In this document: piece after piece, positions 1-59,647 of the stretch
Layout: every line of letters begins with the position of its first letter
Position numbering within the stretch: the first letter of the stretch is position 1
Virus record (IMG/VR): IMGVR_UViG_3300044726_000022
Coordinates: 1-59,647 of that record
Strand: one strand, 5' to 3'
Length of the DNA: 59,647 nucleotides
Source of the DNA: a virus
Notes under the pieces: model-generated
Seen by the model: the letters and a program-made list of their open reading frames with translations, nothing else
Database searches by the model: none
What the model was told of the DNA's origin: nothing
Position numbers and translations under genes: made by a program

Positions 1-127
1 CACAAGACAGCGGGATCAAGGCGCTTGAGGGCTACGATCCAAATCGGCTGAAGGAAGCAGTGGCGGCGGCGCGAGCAGTCTACGCCGCCGATAGCACGCC
101 GCGAACGGTGTCGACTGCGCTGTACTA
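1..127. repeat. Terminal overlap: exact copy of 59521..59647 (circular closure)
   Basis: Read directly: cacaagacagcgggatcaagg...gcgctgtacta is present at both window ends. 127 nt is a typical assembler k-mer overlap. Unique length is 59,520 bp. Confidence 0.95.
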
Positions 128-407
128 CGAATTTGCCAAGAGGGATCACTCGCTGGCTAAGGAGTTCTTCGAGGCCTGGGCGTCACGCAACTGGGGTGGC
201 AGGATGCGGCCGATCAAGAAGGCCTCCGAGCATCTCGCTGCCTTGCATCAGGCCTCCAACGGTCGCGTCCACGAGCTGGCGCGGATTGCCGCCTGGATCG
301 CGGCCTGGAACCTTGTGGTGGCGCGCCGCATCGGCATCAAGAATGATTTTCGGTGGCGGCCTGAAGACCCGATGCCAAAGATCAAGGGGAAGGAGAAGCA
401 GGCCTGA
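1..407 (+). CDS. ParB/Srx-fold (DGQHR-like) protein, 3' part; same gene as 58983..59647 across the junction
   Basis: The frame of track ORF 60..407 is open back to position 3 and is in phase with ATG 58983 (597 nt apart in circular coordinates). Stop is TGA 405-407. About 314 aa in the closed circle. Confidence 0.75.
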   Translation, partial: QDSGIKALEGYDPNRLKEAVAAARAVYAADSTPRTVSTALYYEFAKRDHSLAKEFFEAWASRNWGGRMRPIKKASEHLAALHQASNGRVHELARIAAWIAAWNLVVARRIGIKNDFRWRPEDPMPKIKGKEKQA

Positions 408-1234
408 TGGCTCAGCGCCCGGAAGAGATCACCATCAGGAGTATTGGCACCCTGCCAGGGCGACTGCCGCTGAACGAGGGGAACGTCCTCGCGCTCATGC
501 AGTCGATCAAGGAGGTTGGCCTGCTCCAGCCCATCGTCGTGGCGCGCAAGCGCCACGGCGTCTTTCTGGTGGCAGGGTATCACCGGCTGGAGGCGGCCAA
601 GCGCCTCAAGCACAAGGTCGTCACCGCCCTGGTCGAGAACGAGGACAGCCCGGCGGTCGAGCGCTGGCAGCTCCTCGCCGAGATCGATGAGAACCTCATC
701 CGCCGGGAGCTGACGGCAGCGCAGCGTGCCAGCCTGATCGGCCGCCGCAAGGCCGCCTACGAGGCGGTGCATCCTGAGACGAAGCACGGCGGCGCGAAGG
801 GCAACGTCGGGGAGGGGCGCGGCAAGGCCCCGGCTATTAAAGGCGCAAAGTCTGCGCCTTTAATAGGGGGCTCCTTCGTAGAGGACACCGCGACCAAGAC
901 CGGCCGCTCGACGCGCGCCGTCGAAGCAGACGCCACCCGCGCCAAGCGCCTCGGCGACGATCTCGGCAAGGTGGTTGGCACCTCGCTCGACAAGGGCGCT
1001 GAGCTGGATGCGCTGTCGGCGATGCCTGCGGAAGAGCGTGCGCCGATCATCGAGCGCGCGGTCGCTGGTGAGCGGGTGAGTGCCGTCAGGGATGACCCAC
1101 TGGTGGAGGCTAATCTCAAGCGCGCCTGGGAGGCGTTCCGCTCGGTCTGGCACCGGGCCCCTCCCGGCGCGAGGGCGGAGTTCGTCAGCATCAACCGCGA
1201 AGCTCTGCAAGAAATGTTCGACCACGAGCCTTGA
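407..1234 (+). CDS. ParB N-terminal domain (Srx-like) protein
   Basis: 275 aa. ...EVGLLQPIVVARKRHGVFLVAGYHRLEAAKRL... is the classic ParB/Srx box. Start shares one base with the upstream stop (TGATG). Confidence 0.85.
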   Translation: MAQRPEEITIRSIGTLPGRLPLNEGNVLALMQSIKEVGLLQPIVVARKRHGVFLVAGYHRLEAAKRLKHKVVTALVENEDSPAVERWQLLAEIDENLIRRELTAAQRASLIGRRKAAYEAVHPETKHGGAKGNVGEGRGKAPAIKGAKSAPLIGGSFVEDTATKTGRSTRAVEADATRAKRLGDDLGKVVGTSLDKGAELDALSAMPAEERAPIIERAVAGERVSAVRDDPLVEANLKRAWEAFRSVWHRAPPGARAEFVSINREALQEMFDHEP

Positions 1235-1282
1235 CCGCAGTCGGTCGTTCACCATTTAGGGGAAAGACCAAGGAGCACGACG

Positions 1283-1708
1283 ATGGCCCAGAACACCTTC
1301 ACCTTCACGACCCAGGTCGAGCACAAGTTCGACTTCGGCTCGCCGGTTCCTGGCGAGCTGGAGAGCGCTCATCCGACCCTGGAGATTACCTTCCGCTACA
1401 CCCCAGGCCTTCCTGCCTACACCCCTCGCGGCGAGTACGCCCCCATCGACCCGCCGGAACCGGCTGAGGTTGAGCTGATCTCCGCCAAGGTGATCGACGC
1501 CGACCACCTCACCCTCGACGACAAGAAGGTGCAGGAGATCGCGGAGGAATACCTCGCCAGCGACGACGGCTACCGCGATGCGGTGGCGCATGCTGAGGCG
1601 ACCGCCGTCGGGCCTGATCCCGACGCGGCCTACGAGGCGGCGCGGGACGACGCGCTCGACAAGATGGAGCGGTGGCACGACCACGACGATCTCGGCGGTG
1701 ATCACTGA
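1283..1708 (+). CDS. hypothetical acidic protein
   Basis: 141 aa, high GC3. Preceded by the conserved leader AAGGAGCACGACG-ATG. No domain recognised. Confidence 0.7.
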   Translation: MAQNTFTFTTQVEHKFDFGSPVPGELESAHPTLEITFRYTPGLPAYTPRGEYAPIDPPEPAEVELISAKVIDADHLTLDDKKVQEIAEEYLASDDGYRDAVAHAEATAVGPDPDAAYEAARDDALDKMERWHDHDDLGGDH

Positions 1709-1899
1709 TGGCCGCCGACATCCCGATCTACGTGCAGGACCGGGCGCAGCCCGACACGGCGGAAGCGGCTGGCAGCGCCAGTCCCTACGCCCGGCCGTGG
1801 GAGGTCGCCAACATCGTCGGCATCCCACGCCATCGCCTGATCGAGACGCGCATCGTCCGCCAGAAGGGCGAGCGGCACTGGCTCGTGGTGGCGGCATGA
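1708..1899 (+). CDS. hypothetical protein
   Basis: 63 aa track ORF; TGATG coupling to the upstream gene; GC3-rich. Confidence 0.6.
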   Translation: MAADIPIYVQDRAQPDTAEAAGSASPYARPWEVANIVGIPRHRLIETRIVRQKGERHWLVVAA

Positions 1900-2084
1900 A
1901 CGACATCACCGCCGAACGCCTGGAACAGGAGGCCCGATGGTGGGCCTTCTCAAGGCTCCCCGACGCGGGGCTTGAGCGCTTCCGCGACCACACTGCTACC
2001 CTTCTCGCCGAGCGGGACCATCCGAGCGAGCGTGAGCTGCTCGGTGTGCTCAACCGCGCCATCGAGATCAGGAGGACGCGATGA
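1896..2084 (+). CDS. hypothetical protein
   Basis: 62 aa (MNDITAERLEQEARWW...). ATG 1896 overlaps the upstream TGA (ATGA). Internal start of track ORF 1578..2084. Confidence 0.6.
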   Translation: MNDITAERLEQEARWWAFSRLPDAGLERFRDHTATLLAERDHPSERELLGVLNRAIEIRRTR

Positions 2085-2377
2085 TCATTGACGACTTCAA
2101 GGCAGCGAAGCTCGCCGCCGAGCTGGAGGAGGTCAACGGCATCCAGCAAGAGCTGGCCGACCTGATGTTCGACGCCGCCGCGACGGCGATGACGCAGTGC
2201 CGGGCGCAGGGTGCCAATCCTGGCATCTACTGGGCGATGCTGGCGACCACCATGGTGGGACTGCTCGCCTCCCAGGCGCGCGGGCTGAACGTCAGCCGGG
2301 CGCTGTTCCTGCGGACGGTCGAGGACATCTACGACCTGTCGGTGAAGGTCAACAAGACCGAAAGGTTCGACCACTGA
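2081..2377 (+). CDS. hypothetical protein
   Basis: 98 aa track ORF; ATGA overlap with the upstream stop. Confidence 0.65.
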   Translation: MIIDDFKAAKLAAELEEVNGIQQELADLMFDAAATAMTQCRAQGANPGIYWAMLATTMVGLLASQARGLNVSRALFLRTVEDIYDLSVKVNKTERFDH

Positions 2378-2439
2378 TGGACAACACCGCTCTCATCTTC
2401 GGCGTCTTCTTCCTCATCGGGTACTTGCTGGCCCGATGA
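2377..2439 (+). CDS. possible 20-aa hydrophobic micro-peptide
   Basis: MDNTALIFGVFFLIGYLLAR. Start and stop are each coupled to neighbours (TGATG, ATGA). Too short to be certain. Confidence 0.35.
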   Translation: MDNTALIFGVFFLIGYLLAR

Positions 2440-2642
2440 AGCGCAAGGGACAACGCACCTACGTTCTGACGCTCGAAGAGCAATCCAACTTCGACCCGGC
2501 GCGGCTCGTCGCGAACCTCAAGCGCCGGGGCTTTCGCTTCATCACCGATAGCTGCCCGGTCAAGCTCGTCAGGCCGTTCACGATAGAGCCTAAGCTGGAC
2601 GGCACCTTCGTCTACACACAATGGGAGGAGCCCACACAATGA
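2436..2642 (+). CDS. hypothetical protein
   Basis: 68 aa track ORF; ATGA coupling at both ends. Confidence 0.6.
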   Translation: MKRKGQRTYVLTLEEQSNFDPARLVANLKRRGFRFITDSCPVKLVRPFTIEPKLDGTFVYTQWEEPTQ

Positions 2643-3604
2643 CCGACGCCTACGCATACTGGTACGCCAAGCTCGCTGGAGAGGACCCTGATCCTCCGAC
2701 TGACCGCACGCAGCCGCCTGCCGGTCGCTGGCGCACGCAGGGCGGACAGCCGGTCGCCATCTGGCCCGACGCCAAGCAGCCCGGCTTGATGCAGGGCCGG
2801 ATCGGCATCGGCGAGAAGCGCCGCAAGCTCTCCGAGCGCGAGCTGGCCAGCATGGGCGAGATGGGCTCGTTCGGTGTCGCGATCACGCAAGCCGTCTACG
2901 AGGATGTCGCCGTGCGCGGCGAGCCGTGGCCTGACATGGACCCGGTGCTGCACGAGCAGCTCAAGCAGGCGGCGCAGCCTGGGTCCGGCCACAACCAACC
3001 GCCGACCGATCCATACGACGTGCTCGCCGAGCAGATCGGGGCCGCCACGAAGGGCACCAACGACTACGAGGTGATCGACAGCGACGAGCAGGCGGCCAGG
3101 GCGCAGAGCCTGCGCGTGCGCCTCAATGAATTGAGCCGGGGAGCTGACGATGAGCGCGAGCGGCTCAAGCGGCCTCACCTCGATGCCGGGCAGAAGATCG
3201 ACGCCCGCTGGATGCCGCTGGTGCGGCTTGCGAAGGACGCCGCCGCGTATCTGGCGACGAAGATGAGCGCCTGGGAGACGCTGAAGGTACGGCGTGGGCG
3301 GGAGGCCCAGGAGGCTCAACGGCGGCAGGAGGAAGAAGCCCAGCAACGGGACATCACCCTGCCGCCGACGGAGGCACCGCCGCCGCCCGCCGATGCACCT
3401 GGGAGGATCAGGGGCGCGTATGGCCGGGCGGCGGCGGTGACGACCGTGAAGGTGGTCGTGGTCGAGGATTGGCCCGCAGCCGCAGCCGCCCTGTCGTTCG
3501 ACCCTGGCGTCCAGGCCGCCGTCCGTAAGGCGGCTCAGCGCGCCGTCGATCTCGGGCAAGAGGTCGCAGGCGTCACCTACACCGAACAGAGGAAAGTGAA
3601 ATGA
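2639..3604 (+). CDS. hypothetical coiled-coil protein upstream of recT (possible recombination accessory protein)
   Basis: 321 aa from ATG 2639 (ATGA overlap; the track ORF begins at 2621). Central charged helical region. Its position directly upstream of RecT is the only functional hint. Confidence 0.7.
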   Translation: MTDAYAYWYAKLAGEDPDPPTDRTQPPAGRWRTQGGQPVAIWPDAKQPGLMQGRIGIGEKRRKLSERELASMGEMGSFGVAITQAVYEDVAVRGEPWPDMDPVLHEQLKQAAQPGSGHNQPPTDPYDVLAEQIGAATKGTNDYEVIDSDEQAARAQSLRVRLNELSRGADDERERLKRPHLDAGQKIDARWMPLVRLAKDAAAYLATKMSAWETLKVRRGREAQEAQRRQEEEAQQRDITLPPTEAPPPPADAPGRIRGAYGRAAAVTTVKVVVVEDWPAAAAALSFDPGVQAAVRKAAQRAVDLGQEVAGVTYTEQRKVK

Positions 3605-4710
3605 GCACGACCGAAGCCCAGCCGCCGAAGCTGCCCGCCCTGATGGTGGGCGGCGAGGTGCGACCCATCGTCCCGCAGTCGTTCGAAGACGCCTGGAGGA
3701 TCGCGGTCGTGGTCACCAAGTCGGGCCTTGCGCCGTTCGGCCTCGACACGCCTGAGAAGGCGATGGTCGCCATCATGCACGGCATGGAGGTCGGCCTGTT
3801 GCCGATGGCCGCCCTGCAGAGCATCGCCGTGATCAACGGCAAGCCCTCGATCTACGGCGATGGCTTGCTCGCCCTAGTGCGGCGCTCCGGTCTTCTGGAG
3901 GAGATCACGGAGACGTTCGCAGGCGCGGACGATGACCTGACGGCGATCTGCGCCGTCCGGCGGAAGGGTGATCCAGAGCCTACAGTGGGCTCCTTCTCGG
4001 TCGCCCAGGCGAAGCTATCGGGCCTATGGGTGCGGCTCACCAAGCATGGGGAGAAGACCCCCTGGCAGCTCTACCCCAAGCGCATGCTGCAGATGCGGGC
4101 GCGGGCCTATGCCCTGCGGGATGGCTTCCCTGACGTGCTCAAAGGCCTCGCAGTGCGCGAGGAGATGGACGACGTGGAAAGCATGCGCGACGTGACGCCA
4201 GCCTCTCCTGAGCCTCCTGTGCCGCCCCCAGGCCCTGTCTCACCGCCGCCGGTCGCTGAGACACCCCCGCCGGTCGCCCCTGCCGACGTCACCCAGACCT
4301 GGGAGGATGACGCACCGGAGGACCCTCCCGCTGCAACAGGGAGGGTCGCCAGCGCATCAGAGGAGCCCCCTGCTGCATCAGAAGGGGTCGCCAGCGCATC
4401 AGGGACGGTGGAGGACGAGCCGTTCGACCCGGAGACAGGGGAGCTGCCGCCGGACGATGACGATGACATCCCGCCGATCCCGCCGATCCTCGACCGGCGC
4501 AAGCCGCCCGAGCCGACGCCCGAGCCAGCGGGTGACGAGGTCGACTGGCTCACCGAGCTGGACAATGCCTTCTCGGGCGCTGAGGGCTCGACCGATCTGG
4601 TCGAGGAGCAGCGCGCCCGGATGGCTCCGCGCAAGGGCAAGGTGTCGCCCGCGTCGTGGAAGAAGGCGGAGCAGATGCTGCAGTCGCATGTGCTGAGGCT
4701 GCGACCGTGA
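3601..4710 (+). CDS. recT: RecT-family single-strand annealing recombinase with long Pro/acidic C-terminal tail
   Basis: 369 aa. ...MHGMEVGLLPMAALQSIAVINGKPSIYGDGLLALVRRSG...PWQLYPKRMLQMRARAYALRDGFPDVLKG... matches the RecT core as I remember it. The last ~170 aa are P/E/D-rich. Confidence 0.85.
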   Translation: MSTTEAQPPKLPALMVGGEVRPIVPQSFEDAWRIAVVVTKSGLAPFGLDTPEKAMVAIMHGMEVGLLPMAALQSIAVINGKPSIYGDGLLALVRRSGLLEEITETFAGADDDLTAICAVRRKGDPEPTVGSFSVAQAKLSGLWVRLTKHGEKTPWQLYPKRMLQMRARAYALRDGFPDVLKGLAVREEMDDVESMRDVTPASPEPPVPPPGPVSPPPVAETPPPVAPADVTQTWEDDAPEDPPAATGRVASASEEPPAASEGVASASGTVEDEPFDPETGELPPDDDDDIPPIPPILDRRKPPEPTPEPAGDEVDWLTELDNAFSGAEGSTDLVEEQRARMAPRKGKVSPASWKKAEQMLQSHVLRLRP

Positions 4711-5132
4711 GCAAAGGCGTCTTCCGGCGGAAGGGCTACACCTTGGTCCCCGCCGGGGACACCGCTCTCGACGCCGTCGGGGCCGTGAAGGACGGCGACC
4801 TGTGCTTCGTGAGCGTGCGCGCAGCCCGGAACCCAGAGCAACACAATCTTTGGTTCGCGCTCTGCTCTTTGGTCGCCGATGCCACCGACGACACGCTGCA
4901 CAATGTGCGGAAGTGGGTGCTCCACAAGTTGAACTACGTCGACATCTGGGTCGACCCGGTGACCGGCGTGGCTCACGTCGAGGCACAGTCGGTGGCATTC
5001 GAAAGCATGCCGCAGGCGGACTTCAACGCCATGTTCCAGGCATCGCTCAATGTCCTGTCCGAGCGGATGGAGACGACGCCGCAAGCCCTGCGGGACCGCT
5101 TCGAGGAGCTTCAGCGTGGCCGCGCGCCGTAA
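4707..5132 (+). CDS. hypothetical phage protein (DUF1367-like, from memory)
   Basis: GTG 4707 overlaps the recT stop (GTGA); the track ORF starts at 4656. ...AARNPEQHNLWFALCSLV... resembles the R-N-x-x-x-H-x-x-F-F-A-L signature of DUF1367 phage proteins. Confidence 0.6.
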   Translation: MSKGVFRRKGYTLVPAGDTALDAVGAVKDGDLCFVSVRAARNPEQHNLWFALCSLVADATDDTLHNVRKWVLHKLNYVDIWVDPVTGVAHVEAQSVAFESMPQADFNAMFQASLNVLSERMETTPQALRDRFEELQRGRAP

Positions 5133-5469
5133 GCATCTGACCCTGAAGACCAAGCTCGCGAGCGCACTGATGGCGTTGGGCTACGTGCCCTACGCCGACT
5201 GCAAGCAGATGACGGAGGAGCAGTTCCTCAGCCTGTTCCAGTACGATCACAATGCGCTGCACGTACACGACGGGACCGATGAGTACTGGAACCTGACGCC
5301 GATGCTGATCGTCGCGCATCGTGAGAAGACCAAGCGGGACGCAGGCGTGATCGCCAAGGTGCGGAAGCTCACCAGGGCGCAGGAGGAGACGCGCCGCATC
5401 CTGCTCAAGCCAACCGGCCACAAGCGCGAGCGCAGCTCACGCTGGCCCAAGCGACCAATGAGGAGATGA
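5116..5469 (+). CDS. HNH-like endonuclease
   Basis: ...FQYDHNALHVHDGTDEYWNLTPMLIVAHREKTKRD... has H-N-H type spacing. The start (GTG 5116 versus a later ATG) is uncertain. Overlaps the upstream gene by 17 nt. Confidence 0.55.
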   Translation: MAARRKHLTLKTKLASALMALGYVPYADCKQMTEEQFLSLFQYDHNALHVHDGTDEYWNLTPMLIVAHREKTKRDAGVIAKVRKLTRAQEETRRILLKPTGHKRERSSRWPKRPMRR

Positions 5470-5471
5470 GA

Positions 5472-5855
5472 ATGACAGACCAACCGCGTGATCTCGATGC
5501 CGAGCAAGTGCTCGACGCGCTGAAGAAGACGAAGCTTCCCGACCCGCCCAAGCTGGTGGAAGACCCAGGCCTGTCGGCCGAGCAGATCGCGCACGCCAGG
5601 ACGCGCAAGTTGGTGGACGAGCTGAAGACCGGCGGGCTGGCGCAGCTCACCGAACTGCGGGATGCGCTCGACGATCTGATGCGAGCGATCAATGCGAAGG
5701 CGGGGGATGTTGAGGAGGCGGTGGACGATCTGGCGCACACCGTGCAGGCTGCGGTGAGCATGGTCGCCGTGGTGCGACCGTCCATCGACGATCAGGCGAA
5801 GGCCGCCAGCGTCGGGCTGACGCCGCCGCCTGGAAAGATCATCACGTCACGCTGA
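5472..5855 (+). CDS. hypothetical protein
   Basis: 127 aa from ATG 5472 (GAGGAG 6 nt upstream). The track start 5466 has no spacer after the SD. Confidence 0.65.
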   Translation: MTDQPRDLDAEQVLDALKKTKLPDPPKLVEDPGLSAEQIAHARTRKLVDELKTGGLAQLTELRDALDDLMRAINAKAGDVEEAVDDLAHTVQAAVSMVAVVRPSIDDQAKAASVGLTPPPGKIITSR

Positions 5856-5867
5856 AAGGAGCACGAC

Positions 5868-6182
5868 ATGGCAACGACGCAGAAGACGACCAAGGTGAGA
5901 TCTTACGGCAGCTACAATTTCCGTACCAAGGACCCAGTCATTGACATTCTCAGGTCACTCGTGGACCTGGAAGTGCGGGTGCAATCATCAAGCTTCAACG
6001 GCGTCCTCAAGAAGGTCGCCGACAGTTCAGGCCTCAGCTACGGATGCCTGCTTGGCTGGTTCTACGGAGCCACCGCCAAGCCTTACTTCTGCAACGTCCA
6101 GCGAGCCGCGCATGCTCTCGGCGTCGAGTTCAGGCCGGATGCCGCCGGAACATCGAAGCGGTTCCCGAGCGGGAAGCACTGA
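5868..6182 (+). CDS. hypothetical protein, possible HTH DNA-binding protein
   Basis: 104 aa; leader AAAGGAGCACGAC-ATG. ...SGLSYGCLLGWFYGATAKP...AAHALGVEF looks like a helix-turn-helix segment. Confidence 0.65.
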   Translation: MATTQKTTKVRSYGSYNFRTKDPVIDILRSLVDLEVRVQSSSFNGVLKKVADSSGLSYGCLLGWFYGATAKPYFCNVQRAAHALGVEFRPDAAGTSKRFPSGKH

Positions 6183-6571
6183 TGCGGAACCTGCACCACC
6201 TCGACCCCTATCGCCTCGACACCACGGCCACGCACGGGTCGCTGGGCGATCACTACAACGGCGCTTTCCGCATCAGGTCCCATGCTGCGCCGAACCAGAC
6301 GATGGTCGTGCTCGCGTCGAGGGGCGAGGGGTGGGACCACGTCTCGGTGTCGCTCAAGCGGCGCTGCCCGTGGTGGCCAGAGATGGAGCAGATCAAGCAC
6401 CTGTTCTTCGAGCCGCACGAGACGGTGATGCAGCTCCACGTCCCGGCGTCGGATCATATCAGCTACCATCCCTACGCGCTGCATCTGTGGCGACCGCTCG
6501 ACGCGAAGATCCCCAGGCCGCCAGGGTGGATGGTGGGACCGAAAGCTGCTGTTGGGAAAGAACCGTCATGA
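6182..6571 (+). CDS. conserved phage protein of unknown function
   Basis: 129 aa from ATG 6182 (TGATG). GWDHVSVSLKRRCPWWPEMEQIKHLFF...YALHLW is a motif I recall from prophage proteins without assigned function. Confidence 0.65.
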   Translation: MRNLHHLDPYRLDTTATHGSLGDHYNGAFRIRSHAAPNQTMVVLASRGEGWDHVSVSLKRRCPWWPEMEQIKHLFFEPHETVMQLHVPASDHISYHPYALHLWRPLDAKIPRPPGWMVGPKAAVGKEPS

Positions 6572-6693
6572 CCAAGATCATGGAGCCGATCGACAGCGCC
6601 TGGGGCCGATGGGCCAAGAGATCGTGGTGGTGCTGGTGGCACGGCCATGACTGGGTAGAGTTAGTCTGCCTGCGCTGCGGTCGCCACCGTTAA
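6568..6693 (+). CDS. small Trp/Cys-rich protein
   Basis: 41 aa MTKIMEPIDSAWGRWAKRSWWCWWHGHDWVELVCLRCGRHR; ATGA coupling; read by eye from track ORF 5941..6693. Confidence 0.45.
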   Translation: MTKIMEPIDSAWGRWAKRSWWCWWHGHDWVELVCLRCGRHR

Positions 6694-6703
6694 TGCGTCG
6701 TGA

Positions 6704-7255
6704 TCAGCCAGGATCATCCACCGCCTGCGGCATCGGCTCGATGGCTGGCACCTTCGTCGGGTCTGCCTTGCCGTCGTAGTCCTTGTCGCGGATGTTCTGG
6801 AACAGCAGCGCCTCGCTGGCGCGCCGCCGGGTGAGGCCCGCCATCACCTTGCCGCCGCTCTTGTTCCACTTCTGAAATTCCGCAGCGGCTCCCTTGAAGT
6901 CACCGGCATTGACCTTCTTGAGCAGCGTCGACTTCCGCAGGTTCCCCTCGCCGACGTTGTAGGTGAAGCTCACCAGGGCGTCGAAGTGCCAGGGCTCCAG
7001 CCGGATGGTGACGGCCTTCCGCACCGCGCGCTCGTAGGCAATCATGTCGTCCCAGAACGCCGCATCGCATTCGTACTGCTCCCACGTCTCCCCGGCCTTG
7101 AACTGCTCCCCCTGCGCATTGGTGTGGCCCCAGCCGATGGTAAGCACGCCAGCCGGGCACTTGTATGCCTTGCAGTGACAGCTCTCGAAGTGCTTGATCA
7201 GGTTCGCCCCGGCGTCGGTGAGCGTGCGGTCCTCGTTCATCAGCAGCCCCTGCAT
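6704..7255 (-). CDS. endolysin, GH24 (T4/lambda-type) lysozyme
   Basis: 183 aa. ...LIKHFESCHCKAYKCPAGVLTIGWGHT...FDALVSFTYNVGEGNLRKSTLLKK...GLTRRRASEALLF is the GH24 lysozyme signature. Confidence 0.9.
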   Translation of the reverse strand: MQGLLMNEDRTLTDAGANLIKHFESCHCKAYKCPAGVLTIGWGHTNAQGEQFKAGETWEQYECDAAFWDDMIAYERAVRKAVTIRLEPWHFDALVSFTYNVGEGNLRKSTLLKKVNAGDFKGAAAEFQKWNKSGGKVMAGLTRRRASEALLFQNIRDKDYDGKADPTKVPAIEPMPQAVDDPG

Positions 7256-7315
7256 ATTGGCGGCGGCCCCGGCGGGATCGGCCCCGGCGGCGGTAGCACG
7301 CGAGAGCGCCGCCGG

Positions 7316-7528
7316 TCATCTCCGAAAGCTGGGGACATCGGCGACCCCCATGAAGTTGAGCAGCATCAGGATCGCGATCAAGCAGCCGATGACGATGACC
7401 GCCCAGCGCAGCATGGCCTTGATCTGGCCGTCGCCCCATGGGGCGCTGGCAATGATGTACAAGATCAGCGCACAGACGACACAGAGCACCACCAAGGCGA
7501 TGACGAGATAGACGAGCGAGGTGATCAC
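7316..7528 (-). CDS. holin-like protein with two transmembrane segments
   Basis: 70 aa from GTG 7528 (GGAGG 6 nt upstream; GTGA overlap). [26 protein letters not shown]...MLRWAVIVIGCLIAILMLLNF. Sits next to the endolysin. Confidence 0.55.
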   Translation of the reverse strand: MITSLVYLVIALVVLCVVCALILYIIASAPWGDGQIKAMLRWAVIVIGCLIAILMLLNFMGVADVPSFRR

Positions 7529-7791
7529 TTCCGACCTCCCTTGATGAACAGCATGGATCGCTTTTCCGGCTTGTCGTTGCCGCAGTTCTTGATGTCCTGC
7601 ACGAGCTGCATGATCAACTCGCTTTGCGTCTTGTTGCGCTCCTGCGCGTTCTCGGCGACCTGTCCCAACACGTAGGCGGCGAACGCGAGGAACCCCACGT
7701 TCACGAGCAGCAACGCAATGGCCAGCGGGACCGAGCGCATGGCCTCCACCGCCGTCCCCGCTACTTTCGCCGCAGCTTCGGGGATGGTCAT
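7525..7791 (-). CDS. single-pass membrane protein of the lysis cassette (holin/antiholin or spanin-like)
   Basis: 88 aa. One TM segment ([23 protein letters not shown]) followed by a charged helix. Lies between the tail fibre and the holin-like gene. Confidence 0.55.
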
Positions 7792-10595
7792 CGCTTCCTC
7801 GCTCTCGTTGGCTTCGGTGCTTCCGGCTCAAGCGCCTTCAGGCGGCTGTCCAGTTCCTGCACGGCGTTGATCAGCGCGTAGAGCAGTGGGGTGTTGTCGA
7901 GCGTGCGGAGGTCGTCCACCTTCTCGCCGTCGATGTAGCCAGTGGTGCGCGACACGCACTCAGGGAACGACAGCTCCGCTTGCTGCGCGACGAGGCCGAT
8001 GTATTCCGTACCCTCGGTAGCCGCCGTGTGATGCATCGAGGTCTTGAAGGGCGCGCCGTAGCTACGCATCTCCTCCTCATCCTCGGTCGGATCGAACTTC
8101 GTGTCGTTGCCCTTGTAGCGATACGTCACCGGCCGCAGCTCCAGAAGCTGCGCGAGGCCGCTCTTGTATTCCCCGGTCACGGTCTTGATGCGAAGGTCTG
8201 AACCGGCAGTGAACGAGCCGCCGGACGGCTTGTAGATCGTGTCGTGCGAGAATGTCGTGACGCCAGTGGATCGGTACATGTGCATGCCGCCGCCGAGATA
8301 GGCACCGGCATCGTTGTAGCGCATCAGATTGTAGTCGGAACCGGAGTTAAGCCCGTCTTCCGACTGGGTATCACCGAAGCGCAGCACCCACCGCGCAGAG
8401 TTGTTCGTATTGCCCCAGATGATGTTGTACTCACCGTTCGCCGTCTTGTTGAGGGACAACGCGGGGTAAGATTTGGTGATGGTAACGTCGCCGGTAATTG
8501 GACCGCCGCTCTTGTCGTATTTGGGATCGACGTACTGCTTGGTGGCGATACCGAGCGCAGCAGTCGGATTGGCGAACACCGTTAGGAGGCCGTTGTTCCG
8601 CGTCCCTCTGAGCATGACCTTGTTGGTCGAGGCGGCGTCATTGAAGGACACAAGGTAGAAGTCGCTGCCGGTGTCGCTGCCGCCTTCTGCGGTTCCGTCG
8701 CCGATCTGCATCTGGTATCGAAAGACGCCGTTGCGCTTCGCAGAAATGAAGGAGCCACCGCTCGTCTTGTTGAGGGTGATGTCTGGATCAACCTTGGTGA
8801 TGGTGTGGTTGCCGGTGCTGTCGATAGCGCCGTTGACGGAGAGCAAGGTCGTTGTGAAATTGGCGACGTTGACCGCACCAGCGTAGACCTTGAGGACGTT
8901 GGGGGCGGCGGCTTCCGCCGAAATCCCGGTGTCGCTGTCGGATGAGAAAGAATGGGACGGGACACCGGCCGTGCCCAGCGGAGTGTAGATGCCGGACGAG
9001 GCGAGCTGAAAGCTGTCCACGCCGTTGAACACCACGTTGATGGTGTTCGTGACGGTGCGGAAGAAGCCGGTATCGGCGTCGGTGAAGCGAAGTGCTGGAG
9101 CAGCGACGGTGCCGTCAACAGCCGCAAGCGTCACCCCTGAGATCGAGCCGCCAGTGATCGCCACGGCCGATGGCGGCTGCGTTGCGAGCGCCGTGATGCC
9201 GAGATTGATGCGTGCGTTGGGGGGGTCGACGGCACCTGTTCCGCCATCGGCGACAAGCACTGTGGGGCCGGTGCGGTAGTAGATCGGATTGGACTTGTAC
9301 GTGAAGCCGCCCGTAGCCACGTCAAGCAGAAGGACGGAACCAGCAGCATTGTAAATACGGAAGCGGTCGAGGTTCGCGAGGACGTTGGTGGCAACACCGC
9401 CTTCGTCGTACAGCTTACCGCCGCTTGCTAACACCACCCCCGCGCCTGCGGCAGCGAAGGTGAGGTTGCCGGTCATGCTGTCGCCGGTCTTGGCGACCTT
9501 GCCGCCCACCGCCGCGTCGACGTAATTCTTTGGCGTCGGGTTCCACGACGTAGTTGATTGCTGCACCTCCATCGCGCCGGTCATCGTGCCGCCGCTCAGC
9601 GACAGCTTGAGCGCATCGGCCGCTGCTTGCGCGGTCGACACCGGCTTGGAGGCATCCGACGTGTTGTCGACGTTGCCGAGGCCGACATCCGACTTGGTGA
9701 GGGTGTACCAAGCGGTGGCATAGTCGGTGGCGCTGCTCTTGCGCGGGAATTGCCCGGTGGTGCCGCCAGCCGGAAGACCCGGCCCGGCCGGTCCCTGCGC
9801 GCCTGCGGTGCCAGGAACGCCCTGGATGCCTTGCGCGCCGGTATTGCCGGTGTCGCCTTTGACGCCCTGCGGCCCCTGCGCCCCGGCCGGTCCCGCCGGG
9901 CCGGGCACCGTCGAAGCCGGGCCGGTCGGTCCCTCTGGACCCGTGGCTCCAGTCGCCCCAGGAGGCCCCTGGGGGCCTGGAACGGTCGAGGCTGGCCCAG
10001 TGGGCCCTGTCGCTCCCGCCGCACCAGCGGGGCCCTGGATGCCTTGTATGCCCTGCGGGCCAGGGTCACCCTCTGGTCCTTCCGGGCCTGCCGGGCCGGT
10101 TGCCCCTGCAGCGCCGGTCGAGCCGGGTGTTCCGGGGACGCCCTGGATACCCTGAACGCCAGGATCACCCTTGTCACCCTTCACGCCAGGAGCGCCGGTA
10201 GCGCCGGTAGCGCCCGTCGAGCCGGTAGCCCCAGGAGGGCCTTGAACGCCCTGCGATCCCGGTGCTCCGGTGGGACCCTTCAGGTTGCCCCGGAAGGTCC
10301 ACGTCGAGCCCACGAGGTCGAAGTAGTCGCCTGTGGTGGAGTTGAGATACCAGTCGCCGGGAATTGCACCAGCGACCGTCGTGGGATTGTCTGTGCCGGT
10401 GTACCACACCTCGCCGGGCGTGCCGGGAATGCCGCCGCCGCCAGCGCCAGCGTCGATCAGGCCCTTGAGGTCGCTGAGCGCGGTCGAGACGCCCCGCAGC
10501 TCATCTTCGAGGCGCGCATTGTAGATGTTCGTGGCCCTGGGTGCTTCTCTCTCCCAATCCCAGTTGTGGGCGTAGGTCGAGCCGGTCCACGGCAT
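7788..10595 (-). CDS. tail fibre with collagen-like triple-helix region and C-terminal S74 intramolecular chaperone domain
   Basis: 935 aa. G-X-Y repeats at residues ~103-272. C-terminus ...[30 protein letters not shown]...[15 protein letters not shown]...[20 protein letters not shown] matches the auto-cleaving chaperone of endosialidase-type fibres. Confidence 0.85.
9780..10289 (-). repeat. collagen-like G-X-Y coding repeats
   Basis: ~170 residues of [19 protein letters not shown]..., interrupted twice by PASTVPG. This generates the long spurious ORFs on both strands here. Confidence 0.9.
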
Positions 10596-10807
10596 CAGTG
10601 GCCGGAAGGTTCGCTGCGGCCATTGGCCTGCACGCGGGGCTGCGGCGCGTCGAACATCGACGGCTCGCCCTGCTGCGCGATCTGCTGCTGCGCTTGCGCG
10701 AGCTGCGCCGTCAGCTCATCGATCTTGGCCTGCCGTGCGATATTTTGGACGGTCAAGTCGCCGATCCACTGCTTGATCTTGGTGTCGATCTCTTGCTCGA
10801 TGCTCAT
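10595..10807 (-). CDS. small coiled-coil protein between the two fibre genes
   Basis: 70 aa track ORF; Q/A-rich helix ([18 protein letters not shown]). Stop is coupled to the fibre start. Confidence 0.6.
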
Positions 10808-10819
10808 GCGATCTCCTTC

Positions 10820-13045
10820 TCAGGTGAGGGTGAAGGTCTTGGTGACGCCGCCGAGGCGAATGTGGACGGAGCTGCCGCTCGCCCAGAAGTCGCCGTCCTG
10901 CGGCGCGGCAGGGGCGTTAGCGGCCAAGTTGAGGAGGCCGTAGTAGAGGTGGACCCTGTCGTTCCCGGCGCTGCCGTCGAAGCCCATAAGGGGCTTTGCG
11001 TTGGCGACGATACGCATCAGATCCTGCGCGGCACGGTAGATGCCGGTGTTGCTGTCTTGGCCAAAGGAGATGCCGGGGAGGGCAACAGCGCCGTCAGGGA
11101 AGTAGACGCCAGCGCCCGAAAAGACCGTCGACAGCACTCCGCCGCAGATGACGTTGATGCTGTTCGCCACGGCATTTGAGAAGCCGGTGTCGGTGTCCAA
11201 AAGGAAGCTGATGCCGGGCACGACCTGAGAGCCCGCCGCGAAGAAGGCTCCAGGCGGAGCAAAGACGGCAACCAGCGTGCCGTCGGCCGAGATGCCGATG
11301 TTGGCGGCGGCTTGCCGGAAGATGCCGGTATTGTCGTCGGTCAGGAAGCTATAGCTTGGCTGGTCAGCGGTGCCGTTGGCGGCGTAGGTGGTGCTGCCGC
11401 CGGGCTGGTAGACAGCGAGGATCTGACTGCCCGCCAGGACGGTCATGGTGTTCGCGGCGTGGAGCCGCAGCCCGGTGGACTGGTCCTGCAGGAACGAGAT
11501 GCCGGGGGTGGAGGCGGGCCCGGCAGGGAACAGCGCCGCAGTAGCCTTGAAGGTCGCCGAGGCCACTCCGCCGCAGACGACGTTGATGTTGTCGCCGGAC
11601 GGATTGGAGAGGCCGGTGTTGGTGTCGAGGAGGAAGCTGATGCCGGGAACGGTCGCCATGCCCGCCGAGAAGAAGCCGCCCTGCGGATTGAAGACGGCGA
11701 CCGGCGTGCCAGCGGCTGAAATGCCGATGTTGTTCTCTGCCTGCCAGTAGATGCCGGTGTCGACCGCCGCGTCGTAGGCGAACGAGATGCCTGGGGCGGA
11801 GGGCGTGCCGCTGGGAACGTAGAGGGCGCTGACGGTGAAGGTCGCCGCAACCTGCCCGCCGCAGACGACGTTGATGGCATCGCTCGCCGGACGCGAGAAG
11901 CCGGTGTTGAGATCCGCGATGAAGCCGATGCCGGGGAGGTTGGTGCCGCCGGACGTTCCGTCCCGGAAGAAGCCCCCTTGCGGGTTGAAAATCGCAACCG
12001 GCACGGCGTTGGAGGAGATGCCGACGTTGCCGAGCCCGCTCAGGTAAATGCCCGTCCCGGCGTCGGGGACGAAGCTGTAGGCGGGAGCTGCGGGATTTCC
12101 CACGGCGACATTGGAAAGGATCGGGACGCCGATGCCCGTGTAGGTCTGCGCGAACGACACCGTGTTGATGCCGTTGTTGCTCACGCCGATGGTGCCGTCT
12201 GCGGGCTGGTGATAGAAGCCGCTGTCGTCGTCGCCGACGAACGAATAGCCGGGCACTTCCTTCGACCCGGAATTGCCCCTGATCTGCACGGCGACGGTCA
12301 TCAAGCTCTGCGAGATCGTCACCGGAGTGAGGCCGTCGCAGGAGATGCCGAGGATGCCGTTGCTCTGACGGTAGAGGCCGGTGTTGTTGTCCCCGGCGAA
12401 CGAATAGGCGGGAAGCTCTTGCGTCCCGGAGATCGCCAGGATCTGCACATGCGCCACCATGTGCGTCGGCCACAGGTCGAGATTGTATGCGCTACCGACC
12501 ACGAACCTGACCGGATAATTGCCGTCCGTGCCGACGTGCATCGCGCCGGTCAGGCCGTCGCCGGTCGTATCGTGGTTGATGTGGATGACGCCCGTGACGA
12601 CGCCGCCCTGCATATCGATCCGCGCCGCCGCATCGGCACCGAGATTGCTGTTCTTCAGGTTGAACGCCAAGGCCCCGTCGAAAGCCTTCACCACGCTGAG
12701 CTTGTTCGGCACCATCAGGATCTCACCGTGCGCGAAGCTGGCGAGGTTGGCGCTGTTGGCCGAGAGGCCGAGAGTGTTCGCCGTGGCGCGGTAGAAGCCG
12801 AGGTGGGTGTCGTTGATGAAGGTGATGCTCGGTTCGGCGGGTGTTCCGTCACCGAACCGGACGGTCTGGAACGAGATCGGTCCAGTCGAAGTCGACTGCC
12901 CGTCGCGCGTGAGACAGTTGGACAGGCCGTCGGCGATGCCTTGCAGCTCCGCGTCCACGCGCACGCTCGTGACCGGGATCAGGGCATTGCGATCAGCTTC
13001 GAAGTTGTGGATGCGGAAGAACGTCCCTGAGCCGTTAAAAGGCAT
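10820..13045 (-). CDS. tail fibre / tail spike-like protein built from tandem fibre repeats
   Basis: 741 aa. ~14 degenerate 30-35 aa units P(G/A)(I/Y)SF..D.(N/D)TG(I/L/F)..., reminiscent of the phage tail fibre repeat (Phage_fiber_2 type). Confidence 0.8.
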   Translation of the reverse strand: MPFNGSGTFFRIHNFEADRNALIPVTSVRVDAELQGIADGLSNCLTRDGQSTSTGPISFQTVRFGDGTPAEPSITFINDTHLGFYRATANTLGLSANSANLASFAHGEILMVPNKLSVVKAFDGALAFNLKNSNLGADAAARIDMQGGVVTGVIHINHDTTGDGLTGAMHVGTDGNYPVRFVVGSAYNLDLWPTHMVAHVQILAISGTQELPAYSFAGDNNTGLYRQSNGILGISCDGLTPVTISQSLMTVAVQIRGNSGSKEVPGYSFVGDDDSGFYHQPADGTIGVSNNGINTVSFAQTYTGIGVPILSNVAVGNPAAPAYSFVPDAGTGIYLSGLGNVGISSNAVPVAIFNPQGGFFRDGTSGGTNLPGIGFIADLNTGFSRPASDAINVVCGGQVAATFTVSALYVPSGTPSAPGISFAYDAAVDTGIYWQAENNIGISAAGTPVAVFNPQGGFFSAGMATVPGISFLLDTNTGLSNPSGDNINVVCGGVASATFKATAALFPAGPASTPGISFLQDQSTGLRLHAANTMTVLAGSQILAVYQPGGSTTYAANGTADQPSYSFLTDDNTGIFRQAAANIGISADGTLVAVFAPPGAFFAAGSQVVPGISFLLDTDTGFSNAVANSINVICGGVLSTVFSGAGVYFPDGAVALPGISFGQDSNTGIYRAAQDLMRIVANAKPLMGFDGSAGNDRVHLYYGLLNLAANAPAAPQDGDFWASGSSVHIRLGGVTKTFTLT
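10976..12418 (-). repeat. tandem degenerate coding repeats (fibre repeat units)
   Basis: Examples: PAYSFAGDNNTGLY, PGYSFVGDDDSGFY, PGISFLLDTNTGLS, PGISFLLDTDTGFS, PGISFGQDSNTGIY. Coordinates are approximate. Confidence 0.75.
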
Positions 13046-13056
13046 CGCGAGCCCCC

Positions 13057-14856
13057 TTATTTTACGTTGTATTTTGGCCTGACCGTGATGCGCTCACGCT
13101 CGCGCTCGTCTTCGTCGCGCTTGCTCTTCTGCCCGGAGATCAGCGCATTCACCAGCGCTCGCCGGGTAGCGCTCGGGCGCGCCTCACCGCCGAGGATTTG
13201 GTTCCCCAGGTAGGCTTGGCCAGGACGCGACATGATGGTGCGGCCAACCATGGCCGGAAGCGCGTAACCGGCGGCCATCCCGGCGACGGCCCCAGGGATG
13301 CCCGCAATCCCGCCGCCAACCCCGGCACCGAGCCCGGCACCGCCGACGTTCATGGCGTTCTGCAGCATCGAGCGGCCAGCGGTGCCGCTCTGCGGCAGCG
13401 GCTTCATAATGCTGTCTGCGGCGACCGCCAGATCGTTCAGGTCGCCACGACCGCGACTGAAGTTGCGACTGCCGCCAATGGTCCTCGTAGCGTTCCGCAG
13501 CGCCGCCGCCGACATCTGTCCGAGCCCCAGATCTGACGACGCGGCGAGCATCGCCTTCTCGACCGCGAGCGCGTTGCGGTACTGGCCACGCACTTCGCGG
13601 AAGGCCCCGGCGTCGGGCGAACCGTTGCGCGCCATGGACCGCTCCATGGCGTCGTCGAGCGCGTGTCGGATGCGGTAGATCGCGCGCTGCGCTCCGCTGT
13701 CGGAGGCGTTGCGCGCAGCTTCCGCGAGCTGCGACGTGTACCTGTTGTAGGCCTCTCCAGAGAGCGGAGATCCGGGTGCGGATGTTGCCCGGTGATGGAT
13801 GTCCTGTACGATGCGGTCAATGATGGGAACGCGCATGCCGGGCGCGGTGACATCGAGGTAGCCCCGGTAGGTGGTGGCTAGGTCGGCCGCCAGGGCATTG
13901 TCGAGATCCATCGCATTTCGGCGACCGAGCGTCTCGAAGCGGTTGCCGAGCCGACCGAACATCTGGTCGATTTCAGGTCGGCCGACGCCCTGGCCGGGAG
14001 GAATGTTCTCGCCAGCGCTGCGGGCAGCAGCTCGCGCCAGATCCTCGCGCTGGGTCGGCAGCGTGGTCGATGCGCGGCCTCCAGAGAATGGCATCTCGGC
14101 GGCTTGGCTTTCCACGTTGTGGAGGGCCTTGTTGCCGGTGACCTGTCCGGCGGTCGGATGCAGCCCCTCCTGGCGCAGGGTGTCCACCAGCGCCTGACGG
14201 CCTGCATTGATCGGATTGGGCGTGATGAAGCGACCGGCCGCAGCCGCGCCGAACGGTGCAGCCATGGCACCGGCAGCGCGTGCCCAGGGCTCGACGTCAG
14301 TGCCCTTGAAAAATGACCCGGCCCCTTCCGACAGGACGCCTGGGGCCACCACGTTGGCACCGCGCCGCACGAGGTTCGACGCCAGCGAGACGCCGCCGCG
14401 CACCGGCATGGCGACGTTCGGCGCGAACTCGCCAATGCTCTGTGCGTAGTCCTCGGCCGTGTTCTGCGGCTTGCGGAACTCGCCCGTGACGCCTTCGACC
14501 TTCTTCTGGATATCAGCCGACGACGGCGGCGGTGGAGCTTGCCCCATGCTGAAGAGCGCAGTGCCTGGGCTCGCAATGGCACCCGCAATGCGGCGGCCGG
14601 TCTGGCCGTAGCCGGGAGCGTACTCTTCGGTCTTGCGGCCGATGAAGTCGGCGAAGTCGCCGCCCGCGCCGAACATGCCGATGACGCCCTTGGCAGCACC
14701 GACGCCTGCCTGCTTGGCGGCACCGCCCCAGGTGAAGGGTTGATCGACGCGCTCGGGCGGCTTGGCGGCAGGCGTCGGGTCCGCCCACGGCATCTCCCAC
14801 GGCGGCGGCTTGGCCTCTTCTTCCCGCCACGGCATGTTCCAGGGTTCGTCAGCCAT
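13057..14856 (-). CDS. internal virion / ejection-type protein (hypothetical)
   Basis: 599 aa. W/P-rich N-terminus; glycine-zipper hydrophobic segment near the C-terminus (GGAGLGAGVGGGIAGIPGAVAGMAAGYALPAMVG). Position is between the core proteins and the fibres. Confidence 0.6.
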   Translation of the reverse strand: MADEPWNMPWREEEAKPPPWEMPWADPTPAAKPPERVDQPFTWGGAAKQAGVGAAKGVIGMFGAGGDFADFIGRKTEEYAPGYGQTGRRIAGAIASPGTALFSMGQAPPPPSSADIQKKVEGVTGEFRKPQNTAEDYAQSIGEFAPNVAMPVRGGVSLASNLVRRGANVVAPGVLSEGAGSFFKGTDVEPWARAAGAMAAPFGAAAAGRFITPNPINAGRQALVDTLRQEGLHPTAGQVTGNKALHNVESQAAEMPFSGGRASTTLPTQREDLARAAARSAGENIPPGQGVGRPEIDQMFGRLGNRFETLGRRNAMDLDNALAADLATTYRGYLDVTAPGMRVPIIDRIVQDIHHRATSAPGSPLSGEAYNRYTSQLAEAARNASDSGAQRAIYRIRHALDDAMERSMARNGSPDAGAFREVRGQYRNALAVEKAMLAASSDLGLGQMSAAALRNATRTIGGSRNFSRGRGDLNDLAVAADSIMKPLPQSGTAGRSMLQNAMNVGGAGLGAGVGGGIAGIPGAVAGMAAGYALPAMVGRTIMSRPGQAYLGNQILGGEARPSATRRALVNALISGQKSKRDEDERERERITVRPKYNVK

Positions 14857-17733
14857 TTACTGGACCCTCTGCCAATTTCCCCGGTCCCGCACCGAGCCAC
14901 CCAGGTAGCGGTAGCCGTTGACGATGGTGCCAATCGATGGCGGCGGCTGACCACCTCCGCCACCTCCACCTCCCTGCGGCTCCGCCGCGCCAGCACGCTT
15001 GCGGGTGTTCTCCATCCCGGACCTGATGACGGCAGCGAAGTCGTCGAGCGCGGCGTCGAACTCCTTCGCGTCGGTGGAGCGGCTCATGCGGTTGAGCGCC
15101 TCGGTCGCCTTCTTGCCCTCCGGTTCGGTGATCGCCCCGCCGCCCTTGAGTGCCTCGTAGGCCTGCAGGAAGGCTGAACCCTTGAGCTGCTCGAAGCGCG
15201 TAACGAACCCTGCCGCCGACGTACCTGGGAACGGTGTGGTCTGCCCAAAGACCGGACCCGTCGCCCACTGGCGGCCGGGATGCTTGCGAAGCTCTTCGAC
15301 TTGTTGCAGGGCCTGCTGAGCCTTGGTGACGGCGGCAGGCAGCTCCTGCTGCGCCTTCCCCTTGTCGGTGCCGACCGCCTGCTGCCGCTTCACCTCCTCT
15401 TCGTTCTTCGAGGCGATGCCGATCAGGCCCTTGTGATAGGGGTCGTAGCGGGCGGTGAACGAGCCGTGGTCGACCGTGATGTCGGGCTTGTCCTTGCCGC
15501 CAGCGATCTCCGTCGCCTTCCGGGTGAACGGATGGAAGGCGTACATTTTGCCGTCCACGTCCTTGATCTCATAAGGGTGCTCGACAAGGTACGGCGCGCG
15601 GAGCTGCAAGGCCAAGTCCATAGCCTGATCGTTGCCGTTCTTGGCCGCCGCAATGAGCTGGTTGTATTGCCGCTGGACATGTTCCGGCATCGGACGCCGC
15701 ACCGGCCCCGGCACCTCGCCAGGGTTCGGGCGAGCCTCGGGCGCGCCCAGGAACTGCTGAATGGACGGGTCCGGCGACCGGATGATGCCAGGGTACTTCG
15801 ACGGATCGACGTCGACCGCCGCAGGGGGGCGGCCTGACGCAGGCGGCCGGGCTCCTGCGGGCGCAGGGGCGGGGGCGGCCTGGGCCTGGGGCGGGTAGGT
15901 CGGCGTCGGCGACATCAGGCCGCCGTCGCCCGGAGGGGCGAGGACGCCAGCGCGGGGCGGTGCCGCAGGCGCACCTGGGACGGCACCGGCACCGGCAGTC
16001 GCGGGCGACGGACGCCCTCCCGGCGGAAGGGGGGCAGGAACCGGCGCAGGAGGCCCCTGGGGAGCCTGCAGCGCTTGGGCCTGGGCAAGTACCGGCCCAG
16101 GGCCAGCGCCACCAGCGGGGCTCGGAGGCGGCCAGATGGCGTCCCTCTCGCCCCGCATCGGGACGGCGTCAGGATCAGGCTGCATCCCAGGGGGCATTGA
16201 AGCTGCCATAGAGCCCGTCATCCCACCATTCGGGTCGGCGAAAGGGATGGCGGCCATGGGCCCACCTCCGATGTCGCCGTCCGGGCCTCCCATCGACTGC
16301 GGCCCCGGTGGTGGAGCACCCTCGAAGCGCTCCCGGAAGGGCGACATCTGCGCCGGTCCAGCCTGCGGTGGGCCCATCGGCGGCGGCGTGGGCGGTGCCC
16401 CCGTGGGCGGCATGGAGGGGCGCTGCATGGGCGGCTGCATGGGCGGCACCGGAGCTGCACCGCCATAGCCGCCGACCGGCGGCGGCGCGAAGCTCTGCGC
16501 TCCTCCGCCCGGAGAAGGAGGAGTGACCGGCGTATCGGTCTGCTGCCGGTCGCCTACCGGGGCCGCATCGCGCCGCGCGCCTGGGAAGGTGGGAAGGCGG
16601 TAGAACTGGTTGCCACCGAAATTGCCGATAGGCGTCTGCCCTCGCGTCCAGCTTGGCATATTCCGCCCAAGCGTCTCTTGCCCGCCAGGGCTGACGAAGT
16701 GGTTAGCACCGCCGGTCGGGTCTTCGTCCTCGCCGCGCAGCATACGAATGGTCGCCTCCCTCGCCCGCTCGAATTGCGGTGTGCCGGGTGCGGCGTCTTG
16801 GTAGTTCCTGTTGCCGTACCCTTCGAATTGGCGCGGCCTGGAGACGACGGCCTGGAGATCACCACCCGACCCCCTGGCGCGGTTCGCCATCACCGCCGCG
16901 ACGGCGCGCATGGCCTCCGGGTCGCGTGACGGAGCTTCCGCCACGATGGTTCGGATCGCCGCCTCTTCGGCTGGTGACACGTCTCCGCCACCGCCTTCCG
17001 AGGCGTAGGCCGTTGCCCGCACCGGATCGTCGCCAGCGCGGCTCTGCGGCCCAGGCCGTGGCTCGTCCAGCGGCGGCCAGACGGCATCGTCAGCCGGGGC
17101 AGGGCGCGCGGGTCGGGGCGGCGCTCGCTCCAGTGCAGGCATCTGCCCGGCGGCAGGCATCTGGGTGCTGCCGCCCGCACCCATCGGCGCTGCGGCCCCC
17201 CGCATGAAGGTGGGAGTTGCAGGGACGGCTACGCTCTGCTGCATGATCGGGCCGTCGGCGGCCGGGAACGGATAGCGCGTGTCAGGGCTATCGCCGGGCC
17301 GCCACGGGTTCGCGCCAGACCATTCGTCCGCGTAGGAGCGCCGCCCTTCTGCGGGCTCGACGGCGGCTGCGGAAGAGGACGGCGGAACGGCGGCTCGCGG
17401 GATGTCCGCTGGCGGGCGCGGCGGTGGGTTGGCGACGGGGACTGCCGCCTGCGCCCTGCCGGAAGGGGTGGCGGGTTGCGTCGGCGGCTGGTTCTTGGGG
17501 TCGGCAATGATGCCCGTGCCCTCTCTGCGGTCCTGGCGCTCCTTCTTCAGGTCGTACTCGAGCAGCGCTCGGTCGGTCAATCCGGCGAGCCCTTGCAGAT
17601 GCATGCCCATAGGCGTGGACGGCTTGATCTGGCGCTTGGCGGCGGCCTCCTGCATCAGGAACTTCGCCATCGCCTTGCGGAAGCTCTCTTCCGGCTGCTG
17701 CAAGATGAAGGTGCCAGCGGGCCCGGTTGTCAT
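14857..17733 (-). CDS. large Pro-rich virion protein with SleB-type cell-wall hydrolase domain
   Basis: 958 aa. ...AIRTIVAEAPSRDPEAMRAVAAVMANRARGSGGDLQAVVSRPRQFEGY... matches the Hydrolase_2/SleB signature (approx. 16579-16971). The rest is largely P/G/A low complexity. Confidence 0.75.
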   Translation of the reverse strand: MTTGPAGTFILQQPEESFRKAMAKFLMQEAAAKRQIKPSTPMGMHLQGLAGLTDRALLEYDLKKERQDRREGTGIIADPKNQPPTQPATPSGRAQAAVPVANPPPRPPADIPRAAVPPSSSAAAVEPAEGRRSYADEWSGANPWRPGDSPDTRYPFPAADGPIMQQSVAVPATPTFMRGAAAPMGAGGSTQMPAAGQMPALERAPPRPARPAPADDAVWPPLDEPRPGPQSRAGDDPVRATAYASEGGGGDVSPAEEAAIRTIVAEAPSRDPEAMRAVAAVMANRARGSGGDLQAVVSRPRQFEGYGNRNYQDAAPGTPQFERAREATIRMLRGEDEDPTGGANHFVSPGGQETLGRNMPSWTRGQTPIGNFGGNQFYRLPTFPGARRDAAPVGDRQQTDTPVTPPSPGGGAQSFAPPPVGGYGGAAPVPPMQPPMQRPSMPPTGAPPTPPPMGPPQAGPAQMSPFRERFEGAPPPGPQSMGGPDGDIGGGPMAAIPFADPNGGMTGSMAASMPPGMQPDPDAVPMRGERDAIWPPPSPAGGAGPGPVLAQAQALQAPQGPPAPVPAPLPPGGRPSPATAGAGAVPGAPAAPPRAGVLAPPGDGGLMSPTPTYPPQAQAAPAPAPAGARPPASGRPPAAVDVDPSKYPGIIRSPDPSIQQFLGAPEARPNPGEVPGPVRRPMPEHVQRQYNQLIAAAKNGNDQAMDLALQLRAPYLVEHPYEIKDVDGKMYAFHPFTRKATEIAGGKDKPDITVDHGSFTARYDPYHKGLIGIASKNEEEVKRQQAVGTDKGKAQQELPAAVTKAQQALQQVEELRKHPGRQWATGPVFGQTTPFPGTSAAGFVTRFEQLKGSAFLQAYEALKGGGAITEPEGKKATEALNRMSRSTDAKEFDAALDDFAAVIRSGMENTRKRAGAAEPQGGGGGGGGQPPPSIGTIVNGYRYLGGSVRDRGNWQRVQ

Positions 17734-19502
17734 CAGACGATCTCCCCGTAGTCGACTGCGAGGAAGCCGGACGGCGTCAGGTAGACCGCGTCAGGCTTCA
17801 CGTTGAGCACTTCGTCGGCCATGACGCCGACCTCCAGATCTCCGAACAGGCGGTAGCTGTAGAGCTTGATGCCGTTGATGAGCTTCACGCCCATGTCGAC
17901 GATGTCGGTCTTCAGACGCCGGTCGGAGAACCGCATCATGCCGCCGAGGAGGCCGCCTGCGAGGCCGTACATGCCCTGCATTTGTGCGGCTTCGAACTGA
18001 ACCTGGGTGTTGTAATTCGAGCGGTTCGCCGCATCGGTCTGGTAGTAGTATTCGCCGACCGGCGTGCCCGCGATCTGGCTCGGTTGATAGTTCTGGAATT
18101 GCGGCATCGATACCTGACCGCCGCCCATCAGCGCCGTGATCTCGTTGATCGGCTGATTGCGCTGCGCCAGCATTTCCTGCATTTCGGCCTGACGCTGCGC
18201 GTTCTGGGCTCCCATGAGCTGCAGGTTGTTGCCGAACATCTGCTGCGCCACGGCATTGTTGGCCTGACCGCCCGCCATCGTCTGGTCGAAGCCTTGCTGC
18301 TGCGCCGCGTTGTAGAACTGGTTCGCGGCCATCATCGCAGCGGTGTTCTGCTGAGCTGCGGCGTTGTTGAGCTGCTGCCCGGCCATTGCCTGCGTATAGT
18401 CCTGCGCTTGGCTCTCGCGGCCGAACGTGCCCTCGGCAAGACGCGCCTGATTGTTCGCTGCGGTCGCGGCGTTCGCTGCCTGCATCGCAGCTTGGTTCTG
18501 GCCGAACACCTGCCCCTGGGCGGCGTTCCAGAACTGCCCCTCGGCGAGCCGCGCCTGATTATTTGCTGCGGTGGCCGTGTTGTAGAACTGCCCACGGCCC
18601 ATTTGCTGGCCGTACTCCTGCATCTGCGCCTGATTGGCGAAGTTGCCCTGCGCGAGATCGAGCCCCGCCAGCCGCGACTGCTCAGCGCCGCCAGCGATCA
18701 CCGCCTGCATGCGCGCATCGTTGGCTTGCCGGTTGGACGCATCCATCGCTTCGTTGAAGGCCGTCGTGCCGCGCTGGAAGCCTTGGTTGACGAGATTGCT
18801 TTCGAGCGCTTCCTTGTCGCGCGCGAGCTGCGGGTTCATCCGGCCGTAGATCGCCTCCTCCACCCTGGTGCGATCAGCGCTCCAATCCTGCGGGCCGACG
18901 GAAGTCTGCACGTTGGTCGACGTAGGCCCGAACGACGTGCCCTGGTTGCCCAAGCCGACGGTGCGCGAGACGTCGCCCGCGTAGCCGATCTGCCCGCTCT
19001 GGTTCTGCAGATTGACCTGTTGCTGGATCGGACTGCCCATGACGCCGCCCTGCGCGAGCTGGACCGGCGTCCCTCCCATGATCGGCGCACCAGGGCCAAA
19101 GCCCTGCAGGTTCGGGCCGGATTGCGGCATCGTTCCGCGCGCCGACAGCGACGACATGTCCATCGGCTGTCCGAGCAGGCCGCTGATGCGCCCGGTCTGA
19201 TCGATGGCGAGCTGATTGAGCTGCCCTCCGAGCTGCGTCTGCTGATTATAGAGCGACTGCTGCTCGGGCGAGAGCGTGTTGGTGAGCGTGTACTTCGGGA
19301 CCGGATAGACATCGCCGTTCTCGGGATTGGTGACATCGACCCATTCCGAGATGGTGCTCGTGGTGGAGCCGGTCGGACCATAGACATTCGCATTGCCCAT
19401 GATGCTGTTGGCAACGCCGGTCGTGACGTTGCTGCCGGTCTGCGCCGCAGCGACGACTTGCGGATCTGGAGGGGTGGGAGGCGACGGAGCAGACTTACCC
19501 AT
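17733..19502 (-). CDS. Q/N/A-rich virion protein with C-terminal S74-type chaperone motif
   Basis: 589 aa. Internal repeats ANNQARLAEG(Q/T)F. C-terminus FSDRRLKTDIVDMGVKLINGIKLYSYRL...GVMADEVLNVKPDAV resembles the same auto-chaperone domain as the 935-aa fibre. Confidence 0.7.
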   Translation of the reverse strand: MGKSAPSPPTPPDPQVVAAAQTGSNVTTGVANSIMGNANVYGPTGSTTSTISEWVDVTNPENGDVYPVPKYTLTNTLSPEQQSLYNQQTQLGGQLNQLAIDQTGRISGLLGQPMDMSSLSARGTMPQSGPNLQGFGPGAPIMGGTPVQLAQGGVMGSPIQQQVNLQNQSGQIGYAGDVSRTVGLGNQGTSFGPTSTNVQTSVGPQDWSADRTRVEEAIYGRMNPQLARDKEALESNLVNQGFQRGTTAFNEAMDASNRQANDARMQAVIAGGAEQSRLAGLDLAQGNFANQAQMQEYGQQMGRGQFYNTATAANNQARLAEGQFWNAAQGQVFGQNQAAMQAANAATAANNQARLAEGTFGRESQAQDYTQAMAGQQLNNAAAQQNTAAMMAANQFYNAAQQQGFDQTMAGGQANNAVAQQMFGNNLQLMGAQNAQRQAEMQEMLAQRNQPINEITALMGGGQVSMPQFQNYQPSQIAGTPVGEYYYQTDAANRSNYNTQVQFEAAQMQGMYGLAGGLLGGMMRFSDRRLKTDIVDMGVKLINGIKLYSYRLFGDLEVGVMADEVLNVKPDAVYLTPSGFLAVDYGEIV

Positions 19503-19974
19503 CTTGCTGGTTCTCCCTCAGCCATCGGCAGTTCTGCCGCAGCATGCCATACGAGATCGCATCCTCGACGCCGTTGAAGCGCAGCGGATGGCAACCTTCC
19601 TCGGTCCATCCCATGTGCTTCATTATCCGCCGCGCCTTGCGATTGTTGCGACCGATCAGCGCCTCGACGCGCGTGCAGTTGAGCTGGCAGAACGGGTAGG
19701 TGTAGAGCGTGCAGAGCGTCTCGGGCTTGCACCAGAACGGACTGTCGACGAAGACCGTGACGGCGCACGACCAGCCAGTGAACTCGTTGTAGATCGCTCC
19801 GCCGACGATCTTCCGGTTCCGCACGATGCCGAGCGCGACCGACGGCCCGTACTGGTCGATGTTGGACATCTGGCCGAGGCCGCGCATGACGACGTGCTTG
19901 ACCATGTCGTCCGCGCCGAACAGCACGTCGCCGATCATTGCCCATTCTGGCTTGGCGTGGGCGTTGCCGTTCAC
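19495..19974 (-). CDS. GNAT-family N-acetyltransferase
   Basis: ...LYTYPFCQLNCTRVEALIGRNNRKARRIMKHMGWTEEGCHPLRFNGVEDAISYGML is a RimJ/RimL-like GNAT C-terminal signature. Start taken as GTG 19974 (GTGA overlap); the track start is 20007. Confidence 0.7.
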   Translation of the reverse strand: MNGNAHAKPEWAMIGDVLFGADDMVKHVVMRGLGQMSNIDQYGPSVALGIVRNRKIVGGAIYNEFTGWSCAVTVFVDSPFWCKPETLCTLYTYPFCQLNCTRVEALIGRNNRKARRIMKHMGWTEEGCHPLRFNGVEDAISYGMLRQNCRWLRENQQDG

Positions 19975-21680
19975 AACATGCCTCCCACTTCGAAGGTCAC
20001 GTCGCAACCGTTGTAGATGAGTTCCGTTGACGACGAGAGGCCAAAGATGATCGCGCCAGCGAGGCCGACACGCTCAATGCTCTGCCACGGCAATGCTGGC
20101 ACCATGCCGCCCTCCCACAGTGCCGTGATCGGCGTGACAACCGCCGCCTGACGCGGGGGCACCAGATCAGGATCGCCCTGGTCGTACCACTGGTACCTGC
20201 CGCCGACGTTGACGATGCCGGGCGTGAAGCTGGTGCCGTCCGGGCTTACCGCATAGCCGGGTTCGGCCGCCCAGGTGGAACCGCTCTGCCCGGCGTTGAC
20301 GATGGTCAGCGTCGGTCGCGTCACATCGTAGTTGACGCGCATCTGCACGAGCGGCGCGAACGCTGGCGGCGACGAGAAGCGCGGGCGCGCCATCCGAAAG
20401 CCCTTGTTGCGCCGCGTGCCCATGACCGAATAGGCGTGCGCCAGATTGGCGGTGATAGGCTTGCCGACACCGTCGTCGTTCTGCTCGTCCTGAAAGCCGA
20501 CGCCGTACAGGTACACCCTGCCGTCATTGCCGCCGAAATACATGTCGCTGCCGAACAGACCCCAGCACCCCGCCTGGATGTCTTTCCACCTCGCCCAGGC
20601 TCCGGTGTGGGTATTGATGACGAACTGCTCCTGCTGCTTGCGCTCAAGGATCGGCACGTTGACGATGATCAGGTGCGCCTTGGGATATTCGATGGCTTGC
20701 CACCCGAACGCGCGACCGCCCTGGCGGTACGCCGCCATGAATGCGCCGCCGATCTTGTCGGTGAGCGCCGCCTGCGATCCTGCCGTCTCCCCGACCGGGA
20801 GCACCTTCGACATCGGCACGAAGCCGTTCGACGTGATGATGGCAAGGTCGCTGCCGATGTTCATCACGCAGCGACCGCCGATGGGCTCCGCGATCTTGTA
20901 GACGCCGATCAGCGCCGACGTGGTCGCCGATACCGGGCTGGTGCCCGCATAGATTGCCACCTGACCCTTCGAGGTGACGATGACGAGGTTATCGTCCGGC
21001 CCGGCTCCGCCATCTCGCGACCAGCTCCCAAGCGCGACGATGCGACCGCCGTGCCGGAACAGGGACGAGAGCGAGAACTTGGTCAGCGGCCCGCCGATGG
21101 AAGCGACGTTGCTGAACCACAGGTTCAGCGTATTCCTCTCGACGAACCACAATCGGTTCATGTGGGAATGCACGAACTCCAGCGACGACAGCAGCGTCGG
21201 CCCGGTGAAGGCGGAGTTCGTCCACGCCGTGCCGTCCCAGTAGCGCGGCGCATCGAAGCCGTTGCAGATGTAGACGACGTGAGCTGCCGCCGACGCGAAG
21301 TTGACGAAGCTCCACCGCCCGTTCTGCGTGCCGGTAACGACCGGCGTTGCCGACCCTGCCGTAACGTCGAAGATGCTCCCGTCGGTCGCCGCGAACATGC
21401 GGTTGCTGATCGCCATCGGCGGCGAGTAGTGGAAGATCGTCTCGACCGGAGCGCCCAGCCCCTCGGCCCACACCTTGGAGCCGTTCCGCAGCACGATGCC
21501 GTTGACGCCCGGCACCCAGTTGTCCAAGACGATGGCGTCCGTCTCGGCCATGTTCGGGAGCGCATCGCGCGCGTTCCAGCCGCCGATAGGTGGCGGCAGC
21601 GCGTAGAGCTTGGCTCGCTCTTGCTCGCGCCGCTGCCGCCTCGCCGTGGGGGCGACGAGCTGATCGTACATCAGGGCCAC
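19971..21680 (-). CDS. virion structural protein (possible tail tubular/nozzle protein)
   Basis: 569 aa. N-terminal ...PPPIGGWNARDALPNMAETDAIVLDNWVPGVNGIVLRNG recalls the N-termini of podovirus tail tubular B proteins. The functional call is positional and weak. Confidence 0.55.
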   Translation of the reverse strand: MALMYDQLVAPTARRQRREQERAKLYALPPPIGGWNARDALPNMAETDAIVLDNWVPGVNGIVLRNGSKVWAEGLGAPVETIFHYSPPMAISNRMFAATDGSIFDVTAGSATPVVTGTQNGRWSFVNFASAAAHVVYICNGFDAPRYWDGTAWTNSAFTGPTLLSSLEFVHSHMNRLWFVERNTLNLWFSNVASIGGPLTKFSLSSLFRHGGRIVALGSWSRDGGAGPDDNLVIVTSKGQVAIYAGTSPVSATTSALIGVYKIAEPIGGRCVMNIGSDLAIITSNGFVPMSKVLPVGETAGSQAALTDKIGGAFMAAYRQGGRAFGWQAIEYPKAHLIIVNVPILERKQQEQFVINTHTGAWARWKDIQAGCWGLFGSDMYFGGNDGRVYLYGVGFQDEQNDDGVGKPITANLAHAYSVMGTRRNKGFRMARPRFSSPPAFAPLVQMRVNYDVTRPTLTIVNAGQSGSTWAAEPGYAVSPDGTSFTPGIVNVGGRYQWYDQGDPDLVPPRQAAVVTPITALWEGGMVPALPWQSIERVGLAGAIIFGLSSSTELIYNGCDVTFEVGGML

Positions 21681-22417
21681 ACGATAGTCTCAGGGGCCTG
21701 GGGAGCGCGCGGGACGCGATCCGTCGAAATGGTCGAGCCCGTGAGCCTGGGGCGCGATCCGTCGGTCATAATCAGGTCCGCAACGCGGCGCTCGTACTCT
21801 TTCAGGTCATCGCCGAACTCGAAGCCTTTGTCGGCCCGGAAGCGATAGATCAGGCCGAGCGTGAGCGCCTCGGCATCGAGCAGCGGAAGGTCGTCGTCGT
21901 GCTGCATCGACGTGTAGAACTGTCCGCCGCTGCCGATGATGCACCAGCTCTTGGAGACGTATTCGAAGGTGTAGAGCTGATCCGCAGGCGGTGTCGGATG
22001 CAGCCAGACCATGCTCCACCTGATCCGAAAGCAGGGATTGATGAAGGTGTTGCCGCTGGCCTGGATCGCTGCCCACTCCTGGGCGTCGATGGGGCCGTAC
22101 ACGAAGCGCTTCTGCGTCCGGTCCCACATAGTCTCGGGCACCATGCGGTCGAAGTCGGTGGAAAGCGACCCAGGCTGTCCGCCGAACGCCACCGTGTAGA
22201 ACCCGCGCTCGCGTGTGAGCACCTGCCACGCATGCCGCTTCGCCAGCGCGCGGCCTTCGGCAGTGAGCAGACGGCGCATGAGGGCCGCCGTCGGATCGAT
22301 GGTGTTGCCGACGACGGACGACAGCGGCGGCAGGCTCAGCTCAACGCAAGCATCATCGATGATGCCCTTCATCGTGGTGCGATACGGATCTTCTTGGATG
22401 TCGCCGGGGAAGCTCAC
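21671..22417 (-). CDS. virion structural protein (possible tail tubular A/adaptor)
   Basis: Start GTG 22417 (GTGA overlap) or ATG 22372. The upstream part of the 323-aa track ORF is R-rich nonsense. Position is upstream of the putative tube protein. Confidence 0.55.
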   Translation of the reverse strand: MSFPGDIQEDPYRTTMKGIIDDACVELSLPPLSSVVGNTIDPTAALMRRLLTAEGRALAKRHAWQVLTRERGFYTVAFGGQPGSLSTDFDRMVPETMWDRTQKRFVYGPIDAQEWAAIQASGNTFINPCFRIRWSMVWLHPTPPADQLYTFEYVSKSWCIIGSGGQFYTSMQHDDDLPLLDAEALTLGLIYRFRADKGFEFGDDLKEYERRVADLIMTDGSRPRLTGSTISTDRVPRAPQAPETIVWP

Positions 22418-23085
22418 GCTGCGCGCTCCTGCTGCTTGCGCTTGGGCGGCGGCACCTCGTCGTCGCGCTCGACCCGCGATGCCATGAACTCGCCCATCAT
22501 CTTCTGCATCTCGGCGATCTGCTCGCGCTGGAGAGCGTTCTGCTCGGACAGGTCGGCGATCACCATGTTCTGCGTCTCGCGCTCCTTCTGCTCGCTGAGA
22601 AGCCGCTGCGCGAACTGGTTGGTGTCTGCCGCCGTGAGCCACGCCTGGGCGGCGCGGATGAGATCACGCATGCCCGGCATGCCGAGACGCTCCAGCATGC
22701 CGTCGCCCATTCCGGCGATGCTCTCGACGGTCTTGATGCCCTTCGCCTTGAGGACCACGGCCTGCTGCGGCGAGACGCCGTTCCATGCTGCGAGCGGCGT
22801 ACCGTCCTCGGGCAGCTCCTGGCCCTTCTTCCAGGCCTCGTAGGCGGGCGTGATGCGGTCCCACATGTCGTGCGCCATCATCACGGTCGGATTGCCGCTG
22901 TCCGGGGCGGAGCCCTTCGCAGGGCGCAGGCTCGACACCGTGCATTGGATCTTGCTGCGGTCGAGCTGCGTCAGGGGGCCGAACTTGATCATGTCGATGC
23001 CGATCATCTTCGAGCCGTCCATCGGGTCCGGCTTATAGACCGTCCAGAACTCGTCGATGATGATCTTGATGTCGCCTGCGCTCAT
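22414..23085 (-). CDS. hypothetical virion-module protein
   Basis: 223 aa from ATG 23085 (GGAG 6 nt upstream; the track start 23097 is a GTG inside the SD). C-terminal coiled coil. Confidence 0.7.
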   Translation of the reverse strand: MSAGDIKIIIDEFWTVYKPDPMDGSKMIGIDMIKFGPLTQLDRSKIQCTVSSLRPAKGSAPDSGNPTVMMAHDMWDRITPAYEAWKKGQELPEDGTPLAAWNGVSPQQAVVLKAKGIKTVESIAGMGDGMLERLGMPGMRDLIRAAQAWLTAADTNQFAQRLLSEQKERETQNMVIADLSEQNALQREQIAEMQKMMGEFMASRVERDDEVPPPKRKQQERAA

Positions 23086-23139
23086 TGAAGTCTCCACTTT
23101 CTGTAGTTAGATGAAGGTGTTGTTGAAAGGAGCACGATC

Positions 23140-23391
23140 ATGGCTCAACACTTCACGAAGAAAGGTTCTCCGTACCGGCTTCCGCCCTACACCAAGGCGG
23201 AGCTGTGGCAGTTGGAGCGAGAGCTGTACGCGGAGCCACCGCCGGGCTTTGTGCCTACGTTCTACTATCCAGCTCGGTCTGCTGACGTTCCGGCTGAAGA
23301 GCCGCCCCAAGACCCAGGAGCGCCAGCGCAACCGATGCCAGCTCGACCTTCCCCTCATCCAGGGCCTTCTGAAGACGAGCCTGCCAGTTAG
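23140..23391 (+). CDS. possible antisense-embedded small gene carrying the early-type leader
   Basis: 83 aa track ORF preceded by AAAGGAGCACGATC-ATG. The first ~38 codons lie in the 169-nt late-operon gap and are GC3-rich. The remaining 137 nt overlap the 3' end of the 1075-aa gene and lose GC3 bias. Confidence 0.35.
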   Translation: MAQHFTKKGSPYRLPPYTKAELWQLERELYAEPPPGFVPTFYYPARSADVPAEEPPQDPGAPAQPMPARPSPHPGPSEDEPAS

Positions 23392-26300
23392 GGCCTTCGC
23401 CGATGATGCGCTGAATGTTCTGGATGCCCTTGTTGAGCACGTCGTACTGATCCGGCGCGACGGGACCGTTGAAGATCGACGGCCCGCCGTTGGCTCCGAT
23501 CACGGCTCGCTCGTTCTCGGCCGCGTCTTGCGGACGCACGCCGGGAGCGGGCGGTGGCGGTGCATTGGTGGCGAACTTGCCAGCCGCCGCGTCGAGATCA
23601 CGTTGAAGCTTGTTGAGAGCGATCTGCGGGATGTATTCGCTGCGGTTCAGCATCGCGGCGATCTCAGGCTCCGCATTGAGCGCCGCCAGGAACTTGCGCG
23701 TCATCGCACCGGACCCGGACCCTTCCGCCATCTCCTTCGACCAGTCGATGAAGATGCTGCTATCGGTGCCGACCGGGGCCGGGTTCGACCCAGGGAAGAT
23801 GCGCTGTATTTCGTCCGCCAACCCCGTCTCGGGCTTGCGGAGCGCATCAGCAATGGCCTTGCCGCCGATGACCGGATTGCCGTTGTCGTCGAAGTTACCC
23901 CAGCGCGTGAGGAGGGCTCCCCTGCCGGTATCGGACGCGCCGGTCAGGCCGTGCGGCTCGCCAGCCGTGATGAGATCACGCATCTGCTGCTCGGAGGCCT
24001 TGCCCTGGCCCGGAATGAAGATCGACCGCACGTCCTTGACCCGGCCGCCGGGAAAATTCATGTGCGCGCCGGTCATTTCCTGCGCGTTGAGCAAGGAGCG
24101 CATCGTCTCCACCAGTTCGATGATGCTCTTGCTTTCCGGGTCAATGCCCTTCGACCCGTCCGGGAGCACGGTGGTCGCAGCCATCGGACGCACGACCTCG
24201 GACGGATTGTATTCGAACACGCCGGACTTGTTGCGGTACGCGCCCTGGCCTGGAATGGTTGGCCGGTGCTGGAACGCTACGCCGCGCGCGTCGGGTAAAT
24301 GGATCGCATCGTAGAAAGCATCACGGTTGGGCAGGCTCGGATCAAATGCCGGAACGATGTTCTCGCGCGAGCGCGGATCGTCATGGTACCGCTGCCGCGC
24401 GCCTGGGTCACTGTGCAGCTTGCGTAGGTGGTTGGCGGCGAAGCCCGGCGTCTGCTCGGTCGGGACGTTGACCGTGAACTTGTCGAGGTATTCCTTGTAG
24501 GTCTGGTTGGCCCGCGCGAAAGCCTCCTCGTAGGTGATCTTGAACGTGCCGTCCTTCTTCTTGCCGCCATCCTTCTGAAGGTCGATAGCCTTCTGGCGCA
24601 CCCAGGGAGCCGCCTGGAGCTGTTCCCCGGTCCAGTTGCTGCGACCGCCCAGGTTCGCCGCGTTCGCCCTGGCGACCGCCTTCGCCGTCTCGTAATCGAG
24701 GAACTTGTGATAGCTCGATCCGACCGGGTGGTTGCCAGCCGCCGGAACCGATCCGTCCGGGTTCCGAAAGCCCCACGCCTTCATGTAGCGGAAGTCGTTG
24801 ACGCCGGTCGCTCCTTCCACCTGATTGTCGGGATTGATGCGAAGCGCGTACTCGCTTGTCTTGTCGCCGCGCGCCAGCTCGCTCGGATCGTTGCGGTCAA
24901 TGGCTTCCTTGAAGCGCTCGCGGTTCGTCATCCGGCCGTAGGCAGCGCCTTGCCCCTGCGGAATGTCACCGCCGCGCCGCAAGGCCATGTTGTTGAAGCG
25001 CAGTGCCATCGCCGTCTCGGTGCCGGGATCGACGCCCGCCGAGAGCTGGCCGTGCAGGCCGGACTGCATGGCATTGATCTCCGGGTGGCCGCCGGTCGTC
25101 TCGTTCAAGCCGACGCGGTAGCGGTCGTACCAGTCGCCGCCTCGCGGGTCCGCCGCCACGTAGCGGTCGAACTTGCCGCGCTGGCCCGAGAGGGCGCGCT
25201 TGCTCCTGATGTTGCGAGGCCCGCCGACGTACAGGCCCGCCGTGCCAGCGCCGCCTTCGATCAGGTGCGGATCATGCTTCGCCCTGGCGGTCGCCTCCTC
25301 GACTGACAGCCGCCGGATGTCCGGCACGTCCGTCATGTTGGTAAATTCGCCCTGCCTGGGGAACCTGATTTCATCGACTGAGGGAGCGTCCCAGATGCTC
25401 TCAGGCGGCTGGTTGTGGCCAATGCCAGGAGGCGGCCCAGGAGGCTCGTCAGGAGGCCTGCCGCCGCCACCCCCTCTACCCCTGCCTCCGCCGCCCGGAG
25501 GCGCTGGCGGGGCTCCTGCGCCGCTCCCTGCACCCCTTGCGCCCATGGGCGGCGGTTCACCGCCTCGCAGCGCCGACGCCATCGCCTGCGGCGTTGGCTC
25601 CGGGGCCGCGCGCGGGACGGTCAGCTCGTCAATGTTGCTGGAAGCGAGAGCGCGCTCCGCCTCCTTTGCGCCCTCCCTGGCCGCGCCACCGCCAACGGCT
25701 CCAGCCGCCTTTGCCGTCTTCGCCGAGCGCTCTGCGCCCTTCGCAGCCGCTGCCGCATCAGTCGCCGCCTCGCGCGCCGTGCGCGCCGCCACCGCAGCCG
25801 CGTCGGCCGCAGCCTCCTTCGCCGCCTTGGCGGCCGGGATCTTCTCGGCGAAGAGCCCTCCGAGGGCCGTGCGGACGACCTCGGCACCGTGCCCTACATT
25901 CTCAGCCGCCGCAGATGCCGCCTCACCAGCGGCCTTCTTTGCCCCCGGAAAGGCCGCTCGCGCTGCCTTCGCACCCTTCACTGCCGGGCCGCCGATGACC
26001 GGCACGCCAGCCATGGCCAGGATCAGGCTATCCACGTACCCCTTCTCGCCAGCAGACCAGTTCGACGCCTCCTTGGCGAACCCGCTGATGTTCGGAAGGT
26101 CGGCTGCGGCGAAGTCTCCACTTCCCGGCAAGCCGCCACCGATGAATTTCTCGATCAAGTCATGCGACGATGGCGGCGACATCTCCATGATCTTGGCGGC
26201 TCCTCGACGCCATGGACCGACATCAAGATCGCGCAGCTCTGGGCCCTTCGCTGGCGTCTGCAGCGGCACCTCGCGCGCGGTGCGCTCCCTCAGTCCCGGC

Positions 26301-26482
26301 CGTGGCTCTGCCAGCCCAAGCCCACCCTCGCGCACGTCAACCACCGGCTGGCGGTCGCCCGGCGGTGCGTCGAGCATCGGCGGCTCGTCGAGCATGGGAC
26401 CGTCAGACAGCGACGGAACGACCTCGCGCCGCTCCGGGATGCGGAGCAGGCGATCCCAGTACTCGCGAGGCATCTGCGCCAT
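23255..26482 (-). CDS. giant low-complexity/multidomain protein in the head-tail module (polyvalent-like, function unknown)
   Basis: 1075 aa. Ala/Lys-rich helical stretch, then a G/P/R tract (PPAPPGGGGRGRGGGGGRPPDEPPGPPPG), then ~700 aa of globular sequence without a domain I can name. Confidence 0.75.
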   Translation of the reverse strand: MAQMPREYWDRLLRIPERREVVPSLSDGPMLDEPPMLDAPPGDRQPVVDVREGGLGLAEPRPGLRERTAREVPLQTPAKGPELRDLDVGPWRRGAAKIMEMSPPSSHDLIEKFIGGGLPGSGDFAAADLPNISGFAKEASNWSAGEKGYVDSLILAMAGVPVIGGPAVKGAKAARAAFPGAKKAAGEAASAAAENVGHGAEVVRTALGGLFAEKIPAAKAAKEAAADAAAVAARTAREAATDAAAAAKGAERSAKTAKAAGAVGGGAAREGAKEAERALASSNIDELTVPRAAPEPTPQAMASALRGGEPPPMGARGAGSGAGAPPAPPGGGGRGRGGGGGRPPDEPPGPPPGIGHNQPPESIWDAPSVDEIRFPRQGEFTNMTDVPDIRRLSVEEATARAKHDPHLIEGGAGTAGLYVGGPRNIRSKRALSGQRGKFDRYVAADPRGGDWYDRYRVGLNETTGGHPEINAMQSGLHGQLSAGVDPGTETAMALRFNNMALRRGGDIPQGQGAAYGRMTNRERFKEAIDRNDPSELARGDKTSEYALRINPDNQVEGATGVNDFRYMKAWGFRNPDGSVPAAGNHPVGSSYHKFLDYETAKAVARANAANLGGRSNWTGEQLQAAPWVRQKAIDLQKDGGKKKDGTFKITYEEAFARANQTYKEYLDKFTVNVPTEQTPGFAANHLRKLHSDPGARQRYHDDPRSRENIVPAFDPSLPNRDAFYDAIHLPDARGVAFQHRPTIPGQGAYRNKSGVFEYNPSEVVRPMAATTVLPDGSKGIDPESKSIIELVETMRSLLNAQEMTGAHMNFPGGRVKDVRSIFIPGQGKASEQQMRDLITAGEPHGLTGASDTGRGALLTRWGNFDDNGNPVIGGKAIADALRKPETGLADEIQRIFPGSNPAPVGTDSSIFIDWSKEMAEGSGSGAMTRKFLAALNAEPEIAAMLNRSEYIPQIALNKLQRDLDAAAGKFATNAPPPPAPGVRPQDAAENERAVIGANGGPSIFNGPVAPDQYDVLNKGIQNIQRIIGEGPNWQARLQKALDEGKVELASVALALLGLGAALQPERQQTELDSRT

Positions 26483-26494
26483 GGCGGCTTCTCC

Positions 26495-27058
26495 TCAGTA
26501 TCGACGACGCGGCGCGGGCGGAGCCAAGCTTTCGGCGTTCGGCATGCCGCCGCCGCCAAGGCGGTTCATCTTCTCAAGCACCTTCTCCATCTCGATGGTT
26601 GCCTGATCGCGCTTGAACGAGCCACCCTCGATGTCGCCGAGGCTTGGCATCGGAGCGTATTTGTAGCGGTCCTCCACCGGAGCTTCGCGACCAAGCTCGC
26701 CGCGCTGCATCTTCTCGATCTGGCGGTCGCGCTCCGCATACGGATCCGGCCTCGGAATGTCGGCCATGCCCTGGAAGTCGGGACCGACGTCGCCGCGCAG
26801 CGGAGGTGTTCCCTCCATCTGAGCCATCTCGTGCGCCCCAGGCGTTGGCTGCGTCGGCTGCGCTGGCGGCGTTGCAGGCAGCTCAAGGCCACCCTCTCCG
26901 CCCAGCTCTGGCCCAGGCATGCCGCCTCCAGGCGTACCGCCCTGGCCGAAAAAGCCGCTGACGGCATCCTCGAAGGAACCTCCGCCAGCGAACTGCTGCG
27001 GGTCGATGTTGTAGCTTCTCAGCATGGCAGCGAGCTGCTGCGGATCGATGTCCGGCAT
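26495..27058 (-). CDS. hypothetical G/P-rich protein downstream of the capsid gene
   Basis: 187 aa track ORF with good GC3. SD AGGAGACGA precedes the ATG. Confidence 0.65.
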   Translation of the reverse strand: MPDIDPQQLAAMLRSYNIDPQQFAGGGSFEDAVSGFFGQGGTPGGGMPGPELGGEGGLELPATPPAQPTQPTPGAHEMAQMEGTPPLRGDVGPDFQGMADIPRPDPYAERDRQIEKMQRGELGREAPVEDRYKYAPMPSLGDIEGGSFKRDQATIEMEKVLEKMNRLGGGGMPNAESLAPPAPRRRY

Positions 27059-27080
27059 GATCGTCTCCTATTTGTTGGAA

Positions 27081-27117
27081 GAGGGGCGAGGCAACAGAGC
27101 CGAACCTCGCCCCCCTC
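27081..27117 (-). terminator. stem-loop after the major capsid gene (possible attenuator)
   Basis: On the - strand GAGGGGGGCGAGG-N13-CCTCGCCCCTC followed by TTCCAACAAAT. Lies in the 82-nt gap between the capsid stop and the next start. Confidence 0.45.
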
Positions 27118-27140
27118 GCGAACGACGCTGGACTGGGCAA

Positions 27141-28106
27141 TCACGCAGCGTCGTAGAGGCGACCTTGCAGCGCGCGATTGCTGCAGCAGAGCTGGCCCAT
27201 CCAGAACAGCGGAATGATCACCGCGTCCTGATTGATAGGCTTCTTCTCGTCGTCCTCGGTCCACCGGGCTTGCGTATGCTCGATGAGGTAGAGGTAGTCG
27301 GTGTTGAGGAAGTAGGCCAATTCGGCGGTGGTGCCGAAATTGGTGTTGCTGTCGAAGATCATCGACGCCGACTTGTACTTCAGGCTCTCGAAGCCAGCGC
27401 TCGCCGACTTGCTGTCGTTGTAGCGCTGGTTATCCTGCAGGCTCTCCTCGTAGACGGAGTAGACATCGTGCGAGGCGACGATGAGGTCCGGCTTGTCGGT
27501 GCCACGCACGCACGCCAGCCAGAGCTTGTTCATCTCACCCTTGATCGTCGCCTTCGACCAAGTGCCGGTGCCAGCCATCTCGGAGAACTGATTTTTCCAG
27601 AAGGCGTAGGTGCCAGCATCGATGCCGCCAACGACGCCCGCACCCGCCGCCTGGATCAGGAGCTGAAGGCCGCCGATCTGGTTGGCGAGAGCGCCGTTGG
27701 AGTAGATGTCGACCGACAGGTTGTTGGCCGCCGTGTGCATGGCGTTCTTCATGCGCGCTTTCACGAGCTTGATGAGCGCCTCGGGGCCGTTGTTCATCCG
27801 CAGCTCGCGGCCGGAAGCCGTGACGTGGATGGCAACCTGCGCCCAGTCGTACTTGGCCGCCGACAGCACGTCGGACGGAATGACCGACAGGTTGTCGAAG
27901 CCAGAGTAGCGCTGGTAGGTCGCGTTGGTGGCGTATTCCAGCGGACGCACGATCTCGTATCCGCCGCTCTCCGTCTCGATCTTCCCCTTGTCCTTGAGCC
28001 AAGTGAGAAGCGCATTGTTGGCCGACACGTTGTCGACCAGCTCAGGCTTGTGGTTCCGCAAGGTCGTCGTCACCATTTCGGTGAAGACAGCATTCGGTGA
28101 GGGCAT
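27141..28106 (-). CDS. major capsid protein
   Basis: 321 aa. ...NNALLTWLKDKGKIETESGGYEIVRPLEYATNATYQRYSGFD... and overall composition look like HK97-fold coat proteins of podoviruses. Strong SD AGGAGG. Preceded by a scaffold-like gene and followed by a hairpin. Confidence 0.8.
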   Translation of the reverse strand: MPSPNAVFTEMVTTTLRNHKPELVDNVSANNALLTWLKDKGKIETESGGYEIVRPLEYATNATYQRYSGFDNLSVIPSDVLSAAKYDWAQVAIHVTASGRELRMNNGPEALIKLVKARMKNAMHTAANNLSVDIYSNGALANQIGGLQLLIQAAGAGVVGGIDAGTYAFWKNQFSEMAGTGTWSKATIKGEMNKLWLACVRGTDKPDLIVASHDVYSVYEESLQDNQRYNDSKSASAGFESLKYKSASMIFDSNTNFGTTAELAYFLNTDYLYLIEHTQARWTEDDEKKPINQDAVIIPLFWMGQLCCSNRALQGRLYDAA

Positions 28107-28129
28107 CTCTGCCTCCTATGTGACGTGGT

Positions 28130-29335
28130 TCAGGCAGACGGACGCCAATCGGGGAAGGCCGCTCGGGCCGCCGCGTTCAGCGTGTCGTCAATGGATGGCT
28201 TGCTCTTGGCACCGGGAATGTTGCCGCGAACAGGTAGCGAGCCGGAACGCCGTCCGCGCTCAGCCGCAGCCTGCGCTTGCTCGCGTTCCTTGTTCATCGC
28301 CGTCTTGCGCTCTTCCTCGATTGACGCCTGGATGCGCTCGCGTTGGTACTGCAACACACGCTCGCGGGTCTGCGGATCGGCGAAGAGCGCCTGCTCATAG
28401 GCCTCCTCCAGTGTGCTCGCCTGCCCGACCTCAAGCAGGTTCGCCATCACTGGACGGAGGTGATCAAAGAACGGCGCTTGCTGCTTGAAGCTATCGATCA
28501 TGCCGCCCAGGTGACGATCCATCGCCGCCTTCTCGGCCTGCTCGATGCCGGTCAGCTTGTTCTTCAGTTGCGCGACCTCTTGCCCCTGCTCTTGCAGGTA
28601 CTGCACCATTCGCGGATCGTAGACGGCAGACTGTGCCTGCTCCGCCGCGCCCTGGTTGCCGTACACATGCTGAAAGTAGGGACGCAGATCGATGCCCTTC
28701 TCGGCTCCGAGCTGGAGCAGCACGCTCACCGGGTCGCTGTCGAACCGCTGCTGGAGCGCCGCAAGCTGATGAAAAGCCTGATGCACGTCAGCGCCTTTGG
28801 ATCGAAAGTAGTCCCGATATTGCGATGCCACTTGCTCAAGCGGCTCGACGGACTTCATGCGCGTCTCAAGTTCCCGTGCCTTCTGCCCATACTGAGTGAC
28901 GAACCTGTGGACATCACTTTCCCGGCGGGCGATCACTGCCTGCACTTCGGGTGGAACTGACGACCATCTGGCCTTCGCCTCAGGTGACCAAGAGTTCGGT
29001 GGATCGATGGCAGGCGCAACACGTCGCTGCGTCTGTTCGGCCGCCGCCTCTGCGGGCTGGTCCGCTTCTTCTCGCCGCACGCCGCCGTCGACAGTCGGCT
29101 GACCGTCGCTGCGTGCGAACTTTCCGTCTGGCGTGCGCGTGCGCTCGCGCTCTTCGCCTTTGTTGTTGGTGTTCCACACCTTGACCATGTCCTCCTCCCA
29201 CCCAGGGGTGGTGTCGAAGGCTTGCGGTCGTGCGGATGTCTTCGGCTCGGGCGCTGAGCGCTCCGGTGCCGGTGAAGGAGGCGCAGGTGTGCTGTCGGGC
29301 GCAGCAGGCGCTGCCCCGTTCTGCAATTCGTCCAT
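28130..29335 (-). CDS. scaffolding-like protein
   Basis: 401 aa, highly charged and helical with a Pro-rich N-terminus. Immediately upstream of the capsid gene. The call is positional. Confidence 0.55.
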   Translation of the reverse strand: MDELQNGAAPAAPDSTPAPPSPAPERSAPEPKTSARPQAFDTTPGWEEDMVKVWNTNNKGEERERTRTPDGKFARSDGQPTVDGGVRREEADQPAEAAAEQTQRRVAPAIDPPNSWSPEAKARWSSVPPEVQAVIARRESDVHRFVTQYGQKARELETRMKSVEPLEQVASQYRDYFRSKGADVHQAFHQLAALQQRFDSDPVSVLLQLGAEKGIDLRPYFQHVYGNQGAAEQAQSAVYDPRMVQYLQEQGQEVAQLKNKLTGIEQAEKAAMDRHLGGMIDSFKQQAPFFDHLRPVMANLLEVGQASTLEEAYEQALFADPQTRERVLQYQRERIQASIEEERKTAMNKEREQAQAAAERGRRSGSLPVRGNIPGAKSKPSIDDTLNAAARAAFPDWRPSA

Positions 29336-29347
29336 TTGTTGGTCCTT

Positions 29348-31135
29348 TTATTCTGGCGCTAATTTCGCCAGCTCGCGCTGGGCATATTCCAGATCGCGCT
29401 CGAAATTCACTGTCGTTGGCGACACTCGCTCGCCATGCATCGCATCAACAGCCCTGGAGCGATCCAGGCGTTGCTGGCTGAAGCGGACCTTGTCCTGCAG
29501 GCGTTCCAGCTCTGGCGGCATCATGCCCGGCTTCCATATGCGCTGATCATTTCCGGTGTGGCTGATCTGCGGCGACCCGTCGCTCCTGATGTAACGGTCG
29601 AGGCCAGTGCCGGTGACCGGACGCTGCTCTGCCCGCTCACCGGAGAATTTACGCTTGAAGGCGTTGTAGGCGTCGATAGAGATCGACGGCCCTTGCGATG
29701 CGCTGTCCGACGTGAAGCTCCACGGCGAGGCGTGGGTCGGCTTGTCCTTGAGCCTATGGCCCTGGATCTGCACGATCTGCTTATCTATCGGAACGTCGTA
29801 CATGTTCCAGTGCTTGAGCCACGGCAGCTCATCCTTCGACAGGTCGGAGCGCTGCTCGATGAGGCCAGCCACCTTCTCGCCAGCGTTCTCCCGATACGCC
29901 CTCTCCAGGGCGGCGTTCTTGAAGCGCGCCGTGATCTGCGGAACCTCGATCTGCCCGTTGGCGAAGTCGGACCACATTTCAAGCGTCTTGTCGTACTGAC
30001 CTTTCGTCTTCGGCGTATTGAGCTGAGCGTCGATGATGAACTCATCGAAGGTGACGTTCTGCCGGTAGCGCGTCAGGCCTTCATCGTAGATCTTGTAGGC
30101 CGGTGTTCCGGGCCTGAGAAGGGAAGCCGCCGTGCTTGTGCCCTGGGCGAACCCTTCCTCGTTCGCGACGAGATGACCGCCCGCCTCATGCAGCGTCGTC
30201 TGACGCGCACCCGGCAAGGTCTTTGCCCGCACCTCGATGTGCCCAGGCGAGATCATGTTCTGCCCGTGGAATTGAGGTGTCGCCTGGAAGTAGCCGCTGT
30301 TGCCGCTGTTGCCGCTGCCGGTAAGGCGCGCGTCGACGGTAGCCTTCTTCGCCTGCGGATAGCCCTCGAAGAACTCGTCGTGCTTGAAGAAGTCCCCGAG
30401 ATCTCCCGTCCATGATTTTTGCGCGGAGCCCTGCCCGCGATTGCGGAGGAAGGCGTTCACGGCCTCCATCTTCAGAAGCTCTTCCTTCACCGCAGGCTTG
30501 AGGTCAGCGTCCTTGTCGCTGATTTCCCACTTCCACTTCCCGTCGGCGAACTTGTCGCTCCACCCGGTCACTTCGACAGTCTCTTCAGGCGTTGCGCCCG
30601 CCGCCTTCATCTTCTTCGCCCTGGCGAGCGCCTTCAGGTCGGCGTTGCGAGCACCCACGCCCATGAACGTCGCCAGACCCTTCCCGGCCAGCGCCTTGGC
30701 GGCCCAGCCGGTAGCGCCGCCGGTCAACATGTCAGTCACCGCGCCGCCGATTTCGCCAACAGGATTGCTCGCAATCGGCGGCTGGTTCGGCCGGATCATG
30801 CCACGCGGGTTCGGCTCCCACTCAGGACCATCCTCGGGCACCTTGAAGGCGTCAGGCACCGCAGCCCAGATGCCCTGCTTCGCCGTCTCGCCCCACGGCT
30901 GCGGGATCGATCCAGGCATCGGCTTGCCGTCCTTGCCGATAGCTCCGTCAGGATTGCCCTGCTTGAGCAGGCGCGCCAGATCAGCCGGTGTCGCTTGGCG
31001 CGGGTAATCTTGCGGGATCGCTTTCTGCTGCCCGGCCCATGCCATGTCATCGAGCGGCAAGGTGAAGGCTGGGTGGTTCGGATCGTAATCCTCGATGGGT
31101 TGCGTATCGGGATCGCGATGCCGGTATGCCATCAC
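29348..31135 (-). CDS. large head-module protein with polyvalent-protein-type (LPD-like) motifs
   Basis: 595 aa. ...TGWSDKFADGKWKWEISDKDADL... and ...TLHEAGGHLVANEEGFAQG... resemble motifs I recall from large polyvalent proteins of phages and conjugative elements. Not a canonical HExxH. Confidence 0.6.
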   Translation of the reverse strand: MMAYRHRDPDTQPIEDYDPNHPAFTLPLDDMAWAGQQKAIPQDYPRQATPADLARLLKQGNPDGAIGKDGKPMPGSIPQPWGETAKQGIWAAVPDAFKVPEDGPEWEPNPRGMIRPNQPPIASNPVGEIGGAVTDMLTGGATGWAAKALAGKGLATFMGVGARNADLKALARAKKMKAAGATPEETVEVTGWSDKFADGKWKWEISDKDADLKPAVKEELLKMEAVNAFLRNRGQGSAQKSWTGDLGDFFKHDEFFEGYPQAKKATVDARLTGSGNSGNSGYFQATPQFHGQNMISPGHIEVRAKTLPGARQTTLHEAGGHLVANEEGFAQGTSTAASLLRPGTPAYKIYDEGLTRYRQNVTFDEFIIDAQLNTPKTKGQYDKTLEMWSDFANGQIEVPQITARFKNAALERAYRENAGEKVAGLIEQRSDLSKDELPWLKHWNMYDVPIDKQIVQIQGHRLKDKPTHASPWSFTSDSASQGPSISIDAYNAFKRKFSGERAEQRPVTGTGLDRYIRSDGSPQISHTGNDQRIWKPGMMPPELERLQDKVRFSQQRLDRSRAVDAMHGERVSPTTVNFERDLEYAQRELAKLAPE

Positions 31136-31491
31136 CCACCGCCACCGCCAGCGTCCATCATCTGCATCGACTGCAGCAGCATCTCCTCTTCCGTCATCGC
31201 AGGCTTCTCGGTCCTCCGCAGGTAGTCCGCGAGCTGCTGCGGATCAGGCTGTCCGGCCGCCTTGCCCATGCTGCCCATGCCGCCGCCGCCACGGCCTCCG
31301 CCAATCTGCTGCGCTTGCGCCTCGACCGGGCGGTTGAAGGTCGGGCCCTGCGCGCCGAGCGGCGGCCGGGGCGGGCCCTGTGGACCTTGCGGCTGCATGG
31401 GCGACGGCGGCCGAGGTGCGAGCGGCACCTGGGGCTGCATGCCCATCACCGGAAGCTGCGGCCGACGTTGCCTCGGGTCGTACATCGTCAT
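31132..31491 (-). CDS. small P/Q/G-rich protein
   Basis: 119 aa track ORF; coupled at both ends (TGATG, ATGA). Confidence 0.6.
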   Translation of the reverse strand: MTMYDPRQRRPQLPVMGMQPQVPLAPRPPSPMQPQGPQGPPRPPLGAQGPTFNRPVEAQAQQIGGGRGGGGMGSMGKAAGQPDPQQLADYLRRTEKPAMTEEEMLLQSMQMMDAGGGGG

Positions 31492-31823
31492 CAGTACGCC
31501 TCGTCAGGAAAGGACGACCTGTTGCCGCCAAGCGGAGCTGGCTGGTCGGAGCCCGGCCCAAAGCTCTCCATCATCCGACGGCGCAGCTCCTCCTCCGACA
31601 GCGCGGGCATTCCAGGCAGGCGCTGATTGTACATCTCAGGCGGCGTCGGCCCATGTTCGCTTAAGCCACGACTTCTGCTGAGGCCGCCACCGGCCGGGTC
31701 GAAGCCGCGCAAGGCGCGAGCCAACTCTTCCGGCGTTGGTTCGCGCGCCGGGCTCGGACGGAAGCGTGGAGGATCGCGCGGAACGCCGAGCACCGGCTGA
31801 TTGGTGTCGTAGTAATTTGCCAT
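31491..31823 (-). CDS. hypothetical protein
   Basis: 110 aa track ORF; GC3-rich. Confidence 0.6.
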   Translation of the reverse strand: MANYYDTNQPVLGVPRDPPRFRPSPAREPTPEELARALRGFDPAGGGLSRSRGLSEHGPTPPEMYNQRLPGMPALSEEELRRRMMESFGPGSDQPAPLGGNRSSFPDEAY

Positions 31824-31838
31824 CGGTAGCGGCTCCCT

Positions 31839-32408
31839 TCAGTACGGCCTCATCAGGTGCGTCCAGGCATCGCCCGGCGAAAAGCCCATCTCGCCCAGCA
31901 AGTCGAGGTTCTCCCGCACCTTGGCGAGGTTCACGATCAGCTCAGCCTGCTCCTGCGGCAGCGTCTTGTCCTCGCGATAGCCCCAGTGCGGGATGCGCTC
32001 GCGCAAGGCCTCGCGCACCTCGATGGCTTCGCTGATGCGCCTGATGGAAGCGTCGATGTCCTTCGCGTACTCCTTGCGCCAGCGCGCATGTTCGGCCCAC
32101 CGCTCAGCCTGCTCACGCTGCTCGCGCACGACCCTGGCCCGCTTGCGCTTCGCCTCAATCTCGACGCGCAGATCGAACCAGACGGTGCCTGCAAGGAAGC
32201 CCTCGACCGGGCTCTTCATCTTCCGCTTGATCTCGCGCTCGACCCGTTCGCAGATGTACTGCACGCGCCCCTTGGTGATGCCGAGCTTGCGGCCGATCTC
32301 GGCGTAGCTCGCTCCCGCAGCCCACGCGCGCCAGATCCGCCGCCTGCGCTCCCAGTACACTTGCCTCTGCGCCAGCGTGTGCGGCAGCACGTCCGACCAC
32401 TTTCGCAT
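31839..32408 (-). CDS. DNA-binding protein with sigma-70 region-4-like HTH
   Basis: 189 aa. ...AGASYAEIGRKLGITKGRVQYICERVEREIKRK... looks like sigma region 4 / LuxR-type HTH. The rest is a charged helix. Confidence 0.6.
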   Translation of the reverse strand: MRKWSDVLPHTLAQRQVYWERRRRIWRAWAAGASYAEIGRKLGITKGRVQYICERVEREIKRKMKSPVEGFLAGTVWFDLRVEIEAKRKRARVVREQREQAERWAEHARWRKEYAKDIDASIRRISEAIEVREALRERIPHWGYREDKTLPQEQAELIVNLAKVRENLDLLGEMGFSPGDAWTHLMRPY

Positions 32409-32743
32409 CAGTCGTCCTTCGGCGGCGCAGGCCGCGCCTTGGCGTCGTTCGTTGCCTGCACCTCCTGCCAGTCCTCGCGGAGCGGCAGGCCGTGCTTGGC
32501 GGCGAAGCGCGGGTTGATGTACCCGCGAGGCTTACGGCGCGGCTCCTGCAGCACGCAATCGTTCTTTTCGAGGTCGTAGCGCTGCTGCGACCGCGACGTG
32601 ATGACGCCGCCGTCGATGGGGCTCCGGTAGTCCTCGATGTCGGATTGAATGTGCGGCATGCACACGCCGTCGCGCTCTGGCTGCTCCATCGGCTCGTTCG
32701 TTCTGGGGTGACGGAAGCATCCGTCGCGCCAGACGTACCTCAC
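32408..32743 (-). CDS. hypothetical head-module protein
   Basis: 111 aa track ORF; stop-start coupled on both sides. Confidence 0.6.
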   Translation of the reverse strand: MRYVWRDGCFRHPRTNEPMEQPERDGVCMPHIQSDIEDYRSPIDGGVITSRSQQRYDLEKNDCVLQEPRRKPRGYINPRFAAKHGLPLREDWQEVQATNDAKARPAPPKDD

Positions 32744-33810
32744 TTGCGCTGGAAGCCTTCAGGCAGGATCAGCTTCGACGCCGCCTGATCCGACTTGACC
32801 TTGAACTGGTCGTTCTTGGCCTGGAACTCGCGTTCAGCGCGATCCTGCTCGATGCCCTGGTTGACGCTCCGCTCGCTGTCGAGCTTGTCCTCGCGCTCCA
32901 TGCGCCGCCCTTCGGTTGCTTCCTCGCTTTGCAGCTTGCGCTGATCGAACGAATGCTTGCCGAGCAGGCCCTGACGCTCGTTGTCGAGCTTGCCGAGGCC
33001 AAGCGCATGGGCCTGCGACCGCTCCTCCAGGCGCTCCTTGGCCTGCTGCGCGAACTCCGACACCCGCTGCTGATGCTCAGCCGCGCGCTGCTGATGGTCG
33101 AGCCGCCGATGGTCGGCCTCAGCCTGGGCAATGCGACCGTCGAGGGCGAGGCGCTCATTGTCGATCTTGAGGCGACCGGCGGCTTCGTTCGCCTTGTCCT
33201 GGCGCTCCTTCTCCTTGGTCGCCAGCTCGTCCGCCTTCATCTTGGCGTCGGCGATCATCTTCATCTGCTCGGGCGTCGGCTGCGGCGGTGCCTTGGCGGC
33301 AGTCCTCGCATCGTCAGCCATGCGGTCGACGGCATCCTCAGCCTGCTTGCCGAGCTTGAAGTTGCGGGCGAACGCCGCGTACAGCTCAAGCGCGCTCTCG
33401 GCCGCGTTCGGGGCCTTCATCAGCATCGGCCCGACGCTCTGCCAGTAGGCCGCCGACGCCGTCAGGAATTGCGTCATATTGGCCTGATTGCGACCGAGGT
33501 CGGCGCGGATCGTGCTGTCGCTTTCGACGTCGATCCGAAAGCCGCGCGCCGCATCCTGGCGCATCATGCCCTCCACCTCCTCGACGGTGGGCTCCTTGAT
33601 GATCTTCTGGTCCTCTTCGGGCGTCGGCGGCTTGGTGCCGGGCCCGGTCGCGCCTGGGTAGGCCTGCTGCATGCCTCCCAGGAGGCCAGGGAAGGCCGGT
33701 GGCGGCATTGGGCCCCCTGGCGCTGCCATCGGGCTGACCGGAGCGCCGGGCGCGCCAGGGGGCATCCCTGGGCCGGGAGGAGGTGGCCCAGGAGGCGGGA
33801 ACGGTCCCAT
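32740..33810 (-). CDS. coiled-coil protein downstream of portal (second scaffold-like candidate)
   Basis: 356 aa. Poly-Pro N-terminus (MGPFPPPGPPPPGPGMPPGAPGAP), then a long charged coiled coil. Confidence 0.65.
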   Translation of the reverse strand: MGPFPPPGPPPPGPGMPPGAPGAPVSPMAAPGGPMPPPAFPGLLGGMQQAYPGATGPGTKPPTPEEDQKIIKEPTVEEVEGMMRQDAARGFRIDVESDSTIRADLGRNQANMTQFLTASAAYWQSVGPMLMKAPNAAESALELYAAFARNFKLGKQAEDAVDRMADDARTAAKAPPQPTPEQMKMIADAKMKADELATKEKERQDKANEAAGRLKIDNERLALDGRIAQAEADHRRLDHQQRAAEHQQRVSEFAQQAKERLEERSQAHALGLGKLDNERQGLLGKHSFDQRKLQSEEATEGRRMEREDKLDSERSVNQGIEQDRAEREFQAKNDQFKVKSDQAASKLILPEGFQRK

Positions 33811-33820
33811 GTCAATCCCT

Positions 33821-35425
33821 CTAATTCGGCCTTATAGGGGGTGCGCCGGGCGGCATCATCATCGGGGGCGGCATCGCGCCGCCGTTCATCCCAGGCATCG
33901 GCGGCGGTGCGTTGACGTTCACCGTCGCGCCGCCGGGCGGCTGCTGCCCCGGAGCGCCCGGAGGCGGCATGCCGGGCGGTCCAGGCGGCTTCTGCTTCTG
34001 CATCTCCGCCATGTTGATCCGCATCTGCGCCGCCGCTTTTTCCTGCATGGTCGGGTACTTGAGCCCGGTCATAATCATCAGGGTCTGCATCGGCAGCTTG
34101 GTGAGCACCTCAGACTTGAGCCGGAACACGTCGCGGGCGAACCGCGCCACTTCCTGCTGCATGCGCTGCACACTGAGGCTTCCCCACTGCGCCTTGAGCT
34201 GCTGCGCGCCGAGCGTCTCGTTCGGGTTGGTCGCGCCGCGCATGACGTCGGCGATCTTGGTCACTTCGTAGATCGTCTGCTTGATGATCTCACGCTGCGC
34301 CACGAGCTGCGCGAGCGCCGCCACCGTCGGCTCCAGCGGGAACCATGTGATCGCCTTCTCGATGCCGCCGCCAGCGCCCGCGATGAACATCTCGGCACCT
34401 GAGATCGGCACCAGCTCGCCGTCGTCGGCGTCGTTGATGGTCTTGATGTCGAGCGTGACGCCAGCGTAGCCGCCGCGTGGACGGAGCTGCCGCACCAGCT
34501 TCTTGATGCGCCGCGTCAGCTCGTTCAATTCCGCGATCAGGTTCTTGTAGATCGAGTAGCTGGAGATCGGCACCAGCGTATCGGTCGAGCTGACGGCCAT
34601 CATCGGGCGCGGCACCGGGAAGAAGCCTTCCAGCTCCAGCGGATCGTCCACCGTCCAGAGCGGATGCTTGCCGAACTCCGGGCAGATGAAGAGCACCTTG
34701 CGAACGTCCTTGTCCCACACTTCCCAGACGCGGGCGCGCTTGCCGAACCGTGGAGCGCCGGTCGACGTGTCCTTCTCGTCCTTGGCACCGGCGCTGTAGG
34801 TGAACGGCACCTGATCGACCACTTCCGGCGGGCAATGCGCTTCGATGTCGGCGCGCGTCAGGTACAGTTCGAACGCACACCACGTCACGTCGATCCAGAG
34901 CCGCCCAGGTCCGCGCCGGAAGCTCCGCCAGGGGACGTACTCAGACGTCACCTCCTCGAAGGCGACCGTCTGATTGTCGGAAAGGTAGTGCGCCGTGTGC
35001 CGGACCCGCATGAGGCCGCGACCGGCGACGGCCATGTCCCAGACACCAGCCGTCATCACGGCGTCGAAGTCGTAGCTGTCCAGGCTGTAGAGGATTGCCC
35101 TCTCCAGAAGATCCGCAACAGCTTTGCCGACAACGTCCTCGTCATTGTAGCGCCGCCGGATGTCTGGAACGGGACGCGAATTGTAGAGCGCCGGAACCAG
35201 CGTCTCGATGTTGGCGTGGTAGATGTTGAAGTCGGCTGAGCTATTGTCCTCGCCGCGATAGGCCAGCACCGCCTCGTCGGCGTTCTCGCGCCACTTCTGC
35301 TCTTCGAGCGATGCGCTCTCGATGGCCTGCAGCCATGCCGAGACGAGATCAGGATCACTGGTCGGCAGATCGGGATCGGGCTTGGGCGGTTGCGGGTTCT
35401 TCGGGTCAGCAACCGTGTAAGCCAT
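33821..35425 (-). CDS. portal protein
   Basis: 534 aa. ...NIYHANIETLVPALYNSRPVPDIRRRYNDEDVVGKAVADLLERAILYSLD... is typical of podovirus-type portal N-terminal regions. First large gene of the head module. P/G-rich tail. Confidence 0.75.
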   Translation of the reverse strand: MAYTVADPKNPQPPKPDPDLPTSDPDLVSAWLQAIESASLEEQKWRENADEAVLAYRGEDNSSADFNIYHANIETLVPALYNSRPVPDIRRRYNDEDVVGKAVADLLERAILYSLDSYDFDAVMTAGVWDMAVAGRGLMRVRHTAHYLSDNQTVAFEEVTSEYVPWRSFRRGPGRLWIDVTWCAFELYLTRADIEAHCPPEVVDQVPFTYSAGAKDEKDTSTGAPRFGKRARVWEVWDKDVRKVLFICPEFGKHPLWTVDDPLELEGFFPVPRPMMAVSSTDTLVPISSYSIYKNLIAELNELTRRIKKLVRQLRPRGGYAGVTLDIKTINDADDGELVPISGAEMFIAGAGGGIEKAITWFPLEPTVAALAQLVAQREIIKQTIYEVTKIADVMRGATNPNETLGAQQLKAQWGSLSVQRMQQEVARFARDVFRLKSEVLTKLPMQTLMIMTGLKYPTMQEKAAAQMRINMAEMQKQKPPGPPGMPPPGAPGQQPPGGATVNVNAPPPMPGMNGGAMPPPMMMPPGAPPIRPN

Positions 35426-35429
35426 CAGA

Positions 35430-35804
35430 TCACCCCGGCTTGTTCAGCTCACCTGCATCGAACATCTCAAGCGCCGCAATCGCCTCGCGGCGGTACACTT
35501 CCCAGGCGTAATGGAGCGCTGTCGGGCGCGGAGCTATCAACAGCCCCTTCGGGCCGAACGGCGAAATCTGCTCCATCACCAACAGATCCGGCTGCGTGCC
35601 TTCGCTCTCGCACAGGCGGCGCGCCAGCTTCTCGATGCGCGGGTCAGGGTCCGACGGACTACCGTACCGGGGAGGATCGACCGGGTTCACCAGATCGTCG
35701 CCAAGAGCCGTCAAGCTCATGCGCGTCGGATACACGCCGGGCGCGTCGTCTTCTCCCCACGGCCGGTCCCAGTGACCTGTCATGCCCGGAGCTTTTTCGC
35801 TCAT
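35430..35804 (-). CDS. hypothetical protein
   Basis: 124 aa from ATG 35804 (ATGA overlap): MSEKAPGMTGHWDRPWGEDD... The upstream part of the track ORF is nonsense. Confidence 0.6.
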   Translation of the reverse strand: MSEKAPGMTGHWDRPWGEDDAPGVYPTRMSLTALGDDLVNPVDPPRYGSPSDPDPRIEKLARRLCESEGTQPDLLVMEQISPFGPKGLLIAPRPTALHYAWEVYRREAIAALEMFDAGELNKPG

Positions 35805-36028
35805 CGTTGCCGCCTCTCCACCGCTTCCAGCACGCTCTTGGCGAGCTGGACGAAGTCCGCCTGCTGCTTGAGCCGCGTCACCTCGGCGACAAGGCCAAGG
35901 ACGACGCCGCGCAGATCCGACAGCTCGCGCTCCAGCACCTCCACGCGCTGCTCCAGGCCGCGCGCCTTGCGCCACGCATCACGCGCATCGGAGGCGGCGA
36001 GATCGGCGCTGGTCGGCGGTTCGAACAT
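35801..36028 (-). CDS. small coiled-coil protein
   Basis: 75 aa track ORF; leucine-zipper-like VEVLERELSDLRGVVLGLVAEVTRLKQQ. Confidence 0.6.
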   Translation of the reverse strand: MFEPPTSADLAASDARDAWRKARGLEQRVEVLERELSDLRGVVLGLVAEVTRLKQQADFVQLAKSVLEAVERRQR

Positions 36029-36029
36029 C

Positions 36030-36254
36030 TCAGTCCCAGAGCGCGATCAGCAAGGTCGCCGTGGTGCCGGTGGAGCGGATCAGCACGGCGTTGACCGGCA
36101 GGATGCTGCCGACCGGCACCGCCGTGAACACCACCGCCGTCTCGCCGGACTTCGGCAGGATGGAGATGTTGCCAGCGCCGCCGACGTAGATGGCATTGCA
36201 GCCAACCACGGTAGCGTCGGAAGGCGTCACCGCCCGCGCCATCGAATAGCCCAT
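36030..36254 (-). CDS. small beta-rich protein
   Basis: 74 aa track ORF; SD GAGGGAG upstream. Confidence 0.6.
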   Translation of the reverse strand: MGYSMARAVTPSDATVVGCNAIYVGGAGNISILPKSGETAVVFTAVPVGSILPVNAVLIRSTGTTATLLIALWD

Positions 36255-36300
36255 GGCAACATCTCCCTCAATCTGCGCGATTTAATTCACCGACGTGCAA

Positions 36301-36540
36301 TCAGGCACCGGCCAGGGTGAGCGTGTCCGCCGACGGCAGGCCGCCGTAGTAATTGGTGCCCCACAACGGCGTCGACAGCAACACCGTCGCAGGGGTCACG
36401 AGCGGCAGGCCGCCGTACCACTTGACGGTGACGGACACCGCAGCCATCGGCGTCACCACAGGGTCGCCTGCCTTCGGTGCGGGCGCTGGCGGATCATCCT
36501 CGCGCATCATTCGCTCTCGGGCGCTCTCTCGCGTGTTCAT
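36301..36540 (-). CDS. hypothetical protein with duplicated YGGLP motif
   Basis: 79 aa; KWYGGLPLV and NYYGGLPSA. Confidence 0.55.
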   Translation of the reverse strand: MNTRESARERMMREDDPPAPAPKAGDPVVTPMAAVSVTVKWYGGLPLVTPATVLLSTPLWGTNYYGGLPSADTLTLAGA

Positions 36541-36578
36541 CGGTGGCTCCTTTCAGGGGTGGGATCTCAACGCTCGGT

Positions 36579-37115
36579 TCACCGCTTCTTGGCGACCTTG
36601 CGCTTGACCTTGCGCTTGCGGGCAGGCTTCGGCCTGCTCTCGTCCTTCTCGTCGGCGGTGATGACGTTGGCGTCGTCGTCCTCGTCATCGCTGTCGTCGT
36701 ACTCGTACTCCTCGTCGTCGGCCTCGCCCGCTGCGGCGATGCTCTCGCTGACGGTCTGGCCCTCCTCATCGAACGCCTCATCGCCCGGCCGCAAGGGGTG
36801 CTGGTGGACGCTCTTCGAGAGCAGCCACATGTGATCGCCCCTGGCGCTCTGCATGCTGCCGACGTACTGCCCCTCGTCCCCGGTCGGGATCGTCGGATTG
36901 CGCGGCGAGCAGCAGTTCGGCGTGTCGTTCCATTCGCCGCCGGGCGGGTAGAACAGCGCTTCCGGCGTGCCGTAGGGCGGCAGCGCGCCCAGCTTGGTGT
37001 TGGGCGCTCCGATCTCGGGCGGCTGGCCGAGCAACACCGGCAAGTCGATGTTGATCTCGGGCGGCGGGCCATCCAGGGCAACCGGCGCTGGCGGCGTCTC
37101 GTTGATGTCGGTCAT
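36579..37115 (-). CDS. hypothetical protein (PYGT..PPGGE..CCS motif; poly-acidic then basic tail)
   Basis: 178 aa. LPPYGTPEALFYPPGGEWNDTPNCCS; then DDEEYEYDDSDDEDDD followed by KPARKRKVKRKVAKKR. Confidence 0.65.
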   Translation of the reverse strand: MTDINETPPAPVALDGPPPEINIDLPVLLGQPPEIGAPNTKLGALPPYGTPEALFYPPGGEWNDTPNCCSPRNPTIPTGDEGQYVGSMQSARGDHMWLLSKSVHQHPLRPGDEAFDEEGQTVSESIAAAGEADDEEYEYDDSDDEDDDANVITADEKDESRPKPARKRKVKRKVAKKR

Positions 37116-37144
37116 GGATAGGCCTCCAGATCGTCAGGGAAGGC

Positions 37145-37780
37145 TCAGGGCTGCGCCACCACGGCGTGGTGGTGGAAGTTGCCGGACGCCTTGACGCCGA
37201 CGTTGCAGCCCGCTGGCATGGTCGGGAACGGCACCGGAGCGATGGTGACGCCAGCGGCCGGTGGACCGCTCGACCCGACCCACCCGTTGGCGAGCGAGCA
37301 GCAGTCGGCGTATTGCATGCCAGCCTCGCCGCCAGGAGGCAGCAGAGCCTGCGTGCCGTAGGGCGCAAGACCGCCAGCGATCAGGCCAGGAAAGGGGCCG
37401 CCGGTCTGGGGCGCACCGACAAGCAGCGGAGCTGCCGGACCAGGGGTGGGGCCAGCCGGAATGAACGGCACCTCGTCCGCGACCCGCGCCGCGCCGCCGC
37501 TGGTGTACGGGTTGACGCCTTCCTTCGGGGCCGGGAGGCCGCCGTACATCGGCTCAGGCTCGGGGACCGGGTCGGCCGCCAGCGCCACCGAAGGCGAAGG
37601 CGGCTGCTTCTCGCCGCTGTAGCGCGCCCGGCGGTCGTTGATGTCCTGGGCAAGCTTCTCGGCCTCGCCTCGGGTGCGGAAGCCGCCACGGTCGACCATG
37701 TTGCGGTTCGACAGTATCGGCTGGCCGCCATCAAGCACGCGCCAGAGCTGGCCTTCCTGCGTCACGTCCACGGTCTTCAT
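37145..37780 (-). CDS. hypothetical protein, paralogous motif to 36579..37115
   Basis: 211 aa from ATG 37780 (GGAG 6 nt upstream). LAPYGTQALLPPGGEAGMQYADCCS; also MYGGLPAP. Confidence 0.65.
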   Translation of the reverse strand: MKTVDVTQEGQLWRVLDGGQPILSNRNMVDRGGFRTRGEAEKLAQDINDRRARYSGEKQPPSPSVALAADPVPEPEPMYGGLPAPKEGVNPYTSGGAARVADEVPFIPAGPTPGPAAPLLVGAPQTGGPFPGLIAGGLAPYGTQALLPPGGEAGMQYADCCSLANGWVGSSGPPAAGVTIAPVPFPTMPAGCNVGVKASGNFHHHAVVAQP

Positions 37781-37790
37781 GGTCATCTCC

Positions 37791-38216
37791 TCAGTTGATG
37801 TCGTTGCGGTCCTTGCGGCCAAGCGCACGCATCGCCGCCTCGCCGTCGAAGTCGTTCAGCCCCTGCGCGTGCGAGACGAAGTCTGCCGCCGCCATCTGGT
37901 TGGCGACGTTCTGGCCCATCTGGTTGGCGACGTTGGCCTGCTGCAGCATCCCCTCCGCGACGGCGTTCATGCCCGCGTTCTGCAGCGTGTACTGCCGCCC
38001 GCCGCCGCTGCACTGCGCGTAGCGCTGCCAGGGCCAGTACATGTCGTTGTAGGGGCTGCGCGGCCAGTAGCGGTCGACGTACACCGCATGCGTCACCGGC
38101 TTGCCGTCGACCTCGGCAACGCGCGCGATGATGCGATCCCACTGCTTGGCGCTCGGTGGGCCGTCCATGCCCTCGCGGAAGCCTTCGAACCACGCCTTGA
38201 ACTCTGCCGGTGTCAT
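37791..38216 (-). CDS. hypothetical protein
   Basis: 141 aa from ATG 38216 (GAGGAG upstream): MTPAEFKAWFEGFREGMDG... Repeat NVANQMGQNVANQM. Confidence 0.6.
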   Translation of the reverse strand: MTPAEFKAWFEGFREGMDGPPSAKQWDRIIARVAEVDGKPVTHAVYVDRYWPRSPYNDMYWPWQRYAQCSGGGRQYTLQNAGMNAVAEGMLQQANVANQMGQNVANQMAAADFVSHAQGLNDFDGEAAMRALGRKDRNDIN

Positions 38217-38226
38217 TGCGCTCTCC

Positions 38227-38448
38227 TCAGTTCTGGGACATCCGGTTGGCGGTCGCCGCCTGCACGATGCTCTTCTTCTCCAGCGCCGCCTGGATGCCCG
38301 GCAGCTCAACGATGTGGCTGAAGGGTCCATCGAGGCGCTCGCGGATCACCTCGACCCACCGACCGTCGATCTCAACCTCGACAACGGCACGCTCATTGGG
38401 CCACGTCCCATCGCGCCAGAGCTTGATGCCGGTGATGCCGCCCGTCAT
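38227..38448 (-). CDS. hypothetical protein
   Basis: 73 aa track ORF. Confidence 0.55.
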   Translation of the reverse strand: MTGGITGIKLWRDGTWPNERAVVEVEIDGRWVEVIRERLDGPFSHIVELPGIQAALEKKSIVQAATANRMSQN

Positions 38449-38654
38449 CGCGCATCCTCCCTCGCCAGGAACGCCTCAACGTCACGGTGCCAACCCAGAT
38501 CATGCTCCGCCGCACGAGCGAGCAGCAGCCGCATCTCAAGGTCAAGGACCAGCCCCTCAGTCGGATCGCCGTACCCCGGCCAAGCGCGCCCGGTGAGCAC
38601 GTCCCAGGCACCCTTGATGCGATGCCGCCAGTGCTCCCACCACGTTGCCTTCAT
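38445..38654 (-). CDS. hypothetical protein
   Basis: 69 aa track ORF; ATGA coupling. Confidence 0.55.
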   Translation of the reverse strand: MKATWWEHWRHRIKGAWDVLTGRAWPGYGDPTEGLVLDLEMRLLLARAAEHDLGWHRDVEAFLAREDAR

Positions 38655-38878
38655 CGCCCCTGCGCCTCCGCTTCCAGGCGCTCGATGAGCTTGCGCTGCC
38701 CGGCGAGCTGCGCCTCCGCAAAGCCGCGTAGCTGCCGGATGGCGTTCAGCTCGCTCTCGGCCTTGCTCATCGCCTCCTCAGCGGCGTTCTCGGCGCGGCG
38801 CAACGTCGCCATCACCTGCGAGAGCCCGGCAAGCACCTCGCGTGCCGCCTTCAGTGCGTCGAATGGTTGAGCCGTCAC
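38651..38878 (-). CDS. small coiled-coil protein
   Basis: 75 aa track ORF; ATGA coupling. Confidence 0.55.
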   Translation of the reverse strand: MTAQPFDALKAAREVLAGLSQVMATLRRAENAAEEAMSKAESELNAIRQLRGFAEAQLAGQRKLIERLEAEAQGR

Positions 38879-39042
38879 CGCATGCGCTCCACGCCCCAGC
38901 GGTCAGAGAATGGCGCATCGTAGGCCGCCCCCAGGCACTCCTGCATGATCGAGTAGCGGTCGTTGCGCTCCGACTTCCAGCGCCAGCACGCCACCACCTC
39001 ACCGCGCCGCAGCAGCACCACCCGGTACTCCGCCGGGATCAC
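38875..39042 (-). CDS. hypothetical small protein
   Basis: 55 aa from GTG 39042 (GTGA overlap with the HAD gene stop): VIPAEYRVVLLRRGEVVACWRW... Confidence 0.45.
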   Translation of the reverse strand: MIPAEYRVVLLRRGEVVACWRWKSERNDRYSIMQECLGAAYDAPFSDRWGVERMR

Positions 39043-39446
39043 TTCTTGTTCCACGGCTTGAACGCCTTCAACGCCTCGATGTCGGGCCACGTTCCGTCGA
39101 AGGTGAGCGCGCGGTCGTCGATGGTGAGGAACGCAGGCGGCTTCGTGATCGGCCACTGGATTTCAGCGAGCTTGTCGCGATCCACCGGCTCGATGCCGCT
39201 GCGCTGCCAGTGCTCGTGCATGTTCCCGGCGAGCCAGTTCTGCATCGCGCGGCGTCCGGCGTAGCCCTCCGAGCGCGTCGAGTAGATCGCCACCGTGAAG
39301 TGATCGAGCGCGTTCCAGATGAAGTCGAGCGCGCCATCGACTGGCGGATCGGCGATCACGTCCTCACCCTGCCAGCCGCTGCTGTACGAGTGCAGGACGC
39401 CGTCAAAGTCCAGGCACAGGATCGGCTTTTGCTTCGACTTGCTCAT
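39039..39446 (-). CDS. HAD-superfamily phosphatase (nucleotidase-like)
   Basis: 135 aa. N-terminal ...PILCLDFDGVLHSY carries the DxDGV nucleophile motif. ...TVAIYSTRS... and ...FLTIDDRALTFDG complete HAD motifs II-IV. Confidence 0.75.
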   Translation of the reverse strand: MSKSKQKPILCLDFDGVLHSYSSGWQGEDVIADPPVDGALDFIWNALDHFTVAIYSTRSEGYAGRRAMQNWLAGNMHEHWQRSGIEPVDRDKLAEIQWPITKPPAFLTIDDRALTFDGTWPDIEALKAFKPWNKK

Positions 39447-39675
39447 TGGTCCTCGTTCTGTGGAATGCCTCGTCCACGGCCTCGCCTACCATCTCGCGCA
39501 ACGCCTCCGACAGCAGCTCGCGCCCCAGTGACGCCTCCAGCCGGGCAACGCCCTCGCCATTGACGGAGCGCCCATTGCGCTTGGCCTCGCGCCGCAGGCT
39601 ATTGAGCGTGCGCCGCCGGATGCGGAGCTTGAACTGCACAAAGTCGGTCGGCTTCCTCTTCATCGCCGCGCTCAC
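39403..39675 (-). CDS. Arc/MetJ-type ribbon-helix-helix DNA-binding protein
   Basis: 90 aa. ...FVQFKLRIRRRTLNSLRREAKRNGRSVNGEGVARLEASL is the RHH (Arc) pattern. Its 3' end overlaps the HAD start by 44 nt. Confidence 0.65.
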   Translation of the reverse strand: MSAAMKRKPTDFVQFKLRIRRRTLNSLRREAKRNGRSVNGEGVARLEASLGRELLSEALREMVGEAVDEAFHRTRTNEQVEAKADPVPGL

Positions 39676-39899
39676 AACCAGCTCTCCACGATCTTCGGAT
39701 CGTCTTCCGGTGAGCGTGACAGCTTCACCAGCCCAAGCATCTCCAGACCTTCACGCAGCGCAGCGAGATCAGGGCTCGCCAGCACGTCCTTGGTGGCGCG
39801 CGGCCCCGTGGCGTCAACCACGAACCTGCGCGCGACGAACTTGTCCGGCATGTCGCTCGGATGGTCGTACACCGTCCAGATGTCGAGGCCGCCGCTCAC
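39672..39899 (-). CDS. hypothetical protein
   Basis: 75 aa from GTG 39899 (GTGA overlap): VSGGLDIWTVYDHPSDMPDKFVARRFVVD... Confidence 0.55.
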   Translation of the reverse strand: MSGGLDIWTVYDHPSDMPDKFVARRFVVDATGPRATKDVLASPDLAALREGLEMLGLVKLSRSPEDDPKIVESWL

Positions 39900-40081
39900 C
39901 GCCGTCGCCTCCGCTCGCGCTCGCACGTCGCCACGATCACCTTGTGCTCCAGGCCGCTCTCGCGCACCGTCTTCGCCATCCGCTCCAGCTTCGCGAGGCA
40001 CGCGCGCCGGTCGAGCGGATCGCTCTCCATCGTCGCCGTCATGCCGTGCGATGCAAGGTACACGATCAGGACCGCACGCAT
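39896..40081 (-). CDS. hypothetical small protein
   Basis: 61 aa from ATG 40081: MRAVLIVYLASHGMTATMESDPLDRRACLAKLERM... Confidence 0.45.
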   Translation of the reverse strand: MRAVLIVYLASHGMTATMESDPLDRRACLAKLERMAKTVRESGLEHKVIVATCERERRRRR

Positions 40082-40088
40082 CTCAACG

Positions 40089-40307
40089 TCAGTGCTCCGT
40101 CCGCTCGATGCCGAACACGACGCGCTTGTTCTCGCAGTCGACGCGCGCGATGCACACCACCGAGCCCGTCCCGACGCCAGCGTCAATCAGGCGGTTCGCA
40201 TCCGCTCGCGACATCGTCACGAACAGCTTCCCCTCTTTGCCGCCGAGCACGACCGTCGCCTCGCTCTCCCACGGCGGCAGCACCTCGACCTCGATCTCCA
40301 GCCTCAC
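40089..40307 (-). CDS. hypothetical protein
   Basis: 72 aa track ORF. Confidence 0.55.
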   Translation of the reverse strand: MRLEIEVEVLPPWESEATVVLGGKEGKLFVTMSRADANRLIDAGVGTGSVVCIARVDCENKRVVFGIERTEH

Positions 40308-40747
40308 GACGCCTCCAGGGCCCGCAGGTGCCGACCGCCGTCGACCACGAACCAGCGCGCCAGCACGATGGGCTCCGCGTCCCAGTCGTCGTCGCCGCCC
40401 CAGACCGTCATGGGCAGATCGGCAGCATGCGGCTCAAGCTTGCCCTCGATCTCCAGGGCAGTGCGCGGTCGCTCAATGTGCCTGATCGCCTCGACCGTGT
40501 TCATGTCGAGATGGTGCAGCTTGCGGTTCGGGCTGATGCCCTCATGGTGCGGATCGCCGATGCGATGCATCCCCTTGGGCGGGTCCAGCGCCAGCATGTG
40601 ACCGCTCTTGGTCGTCTTGGCGAAAGTCTTGATCAGATCCCGGCTCCAGACCATGGGCTCCGTCGGCCGCGCGCCACGCCCTCCAGGGGCCGTGTTCGCC
40701 GCCTGGATCTCAGCGCCTGTCAGCTTCTCCTCCCGGACCCGCGCCAT
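40304..40747 (-). CDS. hypothetical protein (weak ParB-like C-terminal motif)
   Basis: 147 aa from ATG 40747 (TGATG). Ends ...IVLARWFVVDGGRHLRALEAS, reminiscent of the DGxHR box. Weak. Confidence 0.5.
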   Translation of the reverse strand: MARVREEKLTGAEIQAANTAPGGRGARPTEPMVWSRDLIKTFAKTTKSGHMLALDPPKGMHRIGDPHHEGISPNRKLHHLDMNTVEAIRHIERPRTALEIEGKLEPHAADLPMTVWGGDDDWDAEPIVLARWFVVDGGRHLRALEAS

Positions 40748-40986
40748 CACCCGCGCTCCTTCGCCTTGTCGTAGGCTTCCTCCAGCGTCTTCGCTTCGCC
40801 GCTGTCGAGCAGCTCCGCCATCTTGTCGCGCCGCGCGTCGAACGACGCACCCGCCTTGAGCCGCCGGTAGTAGGTCCGCCGGGATACGCCAGCCTGCTCC
40901 CACGGTGCCTTCGGCTTCGCCACCGTCTCGGCCCAGGCATCGCTGGGCGAGCCGCAGAGCGGGCAATGGCGCTTGTTCTTGCTCAT
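40747..40986 (-). CDS. small Cys + HTH DNA-binding protein
   Basis: 79 aa. ...RHCPLCGS... then ...AGVSRRTYYRRLKAG (Hin/resolvase-like HTH). Confidence 0.6.
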   Translation of the reverse strand: MSKNKRHCPLCGSPSDAWAETVAKPKAPWEQAGVSRRTYYRRLKAGASFDARRDKMAELLDSGEAKTLEEAYDKAKERG

Positions 40987-41210
40987 CGGTCGACCTGGGC
41001 GAGCTTCACCTTGCCCTCACGCAGCGCCGCCAGCGCCGCCTCCTTGGAGCCGTAGCGGTCCTCCACCTCAAGGCACAGGTCGACAAGGTTCTCAGCATCG
41101 ATCCCACCCGCCATCCCGGCCGCGAGCTTCGCCACCTCCAGCAACAGCGCCTCCTCCGGGTCAAGCTCCCGTGGAGCGTCCTTCCCGGTCACCGTCAGCC
41201 ACTTGCTCAT
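40983..41210 (-). CDS. hypothetical protein
   Basis: 75 aa track ORF; ATGA coupling. Confidence 0.55.
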   Translation of the reverse strand: MSKWLTVTGKDAPRELDPEEALLLEVAKLAAGMAGGIDAENLVDLCLEVEDRYGSKEAALAALREGKVKLAQVDR

Positions 41211-41422
41211 CGTCGCGCCTTCGGCTTCACGTCAGCCGCCTTGGGGTGCTTGAGGTTAGACCAAGCGCGGCGGCCAGCGGTCTTCTGGGCCGGGGCGGGG
41301 CTGGGTGAAGAAGCCGCCGCCGCCGCGCGAGGACGGCAAAGATGACGTCGTCCCACGAGCGCGACCAGCGCGCCGCAGGCGGGGCAGCGCTCGTCATCGA
41401 CACTGCTGGTTCCCTTTGCCAT
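41207..41422 (-). CDS. small zinc-ribbon-like basic protein
   Basis: 71 aa from ATG 41422: MAKGTSSVDDERCPACGALVALVGRRHLC...; basic tail. Confidence 0.5.
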   Translation of the reverse strand: MAKGTSSVDDERCPACGALVALVGRRHLCRPRAAAAASSPSPAPAQKTAGRRAWSNLKHPKAADVKPKARR

Positions 41423-41552
41423 GGCACGCACCTTGGCACAGATGCGGTGCCACGTCCAGCGCCCTGGGGAGGCCGCTGACAGCCCTGGCCGGTCCCACGG
41501 CTGCGAAGCATGGGTGTCGACCCTTGAGCCACCAGCGGCCACCGCAAGGCAC

Positions 41553-41668
41553 CTGCCACGCTCCACCTGCGAGGGCCTTACCATGATGCTCCCCCTGCGA
41601 GGTGGAGTATCATGCTGCTCCCTCCGCGAGGGAGAGTATCATGTTGCTCCCCCTGCGAGGGAGAGCGT
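41553..41668. repeat. tandem 29-bp direct repeats (3 full + 1 partial), each a stem-loop
   Basis: CATGATGCTCCCCCTGCGAGGTGGAGTAT (41582-41610), CATGCTGCTCCCTCCGCGAGGGAGAGTAT (41611-41639), CATGTTGCTCCCCCTGCGAGGGAGAGCGT (41640-41668), plus partial ..CTCCACCTGCGAGGG.. (41561-41575). Abuts the terL stop (41670-41672). Confidence 0.9.
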
Positions 41669-41669
41669 G

Positions 41670-43190
41670 TCAGTCCCGGTCGCGCCGGGCCTTGGCCTCC
41701 CGCAGCTCGATGATGCGCCGCATGCTCATGTTGGCCTCGACCCGGCCGTTGACCCACTGGTACTGCAGCTCGGTCGGCTCGGGCACGTCCGGCTTCGGCA
41801 CGATGCCAGGGCTCACATGGTCGAGGAGCTGCCCGATCAGGCCCAGCGCATCCACCTGATCGTCATGCTTGGCCGCCGGGAAGCCGAGCAGCTCGCCCAG
41901 AAGATCAGCGTACCACGGCGCATGTGTCGGCACGTACAGGCCTTGCATGGCCATCTTGCCCCGGATCGACTGCGCCCGCACGGCCTTGTCGTGCTTGGTC
42001 GGGAACGCCCGCCGGAAGACGAACGCCTTGCGCTCGATCATCTGCCGGGTCAGGAACGGCCCGACGCCCGAGCGGATCTGCCCGCCCTCCTCGGCCCACT
42101 CGATGGGCTTCCAGGCCCGCACCAGATCGCAGAAGGCGCTCACCCAGGCATCCGAGCTGGCCTGCCTGCGCCATAGGTCGAGCAGCCACATACGGTTCTC
42201 AGGGTCGACGCCGACCACGACGTGAACCGTGTAGTCGCCGCCGTCGGCCGTCACCGCGTAGTCGCTGGCACCGTACACCTTCAGGGTCGACGTCGCCGGG
42301 AGCTGGCCTGGGCTGTAGGGCTTGAGCCACCCGGCCTGGAAGTAGTCGCCCTCTTCCGGCGTCGGCCGCTGCTGATAGAGCGCCGACCACAGGCGCGGAT
42401 CTCGCTGCGCCTCAACGAACATCTCGGGCGTGAACCACTCCGGCCACAGAGGAGCCCCCAGGGCGCGTCCGAGCGGATCGCCCTCCTCAGCCAGGGCTGG
42501 AAGCCTCAGCACCTCCCAGGCCCCCGGTGCGTCCGCCAGGGCCCGTCCTGCAAGGTCATCCTCATGCCAGCGGGTCTGGATCAGCACGATGCTGGCGTTG
42601 GGCTTCAGGCGGGTGACCAGATCGTAGCGGTACCAGTCCCAGGTGCGATCCCGGATCAGGGCGCTGTCGGCATCCTCCCGGCTGCGCACCGGATCGTCGA
42701 TCACCACCAGATCAGCGCGCCAGCCGGTGATAGCGCCACCGACACCAGCCGCGAAGTACTCGCCGCCCTGGTCAGTCTGCCACCGGCCTGCCGCGTAGCT
42801 GTCCCCCGACAGGCCGTACCCCAGCACGAGCTGGTGCTCGGTCACGAGGTTGCGGACCCGCCTGCCCCAGCGCTCTGCCAGCTCCTGCGTGTGCGAGGCC
42901 GCGATCACCGAGCCGCCCGGATGCTGCGCGAGCCACCATGCCACGAACAGGATCGAGGCGTAGGTGCTCTTGGCGCTGCCGGGCGGCATGAACACGGCCT
43001 GCCGGTGCACGTCACCCCTGGCCACCGCCTCCAGCCGCTGGATCAGCAGCCCGTGGTGCGCTGCGGGCTCGTAGCCGCACAGGCGGGCGAACCTAGTGAA
43101 GCTTCCCCTCGTCTCGATGCGCCGTGCCATCTCCTGCGCCCACGGCCTCTCGGCCTCGGATGGCGTTCCAGCGCTCCATGATCTCAGCAT
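41670..43190 (-). CDS. terL: terminase large subunit
   Basis: 506 aa. Walker A-like VFMPPGSAKST, Walker B-like ADLVVIDDP, C-terminal nuclease-like half. Directly after TerS. Start 43190 overlaps terS by ~98 nt; the alternative is ATG 43130. Confidence 0.9.
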   Translation of the reverse strand: MLRSWSAGTPSEAERPWAQEMARRIETRGSFTRFARLCGYEPAAHHGLLIQRLEAVARGDVHRQAVFMPPGSAKSTYASILFVAWWLAQHPGGSVIAASHTQELAERWGRRVRNLVTEHQLVLGYGLSGDSYAAGRWQTDQGGEYFAAGVGGAITGWRADLVVIDDPVRSREDADSALIRDRTWDWYRYDLVTRLKPNASIVLIQTRWHEDDLAGRALADAPGAWEVLRLPALAEEGDPLGRALGAPLWPEWFTPEMFVEAQRDPRLWSALYQQRPTPEEGDYFQAGWLKPYSPGQLPATSTLKVYGASDYAVTADGGDYTVHVVVGVDPENRMWLLDLWRRQASSDAWVSAFCDLVRAWKPIEWAEEGGQIRSGVGPFLTRQMIERKAFVFRRAFPTKHDKAVRAQSIRGKMAMQGLYVPTHAPWYADLLGELLGFPAAKHDDQVDALGLIGQLLDHVSPGIVPKPDVPEPTELQYQWVNGRVEANMSMRRIIELREAKARRDRD

Positions 43191-43563
43191 CGGTCATCCG
43201 CTTCGGGTCGGCGTCCCTGTTGGTGTTCTCGCGCTTCTCGATCCACAGGCCTGCGAGCTTGGCCATGGTGACCAGCGCCGTGTTGGCGACCGCGAGCTGC
43301 TTGACCTTGCGGTCCATGGCGTACTGCCGGATCTTCTCGGCATGGCCGATCAGGCCCTCGATGGTGACCTCGGTCTTGGCGGCCACCTTACCCTGCAGCT
43401 CGTCAATGCGAGCGCGGATGCCATCATTGTCCATAAGCCGGGCCGCATTGCTATGCGCTGTTGCCTCGGCGTACCCTGCTACCTTATAGGCCTTGATGGC
43501 GCTCACCCCCTTGGCGACCTCCTGGGCGAAGCGCTCGTGGCGCTGGTTCTTCAGGACAGGCAT
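43093..43563 (-). CDS. terS: terminase small subunit (P27/Terminase_2-like)
   Basis: MPVLKNQRHERFAQEVAKGVSAIKAYKVAGY...NAARLMDNDGIRARIDEL is the characteristic N-terminal HTH signature. Start ATG 43563 (TGATG coupling); the track start is 43575. Confidence 0.85.
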   Translation of the reverse strand: MPVLKNQRHERFAQEVAKGVSAIKAYKVAGYAEATAHSNAARLMDNDGIRARIDELQGKVAAKTEVTIEGLIGHAEKIRQYAMDRKVKQLAVANTALVTMAKLAGLWIEKRENTNRDADPKRMTDAEIMERWNAIRGREAVGAGDGTAHRDEGKLH

Positions 43564-43667
43564 CAGGAACTCCATGTGGCGGACAGGATCGCCAGGATGC
43601 AGATGGCGAAGATCACGACGGCGACGATGATGGCGCGCCGCATGGGGCCAGGGCGCGGAGCCACCAT
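43563..43667 (-). CDS. 34-aa single-pass membrane micro-protein
   Basis: MVAPRPGPMRRAIIVAVVIFAICILAILSATWSS; TGATG coupled to both neighbours. Confidence 0.45.
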   Translation of the reverse strand: MVAPRPGPMRRAIIVAVVIFAICILAILSATWSS

Positions 43668-43765
43668 CAGACGCTCCACACGATCCAGGCGATCAGCAGG
43701 ACCGCCACCGTGATGCTGCCGATGATGATCAGGACCATCGGGTCGATGCCGTGCCCCCTGATCAC
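43667..43765 (-). CDS. 32-aa single-pass membrane micro-protein
   Basis: VIRGHGIDPMVLIIIGSITVAVLLIAWIVWSV from GTG 43765 (GTGA overlap). Alternative start ATG 43738. Confidence 0.4.
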   Translation of the reverse strand: MIRGHGIDPMVLIIIGSITVAVLLIAWIVWSV

Positions 43766-43950
43766 ATGACCCCCACGGCGAAGCCGATGACGAAGCCAAG
43801 CAGGATGCAGAGCGCCATCAGGATGCCGATCCAGACGCCCATGTCGTCGACGTAGGCCGCCCAGCGCACCCGACGCCACCAGGGCAAGCGCCGTGGCGGC
43901 CAGAAGCTCCCAGACCGTATCGGCACCTTCCGCAATGGCTGCTCGCGCAT
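43762..43950 (-). CDS. 62-aa membrane protein, first gene of the late-strand block
   Basis: MREQPLRK...MGVWIGILMALCILLGFVIGFAVGVM; preceded by the early-type leader GGGGGAGCACGAC-ATG. Confidence 0.6.
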   Translation of the reverse strand: MREQPLRKVPIRSGSFWPPRRLPWWRRVRWAAYVDDMGVWIGILMALCILLGFVIGFAVGVM

Positions 43951-43984
43951 GTCGTGCTCCCCCTGGAGCGCACTGTACGCGGCA

Positions 43985-44010
43985 CGAAAATTATTTCCAG
44001 AATTATCGTG
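43985..44010. promoter_or_regulatory. AT-rich patch in the divergent control region
   Basis: cgaaaattatttccagaattatcgtg, with AATTAT twice. By eye the most AT-rich stretch of the genome. Lies between the late-strand start (43950) and P1. Confidence 0.3.
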
Positions 44011-44018
44011 CGTGCCCC

Positions 44019-44047
44019 CTTGTGATCCTGGGAGGCCCTCCCATATC
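44019..44047 (+). promoter_or_regulatory. promoter-like cassette P1: CTTGTG-N17-CATATC with GGGAGGCCCTCCC palindrome
   Basis: Read directly. Same geometry as P2-P7. Confidence 0.6.
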
Positions 44048-44099
44048 TGGTTCTCTACCGGAGCGCTTCACTGCCTCCCCAACCCCTGGAGATCGCCTC

Positions 44100-44297
44100 A
44101 TGGCTCACGCCCGCACCGCTCGCCCCCTCGCCGGTCACCCCTACCACGGCAAGACCGATGCCGAGCTGCACTTCATCGTGCAGGACGCTGGCTCCGCCTC
44201 CATCGCCATGCGCGGCCACGACGCCAAGGCCGAGGCCAAGTATCTCGATCAGGTGAACGACGCCGCCACCGTCCTTCACTACCGCCTCACCCGGTGA
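44100..44297 (+). CDS. hypothetical small protein
   Basis: 65 aa from ATG 44100 (GGAGA 7 nt upstream): MAHARTARPLAGHPYHGKTDAELHFIVQDAG... Confidence 0.6.
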   Translation: MAHARTARPLAGHPYHGKTDAELHFIVQDAGSASIAMRGHDAKAEAKYLDQVNDAATVLHYRLTR

Positions 44298-44316
44298 AAA
44301 AATCTGGCCCCTCCCC

Positions 44317-44345
44317 CTTGCGAAAGCGGGAGGGCCTCCCATCTT
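44317..44345 (+). promoter_or_regulatory. promoter-like cassette P2: CTTGCG-N17-CATCTT
   Basis: cttgcgaaagcgggagggcctcccatctt. An upstream CCCCTCCC arm can also pair with GGGAGGG. Confidence 0.6.
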
Positions 44346-44383
44346 AGGATCTCTACCGGACGACCCAACCAACGGAGCACGAC

Positions 44384-44893
44384 ATGATCAAGGTTCGCTA
44401 CACCAGCATCGACCGCTGCAACACCACCCGCACCTTCAAGACCATCGAAGGCGCTCGCAAGTTCGCCCAGCATTGGGTCGGCGAGACGCCCGAACTGGGT
44501 GCCCAGCGGTCCTACGCCGTGTCCTTCGACGGCATCGGCAAGGTGGTCTGCACCGGCTGCACCCTGATGGACCTGTTCCCCAAGCTGGCGACGGAGGCCG
44601 CCGCCGAGGCCCGGCTGTACGCTCGCTCCTGGGACATCAACATGATCGAGGCCGAGAGCGACCACTACTTCGACGCCCGCCAGGAGCACGACGACTACGA
44701 GGCGAACGCCGACGCCGACTACATCCGCGAGGCCTACGCTGGCATGACCGAGACGCGCGAGCAGCTCGACGCTGAGGCGAAGGATCGCTTCGAAGAGGAC
44801 TGCGAGCGCACCTGCGACGACATCGAGACGCAGGGTGCCAAGTTCGGCCGGGTGTGGACCGGCAGCTACCCGACCGACGAGATCCCGTTCTGA
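44384..44893 (+). CDS. hypothetical protein with strongly acidic C-terminal half
   Basis: 169 aa; leader CGGAGCACGAC-ATG. About 26 D/E in the last 85 residues. Confidence 0.7.
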   Translation: MIKVRYTSIDRCNTTRTFKTIEGARKFAQHWVGETPELGAQRSYAVSFDGIGKVVCTGCTLMDLFPKLATEAAAEARLYARSWDINMIEAESDHYFDARQEHDDYEANADADYIREAYAGMTETREQLDAEAKDRFEEDCERTCDDIETQGAKFGRVWTGSYPTDEIPF

Positions 44894-44911
44894 AATAGTT
44901 GCGTGGCCCCT

Positions 44912-44940
44912 CTTGTGGTTCTGGGAGGGGCTCCCATCTA
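44912..44940 (+). promoter_or_regulatory. promoter-like cassette P3: CTTGTG-N17-CATCTA
   Basis: cttgtggttctgggaggggctcccatcta. Confidence 0.6.
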
Positions 44941-44980
44941 ACACCTTGCGGCCTCGGCCGCCCAACCCGGAGAGCACGAC

Positions 44981-45436
44981 ATGGCCAAGACCACCAAGTT
45001 CCTCGCCCGCTACAACGGCGAGATCGTCGGCACCCGCACCTCGCAGAGCATGGCCTACACCCACGCCATCGTGGTGATCATCGACGCCGCCGCCGTCAAC
45101 GCCGCTGCCGCGAGCTGGACGAAGGCCGACCAGAAGGACGCCGTGTGGTCCTTCAACCACAAGACCAATACCGCCAACGGCGGCAACCTCTACACCTACG
45201 AGACGGACGCCGAGCGCGCCGAGCGCGTTGCCAAGGCGAAGGCCGAGATCGAGGGCGGCCTCGATGCCTTCATCGAGCGCGCCAAGGCCTACAAGCTGGA
45301 GACACGCCGCTACAAAGGCGAGCCCAAGCCCCTGGTGCGGTCGTGGTCGCAGAGCGCCCGCAACGCCGAGAAGGCCTCGCGCAGCCTCTACCAGTACGAC
45401 CGCCTGCTTGCCGTCGTAGAGGCCGAGCGCGCCTGA
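44981..45436 (+). CDS. hypothetical protein
   Basis: 151 aa track ORF; variant leader GGAGAGCACGAC-ATG. Confidence 0.7.
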   Translation: MAKTTKFLARYNGEIVGTRTSQSMAYTHAIVVIIDAAAVNAAAASWTKADQKDAVWSFNHKTNTANGGNLYTYETDAERAERVAKAKAEIEGGLDAFIERAKAYKLETRRYKGEPKPLVRSWSQSARNAEKASRSLYQYDRLLAVVEAERA

Positions 45437-45443
45437 TCCGCCT

Positions 45444-45463
45444 GGGGAGGCGCAAGCCTCCCC
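45444..45463 (+). other. intergenic GC hairpin GGGGAGGC-gcaa-GCCTCCCC
   Basis: 8-bp stem with a GCAA loop, 8 nt after the stop at 45434-45436. No U-tract. Confidence 0.6.
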
Positions 45464-45493
45464 TCCCCTGCCACCAACCAAAGGAGCACGACG

Positions 45494-45667
45494 ATGAGAG
45501 TTCAGATCCCCGCCTACACCGACAGGTGGATGATGGGCGACCAGTACGGCACCGTCCTCAAGGTCGTCCGCCTGCCGCAGAACGGCTCGCGCGAGATCGC
45601 GCACGTCAAGCTCGACAAGAGCGGCAAGACCGTTCGCGTCCTGCTCAACGACTGCCAGGAGGTCTGA
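45494..45667 (+). CDS. hypothetical small protein
   Basis: 57 aa (below the track cutoff): MRVQIPAYTDRWMMGDQYGTVLKVVRLPQNGSREIAHVKLDKSGKTVRVLLNDCQEV; leader AAAGGAGCACGACG-ATG. Confidence 0.6.
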   Translation: MRVQIPAYTDRWMMGDQYGTVLKVVRLPQNGSREIAHVKLDKSGKTVRVLLNDCQEV

Positions 45668-45669
45668 GC

Positions 45670-45933
45670 ATGGCCTCCAACGCCCGCCAGGGCGGCACCA
45701 AGGGCCGCTACCGCAAGCCCGATAGCTGGTACTACGACCAGCTCCCGCCGACCGCCCGCGAGGCCCTGGCGAACGCCATGTTCTCGTGGAGCGCCGCCTA
45801 CTTCTACGGTCAGTGGAAGCGCGGCAAGCTGGGCTTCCGCAGCGGATCCGACATCGCCGTTCAGGTGGCGACCGCCGACCGCATCACGATCAAGAAGCTG
45901 ACCAAGAAGACAACCAAAGGAGCACGAGCATGA
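45670..45933 (+). CDS. hypothetical protein (DUF6525-like, from memory)
   Basis: 87 aa from ATG 45670: ...YYDQLPPTAREALANAMFSWSAAYFYGQW... In frame inside track ORF 44899..45933. Confidence 0.55.
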   Translation: MASNARQGGTKGRYRKPDSWYYDQLPPTAREALANAMFSWSAAYFYGQWKRGKLGFRSGSDIAVQVATADRITIKKLTKKTTKGARA

Positions 45934-46250
45934 GCAAGCAGACGACTGACTACCTCGCCATCATCCCCATCGGCGGAGGCTCGTCCTGGGGCCGGGCCCC
46001 CAACAAGGATGTCGCGGTCGAGCGCGCCATCCAGGCGCTGCGCGACTGGGACACGCTCTTCAATGTCTCCGACATCGAGGTCACGCTCAACGTGATCGAC
46101 GTGCAGGGCTACAGCGACTGCGCCTGGGGCGGCTACCCTGGTGGCTACGTCCACGGCAAGAGCGAGACGACCGGCGAGCACGAAGCCATCAAGAGGCCCG
46201 TGGAGCACGTCAAGCGCACCACGCCCAAGTGGAAGCGCCGCAAGCGCTGA
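45930..46250 (+). CDS. hypothetical protein
   Basis: 106 aa from ATG 45930 (ATGA overlap; leader AAAGGAGCACGAGC lies inside the upstream gene). Confidence 0.65.
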   Translation: MSKQTTDYLAIIPIGGGSSWGRAPNKDVAVERAIQALRDWDTLFNVSDIEVTLNVIDVQGYSDCAWGGYPGGYVHGKSETTGEHEAIKRPVEHVKRTTPKWKRRKR

Positions 46251-46255
46251 ACGCA

Positions 46256-46272
46256 CCAGGGAGGCTCCCTGG
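46256..46272 (+). other. intergenic palindrome CCAGGGAG-g-CTCCCTGG
   Basis: Read directly, just after the stop at 46248-46250. Confidence 0.55.
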
Positions 46273-46310
46273 GCCTCCCTGGCCCCCTTCCAACCAAAGG
46301 AGCACGACGC

Positions 46311-46478
46311 ATGAAGATACGAGAAGAGCTGAAGGCCGTCCGCGCAGGCAAGCGCTGGGTGATCGTCCGCATCACCAAGATCGGCCGCACCTTCGAGCTG
46401 CGCCTGCGCCTGCCGGGCAGCTACGCCAGCCGCCTGGAGGCCAAGGCCCGCGTGGCCGCCGCCGTTGTCCTTTTCTAA
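46311..46478 (+). CDS. hypothetical small basic protein
   Basis: 55 aa (below the track cutoff): MKIREELKAVRAGKRWVIVRITKIGRTFELRLRLPGSYASRLEAKARVAAAVVLF; leader AAAGGAGCACGACGC-ATG. Confidence 0.55.
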   Translation: MKIREELKAVRAGKRWVIVRITKIGRTFELRLRLPGSYASRLEAKARVAAAVVLF

Positions 46479-46498
46479 CCAACCAAAGGAGCACGACC

Positions 46499-46807
46499 AT
46501 GAAGAACGACGACAAGCCTTTCGATCCGATGCCAGCCGACGTGCTGGCGAAGCTTCCCACCGTCTGCGCCGCGCGCCTGCGCGGGTCGGGCGATCCCGGC
46601 CAGCCCATCTGGATCAAGAAGGGCGAGCGCGGCTACTACCCGGCGCTGCCAGACCTCGACGTCGAGGCGATCAACGCAAGCTTCGGCGTCACCCGCGCGC
46701 AGCGCCTCGCCATGGAGTGCGGATCGATGTTCGGCTGGGGCGTGCCCGGTGCAGATCCCGATCTGTGGGCCGCGAAAGAAAAGGAGGCGGCCCAGAAAAA
46801 AGATTGA
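46499..46807 (+). CDS. hypothetical protein
   Basis: 102 aa from ATG 46499; leader AAAGGAGCACGACC-ATG. Confidence 0.65.
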   Translation: MKNDDKPFDPMPADVLAKLPTVCAARLRGSGDPGQPIWIKKGERGYYPALPDLDVEAINASFGVTRAQRLAMECGSMFGWGVPGADPDLWAAKEKEAAQKKD

Positions 46808-46815
46808 GGGCACCA

Positions 46816-46844
46816 CTTGCGGTCCTGGGAGGGGCTCCCATCTT
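46816..46844 (+). promoter_or_regulatory. promoter-like cassette P4: CTTGCG-N17-CATCTT
   Basis: cttgcggtcctgggaggggctcccatctt. Confidence 0.6.
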
Positions 46845-46891
46845 GTGGAGGCGGCCGGACGTTCCGGTCGCCACCAACCCAGGAGCACGAC

Positions 46892-47086
46892 ATGCCCACC
46901 ATCTACGTCCGCGTCCGCGAAGTCTACGGTGTCGCCAAGCTGTACCCGGCCTGCGCCACTGCCAAGCTGCTCGCCAAGCTCGCCGGGCACACCACCATCA
47001 CGCACGACGATCTCAAGACCATCCAAGAGCTGGGCTACACCGTGAAGGAGGCCGCCCGCCTCGACGCCGACCACTTCACCCGCTGA
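46892..47086 (+). CDS. hypothetical small protein
   Basis: 64 aa from ATG 46892; leader CAGGAGCACGAC-ATG. Confidence 0.6.
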   Translation: MPTIYVRVREVYGVAKLYPACATAKLLAKLAGHTTITHDDLKTIQELGYTVKEAARLDADHFTR

Positions 47087-47113
47087 ACCTACGCCACCGA
47101 CGGAGCACGACCG

Positions 47114-47413
47114 ATGACCCTCTCGACCCTCGCCCGCAACGCTCTCGCCCAGGCCTACGCCACCAAGGGCCCGCACCGTGGCCGCCTCCTGGCGCGCTGC
47201 CCGCGCTCAGGCACGCCCGGCGCTGCCGCATGGCAAGGTGCCATGCTGGCGTGCAACCCGCACAAGGTCAGCATCGGCGCGCTGCTGTTCATGGTCGCCG
47301 AGCATCGCGCCATCGCCGATGAGGTGACGCGCCACTTCGAGGCGCTGCCGCACGAGTACCGCATCATGGCGCAGCGCGACCGTGAGGCGCTTGAGCGCCT
47401 GGGGGTGTGGTGA
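47114..47413 (+). CDS. hypothetical protein
   Basis: 99 aa track ORF; leader CGGAGCACGACCG-ATG. Confidence 0.65.
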   Translation: MTLSTLARNALAQAYATKGPHRGRLLARCPRSGTPGAAAWQGAMLACNPHKVSIGALLFMVAEHRAIADEVTRHFEALPHEYRIMAQRDREALERLGVW

Positions 47414-47436
47414 GCACACCCTGACCGAACAAGTGC

Positions 47437-47455
47437 GCCAGGGAGCTTCCCTGGC
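47437..47455 (+). other. intergenic hairpin GCCAGGGA-gct-TCCCTGGC
   Basis: 8-bp stem, read directly. Confidence 0.55.
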
Positions 47456-47486
47456 GATCTGACGACCCAACCAAAGGAGCACGACG

Positions 47487-47819
47487 ATGACGACCTACCA
47501 AGAGTTCACCGAGCTGCCCGCCTTCACCCGCGCCCAGTGGGATGGCAACAAGCTGCTCAACGACGCCGACCCCTTCAAGTGGGGCGGCAACAACCCGCCG
47601 CCGCCGGTCGGCGCGAAGGTCAAGCTGTACCTGAACGACTTCCAGGGCGGCACCGTCGTCGGCTACTTCGTCGAGCACCGCTGGCTCGGTGTGCTGGTCA
47701 AGATCAGCAAGCCGCCCAAGTGGTGGGTACGCCAGACCAAGGCGCGCGGGGCCGACCCCAAGACCACCAACGGCCACTTCTTCGGCGTCGACCTTGAGCC
47801 GCGCAAGGTGTCGACATGA
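47487..47819 (+). CDS. hypothetical protein
   Basis: 110 aa track ORF; leader AAAGGAGCACGACG-ATG. Confidence 0.65.
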   Translation: MTTYQEFTELPAFTRAQWDGNKLLNDADPFKWGGNNPPPPVGAKVKLYLNDFQGGTVVGYFVEHRWLGVLVKISKPPKWWVRQTKARGADPKTTNGHFFGVDLEPRKVST

Positions 47820-48925
47820 AAGCTCACCCCACAACCCTGGTCGACCGGCTGTACCGCGAGAGCTTCTCGAACCGCCCGGTCATGCGCTGGACGAACAACG
47901 CGGTGATGCGTGAGAAGCTGCGCGCCGCCCGGCGCTTCGTCCTCGATGACGGCATGAGCGTGATGGTCGCCGAGCTGGCGACTGCCGCCTTCATCCCGCG
48001 CCGGGAGGTGACCGTCGCCTACTTCGAAGACCCTCGCAACCGGCACCAGCGCGTCACCCGCATCGAGCAGATGCGCCATAGCGCGCGGGCTCCGTTCCCG
48101 ACCACCTGGGTCGAATACAATCTGCGCGCCTCGATGACGCGGTCGAACGAGCTGCTTGGCAAAGTCTACGATCCGGCGGACAGCCCGGCCATCGAGGGCT
48201 GGCTGATCGAGCAGCACCCAGGCATCGACACCGCGTTCATCCTGACCTTGTTCAGCGGCAACGCCGCCGACGAGACGGACGATGTCGGCTTCGATACGTG
48301 GACCTTCCCGGTCAGCTACGCCTGGGTCACCGACGACACGTCTGTGCTGCCCTGGCGCGAGCCCTGGCCGCTGCCGCCCGGCAGCGCCTCGCCGAGCGAG
48401 GTCGCGACCGGCCTGCCTGGGTACGTCAGCGACCGGATCGGCATCGTGCAGTGCCCGATGATCGAACCGCAGACGAGGAGCCCGGCGATGGTCGGCCTCT
48501 TGCGCGAATGGGCTGGCGTCATGCGCCGCGTCCTGGCGCTGATGGCAACCATCGCCGATCTGCCCATCGCGATGCGCGAGGTGAAGGCCGCCAAGGGGTT
48601 CATCGGCAAGGGATCGTACCGGCGCTACCTCGACCACCAGACCATCACGCTGACGGTCCCGGCGAGCCAGTACAACAAGGTCGCCCGCAACGCCATCGCC
48701 GCCGCCAGGAAGCGAGCGCACGGCGTCCGGGGCCACTGGCGCATACACTGGATGCACCGGCCCGATCCGCTCTGCGACCACGTCTGGGACGCCGCCGACG
48801 CCAAGCACCTGACGTGCAAGGCCTGCCACGGCGTCAAGACCTTCATCCCGGCGCACCAGCGCGGCGATGCTGCGCTCGGGCTCGTGACCCACGACTACAG
48901 AATAATTCCTGGCGACCCCTTGTAG
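47816..48925 (+). CDS. large early protein of unknown function
   Basis: 369 aa track ORF; ATGA coupling. C-terminal ...HGVRGHWRIHWMHRPDPLCDHVW...CKACHGVKTFIPAHQRG (His/Cys-rich). Confidence 0.7.
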   Translation: MKAHPTTLVDRLYRESFSNRPVMRWTNNAVMREKLRAARRFVLDDGMSVMVAELATAAFIPRREVTVAYFEDPRNRHQRVTRIEQMRHSARAPFPTTWVEYNLRASMTRSNELLGKVYDPADSPAIEGWLIEQHPGIDTAFILTLFSGNAADETDDVGFDTWTFPVSYAWVTDDTSVLPWREPWPLPPGSASPSEVATGLPGYVSDRIGIVQCPMIEPQTRSPAMVGLLREWAGVMRRVLALMATIADLPIAMREVKAAKGFIGKGSYRRYLDHQTITLTVPASQYNKVARNAIAAARKRAHGVRGHWRIHWMHRPDPLCDHVWDAADAKHLTCKACHGVKTFIPAHQRGDAALGLVTHDYRIIPGDPL

Positions 48926-48947
48926 ATCTGGGAGGGCCTCCCATCTG
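48919..48947 (+). promoter_or_regulatory. promoter-like cassette P5: CTTGTA-N17-CATCTG
   Basis: cttgtagatctgggagggcctcccatctg. The -35-like hexamer overlaps the TAG stop of the 369-aa gene. Confidence 0.6.
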
Positions 48948-48993
48948 TGTGGAGCGGGCGGCGGTGCTGCCCGCTCCGAACAGGAGCACGACG

Positions 48994-49896
48994 ATGAGCA
49001 ACCCCTTCGACATCTTCCCCGACGACGATCTCGACGCCGTCGCGCCGAGCACCACCCGCGAGACGCTGACCAACCAGCGCGCCGCCCAGGGCTTCATCGC
49101 CCCGGCCGCGCCCTCCTACGAAGAGCGTTGCGTCAAGTGCCGTGGCACCGGCCGCTTCACCAGCCGCTCGGGCCGCGTTCTCGGCGAGTGCTTCGCCTGC
49201 AAGGGTGCTGGCTTCAACACCTTCAAGACCGATGCCGCCACCCGCGCCAAGGGTCGCGAGCGCGCTGCCGTGAAGGCCGAGCAGAAGGCCGTCGACAAGC
49301 AGGCCGCCATCGAGGCCTTCCGCGTCGAACAACCCGCCGTGTGGGCGTGGCTGCAGGAGAACGACCGCTCGGATCGCCCCTTCGAGTTCGCCACCGAGAT
49401 GCTGGCGAAGCTCCTCCAATACGGCGAGCTGAGCGTGAACCAGCTCAACGGTTGCCTGAAGTGCGTTGCCGCCCGCGAGGCCAAGCGCGCTGAGTGGCAG
49501 GCCAAGCGCGCCGCCGAGCAGGCCACTGCGCCCAAGCTCGACAAGCTGACCGCCGCGTTCGACCGCGCCATCGCCAACAAGGCCAAGGCCCGGCTCTACT
49601 TCGGGTCGGTCACCGTCAGCCCGGCGAAGGCGAATAGCGCCAACCCTGGCGCGCTCTACGTCAAGGACGGCGAGACGTACCTGGGCAAGATCGTGGACGG
49701 TCGGTTCCTGGCCAGCCGCGATTGCACCGACGCGGTGAAGGCCACCGTGCTGGAGCTGCTCGCCGACCCGGCGAAGGCCGCCATCAAGTACGGCAAGGAG
49801 CTAATCCGCTGCTGCTGCTGCGGTGCCGAGCTGGACAACAAGCTGTCCCGCGAGCTGGGCATCGGCCCGATCTGCCGCGAGAAATGGGGGTTCTGA
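48994..49896 (+). CDS. early protein with DnaJ-type CxxCxGxG zinc finger and DUF6011-like C-terminus
   Basis: 300 aa from ATG 48994. CVKCRGTGRF...CFACKGAGF near the N-terminus. C-terminal CCCCGAELDNKLSRELGIGPICREKWGF resembles the DUF6011 motif I recall from phage proteins. Confidence 0.65.
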   Translation: MSNPFDIFPDDDLDAVAPSTTRETLTNQRAAQGFIAPAAPSYEERCVKCRGTGRFTSRSGRVLGECFACKGAGFNTFKTDAATRAKGRERAAVKAEQKAVDKQAAIEAFRVEQPAVWAWLQENDRSDRPFEFATEMLAKLLQYGELSVNQLNGCLKCVAAREAKRAEWQAKRAAEQATAPKLDKLTAAFDRAIANKAKARLYFGSVTVSPAKANSANPGALYVKDGETYLGKIVDGRFLASRDCTDAVKATVLELLADPAKAAIKYGKELIRCCCCGAELDNKLSRELGIGPICREKWGF

Positions 49897-50117
49897 TGAG
49901 CGCCTGGGTGACGATGATCGGGAGCTGCTTCGGCTGCTCCCGACCCTTCAGCTTCAACCCGATGCGGGTGCCGAGCATCCGCGTCGACGGCGACCGCAAG
50001 CCGGTCTGCCAGAGCTGCATCAATCGCGCCAACGCGCTGCGGAAAGCCCAAGGCCTGCCGCAGCATGAAGTCCACCCCGACGCCTACGAACCCGCTCGGG
50101 AGTGGGACGTATTTTGA
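49896..50117 (+). CDS. small Cys-rich (zinc-ribbon-like) protein
   Basis: 73 aa from ATG 49896 (TGATG): ...GSCFGCSRPF...KPVCQSCINRAN... Confidence 0.55.
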   Translation: MSAWVTMIGSCFGCSRPFSFNPMRVPSIRVDGDRKPVCQSCINRANALRKAQGLPQHEVHPDAYEPAREWDVF

Positions 50118-50128
50118 TCGGAACCCCT

Positions 50129-50157
50129 CTTGCGCTCTAGGGAGGGGCTCCCATATG
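50129..50157 (+). promoter_or_regulatory. promoter-like cassette P6: CTTGCG-N17-CATATG
   Basis: cttgcgctctagggaggggctcccatatg. Followed by an unusually long (~175 nt) untranslated stretch. Confidence 0.6.
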
Positions 50158-50332
50158 AGGATCTCGTTGCGGCGGAAGAGACTGGCCCAAGAGGAGCGCG
50201 GCAGAGCAAATATCGGGCATAGCCCGACGCTGGGAATAAGCGAGCCCGTAGGATGGCAGGGGACGCAAGCCCCGAACGACCATTGTTGCAGCAACGACCT
50301 TGCGACACGACCAACAACAGGAGCACGACCAG

Positions 50333-50530
50333 ATGAACACCCTTACCCTCACCGAGATCGAAAAGCAGACGCTGGCAGGTGCGCTGCACGTCGCCTGCGA
50401 GGTCTACCGCAAGCACATCAGCGAGCTGCCGTCGCTCACCATCGACAGCGTCTCCCGCCGCAACATCAAGGACATCTTCAGCAGGCAGCTCAGCGACTGC
50501 CAGCGCCTGCTGGTCCTGATCGAGGGCTGA
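50333..50530 (+). CDS. hypothetical small protein
   Basis: 65 aa from ATG 50333; leader CAGGAGCACGACCAG-ATG. Confidence 0.6.
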   Translation: MNTLTLTEIEKQTLAGALHVACEVYRKHISELPSLTIDSVSRRNIKDIFSRQLSDCQRLLVLIEG

Positions 50531-50571
50531 GCCCTCCGACTACCAACCGCCCCTGAAAGGAGCACGACACC

Positions 50572-50865
50572 ATGACCGTTCAACCGCTCAACATCACGCT
50601 GCCGACCGTTCACCTGAACGGCTCCAGCAAGCAGTCCCTGCTCGACGGCTACTTCGACGCCGCCGAGGCTCTCCGCAAGGCGCTCGTCGCCGTCCAGGCC
50701 ACCGCACCGCATGGCCGCGACTACTACGTCCAGCGCACGCACGACGGCGAGCACGTCACGCACCGCGCCATCGCCGAGCACGTCGACCGGCTCAAGCGCC
50801 TGGAGAGCGTGCTGCGCGAGCTGAACGCCCTGGCGCTGCACGTCTGCGATCAGGAGGCTCGCTGA
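50572..50865 (+). CDS. hypothetical protein
   Basis: 97 aa track ORF; leader AAAGGAGCACGACACC-ATG. Confidence 0.65.
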   Translation: MTVQPLNITLPTVHLNGSSKQSLLDGYFDAAEALRKALVAVQATAPHGRDYYVQRTHDGEHVTHRAIAEHVDRLKRLESVLRELNALALHVCDQEAR

Positions 50866-51062
50866 TGACCGTCGATCTCCACGTCGTGAACAGCGGCTCG
50901 CTCGTGGGCCTCACGCCCTGCACCCAGACCGCCAAGGACTGGGTGCGGGACAACGTCACCGCCGAACCCTGGCAATGGCTGGGCATCACGCTCTACGTCG
51001 AGCCTCGCTTCGCCGAGCACCTCATCGAGGCGCTGCAGGCCGACGGCCTCACCGTCGCCTGA
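50865..51062 (+). CDS. hypothetical small protein
   Basis: 65 aa track ORF; TGATG coupling. Confidence 0.6.
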   Translation: MTVDLHVVNSGSLVGLTPCTQTAKDWVRDNVTAEPWQWLGITLYVEPRFAEHLIEALQADGLTVA

Positions 51063-51081
51063 AAAAAAGTTCGGAGGGCCC

Positions 51082-51110
51082 CTTGCGATAGCGGGAGGCC
51101 CTCCCATCTA
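51082..51110 (+). promoter_or_regulatory. promoter-like cassette P7: CTTGCG-N17-CATCTA
   Basis: cttgcgatagcgggaggccctcccatcta. An upstream GGAGGGCC arm pairs with GGCCCTCC. Confidence 0.6.
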
Positions 51111-51148
51111 CAGGAGGCGGGCACGACCCGCCCAACCCGGAGCACGAC

Positions 51149-51361
51149 ATGAACATCTCGAAGGGTGACGCCCAGTCCCTCGCCATCACCTACCACGCCT
51201 ACCTCGTGGCGGTTCACGCCCAGGACGACAGCGGCATCATCTGCTGGGGCGAGATGCTGGTCGCCGACATCAAGAAGACTGGCGTCCCCATCATGGAGGT
51301 GGCGCTGATCGAGAACATGATCGGCCACGCCAAGCGCGATCTCGCCAAGCTGGCCGCGTGA
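51149..51361 (+). CDS. hypothetical small protein
   Basis: 70 aa track ORF; leader CCGGAGCACGAC-ATG. Confidence 0.6.
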   Translation: MNISKGDAQSLAITYHAYLVAVHAQDDSGIICWGEMLVADIKKTGVPIMEVALIENMIGHAKRDLAKLAA

Positions 51362-51387
51362 ACGACCAACCAACAGGAGCACGACAG

Positions 51388-51615
51388 ATGACCACGATCC
51401 CGACCTACAAGATCTCGCTCTCGGAGGTGCTCGCCGCCTCCACCGCCAAGTCGCGCAAGCGCATCCTGGCCGCCATCGACGCCAAGCTGATCGGCGTCGA
51501 CCTCGTCGTGACGCCGGTCACCACCGTGACCATCGACCCGGCCGACGGCTCCTACGAGGCGTTCGTCACCGCCTACGACGCCGCCGTGGCGAAGCTCTCC
51601 AAGCAGGGGGGCTGA
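51388..51615 (+). CDS. hypothetical small protein
   Basis: 75 aa from ATG 51388; leader CAGGAGCACGACAG-ATG. Confidence 0.6.
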   Translation: MTTIPTYKISLSEVLAASTAKSRKRILAAIDAKLIGVDLVVTPVTTVTIDPADGSYEAFVTAYDAAVAKLSKQGG

Positions 51616-51618
51616 ACC

Positions 51619-51825
51619 ATGGCGGATCTCGGCAAGACCCAAAAGTCGGTGCTGCGCTGCCTGCGCGAGCACGGCTCCTGGCACGTCGGCTGCGGCTGGT
51701 TGTGGGACACTTATTCCGGCACCGCCCGCGTCATGGACAGCTTGGTCAAGCGCGGCCTCGCCACCGTCGAGCACGGCGGGACATATCACCGCGCCATCTA
51801 CTACCCGGTCAAGGAGGTGAAGTGA
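51619..51825 (+). CDS. hypothetical small protein (possibly winged-helix)
   Basis: 68 aa track ORF: ...KTQKSVLRCLREHGSWHV...MDSLVKRGLATVEH... Confidence 0.55.
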   Translation: MADLGKTQKSVLRCLREHGSWHVGCGWLWDTYSGTARVMDSLVKRGLATVEHGGTYHRAIYYPVKEVK

Positions 51826-52064
51826 TGGAGATCATGGCAGAGGCCCACCGCCGGGCGCGCTACGAGCGCAACCTCCAGATCTGCATCGCCCACGGCATCT
51901 TCTCGCCGCTGGGCGTCACCATGAGCAACGTCGCCGAATGGCGCGAGCGCATGGTCCGAGCCCTCGGCGTCCCGGCATCGGGCGTCGACAGCTACGCCGC
52001 CATCCTGGCGAACGAGCTGCGCTACATCCACCACCGCAACCGACGACAAAGGAGAGCAGCATGA
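51825..52064 (+). CDS. hypothetical small protein
   Basis: 79 aa from ATG 51825 (TGATG). Confidence 0.55.
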   Translation: MEIMAEAHRRARYERNLQICIAHGIFSPLGVTMSNVAEWRERMVRALGVPASGVDSYAAILANELRYIHHRNRRQRRAA

Positions 52065-52381
52065 CCAAGCGAGTAGCGACCAAGAAGAAGATGGGCAACC
52101 CTAATCTGCGGCTCTCTCCCAATGAGGTCAAGCAGCCGGACGAGGCCCAGAAGAAGGCGCGCGAGGCGCGTCAGAAGCGCTTCAGGTCCGCCTTCGACAA
52201 CTCGATGTCGCCAGAAATGCTGGGCGTCAAGGTCGACACGCTGCGGCACTGGAAAGGCGGCCGGTGGGTGCCGCCAGAGGCGGCAATGATCCTGATGACG
52301 TTCTACCGGACGATGGGCCCAGAGGCCTACACTGCCGTGTGGCGGATGCACCAGAGAGCTGTCAACCGAAAGGCCGCCTGA
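52061..52381 (+). CDS. basic HTH DNA-binding protein (Cro/XRE-like), last gene of the early + block
   Basis: 106 aa from ATG 52061 (ATGA overlap). ...MLGVKVDTLRHWKGGRWVPPEAAMIL... looks like an XRE-type HTH. Confidence 0.6.
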   Translation: MTKRVATKKKMGNPNLRLSPNEVKQPDEAQKKAREARQKRFRSAFDNSMSPEMLGVKVDTLRHWKGGRWVPPEAAMILMTFYRTMGPEAYTAVWRMHQRAVNRKAA

Positions 52382-52388
52382 AAAAGCA

Positions 52389-52413
52389 CCGGGCCCCGTC
52401 GCGTGGGGCCCGG
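52389..52413 (-). terminator. Rho-independent terminator (- strand), at the convergence of blocks iii and iv
   Basis: CCGGGCCCC-N7-GGGGCCCGG. On the - strand it is followed by TGCTTTTTCA. A second stem CGCGAG-N6-CTCGCG lies at 52421-52438. Confidence 0.75.
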
Positions 52414-52470
52414 TCAGTCGGCGCGAGGTCCTGCTCGCGGTCGGCAGTCAACACTCAGATCTCATCGCCG

Positions 52471-53271
52471 TCAAGGCGTATGCCCAGGATTGGCCGCAGG
52501 AGGCCGCTGGGCAGGCATGCGCGCCGCCCGGTGTGTTGGGCCCCCTCCCTCGCTCCACGTCACCCACGGCCTCTGTGGGGCTCCTGGCGGCAGCGGCTCG
52601 TGATCGGTCAAGTCAGTCTTCAGCTCGTGCGCGAGCTGCACCAGGGCCGTGTGCCAGACCACGTACTCCCAGCGCGCCTCGCCGATGGCTTCCGGCCTGG
52701 GGTCCAGCTCCACCGGGCAGTACGCTCCGTCCACCAGCCTGCCGCCAGGATCACGCGCGCGGATCGATCCGCCGGGGCCGAGCACCTTGGCCTTCCCGTT
52801 ATCTGCCTGGACCCGCACGAGCTTGACCGGGCCGGTGTCCCAGGTCGGGCTATTCCCCAGGCGCGCGTGCATCTCCACCAGGGCTCTCGGCGACGTCCGG
52901 TAGGCAACCTGCTCTGCCCGGTACAGCTCGACCGTCGCGCGCCGCCGGGTGATCATCCTGGCGACCGTGAGCACCGTCGTGTCGTCGCCGTCGATGTAGT
53001 GCGCCAAGTCCGGCATCAGGTGGTGCCGGACCCAGCTCCAGTTGACCGCCACGACCGGGTCCATCTCCCGCACCCGCCACTCGATGCGGAGCGCGTCCGG
53101 GTGCGGGGGACCAAGAACTGCCGGAAGCTTCGGGTGCAGCGGTGCTTCATCGACGCTGGTCCCCAGGTAGATCATCCGCTCCCACCCGGTGAGCGCCGAG
53201 ACGGTCTGCTTGGGCAGCTCGTCGCGGTAGGCCCAGGTCAGCAGCTTCTCGATGGGTATCCGTCTCCTCAT
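52471..53271 (-). CDS. hypothetical protein, last gene of the regulation/replication block
   Basis: 266 aa from ATG 53271 (ATGA overlap): MRRRIPIEKLLTWAYRDELPKQ... The upstream part of the track ORF is nonsense. Confidence 0.65.
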   Translation of the reverse strand: MRRRIPIEKLLTWAYRDELPKQTVSALTGWERMIYLGTSVDEAPLHPKLPAVLGPPHPDALRIEWRVREMDPVVAVNWSWVRHHLMPDLAHYIDGDDTTVLTVARMITRRRATVELYRAEQVAYRTSPRALVEMHARLGNSPTWDTGPVKLVRVQADNGKAKVLGPGGSIRARDPGGRLVDGAYCPVELDPRPEAIGEARWEYVVWHTALVQLAHELKTDLTDHEPLPPGAPQRPWVTWSEGGGPTHRAARMPAQRPPAANPGHTP

Positions 53272-53459
53272 TTGACTACCCACGAAAGGAGAGCGCCAAG
53301 CGCGTTCGGTGGCACGCCCCATGCAATGGCGACCGCCAGGGCATGCATCGGATCTTGATAGCGCCACGGCAGCGGCGGCTGCGGGCGCGGCCAATCGCGC
53401 CCCAGGTGCCCGAAATACCCCGGCAATTCGGGAATTGAGGGGGTGTACATCACGCCCAT
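53268..53459 (-). CDS. hypothetical small protein
   Basis: 63 aa track ORF. Confidence 0.5.
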   Translation of the reverse strand: MGVMYTPSIPELPGYFGHLGRDWPRPQPPLPWRYQDPMHALAVAIAWGVPPNALGALLSWVVK

Positions 53460-53815
53460 CAGTCACCCTTGAGCTTGCGGTTGGCGTTACCAGCCACCTC
53501 CAGCATGGTGACGACCCGGTCGATCACCCGGTCGAGGCAGGCCATGTCCTCAGTGTGCCCCTCCGCCTCCTCCCGCTCCTGCTGCAGGAAGGCGAGCACC
53601 CGCTCGTAGGCCGCGACGTCGCCGGGATGCGTGAGCTGATGCCAGGAGCGGATCGGCCGCACGACGACGTAGCCACCGACCTCCATGCCGATGGCCCCCT
53701 CGCGCGTGACGAACACCCGCGCCGGGCTCATGCCGGTCGGCGGGATCGGCTCCACGAACAGCTCCCTGTCGGTGTTCAGCCTCGGCTCGTTGTCGTCAGT
53801 CACGCACCCCTCCAT
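53459..53815 (-). CDS. hypothetical protein
   Basis: 118 aa track ORF. Confidence 0.6.
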   Translation of the reverse strand: MEGCVTDDNEPRLNTDRELFVEPIPPTGMSPARVFVTREGAIGMEVGGYVVVRPIRSWHQLTHPGDVAAYERVLAFLQQEREEAEGHTEDMACLDRVIDRVVTMLEVAGNANRKLKGD

Positions 53816-55431
53816 TTTTCTGCATGGGGTCCGTTACTCCCCCAGGCACGGCTCTCGCTGCGGCGCTTCTCCCTGATCCAGGCCTTCTTGCTCTCCTCGA
53901 TGTAGTCCAGGGTCGCGTCCGACACGAACGCCGCCGGGGCTACTTCGCGCGCTGGCCAGACGCCCAGCCGTTCGCGGTATTTGTTGGACGCCCAGCCGCT
54001 CTTGTAGCTGCGCTGCGCGCCGTAGCAGCGCAACTCCGCCAGGAACTGCAGCTTCTCGGCCATGTCGTCGGGATTGGGCCACCCGTCGCTGCGCCGCACC
54101 TTGGGCTTCGGCTTCAATTCGCGCAGCTCGCCTTCGAGCACCTCTTGCTTGCTGACGGCCTTCGCCGTGAACCCGCAGTTCGGGCACGTCGCGACCTTGG
54201 GCGGGCGCAGGAACGTGCATTGCGGGCACTCTTTCGGGAGCGTGATCCTGTCGGTGCGGTTGGCGCTCTTCTCGGCCCCGCAGTCGAGCCCGGTGTAGCT
54301 CTGGTCGATCTCGGTCACGAACCCCAGGCGGGTGTGGTTGTCACTGTGGTCGAGGATCAGGCAGTGGTCCTTGCCGGGCGCGGTCCTCAAGCCCCTGCCG
54401 ATGATCTGTACGAACAGCATGTCCGACTTGGTCGGGCGGCACATGCTGATGCACCGCACGTCCCAGTCTATACCTGTGGTCAAAGTGCCCACGTTCACCA
54501 CCACCGGGTAGGCACCTGACGCGAACTTCTCCCTGATCGACCGGCGGCCCTCGACCTCGATGCCTTCCTTGGTGATCTTCGTCTCGTCGCCGGTAAAGGC
54601 GTCCTGATAGCCGGTCGGGATGCCCGCTTCGAGGAACCGGCGCTGCAGCAGCTTGGCGTGCGCGCGGTCGACGGCGTAGCAGAGCGTCGGCCTCCCCTCC
54701 GCCTTCTCCAGCCACGTCTGCACCGCGTCGGCGACCAGGGCACCGCCCTGCATCACCTTGCTGGTGTCGCCCTCGTGGTAGTCGCCAGCGACCGTTCGAA
54801 CGCCGGTCATGTCAGGGTGCGACGGCGCGAACACCTTGAACGGCGACAGCCGCCCCTGCTCGATCAGATCCTCAGTCGTGGTGGCGACGATCAGGCACGG
54901 CTCGCGCTCAGCCGCCGGAACCTTCCACGGCCCCTGGAACAGCTTCCCCAGGCCCTTCGTCCATGGCGTGGCGCTGAGCCCGATCACCGGGCACTGCCAG
55001 CCGTCGACCTCGCTGAACCACTGCGTGTAGATCTGGAAGAGCCGATGCACCTCGTCCACCAGCACGAGATCCGCTGGCCACATTTTTCGCTTCATCAGCG
55101 TCTGCACCGACGCGATCTGCACCGGCATGTCCCAGTGCGATAGCTCGTGCGTGGCCTGGATGACGCCGACCTCGGTAATGCCCTGGCTCCTGAACATCTC
55201 GACCGTCTGGTCGATCAGGCCGAGCGCCGGAACGGTGAATAGCACCCGCTTATTGCGGGACAGCGCTCCCCTCACAATGGCGCTCGCCAGGACCGTCTTG
55301 CCGAACCCGGTCGGGGCTTGCATGCACACCCGGCGGTGACCCGCCGCTATCTTCTGTCGGAGAGCCTGCAAGGCCTCCATCTGGTCGTCGCGCAGCTCTT
55401 TCAGCGTCGTGCTCGGTGTTACGTCCAGCAT
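53800..55431 (-). CDS. superfamily-2 DEAD/DEAH-box helicase with C-terminal zinc ribbon
   Basis: 543 aa. Motif I MQAPTGFGKT, motif II LVLVDEVH, motif III GLSATP. Later CPQCTFLRPPKVATCPNCGF. Leader AGGAGCACGACG-ATG. Confidence 0.9.
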   Translation of the reverse strand: MLDVTPSTTLKELRDDQMEALQALRQKIAAGHRRVCMQAPTGFGKTVLASAIVRGALSRNKRVLFTVPALGLIDQTVEMFRSQGITEVGVIQATHELSHWDMPVQIASVQTLMKRKMWPADLVLVDEVHRLFQIYTQWFSEVDGWQCPVIGLSATPWTKGLGKLFQGPWKVPAAEREPCLIVATTTEDLIEQGRLSPFKVFAPSHPDMTGVRTVAGDYHEGDTSKVMQGGALVADAVQTWLEKAEGRPTLCYAVDRAHAKLLQRRFLEAGIPTGYQDAFTGDETKITKEGIEVEGRRSIREKFASGAYPVVVNVGTLTTGIDWDVRCISMCRPTKSDMLFVQIIGRGLRTAPGKDHCLILDHSDNHTRLGFVTEIDQSYTGLDCGAEKSANRTDRITLPKECPQCTFLRPPKVATCPNCGFTAKAVSKQEVLEGELRELKPKPKVRRSDGWPNPDDMAEKLQFLAELRCYGAQRSYKSGWASNKYRERLGVWPAREVAPAAFVSDATLDYIEESKKAWIREKRRSESRAWGSNGPHAEKWRGA

Positions 55432-55714
55432 CGTCGTGCTCCTCTGGGGTTGTCGTGCTCAGTGCGTCCGGCAGAATGACGCCGAACGTCGTCTCGAAGC
55501 TTGCGTACTCCTCTACGTCCAACAGGTGCAAGACACCTGCGCCGGACATCAGCCCTGCGGCCATGTCGTTGTTGATGATGCCCAACTTCAGGGCACCGCC
55601 GACCGCTGCCAGATCGCTTTGCATCTCCTCCAGACGGACCCACAGGCACCGCATCGTGTGCAGCAGGTAGGCCTGCCGGGGGTTCATGGCGTCGTCGATG
55701 TCGTGGTCATGCAT
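55250..55714 (-). CDS. hypothetical protein; 3' end uncertain
   Basis: 154 aa track ORF. The first ~95 aa look coding. The last ~60 codons overlap the helicase start by 182 nt and look out of frame (R/G/P-rich). Confidence 0.45.
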   Translation of the reverse strand: MHDHDIDDAMNPRQAYLLHTMRCLWVRLEEMQSDLAAVGGALKLGIINNDMAAGLMSGAGVLHLLDVEEYASFETTFGVILPDALSTTTPEEHDDAGRNTEHDAERAARRPDGGLAGSPTEDSGGSPPGVHASPDRVRQDGPGERHCEGSAVPQ

Positions 55715-55717
55715 TGG

Positions 55718-56005
55718 TCATTCCCACGGCGGCTTCGACAGGTCGCTCAGCACCTCCAGGGCGATGTCCGGCGGATTGGGCTCCAGCGGCTTCGTCTGCC
55801 TGATCCCCATCCGCTCCCGGTCGTAGGGCGTGAGCTGGTACCGCGCACCCTTCGCCTTGCGGCGCTCCTCCCTCCTGGCCCTGGCCTCCAGCTCGTCGCG
55901 CGGCCTGGAGGCCACCATCCTGCCGTTGTCGAGCACCTTGCCGGGCTCGTATTTTTCCTCCGTCGCCCAGTACTTCCGGGTCCGTCTCCAGTCCATCCCA
56001 GCCAT
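55718..56005 (-). CDS. hypothetical basic protein
   Basis: 95 aa from ATG 56005 (GGGAGA 5 nt upstream): MAGMDWRRTRKYWATEEKYEPGK... Confidence 0.6.
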   Translation of the reverse strand: MAGMDWRRTRKYWATEEKYEPGKVLDNGRMVASRPRDELEARARREERRKAKGARYQLTPYDRERMGIRQTKPLEPNPPDIALEVLSDLSKPPWE

Positions 56006-56509
56006 GCAAATCTCCCGATTTTGGACATACCTCCACTTTGTACCTCCAGAGATGGAGGCACGTTCCTCAAGGGGCGTCGAGGCGCGGAAGTGGACACCGC
56101 GCACGGCTTGGAGCCGTCGTCCCACTCGACGAAAGGGCTGCGCGCACGCCTGGGGCTGGACTGCGATGTGGGCCGGGACCACCGAGCGGACACCACGCAG
56201 CAACGGTTCTTGGCCAGCCATGGCCATGCTCAGCTCAGGCGGCGCTGCCTACAGTGGGATGGTGGGACCTCCGAGCACCATCCCCGCAGCAACAAGTCGC
56301 GGGCCGTCTGAACGACCTATGGCGGGATGACCTTGGGAGGGGGATTGATGCGCGGACGCCCATAGACTATATGGGGCACACGCTCTCCTCGTGGGGACAC
56401 CGAGCCACAGGATTGAGCGAGTACCGGGAATGGTTGGTCGTGCTCCCATCCCGGTGCGACCCTTTCGGGCCGCTCCTCAATCTGGGGGGCGGCCCGCTTC
56501 ATGTCAAGC
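56006..56509. other. structured non-coding segment (candidate ncRNA and/or iteron-type origin)
   Basis: No frame with the GC3 bias of real genes. Multiple 5-9 bp stems, including a nested three-way junction (56076-56130) and a 9-bp stem (56256-56284). Four same-orientation GGAC(A/C)CC-type repeats. Orphan leader copy at 56431-56447. Confidence 0.5.
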
Positions 56510-56935
56510 TCAGCGCGGCCTCGCCGGGATCTTGTAGATCGCCTTGTGGTGCGCGCAGTACGGCTCCTCGCCGATCCGGTCGAGCGCGCAGGTGCGCCAG
56601 ATATGCGGATCAGTGCCCTTCTCGTAGACCACCAGCGCCCGGCAATGTCTGTGATCGCGGTCGACCCACGGGATCGTCTCGCCGTGCTTCCGCACCGGCC
56701 TGGGGATAACTATGGGGATAACCGGCGACGGCTTCTTCCACCGACGGTGCTGCACCAGTCCGCTCCTGGCCCCCTGGCTGGAACCGCCCAGGCCCTGCAG
56801 GCCCATGCGGCGGACGTGGCCCATGATGGCCGACCGCGTGCTCTTGATCGCCTTAGCTATCTCGCCGGACGGCCTCTTGTCGAGCCACATCCGGCGGATC
56901 GTAGCCTTGTCTTCGTCACTCGTGGGGTGGGACAT
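56510..56935 (-). CDS. gcrA: GcrA-like cell-cycle transcriptional regulator
   Basis: 141 aa. N-terminal ...ATIRRMWLDKRPSGEIAKAIKSTRSAIMGHVRRMGL matches the GcrA N-terminal DNA-binding domain. C-terminal ...C..(x)..EEPYCAHHKAIY matches the GcrA C-terminal Cys/His pattern. Confidence 0.8.
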   Translation of the reverse strand: MSHPTSDEDKATIRRMWLDKRPSGEIAKAIKSTRSAIMGHVRRMGLQGLGGSSQGARSGLVQHRRWKKPSPVIPIVIPRPVRKHGETIPWVDRDHRHCRALVVYEKGTDPHIWRTCALDRIGEEPYCAHHKAIYKIPARPR

Positions 56936-57278
56936 TGGCCTTCAGCTTCTTTGGTCGGTACGGCAGCGGCGGGAATGCCGACTGGTCGTAGTGCTTGCAG
57001 CTCGCGGTGTAGTGCGGGATGCGGAAGTCAGGAGCGCTCTCCGTCATCAGCGCCACGCGCATCAGGCGGATGTACAAGTCGCAGCGCGCTGGCGTCAGCT
57101 CGTGCGGCTTGGCTCTGGAGTACGTCTCGCCGAGCCAGTAGACGCATTGCCTGCACGTCGTCCCCTTCGGGCCGGTGCCTGACCAGTGCGCCATGCCGTC
57201 GGGTGTGATGCGCTCGCGCTGGCCTTGCGCCGGGTCAGGCTGCGTCAGGTGGTTCCTCATTCGCGGCTCGCTGCTCAT
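56916..57278 (-). CDS. hypothetical Cys-containing protein
   Basis: 120 aa track ORF; SD GAGGAA 6 nt upstream. Overlaps the upstream gene end by 44 nt. Confidence 0.55.
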   Translation of the reverse strand: MSSEPRMRNHLTQPDPAQGQRERITPDGMAHWSGTGPKGTTCRQCVYWLGETYSRAKPHELTPARCDLYIRLMRVALMTESAPDFRIPHYTASCKHYDQSAFPPLPYRPKKLKANVPPHE

Positions 57279-57507
57279 CGAATTTCCTCACTCTCACCTT
57301 CACCGACTTCGGCATGCGCCAGCCGTGCGGCTCGCGGCGCAGATCGCGGCGCGTGCGAATGTACCCGTAATTAACCCTGATCCAGGCGAGGCACTGGCGC
57401 TTGGTCTTGAACAGCAGCGGCATGCCGCCATCGAATACGAGATGCGTGCGATGACCGTCGAGCGCGTTGGTGCTTTCAAATTGGATCGCCCAGAGCCACT
57501 TGCTCAT
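57235..57507 (-). CDS. hypothetical protein
   Basis: 90 aa from ATG 57507 (ATGA overlap): MSKWLWAIQFESTNALDGHRTHLVFDGG... Confidence 0.55.
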   Translation of the reverse strand: MSKWLWAIQFESTNALDGHRTHLVFDGGMPLLFKTKRQCLAWIRVNYGYIRTRRDLRREPHGWRMPKSVKVRVRKFDEQRAANEEPPDAA

Positions 57508-57710
57508 TTGATGATCGGCTCTCGCTGTAGTTCGTGAACGACGAACACCTTCCATCCCTTCTGCTTGCAGTAGTCGCGCACGCGGTCGCGCGACCACTTC
57601 TGCTTCGCCATGTACTTCACGATATCCGCAGCCTCGACCACGACATTGTCTCGCAGCACGATGCCGCAGTAGAAGTGCGGCGCGTCGATCACGGCCAGGA
57701 TCTCGATCAC
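57504..57710 (-). CDS. hypothetical small protein
   Basis: 68 aa from GTG 57710 (GTGA overlap with the rusA stop): VIEILAVIDAPHFYCGIVLRDN... Confidence 0.5.
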   Translation of the reverse strand: MIEILAVIDAPHFYCGIVLRDNVVVEAADIVKYMAKQKWSRDRVRDYCKQKGWKVFVVHELQREPIIK

Positions 57711-58102
57711 ACCGGCAGCACCAGCACGGTGCATCCGAGCGCAGCCTTGCCCCAGCCGACGTGGACGTTGTCGGAGAGCTTGTCATTGTCGACCAGCTCG
57801 ACGCGCTGGAGCCAGTCGAGCACTGCCTTGTTGTAGTTATCGGCGTCACCCCTGCGCTGGTCTTCGTCGAGCGTGATCCAGACCTCGAAGTGTCCGCGCA
57901 CCGGCTTCGGCATCTTGCCGAGCATGACCTTGTCGGCCTGCAGCTTCCATCGGGCGTAGAGCGGCGTCAGGTACATGTAGCTCTTGCCGTTGCGCGTCCG
58001 GCCCATGCGCCAGATGGCGTTGACCGACGGCGGGAACGGCAGCTCGATCACGAAGCCGTTGAGCGGTGCCGTCAATCCGGCTTGTGCGTCCCGCAGTACC
58101 AT
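57707..58102 (-). CDS. rusA: RusA-family Holliday junction resolvase
   Basis: 131 aa from ATG 58102 (GGGAGGGAGG upstream). ...LPFPPSVNAIWRMGRTRNGKSYMYLTPLYARWK...RRGDADNYNKAVLDWLQRVELVDND is the RusA signature. Confidence 0.8.
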   Translation of the reverse strand: MVLRDAQAGLTAPLNGFVIELPFPPSVNAIWRMGRTRNGKSYMYLTPLYARWKLQADKVMLGKMPKPVRGHFEVWITLDEDQRRGDADNYNKAVLDWLQRVELVDNDKLSDNVHVGWGKAALGCTVLVLPV

Positions 58103-58677
58103 GTGCCCTCCCTCCCCTTCAGCAGCGCCACGCCCCTGCCGTGCATGGCGTATGCACCGCAGACGATGCAGGTGTGAACCATCGCATGCGGCGGCGTGTT
58201 CTGTTCCCTGATGCGCTGCTCCAGCTCGTAGAGCGGGCGATAGGGCGGCGATGCGTACCAGCGCTTGGAGTGCTCGTCCCACTGCCCCGTCTCCTTGACC
58301 TCGGCCGCGAACCGCCACCCGATCAGCCACACACCCTCCGCGCCCTGCACGGTGTGAACGAGCACATACGGCCGGTCGTCGTGGTCTTTCGGGCGGGCGT
58401 AGAGGTTGCGGTTGCGGGCGTAGACTGATCGCGTCCTGACCTCGATGTCGCGCCCGACATCCGGCTCATCGATCTTGCCGACGCTCTGGTGCCACTTCTC
58501 GCCGAAATGCTTGGCGACGGCGGCCTCGCCGACGGCACCGATCCGGTCGTACATCGGATCGGGATCGAGGCCGCCCTGGTTCTGGTAGCCCTGCTGCCGG
58601 GCGTAGGCGAAGCGCCGCGCGCCGACATCCTTGGCCTTCTCCAACCACCTCGGAGAGAGCGTCACGAAGGCGCTCAT
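58072..58677 (-). CDS. possible PD-(D/E)XK-fold nuclease with Cys-rich C-terminus
   Basis: 201 aa from ATG 58677 (ATGA overlap). ...IGAVGEAAVAKHFG...IDEPDVGRDIEVRTRS... resembles the D...(D/E)xK core. C-terminal HTCIVCG...WYCGTHK. Confidence 0.45.
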   Translation of the reverse strand: MSAFVTLSPRWLEKAKDVGARRFAYARQQGYQNQGGLDPDPMYDRIGAVGEAAVAKHFGEKWHQSVGKIDEPDVGRDIEVRTRSVYARNRNLYARPKDHDDRPYVLVHTVQGAEGVWLIGWRFAAEVKETGQWDEHSKRWYASPPYRPLYELEQRIREQNTPPHAMVHTCIVCGAYAMHGRGVALLKGREGTWYCGTHKPD

Positions 58678-58874
58678 TGCGCCTCCGCCATCCAATCACG
58701 CAGGGTCACCCTGTTGCCGGTGACACGCTGGATAATCAGGATGCGGTCGGGGCGGGGGATGCGCTCACCGTACTTGTATTTCTTGATCGCCGCAGGCGTG
58801 CAGTCGTCTCCGACCAGGGCGGACATCGCGGCATCATCCAGGCCGTTGACTTCCATGTACCGCTTGAGCTTCAT
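58674..58874 (-). CDS. Cro/YdaS-like HTH regulator, first gene of block iv
   Basis: 66 aa from ATG 58874 (AAGGAGAAGG upstream): MKLKRYMEVNGLDDAAMSALVGDDCTPAAIKKYKYGERIPRPDRILIIQRVTGNRVTLRDW. Confidence 0.65.
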   Translation of the reverse strand: MKLKRYMEVNGLDDAAMSALVGDDCTPAAIKKYKYGERIPRPDRILIIQRVTGNRVTLRDWMAEAQ

Positions 58875-58904
58875 CACGCCACCTTCTCCTTTTCGGGGAA
58901 GGCT

Positions 58905-58922
58905 GTCAATCAGCCTATTGAC
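58905..58922. promoter_or_regulatory. inverted repeat GTCAAT-N6-ATTGAC in the divergent control region
   Basis: ctGTCAATcagcctATTGACttt. Each arm contains a TTGAC -35-like element facing outward, toward the cro-like gene and the ParB-like gene. Confidence 0.5.
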
Positions 58923-58982
58923 TTTCTCCCCTCTCGGGCGAACATAGGGCGGTGCAGGGTAAAGCACCAGAGGGAGATCGCA

Positions 58983-59647
58983 ATGACAGTCGTACAGGTA
59001 GCACCGGCCCGCCAAAAAGCGCAGCAGTCGGCTGACCTCGCCGAATACGCAAAGATCAGGGCCAAGGTGACGGCCAGGGAGCCGCACGGCCCCAGCACCA
59101 TCATGACCTTCACCTCAGGCCTCGCCCGCCTGATCCTCAACGGGGACCCTGACGTTAAGGGCGATTACGGCCTCAACAGCATGAACCGCCCCAAGAAGTC
59201 GGCGAAGATCACCGAATTTATGGAGTACATGCTGAAGGGGGATTGGAAGCTGACCGGCGACACCGTCAAATTCTCGGACAAGTACCTGCGCGACGGCCAG
59301 AACCGCCTGGAGGCCTGTGCTCGGTCTGGTGTTCCGCTCACAACCCATGTCGTGTTCGGCCTCGACGACCACATCTTTCCTTTCCTCGACAACGGCAAGA
59401 CGCGCTCTGTCTCTGACGCCTTCGCCATCGCTGGCGTGCAAAATTCAGGGACAGTTGCTGGTGCGGTGCGCTGGCTGGAGAAGTTCAAGAACGACGGCCT
59501 GAAGGATCGAAGCGGTCTTACACAAGACAGCGGGATCAAGGCGCTTGAGGGCTACGATCCAAATCGGCTGAAGGAAGCAGTGGCGGCGGCGCGAGCAGTC
59601 TACGCCGCCGATAGCACGCCGCGAACGGTGTCGACTGCGCTGTACTA
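58983..59647 (+). CDS. ParB/Srx-fold (DGQHR-like) protein, 5' part; continues at 1..407
   Basis: Own translation from ATG 58983 (GGGAGA upstream): MTVVQVAPARQKAQQ...KFSDKYLRDGQNRLEACARSGVPL... No stop before the window end. Absent from the track because it has no in-window stop. Confidence 0.75.
   Translation, partial: MTVVQVAPARQKAQQSADLAEYAKIRAKVTAREPHGPSTIMTFTSGLARLILNGDPDVKGDYGLNSMNRPKKSAKITEFMEYMLKGDWKLTGDTVKFSDKYLRDGQNRLEACARSGVPLTTHVVFGLDDHIFPFLDNGKTRSVSDAFAIAGVQNSGTVAGAVRWLEKFKNDGLKDRSGLTQDSGIKALEGYDPNRLKEAVAAARAVYAADSTPRTVSTALY
59521..59647. repeat. Terminal overlap: exact copy of 1..127
   Basis: See the first feature. Confidence 0.95.

Follow-up and report, generated by a model that had tools for sequence, protein, structure and literature searches.

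Large structured RNAs have seldom been described from phages, and the known examples come mainly from Firmicutes and marine metagenomes. The small antisense and immunity RNAs of phages, P22 sar, lambda OOP, P1/P7 c4 and P4 CI, operate in immunity or anti-repressor circuits. HK022 put is an antitermination RNA made of two simple hairpins, and the T4 gene 32 pseudoknot is a small structure that lies at the very 5' end, ahead of a replication gene whose product binds it. In ColE1/pMB1 plasmids, binding of RNA I at the 5' end of RNA II is thought to redirect folding far downstream (cf. PMC12966454). Plasmid countertranscripts also act on rep leaders, as with CopA and CopT of R1, the Inc RNA and activator pseudoknot of IncI-alpha/IncB, RNAII of pMV158 and the attenuation systems of pT181 and pIP501; in IncI/IncB, the regulated feature is a long-range leader pseudoknot near the rep start (PMC4485353, PMC5703833, PMC10286972).

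A comparable arrangement may head the replication operon of an uncultivated phage. In the window, the 59,647-nt stretch of viral DNA analysed here, a first-pass annotation singled out positions 56006-56509 as a half-kilobase segment without a gene, which is borne out by the lack of any coding signal there, and offered two readings, a structured RNA co-transcribed with the operon or an iteron-type origin. The RNA reading is supported for most of the segment, with conserved helices, compensatory changes and wobbles confined to the gene strand at ~56030-56230; opposite-strand signals are found at 56345-56466. The explanation preferred here, though tentatively and with somewhat less than even confidence, is that the gap forms a two-part RNA control region, a structured leader that would be under countertranscript control.

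The element is present in 15 distinct copies, all in uncultured phage or metagenome contigs (nhmmer E values of 1e-33 to 1e-112), with a nearly invariant loop, block A, serving as the seed of all database matches. Its orientation is the same in 15/15 copies, and a gap of 25-58 nt always separates it from the downstream start of the first gene in a replication module (small basic protein, primase and/or helicase); it keeps this place before the primase/helicase module even where the first gene is a different one. In 11/15 members the first gene is a homologue of the 95-aa gene found in the window. The 95-aa protein matches no Pfam or PHROG family, and its AlphaFold model (pLDDT 59) is too poor for use.

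The family matches no catalogued RNA family and is a new one, with 15 members and covariation in its favor. The Rfam scan proposed in the first-pass annotation was run on the window and 14 relatives and gave 0 matches at the gathering thresholds of Rfam 15, ctRNA, CopA and RNAI-type families included; lenient E-value searches returned only noise (E >= 0.33, scores far under the cut-offs). ARAGORN detects no tRNA or tmRNA in the window. The source phages are uncultured and probably alphaproteobacterial. No viral loci were found with the gcrA-like protein encoded upstream as query, and neither the window nor the L007 element has a blastn match among cultured phages and plasmids. A 20-mer scan of 185,579 reference genomes yielded 104 stretches, none recognised by nhmmer as a family member, so that the scan provides no host assignment. 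Three further loci (L034, L070 and L079) are weak nhmmer matches, and L070, the one inspected, appears to be coding.

The whole gap folds more stably than 100/100 shuffles on both strands (z = -2.9 on the gene strand, -3.65 on the opposite strand). The stems GTCGAG/CTCGAC, GCGCGG/CCGCGC and ACGGCT/AGCCGT and a 9-bp stem are all present where the first-pass annotation placed them, as are additional stems at 56043-58, 56358-77, 56423-55 and 56466-97. Conservation extends to the three-way junction and five further helices within ~56030-56230, and compensatory changes, which the same annotation proposed to test for, occur in the conserved helices by both a partner-swap test and a structural alignment, A5. 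In the swap test, the native partner strand of nine helices beats partners swapped in from other members (0-18 of 2000 swaps match). In A5, 19/29 pairs of the junction and pseudoknot show double changes and 95.2% are paired, a percentage inflated by the hand-fitting of A5 to the structure. The swap test and slid-register controls are fairer measures: the covariation score of the junction and pseudoknot is 0.441, against 0.119 for shuffles (0/500 reach it) and 0.03-0.07 for slid registers. In the raw MAFFT alignment the helices are out of register, and a column-pair covariation scan of it gave no usable result. The features of the gene-strand domain and its surroundings are as follows.

55718-56016, minus: first downstream gene, 95 aa (MAGMDWRRTRKYWATEEKYEPGK...), GC3 0.92, with Shine-Dalgarno sequence GGGAG at 56012-16
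56032-56038, minus: pseudoknot 3' strand AAGUGGA, 26 nt ahead of the start codon (56005)
56043-56058, minus: hairpin CCUCCA-UCUC-UGGAGG, by alignment a shortened equivalent of helix He
56076-56130, minus: three-way junction, conserved in 15/15 members
56125-30 with 56076-81, minus: closing helix Ha, GUCGAG/CUCGAC, 100% paired with double changes at 6/7 pairs (A5), 0/2000 swaps
56118-24, minus: 7-nt purine junction UGGGACG, part of the three-way junction
56103-08 with 56112-17, minus: arm Hb, ACGGCU/AGCCGU, 99% paired with double changes at 5/7 (A5), 0/2000 swaps
56082-87 with 56097-102, minus: arm Hc, GCGCGG/CCGCGC, 100% paired with double changes at 5/6 (A5)
56088-56096, minus: pseudoknot 5' strand, the Hc loop UGUCCACUU, pairing with AAGUGGA at 56032-38, 18/2000 swaps match
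56196-201 with 56160-65, minus: helix S3, GCUGCG/CGCAGU (module 56160-56201), sequence varying by subtype with pairing kept, 0/2000 swaps
56166-94, minus: block A, the 30-nt almost invariant loop GGUGUCCGCUCGGUGGUCCCGGCCCACAU closed by S3, the most conserved sequence of the family
56212-56225, minus: hairpin S2, GGCCA-UGGC-UGGCC, in relatives GGUCGA...UCGGCC
56256-56293, minus: second, lineage-specific copy of the S3/block A module, a second partial nhmmer match, which includes the perfect 9-bp stem
56256-64 with 56276-84: the perfect 9-bp stem GGGATGGTG/CACCATCCC
56479-56507, minus: candidate gene-strand promoter read from sequence, with a perfect -35 TTGACA (56502-07), a 17-nt spacer and a weak -10 CAGATT (56479-84)

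G-U wobbles assign the middle and 3' part of the element to the gene (minus) strand. The junction has 26 wobble cells, all for one strand only, among them sense-only wobbles at columns 16-31 (UG 6, GU 3) and columns 21-26 (UG 13). S2 forms 56 pairs in the sense direction, 11 of them G-U, against 45 antisense pairs with no G-U, and its internal U-G wobble in relatives is a C-A mismatch on the other strand. The stability advantage of the gene strand, which comes with sense-only G-U pairs, is clear for S2 and Hb and slight for He and the pseudoknot. For He, which no swap of 2000 matches, the energies are -12.1 kcal/mol sense and -10.5 kcal/mol antisense, although such comparisons between strands are partly biased by the G-rich opposite strand of the 5' domain. 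He in relatives encloses 60-150 nt of variable hairpins plus an ACGAGUAYUC box.

The pseudoknot shows compensatory changes in L100 (CAACUUU/AAAGUUG), L115 (CCUCUUU/AAAGGGA) and L245 (an extra G-C), and its 3' strand belongs to an invariant GGA(A/G)GAAAGUGG block of the relatives. The first proposal of RNAalifold, GGUGG of block A with CCACU, was dropped in favor of CCACUUU/AAAGUGG, since the former is broken uncompensated in L255, L248, L271, L115 and L100 and the latter is compensated. GGUC-GAUC could pair with GAUC...GACC only at the expense of the S2 hairpin, for which the support is better, and this proposal was also rejected. A tertiary pairing between UCCC of block A and GGGA of the junction is possible, with variation that is not consistently compensatory.

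A riboswitch would combine a conserved ligand-binding fold with an expression platform. The element has a conserved fold with an almost invariant loop and a junction; in the stretch from the element to the start codon, neither a terminator nor a hairpin that would sequester the Shine-Dalgarno sequence is seen. The mini-ORF that can be drawn after AAAGUGG is not preserved as a reading frame in the relatives. The candidate gene-strand promoter directly follows the stop codon of the gcrA-like gene, is not called by the promoter scan and is not conserved in relatives; read-through from the co-oriented upstream gene might equally well supply the transcript.

On the opposite strand, signals of a promoter and a terminator lie in the upstream third of the gap (56345-56466); the first-pass annotation missed them. 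The features of this third are these.

56345-56373, plus: promoter-like site, -35 TTGATG (56345-50), 17-nt spacer and -10 TATATG (56368-73), TTGA invariant in 14/14
56358-56377, strand unassigned: hairpin P3, GCCCCAUA...UAUGGGC with an AT-rich loop, 0/2000 swaps, weak strand preference leaning antisense
56388-56404, strand-neutral: hairpin P2, CUCG-GUGUCCCCA-CGAG, 0/2000 swaps, stem CCUUG/CAAGG in relatives
56423-56455, plus: GC-rich hairpin P1, ACCGGGAAUGG...CCAUCCCGGU, read as a Rho-independent terminator, stem different in each member with pairing kept, 0/2000 swaps
56379-56466, plus: predicted antisense small RNA of ~85 nt, comprising a 5' tail, P2, a conserved linker and the terminator hairpin, based on the promoter-like site and the terminator

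A scripted test detects TTGA with a TA-type hexamer 15-18 nt behind it in 13/14 members, and by eye the pair is at the homologous position in 14/14; in L271, the script picked a site other than the homologous pair. Only 9% of shuffles contain such a pair anywhere in the sequence. A strict consensus promoter scan finds the opposite-strand site in L115 only, and strict scanning of the window calls neither a promoter nor a terminator. The invariant TTGA and TA could instead be RNA structural motifs rather than promoter boxes, with the -10-like box of the opposite strand lying in the P3 loop.

P1 is the more stable on the antisense strand, with 189 pairs (25 G-U) and -353 kcal/mol summed, against 169 pairs (8 G-U) and -290 kcal/mol in the sense direction, and only the antisense strand has a U-rich tail after it. 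It is called as a terminator in 3/7 loci scanned (L115, L248 and L255); in the window, where the tail that follows is weak and U-poor, no call is made. The predicted antisense RNA folds into two hairpins (-38.5 kcal/mol, z = -1.8), P2 and P1, in keeping with the one or two stem-loops by which a ctRNA presents loops for kissing with its target; the linker between them reads CGGAUUU in relatives and AGGAUUG in the window. These signals suggest that a separate small antisense RNA of ~85 nt is encoded opposite the leader. For the 5' half of P2, an alternative long-range pairing with the region past P3 covaries as well (0/2000 swaps). P3 and this long-range helix lean toward the antisense strand, and as antisense structure they would require a longer antisense RNA, for which a promoter was searched and none found.

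In the preferred reading, ~56030-56230 would be transcribed from the gene strand as a leader RNA comprising S2, S3 with its 30-nt loop and the three-way junction, one hairpin loop of which would pair with a tail 26 nt before the start codon of the first gene to form the pseudoknot. From ~56345-56466, the opposite strand would give rise to an ~85-nt antisense RNA with its own promoter and hairpin terminator, complementary over its whole length to the leader's 5' part. Pairing of this RNA with the nascent leader might alter folding of the downstream domain, as in plasmid countertranscript systems, and the altered fold would set the output of the small basic protein, primase and helicase. What the sequences show directly is that the element is conserved, that its helices form with a strand polarity, and that promoter-like and terminator-like signals are present; production of both RNAs, their interaction and the regulatory outcome are inferred. 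As an inferred function, the element most likely governs the time at which the replication genes are turned on.

Other accounts of the gap fare worse. That it holds a decayed or unrecognised protein-coding gene is scarcely credible, even though long open frames span the region (55747-56196 and 56317-56502 on the minus strand, 56038-56709 on the plus strand), phase-1 GC is slightly elevated across 56060-56360 and a 71-aa gene is called within the element of one relative. GC3 of the ORF fragments is 0.51-0.74 against 0.87-0.92 in the flanking genes, and none of the 5 gap ORFs reaches a Pfam cut-off, the sole listing being SpeFL at E = 0.1. Across the 15 relatives, period-3 conservation is absent from the element (ratios of 0.41 and 0.79, compared with 2.57 in the adjacent gene), 82% of pairwise indels have a length not divisible by 3 and no conserved ORF of the kind that would mark a decayed gene is found; the sole conserved stretch lies in one frame in the window and in another in L001. 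Codon-position bias, frame-preserving evolution and protein homologues, by which a gene or pseudogene would be recognised, are all lacking. An element acting as DNA, an origin or operator whose repeats and inverted repeats are protein-binding sites (iterons, or DnaA-like boxes such as TGTCCAC), is very unlikely. The site does adjoin helicase and primase genes, GCTCGG(T/A)GGTCCC occurs three times in one orientation in the window, and TGTCCACTT and AAGTGGA form an inverted pair resembling a degenerate DnaA box, the consensus of which we take to be TTATCCACA. The four copies of GGAC(A/C)CC(G/A)NGC in the first-pass annotation are exact at 56092, 56188 and 56395, but the copy at 56176 has an extra base; exact matches in the 59.6-kb window number 5, with 3 in the gap and 1.5 expected. 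The actual repeat is GGGACC(A/T)CCGAGC at 56175, 56264 and 56393, irregularly spaced by 89 and 129 nt. Part of this repetition is a 30-nt direct repeat of 77% identity (56175-56204 and 56264-56293), and among relatives a similar S3/block A duplication is seen in L013 only. The motif is single-copy in 13/15 members, so that the repeats are no family feature, and Tandem Repeats Finder reports no tandem repeats. Neither three or more regularly spaced direct repeats of ~17-22 bp nor an adjacent AT-rich DNA-unwinding element is found; GC over 200-nt windows is 0.64-0.685, no stretch of the gap is AT-rich and the lowest 40-nt GC (0.45) lies at the ribosome-binding end. On these counts, the iteron-type origin is not supported. 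Helices that vary freely yet stay complementary, with wobbles for one strand only (26 cells in the junction; S2 11 vs 0), also argue against a DNA-level element, since symmetric protein sites do not predict such a pattern.

The remaining alternatives accept a functional RNA and differ on what it does. A free-standing ncRNA that acts in trans, for example by binding a phage or host protein or by countering host defence, and that merely happens to be encoded ahead of the replication genes, with the junction and loop as its functional core, is unlikely: the strong conserved fold, the 30-nt almost invariant loop typical of a binding surface, the lack of a recognised expression platform and the duplication of the module in two lineages would all suit it, but the middle domain has no conserved promoter directly upstream and no terminator downstream, and the pseudoknot 3' strand lies at a fixed short distance from the next start in all members, which fits a leader better. 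A ColE1-type RNA-primed origin is decidedly unlikely. Here the long gene-strand RNA would serve as pre-primer, and replication would begin once it had hybridised to the DNA and been processed, at a frequency set by the antisense RNA against its 5' end. The predicted architecture matches such an origin, with a short antisense RNA directed at the 5' end of a several-hundred-nucleotide sense RNA that ends beside replication genes, the element travels with the replication module even when the first gene differs, and L001 has an AT-rich repeat and short iterons ~300 nt upstream. Against it, the sense RNA in every member enters a ribosome-binding site and gene 25-58 nt on, inspection of the alignments by eye reveals neither a conserved hybrid anchor (G-rich/C-rich) nor an A-run at which cleavage could take place, and AT-rich sequence is lacking in the window. 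ColE1 depends on host RNase H and Pol I, whereas these phages encode their own primase and helicase. A bolder claim, that the gene-strand domain is a new class of large functional phage RNA, either a ColE1-like pre-primer under antisense copy control or a sensor of a metabolite or replication protein that times the start of replication, seems rather unlikely.

The element family occupies the exact site at which replication genes would be controlled. If the antisense-plus-leader model is true, plasmid-style countertranscript control extends to phage replication modules and a compact, orthogonal RNA regulator is gained; if the RNA is instead a primer or sensor, it would represent a new mechanism for starting or timing phage replication. 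For annotators, the spurious ORF calls within the element, of which at least one relative has an example, are to be dropped.

The proposed system resembles ColE1/pMB1 in that a small antisense RNA would arise from within, and be complementary to, the 5' end of a long folded sense RNA beside replication functions. It differs in having a sense RNA that runs on into protein-coding replication genes, in lacking an evident RNase H-type primer site or R-loop anchor, in showing no sequence or Rfam similarity, and in belonging to a phage rather than a plasmid. With the plasmid rep countertranscripts, it would share a short stem-loop RNA that ends in a hairpin terminator and is encoded across from a replication-gene leader, as predicted here. 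In the phage element, however, 250-350 nt separate the antisense target from the downstream start codon, to which it is thus not adjacent, a conserved structured domain of 200-330 nt is interposed, and no leader peptide or attenuator terminator is found. P22 sar, lambda OOP, P1/P7 c4 and P4 CI are likewise small structured RNAs of phages, acting by complementarity on early or replication-proximal genes, but these known RNAs have no large conserved three-way-junction domain and the phage element has no Rfam match. Neither HK022 put nor the T4 gene 32 pseudoknot has a 30-nt invariant loop, a three-way junction or a linked antisense RNA, but both are cis-acting folded RNAs that open an early operon, as the leader described here is predicted to do.

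The minus strand carries all of the genes around the gap at 56006-56509 and is referred to here as the gene strand:

56510..56935, minus: gcrA-like gene upstream of the gap, matching the GcrA N-terminal region of Pfam only weakly and below threshold (E = 4e-5; 24.4 bits versus a cut-off of 26.9)
55718..56005, minus: 95-aa gene downstream of the gap
Minus, downstream of the gap: 154-aa ORF
53800..55431, minus: helicase, downstream of the gap

The first-pass annotation described the gap as gene-free, and coding tests bear this out. No frame is coding-like, GC3 is 0.51-0.74 in the ORF fragments of the gap versus 0.87-0.92 in neighbouring genes, and none of the fragments reaches the Pfam cut-off. 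That the gap is a decayed gene is very improbable, since conservation of the element it carries lacks three-base periodicity family-wide (ratios of 0.41 and 0.79 versus 2.57 in an adjacent coding control) and 82% of pairwise indel runs within the element are not multiples of three. The 95-aa protein is small and basic, with the motif DWRK.RKF..EEKY.PGKVL.NG...PRD.LE.RAR. A search of 5.8 billion proteins yields just three homologues; no family in Pfam or PHROG matches, and the structure model is poor (pLDDT 59). Within the 95-aa gene lies a perfect 8-bp inverted repeat, GCCTCCAG-N13-CTGGAGGC (55884-55912), that hits a frameshift-element model weakly, below threshold, on both strands.

In the contigs of the three homologues and in one IMG/VR contig, 540-900 nt without a gene lie upstream of the 95-aa homologue, and blastn recovers conserved non-coding blocks among these relatives (e.g., contigs L001 and L004: 192 nt, 76%, E = 1e-29). 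A scan of public collections for a degenerate 20-mer drawn from the best-conserved block and for a second motif leaves, after nhmmer filtering, 15 distinct members of the element; none occurs in 185,579 reference genomes or in cultured phages and plasmids. Every member shares the orientation of its downstream genes, and 25-58 nt separate its end from a Shine-Dalgarno sequence and start codon, usually those of a small basic protein that is followed by primase and/or helicase. Because this placement is kept where the first gene differs (L006, L100, L115, and L245), the element is tied to the head of the replication module and not to one ORF. Upstream of the element, most relatives encode a conserved protein of ~178 aa (MTFTG.VLALDLATTTGWA...; L002 3825-4364, L004 3921-4457, L007 1930-2469, also L115, L242, L248, and L271) without a Pfam match; the window has the gcrA-like gene there.

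Read on the gene strand, the element comprises:

56423-55: P1, GC-rich hairpin, 5' domain
Between P1 and P2: conserved linker, 5' domain
56388-404: P2 hairpin, 5' domain
56358-77: P3 hairpin with an AT-rich loop, 5' domain
After P3: block CAUCAA-CCCC, 5' domain
56212-25: S2 hairpin, middle domain
56196-201 / 56160-65: S3 helix, middle domain, closing a nearly invariant 30-nt loop, block A
56076-130: three-way junction of helices Ha, Hb, and Hc, middle domain
56043-58: He helix, 3' domain, reduced to this hairpin in the window
3' domain: block GGA(A/G)GAAAGUGG
56032-38: AAGUGGA, forming a pseudoknot with the Hc loop (UGUCCACUU)

At two of its junctions the helices of the three-way junction abut without intervening nucleotides, and a purine-rich strand of 7 nt forms the third. 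In relatives, He surrounds variable hairpins and an ACGAGUAYUC box. In L115, the 5' and middle domains are separated by an additional hairpin with a T-run (862-885, plus strand), likewise interpreted as an antisense-strand terminator.

Every stem listed in the first-pass annotation is present at the coordinates given there, and its impression of dense structure holds: the whole gap folds better than 100 of 100 dinucleotide shuffles on both strands (z = -2.9 and -3.65). When the duplex energy of each member's own strand pair is compared with 2000 derangements pairing strands across members, native partners outperform swapped ones in all nine helices. Native pairing is matched by none of the 2000 swaps for P1, P2, P3, S3, Ha, Hb, and He, by three for S2, and by 18 for the pseudoknot. 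The alignment of the junction and pseudoknot was hand-fitted to the structure, with N padding to make MAFFT keep register, which inflates its 95.2% of paired cells; 19 of 29 pairs in this hand-fitted alignment change on both sides. The swap test and slid-register controls are free of this bias. The covariation score is 0.441 versus 0.119 in shuffles, none of 500 reaching the observed value, and is 0.03-0.07 when registers are slid by 1-3 columns. Nine versions of the Ha sequence are present, each with Watson-Crick pairing throughout.

The junction and S2 show gene-strand polarity. In the junction, 26 cells hold G-U or U-G in the gene-strand reading and would be A-C mismatches on the other strand, and S2 forms 56 pairs (11 G-U) on the gene strand versus 45 (0 G-U) on the opposite one. 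The gene strand also gives greater stability, clearly for Hb and slightly for He and the pseudoknot. The element is thus conserved, folded, and strand-polar, and its covarying helices support the structured RNA proposed at first pass, which is presumably transcribed.

P1 favours the opposite strand (189 pairs, 25 G-U, -353 kcal/mol versus 169, 8, and -290 kcal/mol), and a similar lean is seen for P3 and for a long-range helix that covaries, although the G-richness of this strand biases such energy comparisons in the 5' domain. A U-rich tail follows P1 on the opposite strand only, and this is also the only strand on which a scan calls P1 a terminator, which it does in L115, L248, and L255. The opposite strand further carries a TTGA that does not vary among members (14 of 14), with a TA-type hexamer 15-17 nt further on, in the P3 loop (13-14 of 14 members versus 9% of shuffles). 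In the window, this promoter-like site (-35 at 56345-50, -10 at 56368-73) and P1 predict an antisense RNA of ~85 nt, from about 56380 to 56465; the window's own signals do not pass a strict consensus scan. The RNA could be longer (~150 nt) given the opposite-strand lean of P3 and the long-range helix, and a search for a matching promoter found none.

In the proposed arrangement, a small antisense RNA ended by a terminator would be encoded opposite the 5' part of a long folded RNA, within its extent and complementary to it, and the long RNA would run on into replication functions. This layout is that of plasmid replication-control regions; a structured leader RNA under countertranscript control is therefore favoured, tentatively, with the transcription of both RNAs, their interaction, and its outcome presumed. 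A free-standing RNA acting in trans is a doubtful reading, and a ColE1-like RNA-primed origin is unlikely. The 95-aa gene resembles ColE1 Rom in position, but nothing connects the two.

An origin or operator acting as DNA and bound by protein is improbable. The repeated motif noted at first pass is real, with five matches in the window versus 1.5 expected, three of them exact matches inside the gap, but it was slightly misdescribed. The underlying repeat is GGGACC(A/T)CCGAGC (56175, 56264, and 56393), and a 30-nt duplication links 56175-204 with 56264-293. The suggested iteron-type origin fails because 13 of the 15 members have just one copy of block A and the window has neither tandem repeats nor an AT-rich region. 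In L001, a stretch absent from the window (3114-3287) holds an AT-rich 23-mer repeated 2.2 times and short iterons, a 9-mer in 3.4 copies and the 10-mer CAGCACCAGC in 5.3. It is flanked by a divergent 318-aa gene on one side and the conserved RNA element on the other, ~300 nt outside the latter, and resembles an origin or centromere.

The window is a phage genome, encoding terminase, RecT, RusA, and helicase, with a weak, sub-threshold Pfam match to a P22-like portal. Its terminase is closest to those of Microcystis phage Mwe-JY13 (52%) and Brucella Tb-like phages (47.5%); these matches and the gcrA-like gene suggest an alphaproteobacterial host. GANTC, the CcrM/HinfI target, is absent from the whole 59.6-kb window (266 +/- 16 in shuffles, both strands counted), which nevertheless encodes a GcrA-like protein. 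It is also absent from the L013, L245, and L271 loci (28-44 expected), while other relatives keep it. About 45-60 nt upstream of P1 in relatives (e.g., L007 ~3290, L002 ~4560) lies a conserved CTGGACTC box that includes a GANTC site; L001, L002, L007, and L011 have it ahead of the element, and L004 and L242 have variants. The window and L271, both without any GANTC, lack this box, which might serve the leader as a GcrA-type promoter element dependent on methylation. Palindrome avoidance in the window is very broad, yet selective. CCCGGG, CCGCGG, GCCGGC, and GGCGCC are absent (77 each expected), as are nine other GC-rich 6-mers (20 each expected), and CTAG occurs four times versus 187 expected; GCGCGC, CGCGCG, CGGCCG, and GTCGAC are not avoided. 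Overall, 29 of 64 six-base palindromes are missing versus three of 48 composition-matched non-palindromes.

No Rfam family matches the element, even at lenient thresholds, and a literature search returns plasmid countertranscript systems only, with nothing of this kind in phages. Compared on architectural features, its closest working analogues are ColE1 RNA I/RNA II, pMV158, pT181, and the antisense systems of R1 and of IncI/IncB, where in IncI/IncB a leader pseudoknot is regulated. The element represents a new RNA family, backed by covariation, with a regulatory style of a known kind.

Follow-up and report, generated by a model that had tools for sequence, protein, structure and literature searches.

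Cluster K mycobacteriophages carry 13-bp start-associated sequences (SAS), along with promoters of the extended SAS type (Pope et al. 2011, PMC3203893; Adephagia study, PMC11373665). Orphan SAS sites in the reverse orientation were noted previously (Pope et al. 2011, PMC3203893) and left without explanation, and the role of the SAS is still called unknown in papers of 2024 and 2025. Knowledge of hyper-conserved start-associated sequences goes back to 2011.

Several phages encode antisense RNAs that cover a ribosome-binding site, including P22 Sar (directed against ant), lambda OOP, and the c4 RNA of P1/P7. Countertranscripts also control replication genes in ColE1 (RNA I/II) and R1 (CopA/CopT). 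In the decoy RNAs of the CsrB/RsmZ type, a Shine-Dalgarno-like GGA in a hairpin loop mimics the leaders to which a regulator binds.

The window analyzed here, which is the whole 59,647-nucleotide stretch of DNA, is a complete phage record of IMG/VR (59,647 bp, 66% G+C) with direct terminal repeats at its ends. A near-identical ribosome-binding leader precedes about 19 of its genes. The leader and the cluster K SAS are alike in being hyper-conserved asymmetric motifs that combine GGAG with non-Shine-Dalgarno bases, and in lying a few nucleotides before the ATG of 11–19 mostly non-structural genes. In both, a subset follows repeated promoter cassettes that incorporate an inverted repeat (seven in Adephagia and seven here), and there is one orphan copy oriented opposite to most of the sites. 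The motif sequences are unrelated (SAS GGGATAGGAGCCC versus GGAGCACGAC here), as are the phage and its probable host, and the orphan does not match the SAS motif GGGATAGGAGCCC with up to two mismatches. The complement of the orphan is on the gene-carrying strand in cluster K, whereas here it is opposite to the local genes and would need its own promoter. The resemblance is thus one of analogy and not of homology.

The leader family and its orphan copy

DNA near-identical to that of this phage is found in metagenomes of soil, groundwater, and sediment, the sequencing runs listed as containing the stretch include no RNA run, and GenBank phages contain neither a DNA match nor a match to the GcrA protein. 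The only hints of an alphaproteobacterial host are the GcrA-like gene, CTTG-type -35 boxes, and a terminase with 47.5% identity to Brucella Tb-like phages, although a Microcystis phage scored higher and has the best terminase identity (52%).

The exact core of the leader, GGAGCACGAC, has 18 copies genome-wide (15 on the + strand and three on the - strand), and with up to one mismatch the core is observed 32 times, compared with 9.5 ± 2.8 in shuffled sequences. An ATG follows 0–3 nt after the core in 16 of the 18 exact copies, and also in four one-mismatch variants. Many leaders have two boxes, the first ending in ACGAC and separated by C(C)AACCAA from a second box, GGAGCACGAC, which is followed by N0-3 and the ATG; the CA-rich CAACCAA sits upstream of GGAGCACGAC in true leaders. 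The helicase leader is of this double-box type, and reads TGAGCACGAC-AACCCCAGA-GGAGCACGAC-G-ATG. At the helicase start GAGCACGAC occurs three times within 56 nt (55461-55406, - strand), once before the leader, once as the leader itself, and once 17 nt into the coding sequence. By eye, the leader showed no pairing with the 16S rRNA 3′ end that extends past AAAGGAG. The early promoter cassette (CTTGyr-N17-CATmT, its spacer containing the palindrome GGGAGG..CTCC) is present seven times between 44015 and 51112, on the + strand only.

Two exact cores are without a following ATG, one of them intragenic (44683) and the other the orphan. The intragenic core (44683-44692, + strand) lies within a 169-aa gene (44384..44893) and has no start codon after it. 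The orphan is in a gene-free gap between a gcrA-like gene and a gene coding for a 95-aa basic protein (Table 1), and the gap adjoins the upstream side of the replication genes, the 95-aa gene being followed by a 154-aa gene and then by an SF2 helicase gene with a true leader (55431..53800). No frame in the gap has the GC3 of ~0.9 of real genes in a codon-bias check, its ORFs have no family hits in Pfam or PHROG, and small ORFs on either strand were ruled out on these two grounds. Searches of the gap with Rfam covariance models and ARAGORN gave no match at the gathering score (noise only, E > 3), no tRNA, and no tmRNA.

Table 1. Coordinates of features in and around the gap that holds the orphan leader copy
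Feature	Coordinates	Strand	Details
Gene-free gap	56006..56509	-	504 nt; between gcrA-like gene and 95-aa gene; no coding signal
Upstream gene, 141-aa GcrA-like protein	56510..56935	-	PF07750, E 4e-5, just under the curated cut-off
Downstream gene, 95-aa basic protein	55718..56005	-	GC3 0.92
Orphan-leader hairpin	56423..56455	-	5′ arm ACCGGGA-UGG, 12-nt loop GAGCACGACCAA, 3′ arm CCA-U-UCCCGGU
Hairpin A	56421..56457	+	Same palindrome; anti-leader loop UUGGUCGUGCUC with anti-SD-like CUCC; -21 kcal/mol, z -3.0
Hairpin B	56466..56496	+	14 bp, 3-nt loop; -29.8 kcal/mol on + (two U-G pairs) versus -21.7 on -
GNRA-tetraloop hairpin	56456..56473	-	GCGGCCC-GAAA-GGGUCGC, one G-U pair; directly 5′ of orphan hairpin
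Predicted three-way junction	56411..56482	-	Helix GAUUGAG (56482..56476)/CUCAAUC (56417..56411) encloses GNRA and orphan hairpins
Hairpin unit GTTGCTG..GCUCGGnGGUCCC.., two copies	56293..56242 and 56204..56155	-	89 nt apart; in gap 3′ half, not the orphan
Promoter-like ATTGAT-N17-CTATAT	56344-56372	+	10/12; predicted start ~56379; reads into hairpin, 45 nt upstream of it
Promoter-like CTTGAC-N17-CCAGAT	56480..56508	-	10/12; 2 nt after gcrA-like stop codon; predicted start ~56473; reads into hairpin
Promoter-like CTTGAC-16-CCATTT	1230-1257	+	10/12; end of ParB-like gene, just before leader-bearing gene 1283

The first-pass annotation had described a leader copy without a start codon in the loop of a - strand hairpin, and the sequence is as described, with 56454..56424 reading CCGGGA TGGGAGCACGACCAACCAT TCCCGG. 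The CCGGGA/TCCCGG stem that it named is present but was understated, as ACCGGGA (56455..56449) pairs with TCCCGGT (56429..56423) and UGG (56448..56446) with CCA (56433..56431), such that the true stem has 7 perfect bp and three more pairs (10 bp in all), and the loop (56445..56434) is only 12 nt. Both leader elements are there, the core GGAGCACGAC (56446..56437), which is one of the 18 exact copies, and the linker CAACCA (56436..56431), but their order is not that of a leader since the CA element is downstream; the CA-rich CCAACCAA is absent upstream of the core and GCACCGGGATG is there instead. The orphan corresponds to box 1 and the linker of a double-box leader, minus box 2 and the ATG. There is no ATG, GTG, or TTG within 8 nt after the core, and the frames that follow have neither coding bias nor homologs.

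A chance match had been judged unlikely, and the counts agree: chance would yield the 19-mer, at up to three mismatches, 0.01 times, and ACGACCAACCA, at up to one mismatch, is present five times against an expectation of 0.6, in addition to the excess of cores noted above. Of the two leaders to which perfect complementarity had been claimed, that of 51388 contains ACGACCAACCA exactly, whereas that of 47487 has an extra C. A perfect flanking inverted repeat of at least 6 bp is present at the orphan only (7 bp), the other 17 cores having at most 4 bp, and the background probability of such a repeat is 0.04. The predicted unpaired probability of the core is also highest in the orphan (0.84, compared with 0.30–0.59 for the other cores). 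The orphan is a purpose-built-looking hairpin display of the leader, and is neither a start site nor a product of chance.

Convergent promoter-like sites and an antisense reading

A scan with an E. coli-type consensus found no promoter or terminator at the hairpin region, and the seven early promoter cassettes of the phage look different, with none near the hairpin on either strand. The alphaproteobacterial sigma-70 consensus is CTTGAC-N17-CTATAT (PMC2873474). There are three 10/12 matches to it genome-wide, two of which face each other across the orphan hairpin with predicted starts ~95 nt apart; this consensus is rhizobial/alphaproteobacterial, may not be that of the host, and was picked after the hexamers had been noticed. 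A 10/12 site arose in 3000 dinucleotide shuffles of the gap at rates of 1.4% (+ strand) and 0.8% (- strand), and no shuffle had one on both strands; with a consensus selected post hoc and a host that is a guess, these figures overstate the true significance.

The palindrome is predicted to fold better on the + strand (-21 kcal/mol, z -3.0) than on the - strand (-15.7 kcal/mol, z -1.8), and a U-G pair of hairpin A (56422/56456) would become a C-A mismatch on the - strand; there are three such U-G pairs on the + strand overall. Wobble-pair asymmetry was rejected as a strand test, as strand-specific G-U pairs are present on both strands and do not discriminate. The + strand loop UUGGUCGUGCUC is carried on a 12-bp stem, with a mean unpaired probability of 0.54 over 56431-56447. 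Hairpin B is terminator-like, but its tail CUUCAUGU has four U in eight positions, is not a canonical U tract, and fails the terminator scan. An RNA starting at ~56379 on the + strand is predicted to form three hairpins (-68 kcal/mol), the middle one showing the anti-leader loop. Duplexes between this loop and 16 leaders are predicted at -21 to -28 kcal/mol, compared with -14.8 ± 3.3 for random genome windows, in line with the complementarity proposed at first pass from which they follow by construction.

We tentatively favor a reading in which the hairpin serves two convergent RNAs, one sense and one antisense, as their pairing module at the head of a non-coding leader for the replication genes, which we regard as possible while giving it less than an even chance; its mechanism rests on predicted promoters. 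The putative + strand promoter ATTGAT-17-CTATAT would give an RNA of ~125 nt with three stem-loops, of which the middle one presents UUGGUCGUGCUC, exactly complementary to the leader core with its GGAG, and the last one is the 14-bp GC hairpin near 56500. The - strand promoter CTTGAC-17-CCAGAT, or read-through from upstream, would supply the complementary hairpin with its leader-like loop. The two loops could kiss in cis and tune the downstream replication genes, and in trans the + strand RNA could bind the identical GGAGCACGAC in 16 or more ribosome-binding leaders and so block initiation. A shared RNA partner would explain why the non-Shine-Dalgarno CACGAC is identical in all of the leaders.

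As judged from the sequence, these features suggest that the orphan spot is read on both strands, and that it may be the source of a small RNA capable of covering every one of the leaders. It is doubtful, though a serious prospect, that the orphan encodes a dedicated anti-leader RNA whose loop pairs with the ~19 leaders and so switches off or times this gene class at translation. If the orphan is the gene for a leader-reading factor, or its docking site, a concrete and testable mechanism would follow, in which a single small RNA sets how an entire class of phage genes is translated.

In favor of the convergent module we count the non-random copy, the unique 7-bp inverted repeat, the most exposed of the 18 cores, the facing promoter-like sites, the better + strand fold, the leader duplexes, and the analog in phage Anaya. 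Counted against it are the other-looking early cassettes, the null E. coli-type scan, the hairpin B tail CUUCAUGU, a good - strand fold (z -3.3), the position of the hairpin in the non-conserved part of the gap, and the invariance of all near-identical variants across it. The antisense RNA from the + strand that had been put forward at first pass draws some support from a promoter-like site, from more stable + strand hairpins, and from the 14-bp hairpin, but is weakened by the post hoc consensus, the missing U tract, and the absence of the element in the available relatives.

As with P22 Sar, lambda OOP, and c4, the module would consist of a short structured RNA from a target-facing promoter with a loop complementary to a ribosome-binding region, here as a prediction only. 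Those RNAs act on one or two messages, whereas here there would be ~19 identical leaders in trans and a cis target without a start codon. The likeness to ColE1 and R1 lies in predicted convergent promoters ~95 nt apart in a replication-gene leader and in complementary apical loops suited to kissing; the differences are that no replication initiator or origin has been identified here, and that the loop is 12 nt rather than the 6–7 nt of classical kissing loops.

Sense-strand, relic, and DNA-level alternatives

The orphan is sense to the flanking - strand genes, and is reversed only relative to most of the leader-bearing genes; it would therefore be present in any read-through operon transcript in its mimic form, the second of the two readings offered at first pass. 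A somewhat unlikely alternative is that the orphan acts on the sense strand only, as a leader mimic displayed in - strand operon RNA that titrates a factor or processes the message between the regulatory and replication genes. Its readers could be the 30S subunit/S1, a CsrA/RsmA-like regulator (as with GGA-loop decoys), or a RegB-like nuclease cutting GGAG. The flanking genes are both on the - strand with no terminator between them (none of the - strand hairpins in 56400-56512 is followed by the run of U that a Rho-independent terminator of the operon would have), and any read-through of the operon would be certain to include the sense copy in its RNA. No other copy has as single-stranded a core, and the orphan sits in a predicted three-way junction beside the GNRA-tetraloop hairpin (Table 1), the - strand fold of 56400-56512 having a z of -3.3. 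Against this, the predicted stem wholly or partly engages the first two G of GGAG, a single copy would be a weak sponge for ~19 targets, and the facing promoter-like sites are left unexplained. As in CsrB/RsmZ RNAs, the loop displays a Shine-Dalgarno-like GGA motif, but this is a single hairpin and not an array, it has no Rfam match, and no Csr/Rsm-like protein or other candidate binding protein was found.

Also on the - strand, AUCCCGG in the last codons of the GcrA-like gene (56517-56530) can pair with the orphan 5′ arm (56448-56461) over 14 nt with 79% complementarity, and this alternative helix would compete with the hairpin.

Close variants of the phage (L036-L042) are 100% identical to the window from 56612 down to 55784, and their differences are clustered patches in the flanking genes; low-depth contigs from four DNA runs likewise show no difference from it in any part of the gap that they span. 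The flanking proteins led to more distant relatives, L045 by a GcrA-like homolog (47% identity), and L055/L056 and L057/L058 by homologs of the 95-aa protein (67–69% identity over about half its length). Where enough flank is present, the gene-free stretch before the small gene is 636 nt in L055 and 543 nt in L057, and L045 has at least 377 gene-free nt after its GcrA-like gene. A gene-free stretch of 500–640 nt directly upstream of the 95-aa homologs is always kept, near primase/helicase genes (L055:7365-8000; L057:7458-8000; window 56006-56509), and in L055 and L057 it is kept although the GcrA-like gene is located elsewhere. Helicase relatives (L020-L026) were set aside as too distant, with no common leader or synteny.

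The 3′ half of the gap can be aligned with the relatives, whereas the 5′ part with the orphan is not conserved. In the 3′ half there is a hairpin unit that has two copies in the window and a single one in each relative (L045:928-977; L055:7767-7816; L057:7788-7836), in which the loop GCUCGGnGGUCCC is conserved and the stem sequences differ, with double changes in 5 of 13 consensus pairs. A loop that is kept while its stems differ argues that the gap acts as RNA on the - strand or as structured DNA, the former in keeping with the sense-only mimic. The GTTGCTG..GCUCGGnGGUCCC.. unit could represent a novel structured RNA, or else an origin element, linked to the 95-aa gene; pattern scans for it in viral, metagenome, and genome collections returned only the window's own sequence and chance matches.

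Neither an equivalent of the orphan nor GGAGCACGAC was found in L045, L055, or L057, which counts against the sense-only mimic too. As the relatives are without GGAGCACGAC and the 5′ part of the gap is not conserved, the orphan and the hyper-conserved leader are both lineage-specific. A loose leader, AAGGAGCAAC(C/G), precedes several genes in L055 and L057, and GGAGCA after the Shine-Dalgarno core looks like a trait of the lineage that was fixed as GGAGCACGAC in this phage. Scans of IMG/VR with a 16-mer and a 17-mer of the leader and with the promoter cassette gave only single chance matches in unrelated contigs; the match in L009/L019 was rejected as a tRNA-like 3′ end.

That the orphan is a relic, the 5′ half of a former double-box leader from which a deletion or rearrangement removed box 2, the start codon, and the gene, we consider unlikely. 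The copy does consist of box 1 and the linker of double-box leaders such as that of the helicase and ends exactly where box 2 should start, the exact core at 44683 is another that is not at a start, and the element is lineage-specific. A relic does not account for the 7-bp perfect inverted repeat, which is at none of the 17 other cores (at least 6 bp is expected in 4% of background), nor for the promoter-like sites and strong hairpins that cluster around the copy, and the frame that follows shows neither the coding signal nor the homologs by which a decayed gene would be recognized.

Less probable still is a DNA-level site, either a replication origin or a protein-binding control region, with the palindrome serving as a protein site or cruciform and the leader-like loop being incidental. 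The gap lies shortly before the helicase module, contains several repeats, both direct and inverted, and has its counterpart in the long gene-free stretch kept near primase/helicase genes in relatives. However, the 16-nt identity to leader elements would be left unexplained, the window's gap shows neither a clear iteron array nor an AT-rich unwinding stretch, and the half-sites would be 25 bp apart, centre to centre. A true leader for an unannotated small gene starting at a rare ATT (56430, 5 nt after the core) is very improbable: its frame is open for 61 codons, in frame with a 66-aa ORF (56249..56449), but 16 of 16 genuine leaders have ATG at 0–3 nt, the GC3 of the frame is 0.54 versus 0.89–0.92 in real genes, and it has no Pfam or PHROG match.

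The reverse SAS of cluster K phages

In Anaya, the only reverse SAS is found at the apex of a two-tier hairpin on the gene-carrying strand, as its 10-nt loop CCUCCUAUCC, within a 385-nt unannotated gap (L059:34850-34900, corresponding to 59849-59899 of the record). If the orphan described here does specify an anti-leader RNA, the same anti-leader logic would explain the cluster K SAS; the Anaya-like members sampled have an anti-SAS loop on the transcribed strand. Cluster K phages can be grown and engineered, and RNA-seq is published for Adephagia, and the idea is therefore testable there.

The reverse-SAS region is present in 138 cluster K genomes, in some of which the records annotate a hypothetical gene over the hairpin region, where coding is possible. 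All of the 11 genomes sampled retain the inner stem (shortened by deletion in one, Murucutumbu), and 10 retain the outer stem, which varies and has wobble pairs that fit the gene-carrying strand. The loop is anti-SAS in seven of the 11, a near variant in one, and different in three, and among the sampled phages the anti-SAS loop is found mainly in Anayavirus members.
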